From Candidatus Thorarchaeota archaeon (GTDB lineage Archaea; Asgardarchaeota; Thorarchaeia; Thorarchaeales; Thorarchaeaceae), in contig JAEOUG010000029.1 of assembly GCA_016839445.1 (NCBI GenBank), positions 1-24,866 on the forward strand: 24,866 bases of DNA, written 5' to 3'. Both the position numbers and the translations under genes were made by a program. This document shows positions 1 through 24,866 of this stretch, piece after piece; position 1 is the first letter of the stretch; each line of letters begins with the position of its first letter. The notes below the pieces were generated by a model. That model was not told where the DNA came from, ran no database searches, and saw nothing but the letters and a program-made list of their open reading frames with translations.

Positions 1-71
1 ACAGCACCAGACCTGACAGATGTGAGTGTCTTGTGACTCAGCCTCTGTGTCTTGGTTTCATCGGGGTTCAT
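1..71 (-). CDS. Possible 5' end of a divergent gene running off the window
   Basis: ATG at 71-69 opens a frame (MNPDETKTQRLSHKTLTSVRSGA...) with no stop before the window edge. It lies on the far side of the operator/TATA region from larA. Too short to identify. Confidence 0.3.
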   Translation of the reverse strand, partial: MNPDETKTQRLSHKTLTSVRSGA

Positions 72-105
72 GCTCTGATCCTCGTGTTGTTGCGCAGAGA
101 GAAAA

Positions 106-143
106 GTTAGACTGGTCTAACATTTAAGTTAGATTTGTCTAAC
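106..143. promoter_or_regulatory. Tandem palindromic operator, 2 x GTTAGA-N4-TCTAAC
   Basis: GTTAGACTGGTCTAAC at 106-121 and GTTAGATTTGTCTAAC at 128-143, a 22-bp period. TTTAAG (123-128) lies between the copies and ATATAAA (144-150) follows them. Confidence 0.8.
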
Positions 144-233
144 ATATAAAGATTCTTGATTGTGCCATCTTGCCTCGCAGACACACCAAAATGGTTACAT
201 ATCGAGTAAGGAAGCCCATTGGCGGGCTGTGCT

Positions 234-1616
234 ATGTCCTACTACAAGACACCTCTCAAGTACGGTGACACGACCGTTGATGAGTTCATTCCTAGAGATA
301 TCAAGGATGTACACATCGTACGAATCGGCGACTACGAGCCAGACTTCAGCAACCTCGAGAAGAAACTGAACGAAGTGCTCGACTCCCCCCTCGGGACCCC
401 GCCCTTCGAGCAGTTGGTCCAGGAGTCGTATGGTCCTGGCAAGCGTGTTCTCTTCATGGTTGATGACAAGACTCGTCCGAATCTACATACTAAGGTGCTT
501 CTACCGCTGGTGGCTGGGCGTCTGCTAAAAGCCGGAGTGGAGAAGAAGGACATCGGCATCATAATCTCCAGTGGGTCACATGTTCCTGCTAGCCCCAAGG
601 AGGTCGAGCAGAGAATCCTGGGTCCTGAGCTCTATGCAGAGTGGAAGGACCACGTTCTCGCGCACGACTGCGATAGCGGAAACACGAACGTTGGGACTAC
701 CTCACGAGGCACACCAATCCTCATCGACCAGCAAGCACTGGACTCCTGTCTTCTCATTCCATTGAGTGATAGTGAGTACCATTACTTCGCAGGCCAGGCC
801 GGAACTGTCAAGCTCTTCTGTCCGGGCGTTGCAGGCAGGGAGACAATCAGAGTTAATCACCCGAGGATGTTCGATCTTGAGAAGGGCTTCGTGGAGGGAT
901 GTCGTCTTGGCAACTGCGAAGGAAACCCTGTCATTCAGGACATGATTGAGATTGCTGAGCTAATGAAGAAGAGAATTCCCATATTCTGCGTTGACTGCAT
1001 TGTCCACCACGACGAAATAGTATACTTGCAGGCAGGTGATATTGTCGAATGTCACAAGGCAGCATCCGCTCCGCTCAGGGCCCTGAGGGTTGTGGAAGTT
1101 GATGAGCCTGCTGACCTGGTCTTTGTTTCAGTTGGTGAACTTGGTGTGAATCTGTACCAGGCAGGGAAGGGAATTCATGCAGCATGGAACGCCATCCGTC
1201 ATGACAGGAAGGGATGGATTGTGCTCCTCTCCCCGTGCGAGGATGGCATTGGCAGTGCTGGATATGAGGAAGCCATGCGTGCAGCAAAGGATATGGAAGT
1301 GCAAGATGCCTTGCGCTTCGTCATCCAGACTTATTGCTCTGAGAAGACATTCAAGATAGGCAATCAGAAGCCTCCTGACCTGTTCCGCATCCTTCTGGAC
1401 GTTGCTGAGGGTAACATCAAGGTGATTAGCGGACTTGATCCAGAGGAGCTTCGCAGCATCTACCGAATGGAGGGATGCTCCGTTAACGGGCCAGAGCAGG
1501 TCCGAGAGCAGCTCCGCGAGATTGTCGCCAGATTCCTGACCGAGACCCCAACTCCGAGAATCTACGTGTTAGATGATCCGGGTCTGCTAGTCAATGTCAG
1601 GAACCAGATTCACTAG
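234..1616 (+). CDS. larA: LarA-family (lactate racemase-like, DUF2088) nickel-pincer nucleotide-dependent racemase/epimerase
   Basis: Motifs DDKTRP, SGSH, HYFAG.AG..KLFCPGVAG, NHP and NLYQAGKG match the LarA active-site Asp/Arg, His residues, cofactor-linked Lys and YQ..K. ATG 234 preferred over TTG 219. Substrate not assignable. Confidence 0.85.
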   Translation: MSYYKTPLKYGDTTVDEFIPRDIKDVHIVRIGDYEPDFSNLEKKLNEVLDSPLGTPPFEQLVQESYGPGKRVLFMVDDKTRPNLHTKVLLPLVAGRLLKAGVEKKDIGIIISSGSHVPASPKEVEQRILGPELYAEWKDHVLAHDCDSGNTNVGTTSRGTPILIDQQALDSCLLIPLSDSEYHYFAGQAGTVKLFCPGVAGRETIRVNHPRMFDLEKGFVEGCRLGNCEGNPVIQDMIEIAELMKKRIPIFCVDCIVHHDEIVYLQAGDIVECHKAASAPLRALRVVEVDEPADLVFVSVGELGVNLYQAGKGIHAAWNAIRHDRKGWIVLLSPCEDGIGSAGYEEAMRAAKDMEVQDALRFVIQTYCSEKTFKIGNQKPPDLFRILLDVAEGNIKVISGLDPEELRSIYRMEGCSVNGPEQVREQLREIVARFLTETPTPRIYVLDDPGLLVNVRNQIH

Positions 1617-2677
1617 GCTTGGACCCTTTTTCTGTCCAGCAAGAGGACCACGACTGCAACCGCTGTGACAGCGACACCGCCTATGATGAGAAGCACTGGT
1701 TCTATAGTAGGCGGTGGGTAGGACATCCCGAATTCCACGAGTTGCAGCACAAATCGACTGCCCGTCAGGGGGACGTCATAATACGAATCTGCATACATTG
1801 GACAATAGGATCCATAAGGGGCTCCTCCCGATACAACGATTACATTGTCACCATCGATGCCGACGTTCACCTGAATTGTGGCCGCCACGAACGATCCTGT
1901 CTGAGCCTGCTCGTAGAGAATCGGCGGCGGAGGATTCCAGTCCTCCACATAGGCAGTTGGGCTGTAGAAGAGAATGTTGTGAACACTGGGAATCGTGACG
2001 GTTTCGAGCAAGACCGGCGACTCGTATCGGCTAGGCGTCGAGCTGTTGCTTCCGTAGAGCATAGTGGCACCGTGCATCAGGACTTGGTCCACGCCCTCTA
2101 CAACCCTTGCTACGAATGGATCGTCGCTCGTTGTGTTTGCGATTGCTCTGTAGGTCGCTCCGCAGCTCATTATGTCATCTGCAATGTGGGCGTCCTCACC
2201 ATAGACCTTGGATCCGATGCTCTCCAGTACTGTACTCATGTTCGTGTTGATGAAGTGACACCCTTCAGGGTCATCCGAGTAGTCTGAGTCGTAGGCAACC
2301 CAGATGAACTTCCCTCCCTGCTGGAACCACTCTTGAATTGCGTTGAACTCCTGTTCGTCAAACCCGTTGTCCTCTCCATATATGGAGCCAAGAATCATGC
2401 ACTTGGCAGGTTCCAGAAGCGACGAATTGAGTCCGCCAGTGGCAATGACGACTTCATAGCCCATCTCTGAGAGATTGCCAAAGAAGTTGGGGTCATGGTA
2501 GTATCTGCCTTGCACATTCTGATCCTGACCGTGGGAGTAGTCTATGATGATGATAGGGGCGGGGGAATCTTGTGCAATGACAGTCTCGGGCAGTCCTGCG
2601 GCACCAGTCAAGAAGATGCATGTGGCTATGAGTAATGCTCGATTCCGCACCTCATCCACCGTAATTCGTTCTACCAA
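1613..2677 (-). CDS. Secreted, C-terminally membrane-anchored protein with a DUF4350/GATase-like (IIDYSHGQ) domain
   Basis: N-terminal hydrophobic signal (ALLIATCIFLTGAAG), IIIDYSHGQ motif, and a C-terminal PPPT linker + TM helix + RKR tail. True start may be GTG 2650. Confidence 0.6.
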   Translation of the reverse strand: MVERITVDEVRNRALLIATCIFLTGAAGLPETVIAQDSPAPIIIIDYSHGQDQNVQGRYYHDPNFFGNLSEMGYEVVIATGGLNSSLLEPAKCMILGSIYGEDNGFDEQEFNAIQEWFQQGGKFIWVAYDSDYSDDPEGCHFINTNMSTVLESIGSKVYGEDAHIADDIMSCGATYRAIANTTSDDPFVARVVEGVDQVLMHGATMLYGSNSSTPSRYESPVLLETVTIPSVHNILFYSPTAYVEDWNPPPPILYEQAQTGSFVAATIQVNVGIDGDNVIVVSGGAPYGSYCPMYADSYYDVPLTGSRFVLQLVEFGMSYPPPTIEPVLLIIGGVAVTAVAVVVLLLDRKRVQA

Positions 2678-2782
2678 GTACGTATTAAACCGAAGTCATT
2701 GTAAGCTTAAGCACACAACCATCACCGAAGCCTCCCACTCGTAGCTTGATGTCGGATTGACTGTAGTTCTCTGCGCTCTATT

Positions 2783-4261
2783 CTACTGGTTCCTTCTCTT
2801 CCTCATGATTACACATGAAATCACGATGAAACATCCCCCCGTGACTGCTAGGAGGATTTGCTCTGTTGGCGAACCTTGATGGGTTTCGACCAGTCTTGCC
2901 AGAGTCCTACCTGCATCCACCCAATATCCGGCGGAAGCGACGCAGTGGCCGGCGATTTCCTCAAGACTGTCAGAGTATTCTCTCACTGCTGATGTCAGGT
3001 CAAGAGTCTGCGAATAGCGTTGGGAGATGTTGTAGAAGGTCTCGAAGAACAGGCTATCTCGGGGCACGATATCTGCAGAGGCTCTCACAGATATGTTGCT
3101 TGTCAAAGCTTCCATGTGGGGGAGGGCTTCAGCGGCAATCCCCACAAACTCAGTCAGGTTATAGTCCAGTAGGAGGCCAGGCAGCCGTGCCAGTGCACTT
3201 CTGTACGAGTAGTACTGCATTGTTAGGAACGCCTCAAGATTTGTGCCGAGCAAGGCTAGCGCCTGTTGCCAGTATTGCTCGGGAAGTCGTCGTACGTATG
3301 ACTCTATAGTCGCCGGAGTCATGTCAAGTGCAAGTCCTTTGAAGGCGTCGCTACCTGCGCTCATATAGAAGAAGCTCTCATAGCCCCGGAAATACGAGGT
3401 CCTGTTTCCAAGCAGCCTCTCTGTGACATACTTCGCCAGCCTCTCCTGATAGTCTTCAGGGGGGCCGGATCCCGGAGCGACGTAGAAGGCGACATAGCCC
3501 GCGGAGCGCCATGTGACGTCCAAGGTGCTATATGCCATGCTGTAGTTGTAGCTGCCATCAGACGGGTACCCGTAATCATCTGCGTTCAGGCCAATACCGG
3601 GGTCGTATACCTGCACTCTTCTCGTTAGGTCGTCATAGCCCACGATGGCTATCGCATGGCCAACTCCTCCATTCTGGAGCGTAATCCCCATATCTCTTAC
3701 AATGTCCCAGTCTTCATGTGGAAGATAGAAAGTGTCTACTACAATCGCCAGTGGGTAACCTGCGTCAATTGTGCTTCTGACTATGTCAATCGGTGTCACA
3801 TTCTCCATGTGATAGTCAATGAATTCCTGCCCCATTCCTGCGACTGCTTGAGCGGCTGTGAGTCCGTAGTCAGTGTCAGAGTCAAGATAGATGGCTGCTT
3901 CAAGGCCGTGCAGTTCTGCAAATGACTCAAACCACTGTGCCTGTCTTGACATGACGCCTGGGTAAAACGACCACATGTCCTCTACATTGACATAGACGGC
4001 AGAGAAGCCAGCTCCTGTTGCTGCAAAGAGAGTGGCGAGGTCCATTTCAATACCCATAGACTGCAGGGTCATGGAAATCGCAGATGGCATGCAGTAGCCA
4101 TTGATTTGCTGCCAGACGTACGGGACTTCCTCTACATAGCCACTAGTTGTCGTGTTTCTCACCGTGCGGGGCTCTTGTTCTTCATCTAGGACTACAACTG
4201 CCGTCTGACTTGCGGAGGAGAAACTGATCATAAGGATGCAGAGAATAAGGAATAGCCGCAT
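2783..4261 (-). CDS. Secreted, membrane-anchored papain-like cysteine peptidase (C39-like / BtrH-like)
   Basis: Signal peptide MRLFLILCILMISFSSA; catalytic motifs Q..GYCMPSA (Cys), GHAIAIVGYD (His) and VYDP (Asp); C-terminal TM + RKRR. Start moved to ATG 4261 because the longer ORF overlaps the permease. Confidence 0.75.
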   Translation of the reverse strand: MRLFLILCILMISFSSASQTAVVVLDEEQEPRTVRNTTTSGYVEEVPYVWQQINGYCMPSAISMTLQSMGIEMDLATLFAATGAGFSAVYVNVEDMWSFYPGVMSRQAQWFESFAELHGLEAAIYLDSDTDYGLTAAQAVAGMGQEFIDYHMENVTPIDIVRSTIDAGYPLAIVVDTFYLPHEDWDIVRDMGITLQNGGVGHAIAIVGYDDLTRRVQVYDPGIGLNADDYGYPSDGSYNYSMAYSTLDVTWRSAGYVAFYVAPGSGPPEDYQERLAKYVTERLLGNRTSYFRGYESFFYMSAGSDAFKGLALDMTPATIESYVRRLPEQYWQQALALLGTNLEAFLTMQYYSYRSALARLPGLLLDYNLTEFVGIAAEALPHMEALTSNISVRASADIVPRDSLFFETFYNISQRYSQTLDLTSAVREYSDSLEEIAGHCVASAGYWVDAGRTLARLVETHQGSPTEQILLAVTGGCFIVISCVIMRKRRNQ

Positions 4262-4268
4262 GCGCACT

Positions 4269-5915
4269 TCACGCGACCTCCGATATGTTGAGTCGGTACG
4301 TCCCGAAGACGAGAATGACAAGCCCCACCAAGGGGGGAAGGATGCTGGCAGATATGATTGCCTGAGCAAAGACACCCTGCTTGATACCAATCAGGACTCC
4401 CTGGATTAGACCGACCATCATCATTATCATCATAGCGAAGATGGAGGCTAGTGTGTTTGCTGTGAAGGCTCCACTTGACGTGTCGTCGTAGGCTGGGTTT
4501 GCGGCAGTGATTCCGATTCCCACGAATACTCCTCCTGCAACAACACAGTAGACATGGGCGATAATGAGCAGGATGTTCTGCCAAGAGAGTCCAATGAGTA
4601 GACCTGCAGAGAGAGAGGGAATGACAGCGTACGGGATACTCAGTAGCAAGTAGCAGAGCACTCTAGCTAGCACATAACGGTTGACTCCGCTTGGAGCGCT
4701 CTTGAGAATCCACATCTGGTCCTTGCTGTCCAAGAACCCAATACCGCCAAAGATTACTCCGCTGAATATTCCCAACATCATACCGATTGCTAGGCTTGTC
4801 ATAATCGGAACGAATAGTGGATCAGGAATCTGCTCCGAGAAAGGACCAAACGCGAACATAAGCGGGACCAAGAGTGCAAGGAACACACCATAGGAGAGCT
4901 TCGCCACGTTCTGCAGCTTTCGTGTGTAGTCCTTCATAGCACTTGCCATGACGACTCCAAACTGCTGACCGAAGATGCGCTTAATGCCTCTGATGAAAAG
5001 ATTGTCGCGGCCCGCTCTGGCAATCTTCTTCGTCACCGGACCTGCGCCGTAGGCGAACAGCCTGTCAGCACTACGAAGCCCTACCACGAAGAGACCCAGG
5101 ATGAAGACTGCCAAGAGCGCTAGCTCGACAGTGGGAGGCACTCCGATCAAGTAATTCTGAATGTTTGCGATGGACGATGGCGGAAGACTGCTGTTGTATG
5201 CAGCCGTCATAGTCAGTAGATCTGCACACCAAGTCGTGGGGAAAATCAACATTGCCCCGAGTCCGAGAGCAGACACGATGCTTCCTGTCCAGTAGAACAT
5301 GCCCATGCTTGGGATTGCCACGAGCGGGATGAGGGCCCAGCTCAACGCCTTGCCGATGTCGTCTCCTCTCGGTGACTCACCAATCTTCGCATGCAGTGCT
5401 GTGCTCAGGACATTCGACAGAAAGATGGTGGCCAGAGTGAAGACGAAGATGATTGCATACATCAGGATTTGGCCAAGCACTGTGACTCCAAATGTCCAGG
5501 CAAATGGTGTAATCATGACGGGTGCTAGGAAGATGACAAAGAGGCCATACACAGGAATCTTCCCGATATAAGTTCCCAGCAATAGGTCTCTTGTGCTGAC
5601 GTTGCTGCTGAAGATGATCTCCCATTGGTCTGTCTTGACGTTCTCTAGACTATTGGCGAGGGGCACAACCAGTACGAACAGGAAGAGGACCAGTATCACC
5701 GTTCTCATGACACTGTGAATGGAAGTGGCAACTAACATCTCAAAGGCAGATCCGAGTCTTCCAAGGACAATCGAGAGCACACGTGGTGCACCCACCAAGG
5801 CCCACAGAATGCCCATCAGCAGTATCAGCGGGTAGAGCACCCTCCTGTGTGGATGCAGTCTCGACGTACGAACCAGCATCTCCGCCTTGGCGATGGCGAA
5901 CCAGACTCTGGTCAA
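4269..5915 (-). CDS. ABC-2 type exporter permease (multi-TM, two-repeat type)
   Basis: About 12 hydrophobic segments and two related ABC-2-like loops (WEIIFSSNVS and MWILKSAP). TTG start lies 1 nt from the ATPase stop. Confidence 0.75.
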   Translation of the reverse strand: MTRVWFAIAKAEMLVRTSRLHPHRRVLYPLILLMGILWALVGAPRVLSIVLGRLGSAFEMLVATSIHSVMRTVILVLFLFVLVVPLANSLENVKTDQWEIIFSSNVSTRDLLLGTYIGKIPVYGLFVIFLAPVMITPFAWTFGVTVLGQILMYAIIFVFTLATIFLSNVLSTALHAKIGESPRGDDIGKALSWALIPLVAIPSMGMFYWTGSIVSALGLGAMLIFPTTWCADLLTMTAAYNSSLPPSSIANIQNYLIGVPPTVELALLAVFILGLFVVGLRSADRLFAYGAGPVTKKIARAGRDNLFIRGIKRIFGQQFGVVMASAMKDYTRKLQNVAKLSYGVFLALLVPLMFAFGPFSEQIPDPLFVPIMTSLAIGMMLGIFSGVIFGGIGFLDSKDQMWILKSAPSGVNRYVLARVLCYLLLSIPYAVIPSLSAGLLIGLSWQNILLIIAHVYCVVAGGVFVGIGITAANPAYDDTSSGAFTANTLASIFAMMIMMMVGLIQGVLIGIKQGVFAQAIISASILPPLVGLVILVFGTYRLNISEVA

Positions 5916-5916
5916 C

Positions 5917-6699
5917 CTACTTCCTCCAGGTGAGAAGCGACTCCCTGTCTATCTGGCCCCCGACAATCTTCAGATAGGCATCCTCAAGGTCATCTGCGCC
6001 GGCTTGCTCGACGATGTCTTGGGGTGAGCCCAGGACCTGCAACGACCCGTTAGTCAGGATGCCGATTATGTCACATGTGTCCTCCGCGAAGCTGGTCATG
6101 TGTGTGCAGATGAAGAAGGTCGTTTCCGTTTCCTCTGCAAGAGCTAGGATCAGGTCGCGCACAAGAACGCTTGCAGCAGGATCAAGCCTGGAAGTCGGTT
6201 CATCGAGAAAGACCAACCTAGGTTCGTGCAGGAGAGTCGAGGCTACGAGCACCTTCTGCTTCATTCCTGATGAATACGACTCGAGGAGGTCATCCTGGCG
6301 AGACTCAAGTCCAAGAATACCAAGCAGCGCATCTATGCGCCTCATGAGTTTCTCTCCTCCTACTCTATTGAGAGCACCCACGAACTCCAAGAACTCCACA
6401 GCAGACAGCTTGGAGTAGAGACCGGGTGACTCAGGTAGAAGCCCTGTGACTTCCTTCACCTTATTCCTCTCCTTGGCAACATCAAAGCCGCAGACTGTTG
6501 CAGAGCCACTACTCTGCTGCAGGAGGCCTGAGAGGATTCGCACTGTCGTTGTCTTCCCAGCTCCGTTCGGACCCAGGAATCCAAACCTACTACCCTGACC
6601 AACGGCAAGGCTGAGATCATCCACAGCTCGGATTGGTCCAAACTGCTTGCACAAAGAATCTGTGATGATTGCTTTCTCTCTATCCAAACGAATGCCCAC
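5917..6699 (-). CDS. ABC transporter ATP-binding protein (ABC-2/DrrA-like)
   Basis: Walker A GPNGAGKTT, signature YSSGMKQK, Walker B VFLDEP and H-loop CTH. Likely start is GTG 6699 or TTG 6687, downstream of the TATA box at 6727-6721. Confidence 0.92.
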   Translation of the reverse strand: MGIRLDREKAIITDSLCKQFGPIRAVDDLSLAVGQGSRFGFLGPNGAGKTTTVRILSGLLQQSSGSATVCGFDVAKERNKVKEVTGLLPESPGLYSKLSAVEFLEFVGALNRVGGEKLMRRIDALLGILGLESRQDDLLESYSSGMKQKVLVASTLLHEPRLVFLDEPTSRLDPAASVLVRDLILALAEETETTFFICTHMTSFAEDTCDIIGILTNGSLQVLGSPQDIVEQAGADDLEDAYLKIVGGQIDRESLLTWRK

Positions 6700-6720
6700 G
6701 GGTGGGGCTTCGCGTGGGCC

Positions 6721-6727
6721 TATATAA
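6721..6727 (-). promoter_or_regulatory. TATA box for the ABC operon
   Basis: TTATATA on the minus strand, about 22-34 nt upstream of the candidate ATPase starts. Confidence 0.6.
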
Positions 6728-6767
6728 GTGGCATATTCGGCGCAGTGTTGTTGCCGGAAAAAGGTGC

Positions 6768-6840
6768 GAACCAGCGGCTCTTGCAGAGCTGTCAAGCACA
6801 CGCTCCATCTTTCGGCATGTGCCATCATCCGTGCTGGTCC
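6768..6840 (-). ncRNA. SECIS-like / kink-turn cis-regulatory RNA in the cysS 3' UTR
   Basis: GGACCAGC-ACGG-AUGAU-GGCACAUGC-CG-AAA-GAUGGA-GCGUGUGCU-UGAC-A-GCUCU-GCA-AGAGC-C-GCUGGUUC. This gives an 8-bp helix I, a UGAU/UGAC tandem-GA core, a 9-bp helix II and an apical AAA 11 nt after the core. A U5 tract follows at 6762-6758. Confidence 0.55.
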
Positions 6841-6852
6841 CAGTTTTGGGGC

Positions 6853-8286
6853 TCACTTCAGCTTCCAAGTGGGCCCGTCTTTGGTGTCCTCAACAAGCAC
6901 TCCGATTTCGGCGAGGCGGTCTCTAATCTTGTCAGCAGTCGCGAAGTTCTTCGCCTTCCGGGCATCCTCTCTAAGCTCCAGGAGCAGGTCAATCGAGCCC
7001 TTGAGGACCTCCGATGATGAGCTGTCACCCTCTCCGACCTTCTTCTCTGACATTTCAAGCCCAAGTATCTCAAGGAGGACTCCTAGCGTGGCAAGTGCTT
7101 CACGCAGAACGGCGGCGCCTCCAACCTCAGGTGTCAGAGTATTGAGTTCACGAATGAAGGCGAACACCTCGGCGATTCCCCCGGGAGTGTTGAAGTCGTC
7201 ACTCATCTCTCGCACGAACCCCTCTGAAAGCTTCGCAATAGCCTCGCTGAGCTTCTCGTCTGCCTCAGCTTCTCTGCTGCCTGCCTTCTCCAGGATTGAT
7301 ATTCTACCTCGAACGGAGTCGACAGCGTTTCTGATTCTCTCAACAGACTGTGTGGCCTGCCTCAGCGCGTCGTCGTTGTAATCAAGGGGCTGTCGGTAGT
7401 GCCCAGAGATGAGATAGAATCGAACGGCCTGATGATCGTAGTTGTCGAGGACCTCTCTGGCTGTGGCGAAGTTCCCTTCCGACTTGCTCATCTTGTCTTT
7501 GTTGATAGTCAAGAATCCGTTGTGGAGCCAGTACTTCACTGGTTGCTCTCCGTAGGCGGCTGTTGACTGAGCTATCTCGTTCTCATGGTGCGGGAAGATG
7601 AGGTCTTGGCCTCCTCCATGGATGTCGAAGGGTATGCCTAGGTAGTGCTTACCCATGACTGAGCATTCGGCGTGCCAGCCCGGCCTACCTTTGCTCCAAG
7701 GGCTCTCCCAAGAAGGCTCTCCGGGCTTCTCAGCTTTCCACAGCGCGAAGTCTCTGGGGTCCTGCTTCTTCTCGTCTACATCTACTCGAGCTCCCGCAGA
7801 GAGGTCCTCAGGATTAATGCCTGAGAGAGCTCCGTACTCCTTCAATTCGCTGACATCGAAGTAGACATCGCCATCGACAGCGTAGCCCTTCCCGTTCTTC
7901 AGGATCAGCCCAACCATCTCGACGATATCATCGATGTGCTCAGTGGCCCTTGGGTTCACCGTTGCGGGCTTCAGATTCAGTTCATCAGCAATCTGTCTGT
8001 ACTCCGCGATGAACTTGGCTGCAAGATCTGAAACCGCCACTCCATCTCGGTTTGCCCGGTCAATCATCTTGTCGTCCACATCCGTGAAGTTGGTCACGTA
8101 GGTCACACGGTACCCCGTATATTCAAGGAAGCGGCGTATAGTATCGAACACGGCGAAGGACCTGGCATTGCCTATGTGAGGATAGTCATAGACTGTCGGA
8201 CCACAGACATACATCCGAACATGGTTTCCTTCAAGTGGTTCGAATTCTTCCTTCTTTCGACTTAGGGTATTGTGGACTTTCAGCAT
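6853..8286 (-). CDS. cysS: Cysteinyl-tRNA synthetase
   Basis: MYVCGPTVYD..HIGN, DFALWK, GRPGWH.ECS.M, DIHGGG.DL.FPHHENE, KMSKS, DDFNTP and ADKIRD.L. Start ATG 8286 (MLKVHNTL); stop is TGA. Confidence 0.98.
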   Translation of the reverse strand: MLKVHNTLSRKKEEFEPLEGNHVRMYVCGPTVYDYPHIGNARSFAVFDTIRRFLEYTGYRVTYVTNFTDVDDKMIDRANRDGVAVSDLAAKFIAEYRQIADELNLKPATVNPRATEHIDDIVEMVGLILKNGKGYAVDGDVYFDVSELKEYGALSGINPEDLSAGARVDVDEKKQDPRDFALWKAEKPGEPSWESPWSKGRPGWHAECSVMGKHYLGIPFDIHGGGQDLIFPHHENEIAQSTAAYGEQPVKYWLHNGFLTINKDKMSKSEGNFATAREVLDNYDHQAVRFYLISGHYRQPLDYNDDALRQATQSVERIRNAVDSVRGRISILEKAGSREAEADEKLSEAIAKLSEGFVREMSDDFNTPGGIAEVFAFIRELNTLTPEVGGAAVLREALATLGVLLEILGLEMSEKKVGEGDSSSSEVLKGSIDLLLELREDARKAKNFATADKIRDRLAEIGVLVEDTKDGPTWKLK

Positions 8287-8431
8287 CAGTTGTACCCTGT
8301 GTGCCCTCGACTTGATTCCATAAAAAGGACTCTGCAAGTATTGCCATCATATTGGGCGCCCCTCGCTCACTTGACACCTTCAGAAAGACTATTACTCGCA
8401 TGCTCTCTTCTGATGCTGGTGAGGACTGCCT

Positions 8432-9214
8432 GTGCCATTCTCCTACTCGAGAGAGCTAGACCAGCTTTGGAAAGAAGTCGACCAACTGATAGACGACGAG
8501 CAGTACATTGAGGCGGAGAAGCGTCTGAGGTCATCTCTATCAGAGAATCCACAGAATGCTGACATAATGACCCGAATAGGAGAGGTCTTGGCCTATCAGC
8601 ACCGCGAGAGCGCGGCCGAGACCATGTTTAGGCAGGTCCTGTCCGTGGCACCGACTCACGAACCCGCAGTATCTTTTCTTGGAAGGCTCCTTGACAATAG
8701 CCTCAGAATAAGTGAGGCCGAAGACCTATTCAGGAAGGCGCTAGATGAGGCACCGGATTCTCACTGTGTCAGAGAAGACCTCTGCAGGCTACTCCACGAT
8801 GAGGGCCGGGCTGAAGAGGCGTTGAGAGAAGCACGTGATCATCAGGCTCAATTCAAGTCTACGCCTGAAGCCTACAACGCACTGCGCTATGTCCTGGTCC
8901 GGAGGGAGGAAGAGTTGGAAGACGAACTCGTTGAATCTGAGTGTGCGCCGGAGCTCTACATTGAACTGGCCAAGAACGTCATCGTGCAATACGATGTCCT
9001 CACATCACTTGAATCGGTGCTGAATGCGCGTTCCGCTGAAGATCTTGATGATGATATCGTCAAGGATGTCCAAGGGGACATCTTCAGAATCATTGGCGAA
9101 CTTGAAGACATACGAGGGCAGTTGCGCAAGAGGAAAGGGAAGACCCCACCAGAGATATCCAGACGTATTGAAGACATAGTCAATGATGCCAAGCGTCGGA
9201 GAGAACTGCTCTAG
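8432..9214 (+). CDS. Tetratricopeptide repeat protein
   Basis: Repeated helical A...L/F...L...P pattern (AEKRLRSSLSENP, AETMFRQVLSVAP, AEDLFRKALDEAP) followed by an acidic helical C-terminus. GGTGAGGA lies upstream of the GTG start. Confidence 0.75.
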   Translation: MPFSYSRELDQLWKEVDQLIDDEQYIEAEKRLRSSLSENPQNADIMTRIGEVLAYQHRESAAETMFRQVLSVAPTHEPAVSFLGRLLDNSLRISEAEDLFRKALDEAPDSHCVREDLCRLLHDEGRAEEALREARDHQAQFKSTPEAYNALRYVLVRREEELEDELVESECAPELYIELAKNVIVQYDVLTSLESVLNARSAEDLDDDIVKDVQGDIFRIIGELEDIRGQLRKRKGKTPPEISRRIEDIVNDAKRRRELL

Positions 9215-9221
9215 TCTTCCA

Positions 9222-9506
9222 TCACTGCCATCTGTAGCCTCTCTCTTCGAGATCAGGTGCTTCTGATTCAGAGAGGAGTATGACGTCTTGTATACCCGAG
9301 TTGATGAGCCAAATGTGCACTCTCGAACCCTTCATGCTGTCAAGCATCTTTGCTCTGTCTTCCGATTCGAACCCCATAACCTTGAGCAGACTTGTTAGGC
9401 TCACAGCTCTGTCCAGGTTCTTCCTCACTGCTGCTTGAACACGCTCCTTAGAGCCTGCAGTCATTTTCAGAATCTCAGGGTCTCGAAGAACTGCCTTTAT
9501 TCTCAT
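9222..9506 (-). CDS. Hypothetical protein (94 aa)
   Basis: ATG-initiated ORF with protein-like composition that fills the gap between two genes; probably co-transcribed with the prs-like gene. Confidence 0.65.
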   Translation of the reverse strand: MRIKAVLRDPEILKMTAGSKERVQAAVRKNLDRAVSLTSLLKVMGFESEDRAKMLDSMKGSRVHIWLINSGIQDVILLSESEAPDLEERGYRWQ

Positions 9507-9566
9507 CTTCCTTCGTACCGATACCTTCAGTCACTGAAATAAGCGTAACTCTCCCGCATGGCATGG

Positions 9567-10556
9567 TCAACGGATTGCCGCGATGATATCCTCCGCAATG
9601 TCGTGGACGAGATCTGGGTGTTTCTTGCAGAAGGCAACCGTGTGAACGCTGTTTGTAACCATTATATGACCGCCAGACTTCTCAATCAGTTCTTCAAAGC
9701 GCTCTTCTCCTCGGTCCGCCACAGGCATGACATGCAGGACAGCAATACCAACCTGTAGTGCTCCCTGGGACAGGAGCATTTCTCTGGCTTTTAGAAGCGT
9801 TCCTCCGCTCTTCGTGAGATCGTCGATGAGAATGACGTTCTTTCCGGCCACATCTACCTCACCATACATCTCAATGGTGTACGAATCGATTCTCCGCTTC
9901 TTCAGCCCTGGCACACCGAATCGCTTCTGAGCACCCTCATCAGGAGCAATGACCTTGTATTCATCGAAACCGAAACTCCTGGCAGCCTGCATAACGAGGC
10001 TTTCAATTAGGGCGATCTCCTTGTACACTCCGCTTGATATGAGATCGCTTACCCACTGATAGTGCGCGTCAACTACCGGGCCGACATTCCAGATTCGGTC
10101 GCAGTACGAAGCAATCTGCTTAGTTGCTATCTCGCATGACACAGCCTCTCCGGTCTTGAAGGCCTTGTCTTGTAGTGCGTAGGGTTGGAATGTGAGTACG
10201 ACATCAATCTGACTGGGCGGGACGAGGTTCGTTGTACTATACTCCTTGAAGCCGGTCTTCTCAACCTTGACGGGATGGCGCAAGGTTTCTAGTATGAGAA
10301 CCAGCTCCTGCACCCTGTCGGCGGTCGTCCAGTATGGTTCTTCTGCCGGGGTCGAACCTGTGCAACTCTGAATCACAACAACCCGTCTGTCGGAGAGGGA
10401 TTCTATGCCCGATACCCTGACATAGACATCTGAGTTAGGAAAGAACCTCTTTCCATCAGAGTTCAGTTCAAGATTGAGTACTCTGTATCCGAGTTCTTTG
10501 AACCTGGGCCCTAGATGTTCTGCACCGCTAGCCAATAAGACATCGAAGGACTCCAT
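9567..10556 (-). CDS. Divergent ribose-phosphate pyrophosphokinase (PRPP synthetase)-like protein
   Basis: FP.S.VYVRV, PYA.QDK.FK.GEAVS, IAPDEGA, KKRR and the PRT motif VILIDDLTKSGGTL are collinear with archaeal Prs. Confidence 0.8.
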   Translation of the reverse strand: MESFDVLLASGAEHLGPRFKELGYRVLNLELNSDGKRFFPNSDVYVRVSGIESLSDRRVVVIQSCTGSTPAEEPYWTTADRVQELVLILETLRHPVKVEKTGFKEYSTTNLVPPSQIDVVLTFQPYALQDKAFKTGEAVSCEIATKQIASYCDRIWNVGPVVDAHYQWVSDLISSGVYKEIALIESLVMQAARSFGFDEYKVIAPDEGAQKRFGVPGLKKRRIDSYTIEMYGEVDVAGKNVILIDDLTKSGGTLLKAREMLLSQGALQVGIAVLHVMPVADRGEERFEELIEKSGGHIMVTNSVHTVAFCKKHPDLVHDIAEDIIAAIR

Positions 10557-10644
10557 AGTACTTCACGTAACTCGGAAAGAGAGCGGACCATATGAAGTAT
10601 TTGACCACTCATTCATTCGGATTCCTTATACGCTGGAAGCCCAA

Positions 10645-11658
10645 ATGGTATCTGGGTATTCATCTGTGAAGCTGAGGATTGAGGAGTGTACAGATGTCGA
10701 TTTGTACACAGAGGCATGGAAAGAGGCGATGGAGGATCTTTACTGGTACGTGGAGGACCCCGTCTTTGACTTCAACAGAGATGAGGAGATCAGTGAGATA
10801 AGGTCCACAATTGGCCAAGAGGGGAGTGTCTTCGTGATTGCTGTAGACAAGAAGTCAGAAAGGCCAGTTGGCGTTGTCGGCTTCAGTCTGCGGAACGAGG
10901 GGGCTTTCCTGCGAAGGTGGGAGCCCGGTGTGCCTGCAGGACTGCGCGCCACCGAGGTAGCGAAGGAGCTGATGAAGGAAGCGAGGAAACTAGCTAAGAG
11001 CCGAGGAGCAAAGCGTATGCGGGTTCTCTTGAAGCACCCACATGGCGCCCCTGAGCTGGCTGAGTGGCATCTTGGTATCTATCGTGACTCGGGCTTCAAG
11101 CCAATCGGCTTGCCGAATGTCGACCTGACCATGCGTCTCGCTAATACAATCCGTCCTGTAGAGCCAAAGGTGAGTTTTCAAGTCCTAACCGGGGAACAGA
11201 TTACACCTCAGGAGACTGCTGAGTACATCATTCGAGCCTATGCTTCGAAACCGGAGGATGCAGTGCTCTTCGAAGATGATACGTCTGTAACGGACCCTGA
11301 GCAAGCTCTTCGCTTCGCCGAGAACGTCGTAGCAGGCCACTATGGTGACTCACCAAATGAGTTTCGTAGAGTGCTCTTGGTTGATGGGGAGCCTGCTAGC
11401 ATTGTGGGCGCCTTTGCTATTGACTCTGCATTCAAGCCCCTCACCGGTGTTCTTGGCCCCGTAGGGACATTCCCCGAATACCGCAATCAGGGACTTGGCA
11501 GATTCCTTGTGGAACAGACGCTAGAGGCGCTGCGCATGTATGGGTGTGAGTATGCCGCCGTGGGCACGGGCGAGGCAAACACCAGAGCGATTTCTCTCTA
11601 TGAGAAGCTCGGCTTTCGTCTGGCTTGCCAATTGAGGTGGTACGAACTCAAGCTCTAG
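10645..11658 (+). CDS. Tandem (double-domain) GNAT acetyltransferase
   Basis: C-terminal motif A (VGTFPEYRNQGLG) and N.RAISLYEKLGF; a degenerate N-terminal GNAT ends in YRDSGF. Start is ATG 10645 or GTG 10666; the longer ORF overlaps the prs-like gene. Confidence 0.85.
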   Translation: MVSGYSSVKLRIEECTDVDLYTEAWKEAMEDLYWYVEDPVFDFNRDEEISEIRSTIGQEGSVFVIAVDKKSERPVGVVGFSLRNEGAFLRRWEPGVPAGLRATEVAKELMKEARKLAKSRGAKRMRVLLKHPHGAPELAEWHLGIYRDSGFKPIGLPNVDLTMRLANTIRPVEPKVSFQVLTGEQITPQETAEYIIRAYASKPEDAVLFEDDTSVTDPEQALRFAENVVAGHYGDSPNEFRRVLLVDGEPASIVGAFAIDSAFKPLTGVLGPVGTFPEYRNQGLGRFLVEQTLEALRMYGCEYAAVGTGEANTRAISLYEKLGFRLACQLRWYELKL

Positions 11659-11738
11659 CACTCGGGGGAAACTCAAATATGGAAGCGGAGGTTTCCTCCT
11701 TACCTCATTTGATTCTCGAATGAGTTGAGGTATTCGCT

Positions 11739-12122
11739 ATGGAAATCCCATCTATACTCAAGTATACATTCTTGCTTCATATGATAGTGGCGTTCGTGTT
11801 TGGAGTCTGGTACTTCATTTCTCCTGATACGTGGGTGACTCTCGTATCATGGCCTTACTTCGACCCGGTCAGTGACCGCTTCATGGCCGCGCTGATGATA
11901 GGATTCGGAGTGAGTTCGCTCCTTGCGTACAGGGCACAGTCGTGGGAGCAGGTGGAGATTATAGTGCTTTCAGAAATTGCCTTCACCCTGGTCGCCACGA
12001 TTGGCTGGGTATGGTCGATGTTCGACCCCTTGGTCCCTGCCATTGGCTGGGCTCTTACTGGACTTGTGGCACTATTCCTCGTGTTGTTCAGCTTCTCCTA
12101 TTACACCGCAACACGTAGTTGA
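11739..12122 (+). CDS. Hypothetical 4-TM membrane protein
   Basis: Four hydrophobic helices; GAGGT SD-like sequence upstream. Confidence 0.75.
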   Translation: MEIPSILKYTFLLHMIVAFVFGVWYFISPDTWVTLVSWPYFDPVSDRFMAALMIGFGVSSLLAYRAQSWEQVEIIVLSEIAFTLVATIGWVWSMFDPLVPAIGWALTGLVALFLVLFSFSYYTATRS

Positions 12123-12150
12123 GGATTAGAGAAGCGATACTAGATTGCGG

Positions 12151-14175
12151 CTACCTTCTGCCACGATAGAGTATCTTGCTGCTGTCGCCCTCACAACGAC
12201 TTGAATTGCCGATGATCACATCATGAGGTCTGTCCTCGATAATCCAGTTGTGTGACTCTGCATCGTAGAAGGCGAGGTCCCCCGCCTTGAGAGTGATCCT
12301 CGCCGCTTTTCTTTCTCCTGGCTCCAGATGTACTTTCTCGAAGCCAATGAGTTCCCTGGGAGGTCTCTCCACTCGTGAGTTCGTGTTCTCCAGGTAGAGC
12401 TGAAGTACTTCGGCACCTGGCCTTTCGCCAATGTTCTCGATTGCTACTTCCAGTACCGTAGTGTCTTCTGGGCTGTTCAGAATCTCTCTCTCCAGCTGGA
12501 TGTAGTCCAACCTGAATTCCGTATAAGAGAGCCCGAATCCGAACGGGAACAACGGCTCGATACCCTGCTTGTCAAACCACCTGTACCCAACGTAGATGCC
12601 CTCGTCGTACCATACCCGCTTCTCTTCATCTCCAGGATATGTTCTCGGGGAGCCAGAGCTGTGTGCCGGGGAGTCCTCAATCCGCGCAGGGAAGGTGATT
12701 GGTAGCTTGCCTGATGGATTGGTCGTCCCAAAGAGGGCATCGGCAATGGCATGTCCTCCCTCCATGCCTGGGTACCACGCCATGAGAACGGCCTGCACGT
12801 CGTCAATCCACTCTGACATTGCTATGGGGCTGCCCGCTATCAAGACAACTACGACTGGACGCCCCAGTAGGGCAACCTCCTTGATGAGCTTGACTTGCTT
12901 GTCGGGGAGTTCGAGTCTCTTCCTATCTCGTGTTTCTGAGTCCTTTCCTCTTCCGTGATCCAGGCCCACGAAGACGACACAGGCTTGGGCGCCTTGGACG
13001 CAGCGCAGTCTGTCTTGAGGAGGAGGCATTACGTTCTTGTGCCGAAGCATACCCTCAAGTGGCGTCACCTCCTGCGGAGGCACGACCGCAGAACTCCCTC
13101 CGTAGAGAAGCCTGCCGAACTTCTTCTTCAGGTGTGTTCCGAAGATACAGACGAGATCTTTCTTGTCAAGAGGTAAGAGTCCTCCCTCATTCTTGAGAAG
13201 GACCATTCCTTCTTCCGCCACCCTTCTAGCGACAGCTTGATTGTGGATGGTGCTCACGGCCTGAGGCGTAGACTGAGGCCCGTCTGCGAAAGCTCCAGTC
13301 ATGTACATCACCTTCAGGTACCTAATGATAAGATCGTGAAGAGACTCCTCGGAAAACTCGCCTGCTTCGAAAGCCTTCTCAAGTGCAGAAGTCTTGTAGA
13401 TTTTTGGCCATGGCATCTCAAGTGAGAGACCTGCGTTGATGCATTGTGCAGTCGACTTCATTGGCCTTGTGGCAAACCAATCGGTCATCACAAAGCCTTG
13501 GAACCCCCATTTCTTCATGAGTACCTCCCTTATCAGGTACTCATGTCCGCTGCAATAGACTCCATTCACCTTGTTATATGCTGACATGACGGCCCAAGGG
13601 TCTGCTTCTTTCACCACTCCCTCGAAGGCCCGAAGGTAGGTCTCGTGCAGAGTGCGTTCATCAATCTCGGAGCTGCTCGAGCCGCGATCGGTTTCCTGGT
13701 TGTTTGCGGCGTAGTGCTTGATACATGCGCCTACGCCTTCACTCTGGATGCCCACTACAACTGGGGCTGCAATCTCTCTTGTGAGGCAGGGGTCCTCGCT
13801 GAAGTACTCGAACGTGCGGCCGTTCAAAGGAGTCCTTGCGATATTGATGCCCGGAGCGAGGAGCATGTGCCTCCCTGAGGCGCGGACTTCTTGGCCCATG
13901 GCCGCTCCAACCTCTCTGGCAAGATCTCGATTCCATGTTGCAGCCAAGGCAATCGTTGCTGGGAATCTGGTTGCTTTCTTCCGGGTGGAGTGATATGCCA
14001 CTCCTAGAGGGCCGTCTGTGACCTTGAACGATGGAATGCCTAGCCGCTGGTTCGGCTTTGTCGAGTAGAACCTATGGTAGCCATGACTTGCGAGGATCTG
14101 GAACTTCTCCTTTAAGGTCATCTCACGAATGAGATCTCTCGCTTTCTGTTCTGCTGCATTCTGAGTCCGCGGCAT
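12151..14175 (-). CDS. GH3 beta-glucosidase (cytoplasmic, C-terminal Fn3-like domain)
   Basis: TDGP.G, LLAPG.NI.RTP.NGR.FEYFSEDP, KHY, MSAYN, GFVMTDW (nucleophile Asp), WYPG.EGG, NPSGKLP.TFP, EG.YVGYRWFD and FPFGFGLSYT. No signal peptide. Confidence 0.95.
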   Translation of the reverse strand: MPRTQNAAEQKARDLIREMTLKEKFQILASHGYHRFYSTKPNQRLGIPSFKVTDGPLGVAYHSTRKKATRFPATIALAATWNRDLAREVGAAMGQEVRASGRHMLLAPGINIARTPLNGRTFEYFSEDPCLTREIAAPVVVGIQSEGVGACIKHYAANNQETDRGSSSSEIDERTLHETYLRAFEGVVKEADPWAVMSAYNKVNGVYCSGHEYLIREVLMKKWGFQGFVMTDWFATRPMKSTAQCINAGLSLEMPWPKIYKTSALEKAFEAGEFSEESLHDLIIRYLKVMYMTGAFADGPQSTPQAVSTIHNQAVARRVAEEGMVLLKNEGGLLPLDKKDLVCIFGTHLKKKFGRLLYGGSSAVVPPQEVTPLEGMLRHKNVMPPPQDRLRCVQGAQACVVFVGLDHGRGKDSETRDRKRLELPDKQVKLIKEVALLGRPVVVVLIAGSPIAMSEWIDDVQAVLMAWYPGMEGGHAIADALFGTTNPSGKLPITFPARIEDSPAHSSGSPRTYPGDEEKRVWYDEGIYVGYRWFDKQGIEPLFPFGFGLSYTEFRLDYIQLEREILNSPEDTTVLEVAIENIGERPGAEVLQLYLENTNSRVERPPRELIGFEKVHLEPGERKAARITLKAGDLAFYDAESHNWIIEDRPHDVIIGNSSRCEGDSSKILYRGRR

Positions 14176-14268
14176 GGAATTCCCCTGTGCAAACTGTCTT
14201 ACAATCTTTCTGTTTGGCCGCAGGCCTTCGATTCGGCAAGACTGGCCTAGTTGTGGCTGGCTCCGGAT

Positions 14269-14754
14269 TCACCGCCACTTCGCCGGCTCTTGGCCCCACT
14301 CTCTCAGGGTGCGAGCCAGCTCCCCAATGTGGTGCATGTTGTGTCTCAGGAGATAGACGTACTTCTCGAACACACACTTGAACCAGTAGAACCCGTCCTT
14401 CTCCGCGAGATCTTGAGGCGAAAGCTCGTTTAGACGAGCGGTCAGTTCGTCTTGGACCTCCTCTAGGAACTCCAGCACAAGCTCTTTGGTAATGAGGGGT
14501 AGGACATCCTTCTCGATGTTCATTTCCTTGCTCCAGGTGAAGCCGGCCCGTTCCCCCCACTTCATTCTCTCTGGGTTCGAGTCGTTGTAGAATCGCATGG
14601 TTTCTACGACATGATATGCAGTGAGTGAGAAGAACCACTTCCCAGTCCCTTGGTGCCACCTATCACTAGCGACCCTCTCCACTGCATCCTTGAGCATTGC
14701 GCAGCTCGACTTGTACTGCTCAAGCAGTGAGTCAATAATGCACGTGTCAGTCAT
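14269..14754 (-). CDS. DinB/YfiT superfamily protein
   Basis: AYHV and LRHNMHHIGEL give the His metal triad of DinB-like four-helix bundles. Confidence 0.8.
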   Translation of the reverse strand: MTDTCIIDSLLEQYKSSCAMLKDAVERVASDRWHQGTGKWFFSLTAYHVVETMRFYNDSNPERMKWGERAGFTWSKEMNIEKDVLPLITKELVLEFLEEVQDELTARLNELSPQDLAEKDGFYWFKCVFEKYVYLLRHNMHHIGELARTLREWGQEPAKWR

Positions 14755-14829
14755 TTCAGACCCTCACTCCATATTGCATCCATAGGTTTCTCATGAGGGC
14801 ACAAAAGCGCTTCGACCTCTTTTGGCTCT

Positions 14830-15282
14830 CTAGCCGAGCTTGAGCTTCCAGAGCCGGTAGCTCTCATACCATGCGAACAGGGCCGCTGCTACTCCCGCCG
14901 CCAGAGCAATGTACCTATCGAAGAAGCCTGGCCATGTCTGCATGCTCAGAACGAAGTAGGCTATCGTGTATGCTGTGAAGAAGAAGGCTACGAAGACGTA
15001 CCGAGGCAGGAATCTCCCTCTGAATTCCATGAAGTTACGCAGTACACCCACTTTCACGAACCGCTTCACTTCGTATGAGTTGTCTGGTTGCTTTTCTATG
15101 AGTTCAAGGGCTGCCAGCTTGGCCAGATGATGACTGGCGACAGACGGACTAGACATTCCCATCGCCCTCTGTACCTCTCTGACTCCAACAGGCTCGTTTT
15201 GTGAGAGGATATACCAATATACGCGAAGCGTGTTCCCCCGAAGCTGCGACTCGACCTCACCTGCGTCTTCAGTATCCGACAT
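14830..15282 (-). CDS. Membrane-tethered winged-helix (ArsR-like) transcription regulator
   Basis: N-terminal wHTH (TLRVYWYIL..PVGVREVQRAMGMSSPSVASHHL.KL..L.LIEK) followed by two TM helices. Confidence 0.8.
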   Translation of the reverse strand: MSDTEDAGEVESQLRGNTLRVYWYILSQNEPVGVREVQRAMGMSSPSVASHHLAKLAALELIEKQPDNSYEVKRFVKVGVLRNFMEFRGRFLPRYVFVAFFFTAYTIAYFVLSMQTWPGFFDRYIALAAGVAAALFAWYESYRLWKLKLG

Positions 15283-15419
15283 GCAATTCTCCGCTCGGTT
15301 TCAAGTGTGTTGCTTGCCGTTTAATCTGTTGCTCAAGTCGACGAGATCGCGCTGTTCTACTCTGTGGACGGGGTGTACTAATCCGTGGTACTAAGTACGA
15401 GTGTCACTATCCTGTAGCT

Positions 15420-17684
15420 ATGCTGTCGTTCAGTCTTAGTGCGCTTGATGGAGATGTCAAGAGGAAGATCACTGCGGCAGGAGTTGCATCCACACTTCTT
15501 GCAGTCGGTCTGGTTACTACTCTGGGCCTCTTAGGGGGCGCCTTCTGGAACCCTTGGGTCCCGAACCCGCATCCGAATAACCCATTCTACACGATTGATG
15601 ACATTGTACCTGGGGACTTCGCAGACTTCCATCCATACGAGGAGGTCTTCACGCCGAACTCCCCGATGTACAGCATAGCGCCTGGGTTGGCGAACATTGC
15701 CAATCTCAACAGGTTCCCAACCCTCCCCTCTTCTGTTGTCGCAATGATAGAGTCGAATGGATTTGCTGTGGTGTCCCAATCCCAATATGAGCAGATTCAC
15801 GAGATTCTGATCCAGAACGACCGTGACGGAATTCCGAGCTTTGTGTCTTCAGACGCAGTACTCCATGCCTACCATGTGCTCTACGACCTTGCTCTCAGAG
15901 AAGTCGAGGTCTATTCATTCTGGGATCTTCTAGGCAACCTTACAGAGACCTTGCTCGATGTGTCGCTAGACCAGTACCAGTCGGCTCCGGAAGGGAGATG
16001 GAAAGAGGCTGCGATGAGGAATCTGATGTTCTTCCAGGTCGCCCTCTCGTTGCTTGACAACGAATCTGTCATTTCACCGGAGTTTCCGCCTGAGGTCGAG
16101 CCGGCTGTATCACATGTTCTCTCTCTAATCGAAGACCACTCCGAGATGACAGAGGAATGGTTCATGGGCTACAAAGAGGACTTCACTCAGTTCGTGCCAA
16201 GAGGCCACTATACTAGGAGTGAACGACTTGAGCGCTACTTCTTGGCTATGATGTGGTTTGGTCGTGTATCTTTCAGGCTCCAACCCTTGCCTCCTCCAGC
16301 ATCCAACGAGAAGGGCATGAACAACACAGCACAAGCGATACTGATCAGTCTGGCACTGGAGGAGCAGGTACCTAGCATTGACGGTAGTCCGACTGGACTA
16401 CACATCTGGGATGCTCTCTATGAGCCTACCGCCTTCTTTGTCGGATCGGCTGACGACCTATTACCTGCCGAGTATCTTGACTTGATCGGAATCATCTATG
16501 GAGAAGTGACAGATCTGTCTGTGCTAGACGATGATGATCTGCTTGCTCAGTTCATTGATGATGCATTGGATCTACGAGAGCCGCTCATAATCGGGCACCC
16601 AATTCCTGATACACTGAACATCACCGCGACCATGGGTCTAAGGTTCATGGGTCAGCGCTATGTGCCAGACAGCTACATACTTGGTCAGCTAGTGTACACG
16701 AATGTCGGGACCCTCATGGAGCCAAGGTTGATGCCCTCTGGGCTGGACGTAATGGCTGCACTTGGTTCTGATAGGGCATGGGAGCTACTCGATAGCGAGA
16801 AGCACTACGAGAACTATGTTTCGCAGATGCAGTTCCTCTGGAATCAGATCGGGAATATGACAGAGTCCGAGTGGACACACAATCTCTACTATCTCTGGCT
16901 CTACTCCCTCCTGCCGCTTCTCTCGGATCCCGGTGAGGGCTATCCCTATTTCATGCAGAGTGAGGCCTGGGTCGACAAACAGCTATCTACTGCGCTTGCA
17001 TCTTGGGCCGAACTAAGGCATGATACAATCCTCTATGCGAAGCAGTCATACACTGTCGAGCTCACGGGGCTGCCTCCGGAAGCGAATGGCTATGTGGAAC
17101 CAGTGCCTGCAGTCTACGCTCGTCTGGCATCACTGTGCAAGATGATGATTGATGGTCTTGAATCAAGGTCACTCCTCTCCACAACGATAGGAACCAAGCT
17201 GAGCACCCTTCATTCATTCCTGCTATCGCTACAGAGTATATCCATAAAGGAACTAACAGGAGTGGCTCTCAATAGCACTGACTACTCGACCATTAGAAAG
17301 AGTGGTAGAACGCTGGCGACCATTGTTGAATTACCCACCGACGACATGCTGGTGTCGGATGCTGACGATGATATGGCCGTCATCGCTGATGTCCATACAG
17401 ATCCGAATGATGGTCTTGTTCTCGAAGAGGCTGTAGGAAGACCAATGGTGATTCTCGTTGCCGTCAACGTTGGAGGCCAAGTAGTCCTCACTCAAGGTGG
17501 CGTGTTCTCCTACTACGAGTTCACATGGCCAATGGATGACAGACTCACCGATGAAGCTTGGCAGGACATGCTTGATCAGGGCGAGCAACCGCCACTTCCA
17601 TTATGGACTAGTAGCTTCATCGTGGAGTCCTTCAACATTCAGCCCGCAGCAGTCGCTACGTCTTCTGACATCAGGAAGAAGTAA
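15420..17684 (+). CDS. DUF3160 domain secreted/membrane-anchored protein
   Basis: Recognisable motifs: DA.LH.YH, EDFTQF.PRGHYT, YFLAMMW.GR, RFMGQRY.PDS, ASWAELRHDTILYAKQSY, GYVEP.P, IADVHT and GGVFSYYEF..RLTDE.W. N-terminal TM segment. Start approximate. Confidence 0.85.
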   Translation: MLSFSLSALDGDVKRKITAAGVASTLLAVGLVTTLGLLGGAFWNPWVPNPHPNNPFYTIDDIVPGDFADFHPYEEVFTPNSPMYSIAPGLANIANLNRFPTLPSSVVAMIESNGFAVVSQSQYEQIHEILIQNDRDGIPSFVSSDAVLHAYHVLYDLALREVEVYSFWDLLGNLTETLLDVSLDQYQSAPEGRWKEAAMRNLMFFQVALSLLDNESVISPEFPPEVEPAVSHVLSLIEDHSEMTEEWFMGYKEDFTQFVPRGHYTRSERLERYFLAMMWFGRVSFRLQPLPPPASNEKGMNNTAQAILISLALEEQVPSIDGSPTGLHIWDALYEPTAFFVGSADDLLPAEYLDLIGIIYGEVTDLSVLDDDDLLAQFIDDALDLREPLIIGHPIPDTLNITATMGLRFMGQRYVPDSYILGQLVYTNVGTLMEPRLMPSGLDVMAALGSDRAWELLDSEKHYENYVSQMQFLWNQIGNMTESEWTHNLYYLWLYSLLPLLSDPGEGYPYFMQSEAWVDKQLSTALASWAELRHDTILYAKQSYTVELTGLPPEANGYVEPVPAVYARLASLCKMMIDGLESRSLLSTTIGTKLSTLHSFLLSLQSISIKELTGVALNSTDYSTIRKSGRTLATIVELPTDDMLVSDADDDMAVIADVHTDPNDGLVLEEAVGRPMVILVAVNVGGQVVLTQGGVFSYYEFTWPMDDRLTDEAWQDMLDQGEQPPLPLWTSSFIVESFNIQPAAVATSSDIRKK

Positions 17685-17690
17685 TCTTTT

Positions 17691-17718
17691 GGGGCCTCTG
17701 AAGGCCCCCTCCTCTTTC
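17691..17718. terminator. Hairpin between convergent genes (candidate terminator)
   Basis: GGGGCCT-CTGA-AGGCCCC (17691-17708), flanked by TCTTTT and the pyrimidine tract CTCCTCTTTC. Confidence 0.55.
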
Positions 17719-17776
17719 CATGAGTGGTTTTCTGGACTGGATTCCACTCGTCGCGAAAGGGCCCCGTTTCGTTAGA

Positions 17777-18274
17777 CTAGAACATTCCCTTGGCAGCCAT
17801 CATGTCTTCCTGTAGAGCTTCAAGATCTTCCTCGTGCTCCACTTCATCCGCAAGAATCTCTAGAACCATGTTGTACGTTATCTGGTCCTTGTCCTTGGTC
17901 ATCTCCAAGATCTTGTTGTAGGTGACTATGGCGCACCTCTCTCCCTCCACATTCTGCTCAAGAAGCGCCTTGACCGACGAATCGGAAGGCACAAGGTAGC
18001 CGCAGTTCGTGTGTTTCTCCCAATCACTTGGGGCCAGTAGAGGCTTCCCTCCCAGCTGGATAATCCTCTCGGTCAGCATGTCTGCATGCCTCAGCTCATC
18101 CGCTGCATGTTGCACGAGTTCGGCCACTACGGCGCCCCTCATCGGGCCAACCGCCACCTTTGCTCCGACCCAGTACTGGTAGTGGGCAAGCCACTCGTCT
18201 GCGAATGCCTTGTTGAGTGTTTTGAGCAGTTCATCGACGTCCAACTTCACAATTTCCTTTCCTTTCTTTCCCAT
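17777..18274 (-). CDS. DPS-like (DpsL/thioferritin) ferritin-superfamily protein
   Basis: Di-iron ligands ADEWLA.YQY, DELRHA, EGERCAI and DEVEHE, plus two Cys (NCGY, ERCA). Start ATG 18274. Confidence 0.9.
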   Translation of the reverse strand: MGKKGKEIVKLDVDELLKTLNKAFADEWLAHYQYWVGAKVAVGPMRGAVVAELVQHAADELRHADMLTERIIQLGGKPLLAPSDWEKHTNCGYLVPSDSSVKALLEQNVEGERCAIVTYNKILEMTKDKDQITYNMVLEILADEVEHEEDLEALQEDMMAAKGMF

Positions 18275-18340
18275 AGTATTCTCTTCTCCTCGCTTATTCA
18301 AGCAACGAGCTCTGAAAGCACACACGGTATTGAATCTGGA

Positions 18341-18348
18341 TTTATAAA
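18341..18348. promoter_or_regulatory. TATA box upstream of the DPS-like gene
   Basis: Palindromic TTTATAAA about 70 nt upstream of the start codon. Confidence 0.55.
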
Positions 18349-18507
18349 CATGCAATCCTGTCGTGTTGACTTCGGGAAGGGAGTGAAAGGAGCGCTCTGC
18401 ATCGTTGGACTAGTGAGCTTTTTAGGCATCAGAGAGAATACACTCGGAACTGCTTCTCCGAGAAGGGGGAGCTGTATTCGCGTACACTTAGAGGGATGGA
18501 TGGAAGA

Positions 18508-20589
18508 ATGAATAACAGGGTAGTCTTACTGTTCATGATGTTCCTTCTGCTGGCCTCAGTCTGTGATGAGCCCGCAGAACCTGCTGCTGTTGGCGATGTT
18601 GACTTCTCAAGATACGTCATATCGCAGACAGAGATGCCTATCTATGAGCTGATTCGGCCGGAGGTCAACGAGTCATGGGCTGAAGCCTTGGCTGACTCTC
18701 TCACTCCTATACCTGAGATATCCGCCGAGGAAGGAGAAGATCGGATTGTGGTCAGGTATCTCAACATGTCCTTTGAGATAGACCGTCGGGACGGAACCAT
18801 GTGGTATGCGGACTATGAGAAACTCTGGAATGTGGCTTTGGGAATTGAAGTGCCATCACCCTCGGCTTGCCAGGATGCGGCAGATGCGTGGCTGAGGGAG
18901 AAGGGAATGCTTCCCGATAACGCAGTCTTCGTCAGTGTGGGCTCCACCAACGTTACAGCGTACAACATGGACGCAGGCGAAGCAATTGCGAAAGTACTGC
19001 AGTATCATGTGAACTACGAGTTCATGGTTGGCGATATCCCAATAACGGGCGATGCTGCCCAGATTTGCGTAATCATCGGAGAGGGGGGCGAACGATTGGC
19101 CTTCAATTGGAAGTGGAGGGAGATTGCATCTGAACCCTACACGACTTCTAGCCTGATAGAGTACGAGTCTGTTCTCGACGCTCACGGAATCAGTGCTAGT
19201 GAAGTGGTTGATCATCGACTTGTCTACACAACAGACGATAACCCTGGCAGCAATAACCTGCTGTATCCAGTCTGGGAGATTGAAGTCAAGGAGGACGAGG
19301 ATGCTCTGGGTCATGGTCTCGAGAAGATAATCTACATCGATGCCACCCTTTTCGACCCTCAGGTAGAAATCACCACACCATCCCACGGGATATCAGTCAT
19401 GCCCGGGACCTCCATCACCTTCAACTGTGAGGTACAGTTTGGGACTCCTCCCTACACCTACGAGTGGTCTTCAGATTTCGATGGAGTCCTAAGCACATCC
19501 AAGTCCTTCACGACAACAACGCTCTCTGAGCTTCTGAAGAAGGGTCATCCAGTGCCTCATGCCATTGGTGTCGAAGTCAGAGATTCCGAAGATAGATGGT
19601 GCAGCGACTGCATTGCTGTCACCATAGAAACGGTTGACTTCACCATGGATCCCACGATAGTAGCGGTATCAGTAGGGGCCATTGCTCTTGTAGTCGGCTC
19701 GCTTCTCCTATTCCGAAGAAGGAAAGTCGCCCTTCTGCTCCTGTTCCTCTGCATGTTCTTCTCCTCGTTCCTCCTGCTTCCTGTATCTGAGGCGGCAAGC
19801 AGTGCTGCCAGTGGGAGGGTCTATTCTCCAAGTGCTCCCACGGGCGCTTATGACGACGGTGTGAAGGAGATAGGTATCGAATGGGTAGGCCTGTCCGATC
19901 CCGATTCGCCGCTGCCAAACACTGAAACGAACATCGAGGGCTTCTACAACTGGATGGGAACATACGGGGCCTTCAGTCGAGAGTTCAATTGGGGCGAATA
20001 CTCGGCGTGGGAAGAAGACTTCAAAGACGCCCAGTTCAGTGGTACGGATACCGAGTGGATAGACGCTGTGGACATAGTCTACTACCAGGACCACGGCAAT
20101 CCCAATGGCGTGTCGTTCACCTCCTCTCATGACGACGGATGGCTGAGTGTGGGACACATGCGCTTGGGTGATGGCGATCTTGACACGATAATCTTCGACG
20201 CGTGTAGTCCACTTGCATGGGTGAACAAAGATGGCGACAAAGTCTGGGACAGATGGGGTCCTACGCTGCAGGGCGTCCATCAGGTCTGCTCTTTTGCATC
20301 AGGCTCTCACAATGCTCGTACACGCGGCGTGAGATTTGCCTCCTACATGACCGGAATCGCACCTCTGATACCGCCCAGCACCATCATGCAAGCATGGTTC
20401 AGAGCCTGCATGGAGACCGAGGGTAGTGATATCACGGCCGCATTATTCTATGGTTCCAAATCCTCAAATCCCGGAAATCCACAGCTGGATGACCCCTCGC
20501 ATGACCATGCCTATGGCTTCGGTTATGTCTGCTCCGATCCGACACCTGGCACTTTCGGGTGGCTTGTCTACGTGACCTGTAATTGCTAG
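18508..20589 (+). CDS. Secreted multidomain protein: PepSY/YcdB-like region, PKD/Ig-like domain, TM hairpin, DUF6345-like His-Cys domain
   Basis: Signal peptide; LVY...LYPVWEI (PepSY-like); FGTPPYTYEWSSDFDG (PKD-like); two internal hydrophobic helices around RRRK; C-terminal DIVYYQDHG and IIFDACS. Domain names are from motif recognition, not a search. Confidence 0.7.
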   Translation: MNNRVVLLFMMFLLLASVCDEPAEPAAVGDVDFSRYVISQTEMPIYELIRPEVNESWAEALADSLTPIPEISAEEGEDRIVVRYLNMSFEIDRRDGTMWYADYEKLWNVALGIEVPSPSACQDAADAWLREKGMLPDNAVFVSVGSTNVTAYNMDAGEAIAKVLQYHVNYEFMVGDIPITGDAAQICVIIGEGGERLAFNWKWREIASEPYTTSSLIEYESVLDAHGISASEVVDHRLVYTTDDNPGSNNLLYPVWEIEVKEDEDALGHGLEKIIYIDATLFDPQVEITTPSHGISVMPGTSITFNCEVQFGTPPYTYEWSSDFDGVLSTSKSFTTTTLSELLKKGHPVPHAIGVEVRDSEDRWCSDCIAVTIETVDFTMDPTIVAVSVGAIALVVGSLLLFRRRKVALLLLFLCMFFSSFLLLPVSEAASSAASGRVYSPSAPTGAYDDGVKEIGIEWVGLSDPDSPLPNTETNIEGFYNWMGTYGAFSREFNWGEYSAWEEDFKDAQFSGTDTEWIDAVDIVYYQDHGNPNGVSFTSSHDDGWLSVGHMRLGDGDLDTIIFDACSPLAWVNKDGDKVWDRWGPTLQGVHQVCSFASGSHNARTRGVRFASYMTGIAPLIPPSTIMQAWFRACMETEGSDITAALFYGSKSSNPGNPQLDDPSHDHAYGFGYVCSDPTPGTFGWLVYVTCNC

Positions 20590-20604
20590 CGAGCAGAGGT
20601 AGAC

Positions 20605-21309
20605 TCAGAACTCAATGGCATCGTCGAGCTTCTTGGCGGCTCGAACGGTGCCCTCTGCTTCTTTTGGCGTGGGTGGGATTCCATCAAATCCTGTTCGTTC
20701 TATGTGCTCGGCCGTGATTCTCCTCAGTTCCTCCCCTGATAGCTCAGACATCTTCTGGATTGTGTCTATACCAGCGTCGTAGTACAACCTGGCCCGAACG
20801 GACTTCACAGCGCCCAGACGAGACAGGTTTGACAGTTTGGCAAGCTCGAGCAACTCTCCAACACTCACTCCCGTTCTCTTTGAGAGCTCCTCTCTCTGAT
20901 TATGCGTCCTGCACTTCGAAATCATCTGGTCCACGTTGCTGACACCAACAGCTTCAAGTCTCTGCAATGAATCTGGGCTCACGTTCATGAAGTCCCTTAG
21001 CTTGAAGGGTTGCCTTCTCTTGGAGGTGTGTTGCTCCCTAATCCCTCCTGCTGCCTTGAGAAGGCCCGCGTTGCCGATGAAACCGAAGTAGTAGCGGAGC
21101 GCCCACATCTGCTTGGCCACCTTGTCCTTCTCCAATACGTTTCCAACGTAGTCATCGAGGTCTTCATCCTTGGCTTCTTCTATTGTCTTTCCACGGGATC
21201 TCAGGAATTCGCTGAATCCTCGGGCGCCCTCAATAGAGGCCTCGATTGTGCTTGGTGTCTTCTGCTTCTTCTTCATATGGGCTCTGAAGCCCTCCTCGTC
21301 GATACTCAA
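20605..21309 (-). CDS. DUF4332 protein (HhH) with an N-terminal integrase SAM-like region
   Basis: LSRLGAVKSVRARLYYDAGIDT (HhH/DUF4332-like); the N-terminal STIE...FSEFL...ALRYYFGF resembles the integrase core-binding domain. GGAGGAG precedes the TTG start. Confidence 0.75.
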   Translation of the reverse strand: MSIDEEGFRAHMKKKQKTPSTIEASIEGARGFSEFLRSRGKTIEEAKDEDLDDYVGNVLEKDKVAKQMWALRYYFGFIGNAGLLKAAGGIREQHTSKRRQPFKLRDFMNVSPDSLQRLEAVGVSNVDQMISKCRTHNQREELSKRTGVSVGELLELAKLSNLSRLGAVKSVRARLYYDAGIDTIQKMSELSGEELRRITAEHIERTGFDGIPPTPKEAEGTVRAAKKLDDAIEF

Positions 21310-21411
21310 GGAATCTCCTCCGAATCGCTAAGCGGGCTAAGTGATGTGAGGATGGTGTGGGCTTAAAAGTCCGTGTTCTTCCCGCCTGCAGGAGCAGAAG
21401 GAGTCACTCTC

Positions 21412-22209
21412 ATGATTCGCGAACTTGAAAGATACGTGGCATTGACTATCTACGCAAACACCTCAATCAGAGGTAGGAGCTCCGGCTTTGATCTTGACAG
21501 GCTTGTGGCTGACAGGCTGTACTCCATCGAGTTCCTCGACTCTCTGCCTGAGGGAGTGGTCGGCGCGCCTCGAGTAATCGCGACGAGCGCGGAAGCATGG
21601 GTCAAGGGACTGGCAGAGGACCGGGCAGAGTCGGTCGTGCTACACCGCAGGCCTGCAAACAACCTCGGCCTTGCTGAACACATCCGCGTGGCTTTCAGAG
21701 GCGGAGGGAAAGCGTGGCTTCTTGAAGTTGTGATGGGCGATTCAAGTGATGTGTATTCTGACGAGCCGGATCTTGAGGGAACGGGCTATCCGTCCGCCAA
21801 GACGAGATTCACGAGACTCCAGAAGCAAGTCACTCCCCTTACAGGCACCTATCCTAATGTCTCCGCGGCTCGAGAGACTCTAGATCTGACTCTAAGAGAT
21901 CTATCTAGCTTTGCGTCTTGTCACGAGCACGCGATCCATTGGGTGGACAACTTCAATTCTGCTCGTGCTATTCTGTATAACGACGTGTCACAGACATCAG
22001 ACCTCTTCCTGCCTCCTGGCATTGTGGCCAATGACGCACGACAGCTCATCGAGGCAGCACTTGGTAGCTGGGTCTTCGGTGGCATGGGCTCCTGGAATGA
22101 CATGGCCTTTCAGGGTGATGCTCAGGAAGAATATGATGAGCTCACTAGGGCTCTTCATGAGGCGATATGTCACGCCCTTGCAGCTGGAGCCAATAGCAGC
22201 GCTCTCTGA
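21412..22209 (+). CDS. Hypothetical protein with a WVFGGMGSWND motif
   Basis: Long ORF with GAAGGAG upstream of ATG 21412; conserved-looking GGMGSWND motif (DUF6966-like). Confidence 0.7.
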   Translation: MIRELERYVALTIYANTSIRGRSSGFDLDRLVADRLYSIEFLDSLPEGVVGAPRVIATSAEAWVKGLAEDRAESVVLHRRPANNLGLAEHIRVAFRGGGKAWLLEVVMGDSSDVYSDEPDLEGTGYPSAKTRFTRLQKQVTPLTGTYPNVSAARETLDLTLRDLSSFASCHEHAIHWVDNFNSARAILYNDVSQTSDLFLPPGIVANDARQLIEAALGSWVFGGMGSWNDMAFQGDAQEEYDELTRALHEAICHALAAGANSSAL

Positions 22210-22224
22210 CCGTATTGGGAGTTC

Positions 22225-22259
22225 AAAAAGAAGGGGGATGGCCCAAGTCAGGGACTTGG
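22225..22259 (-). terminator. Candidate terminator of the solute-binding protein gene
   Basis: Hairpin CCAAGTC-N3-GACTTGG (22243-22259) followed on the minus strand by CCCCCTTCTTTTT. Confidence 0.6.
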
Positions 22260-22273
22260 ACCATTAGACTGAG

Positions 22274-23686
22274 CTAGCTTCTCCTTCGGAAGACGATGAT
22301 GAGTGCCACAAGGACAACTCCGACGAATCCAACGATTATCGTAGTCGTCAACGGGTCAAGCACGAAGCCTCCACCCGGTGTGTAGTTCGAGTTGATCGGA
22401 GGCGCCACAGTGAACCTGTCAAGAGTCTCGACAAGCTCGGCAATTACCAGACCCTCTGTTTCAGATCCGGACTCTTCATCTATTACGGCCTTCGCGATAT
22501 ACATCTCTGCCAGTCCCTGGTGATCCTGCGGCCGCAAGTAGGTGGGACCCTTCGGGCAGTTGATGGTGAGACCGCTCTCCAGATAGTTGATCATAGCTTG
22601 CGGGTTCAAGCTAGGCACATGGTTGGTTACATCAACCACAAACTGAGCCGTGGCAAACGCGCTCGCCGTGAAGAGCTCTGGTGCACGGAACGTGAAGTAT
22701 GGAAGATCTGGATAGATATTCCGAGTCACGTGTTGGGCAACCATCCAATCGTTTGCAGCATTGTCTGGTAGCTGGTATCCGTACAGGCAGAGACCTGTTG
22801 AGTTCACGTATGTTGCTGGAGGCGTGAGACTAGCCTCAATGACGTTCATTGAGAGAATGTCGATGCAAGCACCTGAGATTTCCATATCGGAGGCAACATC
22901 ATAGGCCGCCAGGTCGCCATATAGATAGGCGAAGTTGCCGGCCCAGATGATGAAGAGGTACTCGATGTCATAGGTTGCATCGGCAGACTGTAGATTGAGG
23001 ATGTACGGTGAGAAGTCGGTCGCAGCAAGTGATGCGTACTGTGTGGTAATGACTTCTCCACCCTTCTCTTCAATCACAGCGGTCATTGATGCCACACCAC
23101 TGTAGCCGAACGAGTAGTCCGCGGCAAGGAATGCAAACTTCGTGTAGTTGAGGTAGTCCATGGCATAGGTTACGCCAGCATAGGCGTCATGCCAGTTGTT
23201 CCTCGCTATCCGGAAGATGTAGGGGTTGAAGTTCTCTGCTGTGAGTGAAGCATCAGCAGCTGGAGTAATGAAGTACAACTTCTGATACTCCTCTGCAATA
23301 GGTGCTATCGCTGCAGCGACACCACTGTATGTGGCTCCAACGAGGATGTCAACTCCGTCTGTTTCAATGGCCGATGTAACAAGTGATGCAGCCTCGGTAG
23401 TTGAGCCCTGCGTATCGTAGTACAGGATCTCATAGTCTCGACCGGACTGCGTCTTGTTCTCGTTATCATAGGCCATTTCTGTTGTGGCGTATATCATTCC
23501 CAACTCGAAGCCTTGCTTGGTCCACGGTGCATAGAAAGAGAGTCCTGCTGTCGTGAAGGGTGCAAAGAGACCGATTTTGATTGGGTCTTCCTGCGCCGCC
23601 ACTGGGACAGCAATGAAACATGGTAGGAACACCGAGAACACAAGGAGCATGGAGATTGAGACCGATAACGATCTAGACTTGTTCAA
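22274..23686 (-). CDS. ABC transporter substrate-binding protein (LivK/Peripla_BP_6 type), C-terminally anchored
   Basis: Signal peptide ending PVAA, IKIGL, VDILVG..SGVA, NFNPYIFR, AADYSFG and PKG...RP.DHQ; C-terminal TM + RRR. GGAGGA SD precedes the TTG start; TATATA near 23753-23758. Confidence 0.88.
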   Translation of the reverse strand: MNKSRSLSVSISMLLVFSVFLPCFIAVPVAAQEDPIKIGLFAPFTTAGLSFYAPWTKQGFELGMIYATTEMAYDNENKTQSGRDYEILYYDTQGSTTEAASLVTSAIETDGVDILVGATYSGVAAAIAPIAEEYQKLYFITPAADASLTAENFNPYIFRIARNNWHDAYAGVTYAMDYLNYTKFAFLAADYSFGYSGVASMTAVIEEKGGEVITTQYASLAATDFSPYILNLQSADATYDIEYLFIIWAGNFAYLYGDLAAYDVASDMEISGACIDILSMNVIEASLTPPATYVNSTGLCLYGYQLPDNAANDWMVAQHVTRNIYPDLPYFTFRAPELFTASAFATAQFVVDVTNHVPSLNPQAMINYLESGLTINCPKGPTYLRPQDHQGLAEMYIAKAVIDEESGSETEGLVIAELVETLDRFTVAPPINSNYTPGGGFVLDPLTTTIIVGFVGVVLVALIIVFRRRS

Positions 23687-23805
23687 GTTCTGTCCTCCCT
23701 ATGTAAAGACACAGAGAATTCTATGCCTAACCAATGATGGAAGGCCCCGTGGTATATATCTGTTAAGGAATCTGGATTAATTACGTAATGCAACCTACTT
23801 GGCGC

Positions 23806-24600
23806 CTACGTACTATGCTTGCGGATGAAGCCCGTTACGATGCTGTTGAACTCCTTGGGTCTCTCGAAGGTCACAGCATGGCCAGAGTCACGGATGATTA
23901 CCATCTCTGAACCTTCTATCTTCTCGTGGATTGTGTTGGAGTACGGATAGGGCGGCTTCAGGATGTCCTTTTCGCCTGCTATGACGAGAGTGGGAGTCCT
24001 AATCTTGGAGATTTGACCCGTGATGTCAAGCTCCAGAAAAGCATCCATGAGTCTGGCCAAGGCCGCGAAATCAAGCTGGGCGTACCTCTCTTTGGCCGCT
24101 TCGAGCAGTACAGCTTGCTGTCGAATGAAGGTCCCTGCGAAATTCAGAGGCACTGTGGCATGGTAGAAGAGCTCTGGGTCTGCCTTGACGCAGGCGTACT
24201 TCCAGAGCATGGCCATGTTGTAGAGAAGTGTATCTATGTGCGACACAGCGCTACACGCAACCAGGCTCTTCAGTCTCTCAGGATACTTGAGGGCAAATAC
24301 CAACCCAAGCTCAGCTCCGTAGCTGATTCCAACATGATGTGCTTTCTTAATGCCCAGTTCCTCCAGAAGGGCCAATTGGTCCTCGGCGTGTAGGTCGAAG
24401 GAATAGGGCTCCCGTGGCTTCTCGCTCTGTCCTTGGCCACGCATATCGTAGAGAATCATCTGGAACTCCTTAGACAGATCGGGGATCTGGTTCACCCAGC
24501 CAAGTGTGTTGGAAAAGACGCCGTTACCGAAGATGACAGGCTCACCTTCTCCGTGTATTTCGTAGTACATGTTGATTCCGTTGATCTTCTTCGTTGGCAT
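23806..24600 (-). CDS. Alpha/beta hydrolase (enol-lactonase/esterase-like)
   Basis: YDMRGQGQS, GISYG nucleophile elbow, PTLVIAGEKD and SGH triad motifs. Confidence 0.92.
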   Translation of the reverse strand: MPTKKINGINMYYEIHGEGEPVIFGNGVFSNTLGWVNQIPDLSKEFQMILYDMRGQGQSEKPREPYSFDLHAEDQLALLEELGIKKAHHVGISYGAELGLVFALKYPERLKSLVACSAVSHIDTLLYNMAMLWKYACVKADPELFYHATVPLNFAGTFIRQQAVLLEAAKERYAQLDFAALARLMDAFLELDITGQISKIRTPTLVIAGEKDILKPPYPYSNTIHEKIEGSEMVIIRDSGHAVTFERPKEFNSIVTGFIRKHST

Positions 24601-24602
24601 GA

Positions 24603-24866
24603 CTATTCCTCCTTACCGAAGTCCTCTCTGAGCCGACGTTTCAGAATCTTCCCTGCTCCGGAAATGTAGGGTGTAAGGCTTTCAATGAACCGAACCGACT
24701 TTGGTATCTTGAACTTGGCGAGTTTCCCTTGACAGAACCCGAGTATCTCTTCTTCTGATGCATCTTGCCCCTCTCTCAGGACGACTATTGCACGTCCCAC
24801 TTCTCCCCACTTCGAGTCGGGTACGCCTATCACCTGAACTTGGGCAATCTTCGGATGCTCTTCAAG
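24603..24866 (-). CDS. Acyl-CoA synthetase (AMP-forming), C-terminal fragment
   Basis: Frame open to the window edge: LEEHPKIAQVQVIGVPDSKWGE...LAKFKIPKSV...GKILKR (AMP-binding C domain with the catalytic Lys). Confidence 0.93.
   Translation of the reverse strand, partial: LEEHPKIAQVQVIGVPDSKWGEVGRAIVVLREGQDASEEEILGFCQGKLAKFKIPKSVRFIESLTPYISGAGKILKRRLREDFGKEE

What the first reader, a model, noticed from the sequence alone, without database searches (positions are those of the whole stretch)
6758..6855. Eukaryote-type SECIS-like element in the 3' UTR of cysteinyl-tRNA synthetase, a gene with no internal UGA
Seen (minus strand, core starting 24 nt after the UGA stop): helix I GGACCAGC/GCUGGUUC; A-UGAU...UGAC tandem G.A core; helix II GGCACAUGC/GCGUGUGCU; unpaired AAA 11 nt after the core; an extra hairpin GCUCU-GCA-AGAGC in the 3' internal loop; then UUUUU. 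Known: AUGA-(11-12 nt)-AA...GA is the eukaryotic SECIS pattern, which is also reported in Asgard archaea, and its core is a kink-turn bound by SBP2/L7Ae-family proteins. Seen: both Zn-ligand Cys codons of this CysRS are TGT/TGC, and the upstream gene is divergent, so no selenoprotein precedes the element. Inferred options: (i) recoding of the terminal UGA; (ii) a relic of a Sec-containing CysRS in relatives; (iii) a K-turn element linking CysRS expression to Se/Cys status or L7Ae; (iv) a box C/D-like sRNA (AUGAUG...UUGA). Caveat: the UGA-to-core spacing is shorter than the roughly 50+ nt usually needed in eukaryotes.
Basis: partly seen in the sequence, partly recalled or inferred. Interest (0 to 1): 0.8.

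Follow-up and report, generated by a model that had tools for sequence, protein, structure and literature searches.

The report
SECIS RNA on a non-selenoprotein gene
An Asgard (Thorarchaeota) archaeon carries, right after its cysteinyl-tRNA synthetase gene, a conserved copy of the RNA hairpin that normally tells ribosomes to insert selenocysteine, yet the gene has no codon for it to act on, so the signal probably has a second, still unknown job.

Summary
It lies 11 nt after the TGA stop of cysS.

It is a genuine Thorarchaeial, eukaryote-like SECIS:
- A covariance model built only from 23 SECIS elements of the selenoprotein gene vhuU scores it 48.6 bits. In the whole 2.9-Mb genome that model finds just two places, vhuU and this one.
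- The same element follows cysS in at least 12 of 87 Thorarchaeia genomes, in three GTDB genera.
- 14 of its 21 base pairs show compensatory changes.
- AUGA, the apical AAA and GAC never vary, although synonymous sites of cysS are saturated.

What it does not do is serve a UGA in cysS. No cysS in 71 genomes or 10 metagenome loci has an in-frame stop. The stop codons of element-bearing genes are a mix of TGA, TAG and TAA. cysS has its own promoter, and tRNA-Sec reads UGA only.

So terminal-UGA recoding, a decaying relic of a Sec-CysRS and a box C/D sRNA are all not supported.

The best reading, which is inferred, is a vhuU-derived SECIS co-opted as a non-recoding, factor-binding 3'-UTR module. 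It replaces the cysS-specific 3' hairpin found in most relatives. I found no report of it in the papers I searched.

The parts
6853..8286 (-). cysS (cysteinyl-tRNA synthetase), 477 aa from ATG 8286. The listed ORF from TTG 8337 over-extends into the promoter.
   Evidence: Pfam tRNA-synt_1e 5.6e-129, DALR_2, CysS_C. A conserved TATA-like CCTTTTTATGG lies about 30 nt before the ATG in relatives. There is one TGA only, which is the stop.
6833..6840 (-). SECIS helix I, 5' strand (GGACCAGC)
   Evidence: Pairs with 6768-6775. 4 of 8 pairs show compensatory change across 13 elements.
6824..6832 (-). 5' internal loop ACGG plus SECIS core AUGA (6828-6825) plus U
   Evidence: AUGA and the G two bases before it are invariant in 13 cysS elements and in 23 vhuU SECIS.
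6815..6823 (-). Helix II (upper stem), 5' strand, 9 bp
   Evidence: 8 of 9 pairs show compensatory change.
6804..6814 (-). 11-nt apical loop CGAAAGAUGGA with the unpaired AAA(G)
   Evidence: AAAG is invariant in 13 of 13 cysS elements. AAA is invariant in 23 of 23 vhuU SECIS.
6795..6803 (-). Helix II, 3' strand
6791..6794 (-). 3' half of the core: U-GA-C
   Evidence: GAC is invariant in 13 of 13 cysS elements. AC is invariant and the G is at least 90% conserved in vhuU SECIS.
6777..6789 (-). Mini-hairpin in the 3' internal loop, with a YGCAA-type loop
   Evidence: 98% of cells paired, 2 of 4 pairs compensatory. The same hairpin is present in vhuU SECIS.
6768..6775 (-). SECIS helix I, 3' strand (GCUGGUUC)
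6758..6762 (-). U5 tract, a plausible archaeal termination signal for the cysS transcript (inferred)
   Evidence: T-rich runs follow the element in several relatives but not all.
6721..6727 (-). TTATATA box of the next gene. It lies downstream of the element, so the element is not in that gene's leader.
   Evidence: It sits 22-28 nt before the in-frame GTG at 6699.
5917..6699 (-). ABC-2-type (DrrA-like) ABC transporter ATPase. Not part of the element.
   Evidence: Pfam ABC_tran. NCBIfam drrA subfamily 2.5e-61, below its cut-off.

Best explanation
SHOWN: the element is a true member of the Thorarchaeial eukaryote-like SECIS class. It is a close paralogue of the SECIS that serves the hydrogenase selenoprotein VhuU. 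It sits in the 3' UTR of a monocistronic cysS and is kept by purifying selection in several lineages.

INFERRED: it does not recode anything in cysS, because there is no UGA for it to act on. It works instead as a non-recoding, factor-binding 3'-UTR module.
- Every unpaired nucleotide that is invariant in vhuU SECIS (G-N-AUGA, apical AAA, GAC, the YGCAA mini-hairpin) is also invariant here. It therefore most likely binds the same SECIS-recognising factor or factors. Those factors are still unidentified in Asgard archaea; SBP2 is absent, and candidates are EFSec, or L7Ae or L30e at the kink-turn core.
- Bound at the 3' end of cysS mRNA, such a factor would set the mRNA's stability or translation. 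That could tie CysRS supply to the state of the selenocysteine system, or the element could act as a competitor for the vhuU SECIS factor.
- It occupies the place where most Thorarchaeia cysS genes carry a different, cysS-specific conserved 3' leader and hairpin. The cysS 3' UTR is therefore a regulated site in general, and the SECIS is an alternative module there.

The direction and the signal of any regulation are unknown.
For: Homology to a genuine SECIS, tested without circularity:
- Model R2 was built from 23 vhuU SECIS only.
- It hits 15 of 15 cysS-linked elements (26-67 bits; the window scores 48.6 bits) and 0 of 30 element-less cysS loci given to it (30 of the 54 such loci I held).
- In the own genome it finds only vhuU (86 bits) and this element.
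- The reverse holds too: R1, built from 8 cysS elements, finds the vhuU SECIS.

Structure: 21 pairs, 88.5% of cells paired, 14 pairs with compensatory change, 0 of 500 shuffles reach this.

Selection: fourfold sites of cysS are saturated (mean identity 0.33) while elements average 0.66. For G083 and G097 the element is 94% identical against 0.30 at fourfold sites (the 10 pairs with G021 rest on only 6-8 sites).

Distribution: contiguous with cysS in 12 of 87 Thorarchaeia genomes, in genera g1, g25 and g29, and in 1 of 8 readable metagenome loci.

No recoding target:
- No in-frame stop in any cysS.
- Stop codons are mixed.
- cysS has its own TATA box, and the upstream ORF ends in TAG, TAG or TAA.
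- tRNA-Sec carries anticodon tca in 3 of 3 relatives.

The cysS 3' UTR is a special site: the leader TAGCCAGACCAAACCACG occurs once per genome, at the cysS stop, in 5 of 5 genomes from three genera, and is followed by a hairpin whose arms differ between genera while staying complementary.

Shape: a 9-bp stem with an 11-nt loop is exactly the lokiSECIS shape (Mariotti 2016, PMC4989117, passages). It also fits the type I Asgard model (Huang 2024, PMC11227280, section 7).
Against: - No binding, expression or reporter data exist.
- Most Sec-using Thorarchaeia do without it. About 54 of 66 cysS loci lack it, including the closest cysS relative found (L249, 79% identity). Any function is therefore dispensable or replaceable.
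- The distribution is patchy: at least 5-6 changes on the quick cysS tree. The element's relationships also disagree with cysS relationships (G016 and G042: 92% aa identity but 54% element identity). This would also fit a mobile, hitch-hiking element.
- In the own MAG, tRNA-Sec, SepSecS, PSTK and EFSec were not found. The MAG is 89.8% complete.
Confidence: 0.45

Rival explanations
1. Generic 3'-end element. The hairpin merely ends or protects the cysS transcript, as the simple hairpin of other Thorarchaeia may do. It has no link to selenium. The SECIS-type motifs persist because a general kink-turn binder such as L7Ae caps the 3' end.
For: It sits where relatives have a plain hairpin. A U5 tract follows it in the window. 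The GA/GA core is a kink-turn motif (PMC11227280, passages).
Against: A mere stability hairpin would not need the apical AAA(G), the G-N-AUGA loop and the YGCAA mini-hairpin to be invariant in 13 of 13 elements and shared with vhuU SECIS. U tracts are not constant after the element.
Confidence: 0.2
2. Stand-by SECIS. A copy of the vhuU SECIS landed behind cysS and spreads by recombination between lineages. It is Sec-competent but currently idle, a 'SECIS-first' intermediate on the way to a selenoprotein that never acquired its UGA.
For: Huang 2024 propose that new Asgard selenoproteins arise by acquiring SECIS elements from existing genes (section 14). Element and cysS phylogenies disagree. 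Truncated vhuU-tail plus SECIS copies occur elsewhere. The 5' part still resembles the vhuU coding tail.
Against: An idle element should decay like fourfold sites (0.33 identity). Instead the core and loop are invariant across three genera. No Sec-CysRS exists among 71 genomes and 10 metagenome loci.
Confidence: 0.12
3. It serves a UGA that I did not recognise: a small or overlapping ORF on the cysS transcript, or a selenoprotein mRNA in trans.
For: A single lokiSECIS is thought to serve several UGAs over about 2 kb (Mariotti 2016, passages).
Against: cysS has its own promoter and a divergent or UGA-free upstream neighbour. Downstream neighbours differ between genomes: an ABC ATPase in 3, a convergent gene in others. 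No natural trans-acting SECIS is known to me (recalled).
Confidence: 0.07
4. Relic of an ancestral Sec-containing CysRS.
For: Both zinc-ligand Cys codons are one mutation away from TGA.
Against: 0 of 75 cysS matches (71 genomes) and 0 of 10 metagenome loci carry an in-frame stop. The element is selected rather than decaying. It is a paralogue of the vhuU SECIS, which points to later acquisition.
Confidence: 0.05
5. Recoding of the terminal UGA into Sec with a C-terminal extension.
For: The window's stop is TGA. Read-through would run in frame, without a stop, into the ABC ATPase ORF.
Against: Only 3 of 12 element-bearing cysS end in TGA. In G007 and G013 read-through would stop after about 18-20 codons, inside the element (sequences). 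The UGA lies 11 nt from helix I. In vhuU of this lineage, the UGA inside the core is the stop while the Sec UGA lies 84 nt upstream. A minimal-distance rule was argued for lokiSECIS.
Confidence: 0.03
6. A box C/D-like or other independent small RNA.
For: The window reads GAUGAUGG...UUGAC, which superficially resembles C and D boxes.
Against: Across 13 elements the bases after AUGA vary (U, G, A, then any base), and the 3' motif is [U/G/A]GAC, never CUGA. There are no C'/D' boxes and no guide region, Rfam gives no hit, and the SECIS model matches full length. No ACA box follows it, so it is not H/ACA either.
Confidence: 0.02

Closest known systems
Thorarchaeial SECIS of the hydrogenase selenoprotein gene vhuU ('frhA' in Huang, Xiao & Zhang 2024, ISME J, PMC11227280)
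   Same: Same architecture and the same invariant unpaired bases: helix I, G-N-AUGA, 8-9 bp helix II, apical G/C-U/G-AAA, GAC, and a mini-hairpin with a YGCAA loop. The two are mutually detectable by covariance models.
   Different: vhuU has a Sec UGA 84 nt upstream, and its stop codon is the UGA of the core. The cysS copy starts after the stop and has no UGA to serve.
lokiSECIS (Mariotti et al. 2016, MBE, PMC4989117; passages read)
   Same: AUGA before a 9-bp stem, an 11-nt apical loop rich in A at its start, GA after the stem, and a position close to the stop codon.
   Different: lokiSECIS was described only behind UGA-containing genes (VhuU, HdrA-VhuD, PrxL, SPS). The mini-hairpin in the 3' internal loop is not mentioned in the passages I read.
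Eukaryotic type I SECIS (Rfam SECIS_1)
   Same: AUGA_GA quartet, unpaired A's 11-12 nt after the core, two helices around an internal loop, and a 3'-UTR location.
   Different: Shorter helix II. No SBP2 in Asgard archaea (PMC11227280). No Rfam match, but none for the genuine vhuU SECIS either.
SECIS-like element in the E. coli selAB leader that binds SelB and represses translation (Thanbichler & Boeck 2002; recalled, not from a call)
   Same: Precedent for a SECIS-type RNA on a non-selenoprotein mRNA that acts as a regulator rather than a recoding signal. This is what the present element may work like.
   Different: It is a bacterial SECIS of unrelated structure, in a 5' leader, on a Sec-machinery operon. 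There is no homology.
'Fossil' SECIS elements behind Cys-containing homologues of eukaryotic selenoproteins (recalled)
   Same: A SECIS in the 3' UTR of a gene without a Sec codon.
   Different: Those follow a Sec-to-Cys replacement and decay. Here no Sec ancestor is detectable and the element is under selection.

Membership tests
Asgard eSECIS-like element, type I (Huang 2024 model; lokiSECIS) | Core 5'-(A/G)UGA ... (G/A)A-3' flanking the upper stem | tested here: met
   AUGA 6828-6825 and GA 6793-6792. Invariant in 13 of 13 cysS elements.
Asgard eSECIS-like element, type I (Huang 2024 model; lokiSECIS) | Upper stem of 7-15 bp with at most 2 mismatches | tested here: met
   9 bp with 0 mismatches. 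8 of 9 pairs covary.
Asgard eSECIS-like element, type I (Huang 2024 model; lokiSECIS) | Apical loop of 8-20 nt with unpaired adenines near its start | tested here: met
   11 nt, CGAAAGAUGGA. AAAG invariant.
Asgard eSECIS-like element, type I (Huang 2024 model; lokiSECIS) | Homology to SECIS elements of bona fide selenoprotein genes of the same lineage | tested here: met
   The vhuU-only model R2 gives 48.6 bits, E 2.9e-7 genome-wide, and hits 15 of 15 cysS elements.
Asgard eSECIS-like element, type I (Huang 2024 model; lokiSECIS) | Lies in the 3' UTR of a gene or operon with an in-frame Sec UGA | tested here: not met
   One TGA in cysS, which is the stop. No in-frame stop in 75 cysS matches or 10 metagenome loci. 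cysS has its own promoter.
Asgard eSECIS-like element, type I (Huang 2024 model; lokiSECIS) | Organism has the Sec machinery and selenoproteins | tested here: inconclusive
   Own MAG: selD and vhuU carry an in-frame TGA, but tRNA-Sec, SepSecS, PSTK and EFSec were not found (89.8% complete). Relatives: tRNA-Sec (tca) and SepSecS in 5 of 5.
Asgard eSECIS-like element, type I (Huang 2024 model; lokiSECIS) | Directs Sec insertion at UGA | not testable with these tools
   Needs a reporter assay.
Eukaryotic SECIS (Rfam SECIS_1 and related models) | Scores with the curated covariance model | tested here: not met
   No Rfam match at E<=10. The control is equally negative: the genuine vhuU SECIS gives no SECIS match.
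Euryarchaeal SECIS | GAA_A bulge between two stems, with G-C pairs in the upper stem | tested here: not met
   No such bulge in the fold. The feature is as described in PMC11227280, section 7.
Box C/D sRNA | Conserved C box RUGAUGA and D box CUGA (plus C'/D') with guide regions | tested here: not met
   The alignment of 13 elements shows AUGA followed by variable bases, and [U/G/A]GAC instead of CUGA. The box consensus is recalled.
Kink-turn bound by L7Ae-family proteins | Tandem sheared G.A pairs next to a 3-nt bulge; protein binding | not testable with these tools
   The GA/GA quartet is present. Geometry and binding need experiments.

The most novel reading that the evidence does not exclude
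A selenocysteine insertion element has been co-opted as a regulator. In part of the Thorarchaeia, the mRNA of the enzyme that charges tRNA with cysteine (the sulphur twin of selenocysteine) carries a fully competent SECIS. The Sec-decoding factor binds it and so couples CysRS output to selenium or Sec-tRNA status, or the element titrates the factor away from the hydrogenase mRNA. That would be the first non-recoding function of a eukaryote-type SECIS. It would also give a handle for fishing out the unknown Asgard SECIS-binding protein, the missing link to SBP2.
Probability: 0.3. Interest if true: 0.85.

Novelty: new variant of a known kind. Interest (0 to 1): 0.68.

Why it matters
Asgard SECIS elements are regarded as the bridge between archaeal and eukaryotic selenocysteine decoding, yet the protein that reads them is unknown.

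This is a SECIS under purifying selection on a housekeeping, non-selenoprotein mRNA, and specifically on the cysteine-charging enzyme. That means one of two things. Either the element has a function beyond recoding, or we are looking at a long-lived 'SECIS-first' state in the birth of selenoproteins.

Either way it gives a clean experimental object: two paralogous SECIS elements in one cell, one with a UGA to serve and one without. Reporter assays and pull-downs could use the pair to identify the Asgard SECIS-binding factor and to measure the minimal UGA-SECIS distance.

It also warns annotation pipelines that a SECIS does not by itself mark a selenoprotein gene.

Tried and rejected
- **Rfam.** No family at gathering score in the window. 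None at E<=10 around the element. It is uninformative, because the genuine vhuU SECIS also gives only a chance TCV_H5 hit at E 5.
- **Terminal-UGA recoding.** Rejected on mixed stop codons and on the vhuU precedent.
- **Sec-CysRS relic.** Rejected.
- **Upstream selenoprotein in an operon.** Rejected. The neighbour is either a divergent TPR gene or a 94-aa ORF ending in TAG, TAG or TAA, and cysS has its own TATA box.
- **Service to the downstream ABC transporter.** Rejected. That gene's TATA box lies after the element. The neighbour is present in only 3 of the element-bearing loci I compared. The ATPase is a DrrA-like exporter.
- **tRNA-Sec with a Cys anticodon reading UGY.** Rejected. The anticodon is tca in 3 of 3 relatives.
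- **tRNA-Cys anticodon mimicry by the GCA of the mini-hairpin.** Dropped, because the same loop is in the vhuU SECIS.
- **H/ACA and box C/D.** Rejected.
- **EFSec in the own genome.** The 554-aa GTPase on C188 looks like a GTPBP1-type protein by eye, not EFSec. I did not scan it against a family library.
- **My pattern scan.** It was too strict to find the vhuU SECIS, which has a bulged helix II, so it says nothing about other SECIS classes. I did not locate or compare the selD or hdrA/vhuD SECIS elements.
- **The cysS tree.** It is the quick tree; the careful search did not finish. My 'CCAGleader' label used a faulty regular expression, so only the SECIS label should be read. L204 has no 3' flank but was labelled 'other'.
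- **Literature.** Searches for SECIS+Asgard, SECIS+cysteinyl-tRNA synthetase+archaea, SECIS-like/non-selenoprotein/regulation/SelB and SECIS+Thorarchaeota listed no paper describing a SECIS behind cysS. 'cysteinyl' and 'CysRS' occur 0 times in the main texts of PMC11227280, PMC13188914 and PMC4989117. Liu et al. 2018 (PMC5864231) is not held.
Full report
**1. What is there**

The window is contig C173 of a 2.9-Mb metagenome-assembled genome: 190 contigs, 89.8% complete, 6.45% contamination. The titles of the closest public records name Candidatus Thorarchaeota / Promethearchaeota, which are Asgard archaea.

- On the minus strand, cysS runs from ATG 8286 to the TGA at 6855-6853 (Pfam tRNA-synt_1e 5.6e-129).
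- The ORF listed from TTG 8337 over-extends into a conserved promoter-like stretch. A TATA-like box lies about 30 nt before the ATG in relatives.
- The minimum-free-energy fold reproduces the drawing. The 79-nt element gives -32 kcal/mol, z -2.67, and 4 of 200 shuffles fold as well.
- A TTATATA box (6727-6721) and an in-frame GTG (6699) of a DrrA-like ABC ATPase follow the element. The element therefore belongs to the cysS 3' end and not to the next gene's leader.

**2. Is it more than chance?**

By pattern alone, no. A strict scan for AUGA, a 7-12 bp stem, an AAA loop, GA and helix I found one hit in the genome (this one). It found 0, 0 and 3 hits in three shuffled genomes. Rfam finds nothing, but it also misses the genuine vhuU SECIS. 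The case rests on comparison with other genomes.

**3. Conservation**

In 22 same-genus cysS loci the same element follows the stop codon in 8, counting the window's own.

A covariance model from these 8 (R1) was run over the 28 genomes of the genus and the 87 genomes of the class (67 have a match). I cross-referenced its hits with the places of cysS (71 of 87 genomes have a match). I also read the contexts of the hits.

- The element is contiguous with cysS in 12 genomes:
  - genus g1: G000, G001, G003, G007, G013, G016, G018, G021, G042
  - genus g25: G083
  - genus g29: G097 and G096
- Three further cases are incomplete:
  - G076: a cysS C-terminus at a contig start.
  - G075: a cysS 3' fragment with an element lacking its 3' helix I strand.
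  - G073: 100 N lie upstream.
- No other R1 hit shares a contig with cysS.
- One of 8 Thor-like metagenome cysS loci with a readable 3' flank has it (L256).

On an alignment of 13 distinct elements, the structure has 21 pairs and 88.5% paired cells. Fourteen pairs show compensatory change, and 0 of 500 shuffles reach this. Slid controls give 21-42%.

AUGA, the G two bases before it, AAAG in the apical loop, GAC and the mini-hairpin loop bases never vary.

Fourfold-degenerate sites of the same cysS genes are saturated (mean identity 0.33), while the elements average 0.66. The extreme case is G083 and G097: 94% in the element against 0.30 at fourfold sites. The ten pairs involving G021 rest on only 6-8 sites and should be ignored. 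The element is therefore under purifying selection.

**4. What it is**

R1 found a second place in the own genome, C164:90812-90892 (40.6 bits). There a 438-aa NiFe-hydrogenase large subunit is followed by a small ORF with an in-frame TGA in the C-terminal metal-binding motif. This is the selenoprotein VhuU. The VhuU stop codon is the UGA of the element's AUGA core, and the Sec UGA lies 84 nt upstream of it.

The contexts I read split as follows:
- 15 of 22 loci lie behind such vhuU genes.
- 14 of 21.
- 19 of 20.
- Eight further copies are truncated vhuU-tail plus SECIS copies in other contexts: six, one and one.

To avoid circularity I built model R2 from 23 vhuU SECIS only.
- It matches 15 of 15 cysS-linked elements, with the window at 48.6 bits.
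- It matches none of 30 element-less cysS loci.
- In the own genome it finds exactly two places, vhuU (86 bits) and the cysS element (E 2.9e-7).

The cysS element also fits published descriptions:
- The type I Asgard eSECIS-like model has core GA_[G/A]A, a 7-15 bp stem and an 8-20 nt loop. Thorarchaeial 'frhA' SECIS have G[U/G]AAA in the loop (PMC11227280, sections 7 and 14).
- The lokiSECIS shape is a 9-bp stem with an 11-nt loop (PMC4989117, passages).

The 5' part of the cysS element still resembles the coding tail of vhuU. Together with the truncated-tail copies, this points to origin by duplication of the vhuU 3' end. That origin is an inference.

**5. Does the lineage use Sec?**

Yes.
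- In the own MAG, selD (219.6 bits, one in-frame TGA) and vhuU are selenoprotein genes.
- tRNA-Sec, SepSecS, PSTK and EFSec were not found there, which is compatible with 89.8% completeness.
- In 5 of 5 element-bearing relatives, tRNA-Sec scores above the Rfam cut-off and SepSecS lies next to it.
- The anticodon is tca in 3 of 3.

**6. What it does not do**

- No cysS has an in-frame stop: 75 matches in 71 genomes and 10 metagenome loci.
- The window's cysS has two Cys codons (TGT, TGC) and one TGA, which is the stop.
- The stop codons of the 12 element-bearing genes are TGA x3, TAG x5 and TAA x4.
- The upstream neighbour is a divergent TPR gene, or a 94-aa ORF ending in TAG, TAG or TAA. cysS has its own TATA box.
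- Downstream neighbours differ between genomes.
- In the window the UGA lies 11 nt before helix I. In this lineage the UGA inside the vhuU SECIS core acts as a stop, and Mariotti et al. argued for a minimal UGA-SECIS distance.

Terminal recoding, a Sec-CysRS relic and service to a neighbouring gene are therefore not supported. The box C/D reading fails because the supposed boxes are not conserved.

**7. Evolutionary pattern**

On a quick maximum-likelihood tree of 66 CysRS rows, the SECIS label needs 6 changes, of which at least 5 are forced by well-supported branches. The careful search did not finish. Only the SECIS label is reliable.

- Eight of the twelve SECIS-bearing rows lie in one g1 clade.
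- Element similarity does not follow cysS similarity. G016 and G042 share 92% aa identity but 54% element identity. The window's element is closest to that of G042.
- The element therefore seems to have been exchanged between lineages or lost repeatedly.
- The closest cysS found (L249, 79% identity) has neither the element nor a hairpin.

**8. Context that shapes the interpretation**

Most other Thorarchaeia cysS genes end in TAG followed by an almost invariant 15-base leader. After it come an A-rich spacer, a hairpin whose arms differ between genera but stay complementary, and AAACC.

- The 18-base stop-plus-leader string occurs exactly once per genome, at cysS, in 5 of 5 genomes from three genera.
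- Some SECIS-bearing loci (G021, G083, G097, G042) keep a version of the leader and carry the SECIS where the hairpin would be.

The cysS 3' UTR is thus a conserved, gene-specific cis-element site in this family. The SECIS is an alternative occupant of it.

**9. Best explanation and its limits**

Shown: the element is a selected, Sec-machinery-type RNA on a non-selenoprotein mRNA.

Inferred: it binds the same factor as the vhuU SECIS, and it acts on cysS mRNA fate or titrates that factor.

I put 0.45 on this non-recoding, factor-binding reading. The rivals score as follows:
- Generic 3'-end hairpin: 0.2
- Idle, mobile stand-by SECIS: 0.12
- All other readings: small values each

Nothing here shows binding, expression or selenium dependence.

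**10. Novelty**

Four full-text searches and term look-ups in three key papers found no mention of a SECIS behind cysS.

The element type is known. A conserved SECIS with no UGA to serve, on the cysteine-charging enzyme's mRNA, is a new variant.

Noticed in passing
L016, L019, L023, L189, L197, L212 and others (first ~75 nt after the cysS stop); absent from the window: Most Thorarchaeia cysS genes end in TAG followed by a near-invariant 15-base leader, an A-rich spacer, a hairpin whose arms differ between genera while staying complementary, and AAACC. The stop-plus-leader 18-mer is unique in each of 5 genomes tested. This is an undescribed, cysS-specific 3'-UTR element. Indels in the spacer argue against coding.
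   Followed up: partly
G000:C164:90812-90892 (L046), minus strand: The genuine vhuU SECIS of this genome. The vhuU stop codon is the UGA of the SECIS AUGA core, and the Sec UGA lies 84 nt upstream. The same arrangement was reported for Loki VhuU.1.
   Followed up: yes
G041:C24 (L064/L072); also G077:C46, G080:C19, G012:C152, G003:C93 (L248): Extra copies of the last ~12 vhuU codons plus SECIS occur, up to three in tandem within 1.5 kb downstream of vhuA-vhuU, without an intact vhuU in front. They may serve other genes or be duplication debris.
   Followed up: partly
window 5917-6855, minus strand: Reading through the cysS TGA stays in frame, with no stop, across the element and into the ABC ATPase ORF. 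This is not conserved in G007 or G013, where a stop follows within about 20 codons, so it is probably coincidence.
   Followed up: partly
G000:C72:23429-24298 (L010), minus strand: selD carries an in-frame TGA at the active-site position. Its stop TGA is preceded by G, giving GUGA, the core variant reported for Thorarchaeial selD SECIS. I did not model its SECIS.
   Followed up: no
whole genome G000: The tRNA-Sec/SepSecS locus, adjacent genes in 5 of 5 relatives, is missing from this MAG. PSTK and EFSec were not identified. This is probably an assembly gap.
   Followed up: partly
G096:C242 (L185) against G042:C311 (L054); G076:C100 against C256; G075:C29 (L186): G096 holds two cysS copies. One is partial, and its 3' flank and element are identical to those of G042, a different genus, so bin contamination or transfer is possible. 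G076 also has two cysS ends. G075 has a cysS 3' fragment with an element lacking its 3' helix I strand.
   Followed up: no
window 8287-8337 and L018, L021, L024 upstream of cysS: A conserved promoter-like stretch with a TATA-like box lies about 30 nt before the cysS ATG. It makes six-frame searches align 17 spurious N-terminal residues and report a TAA 'inside' some relatives.
   Followed up: yes
window 9222-9506 (-) and L018, L021, L024, L029: A conserved 94-aa ORF with no Pfam or NCBIfam match lies directly upstream of cysS on the same strand in the g1 SECIS clade. In the window and in G021 it is separated from cysS by the TPR gene.
   Followed up: no
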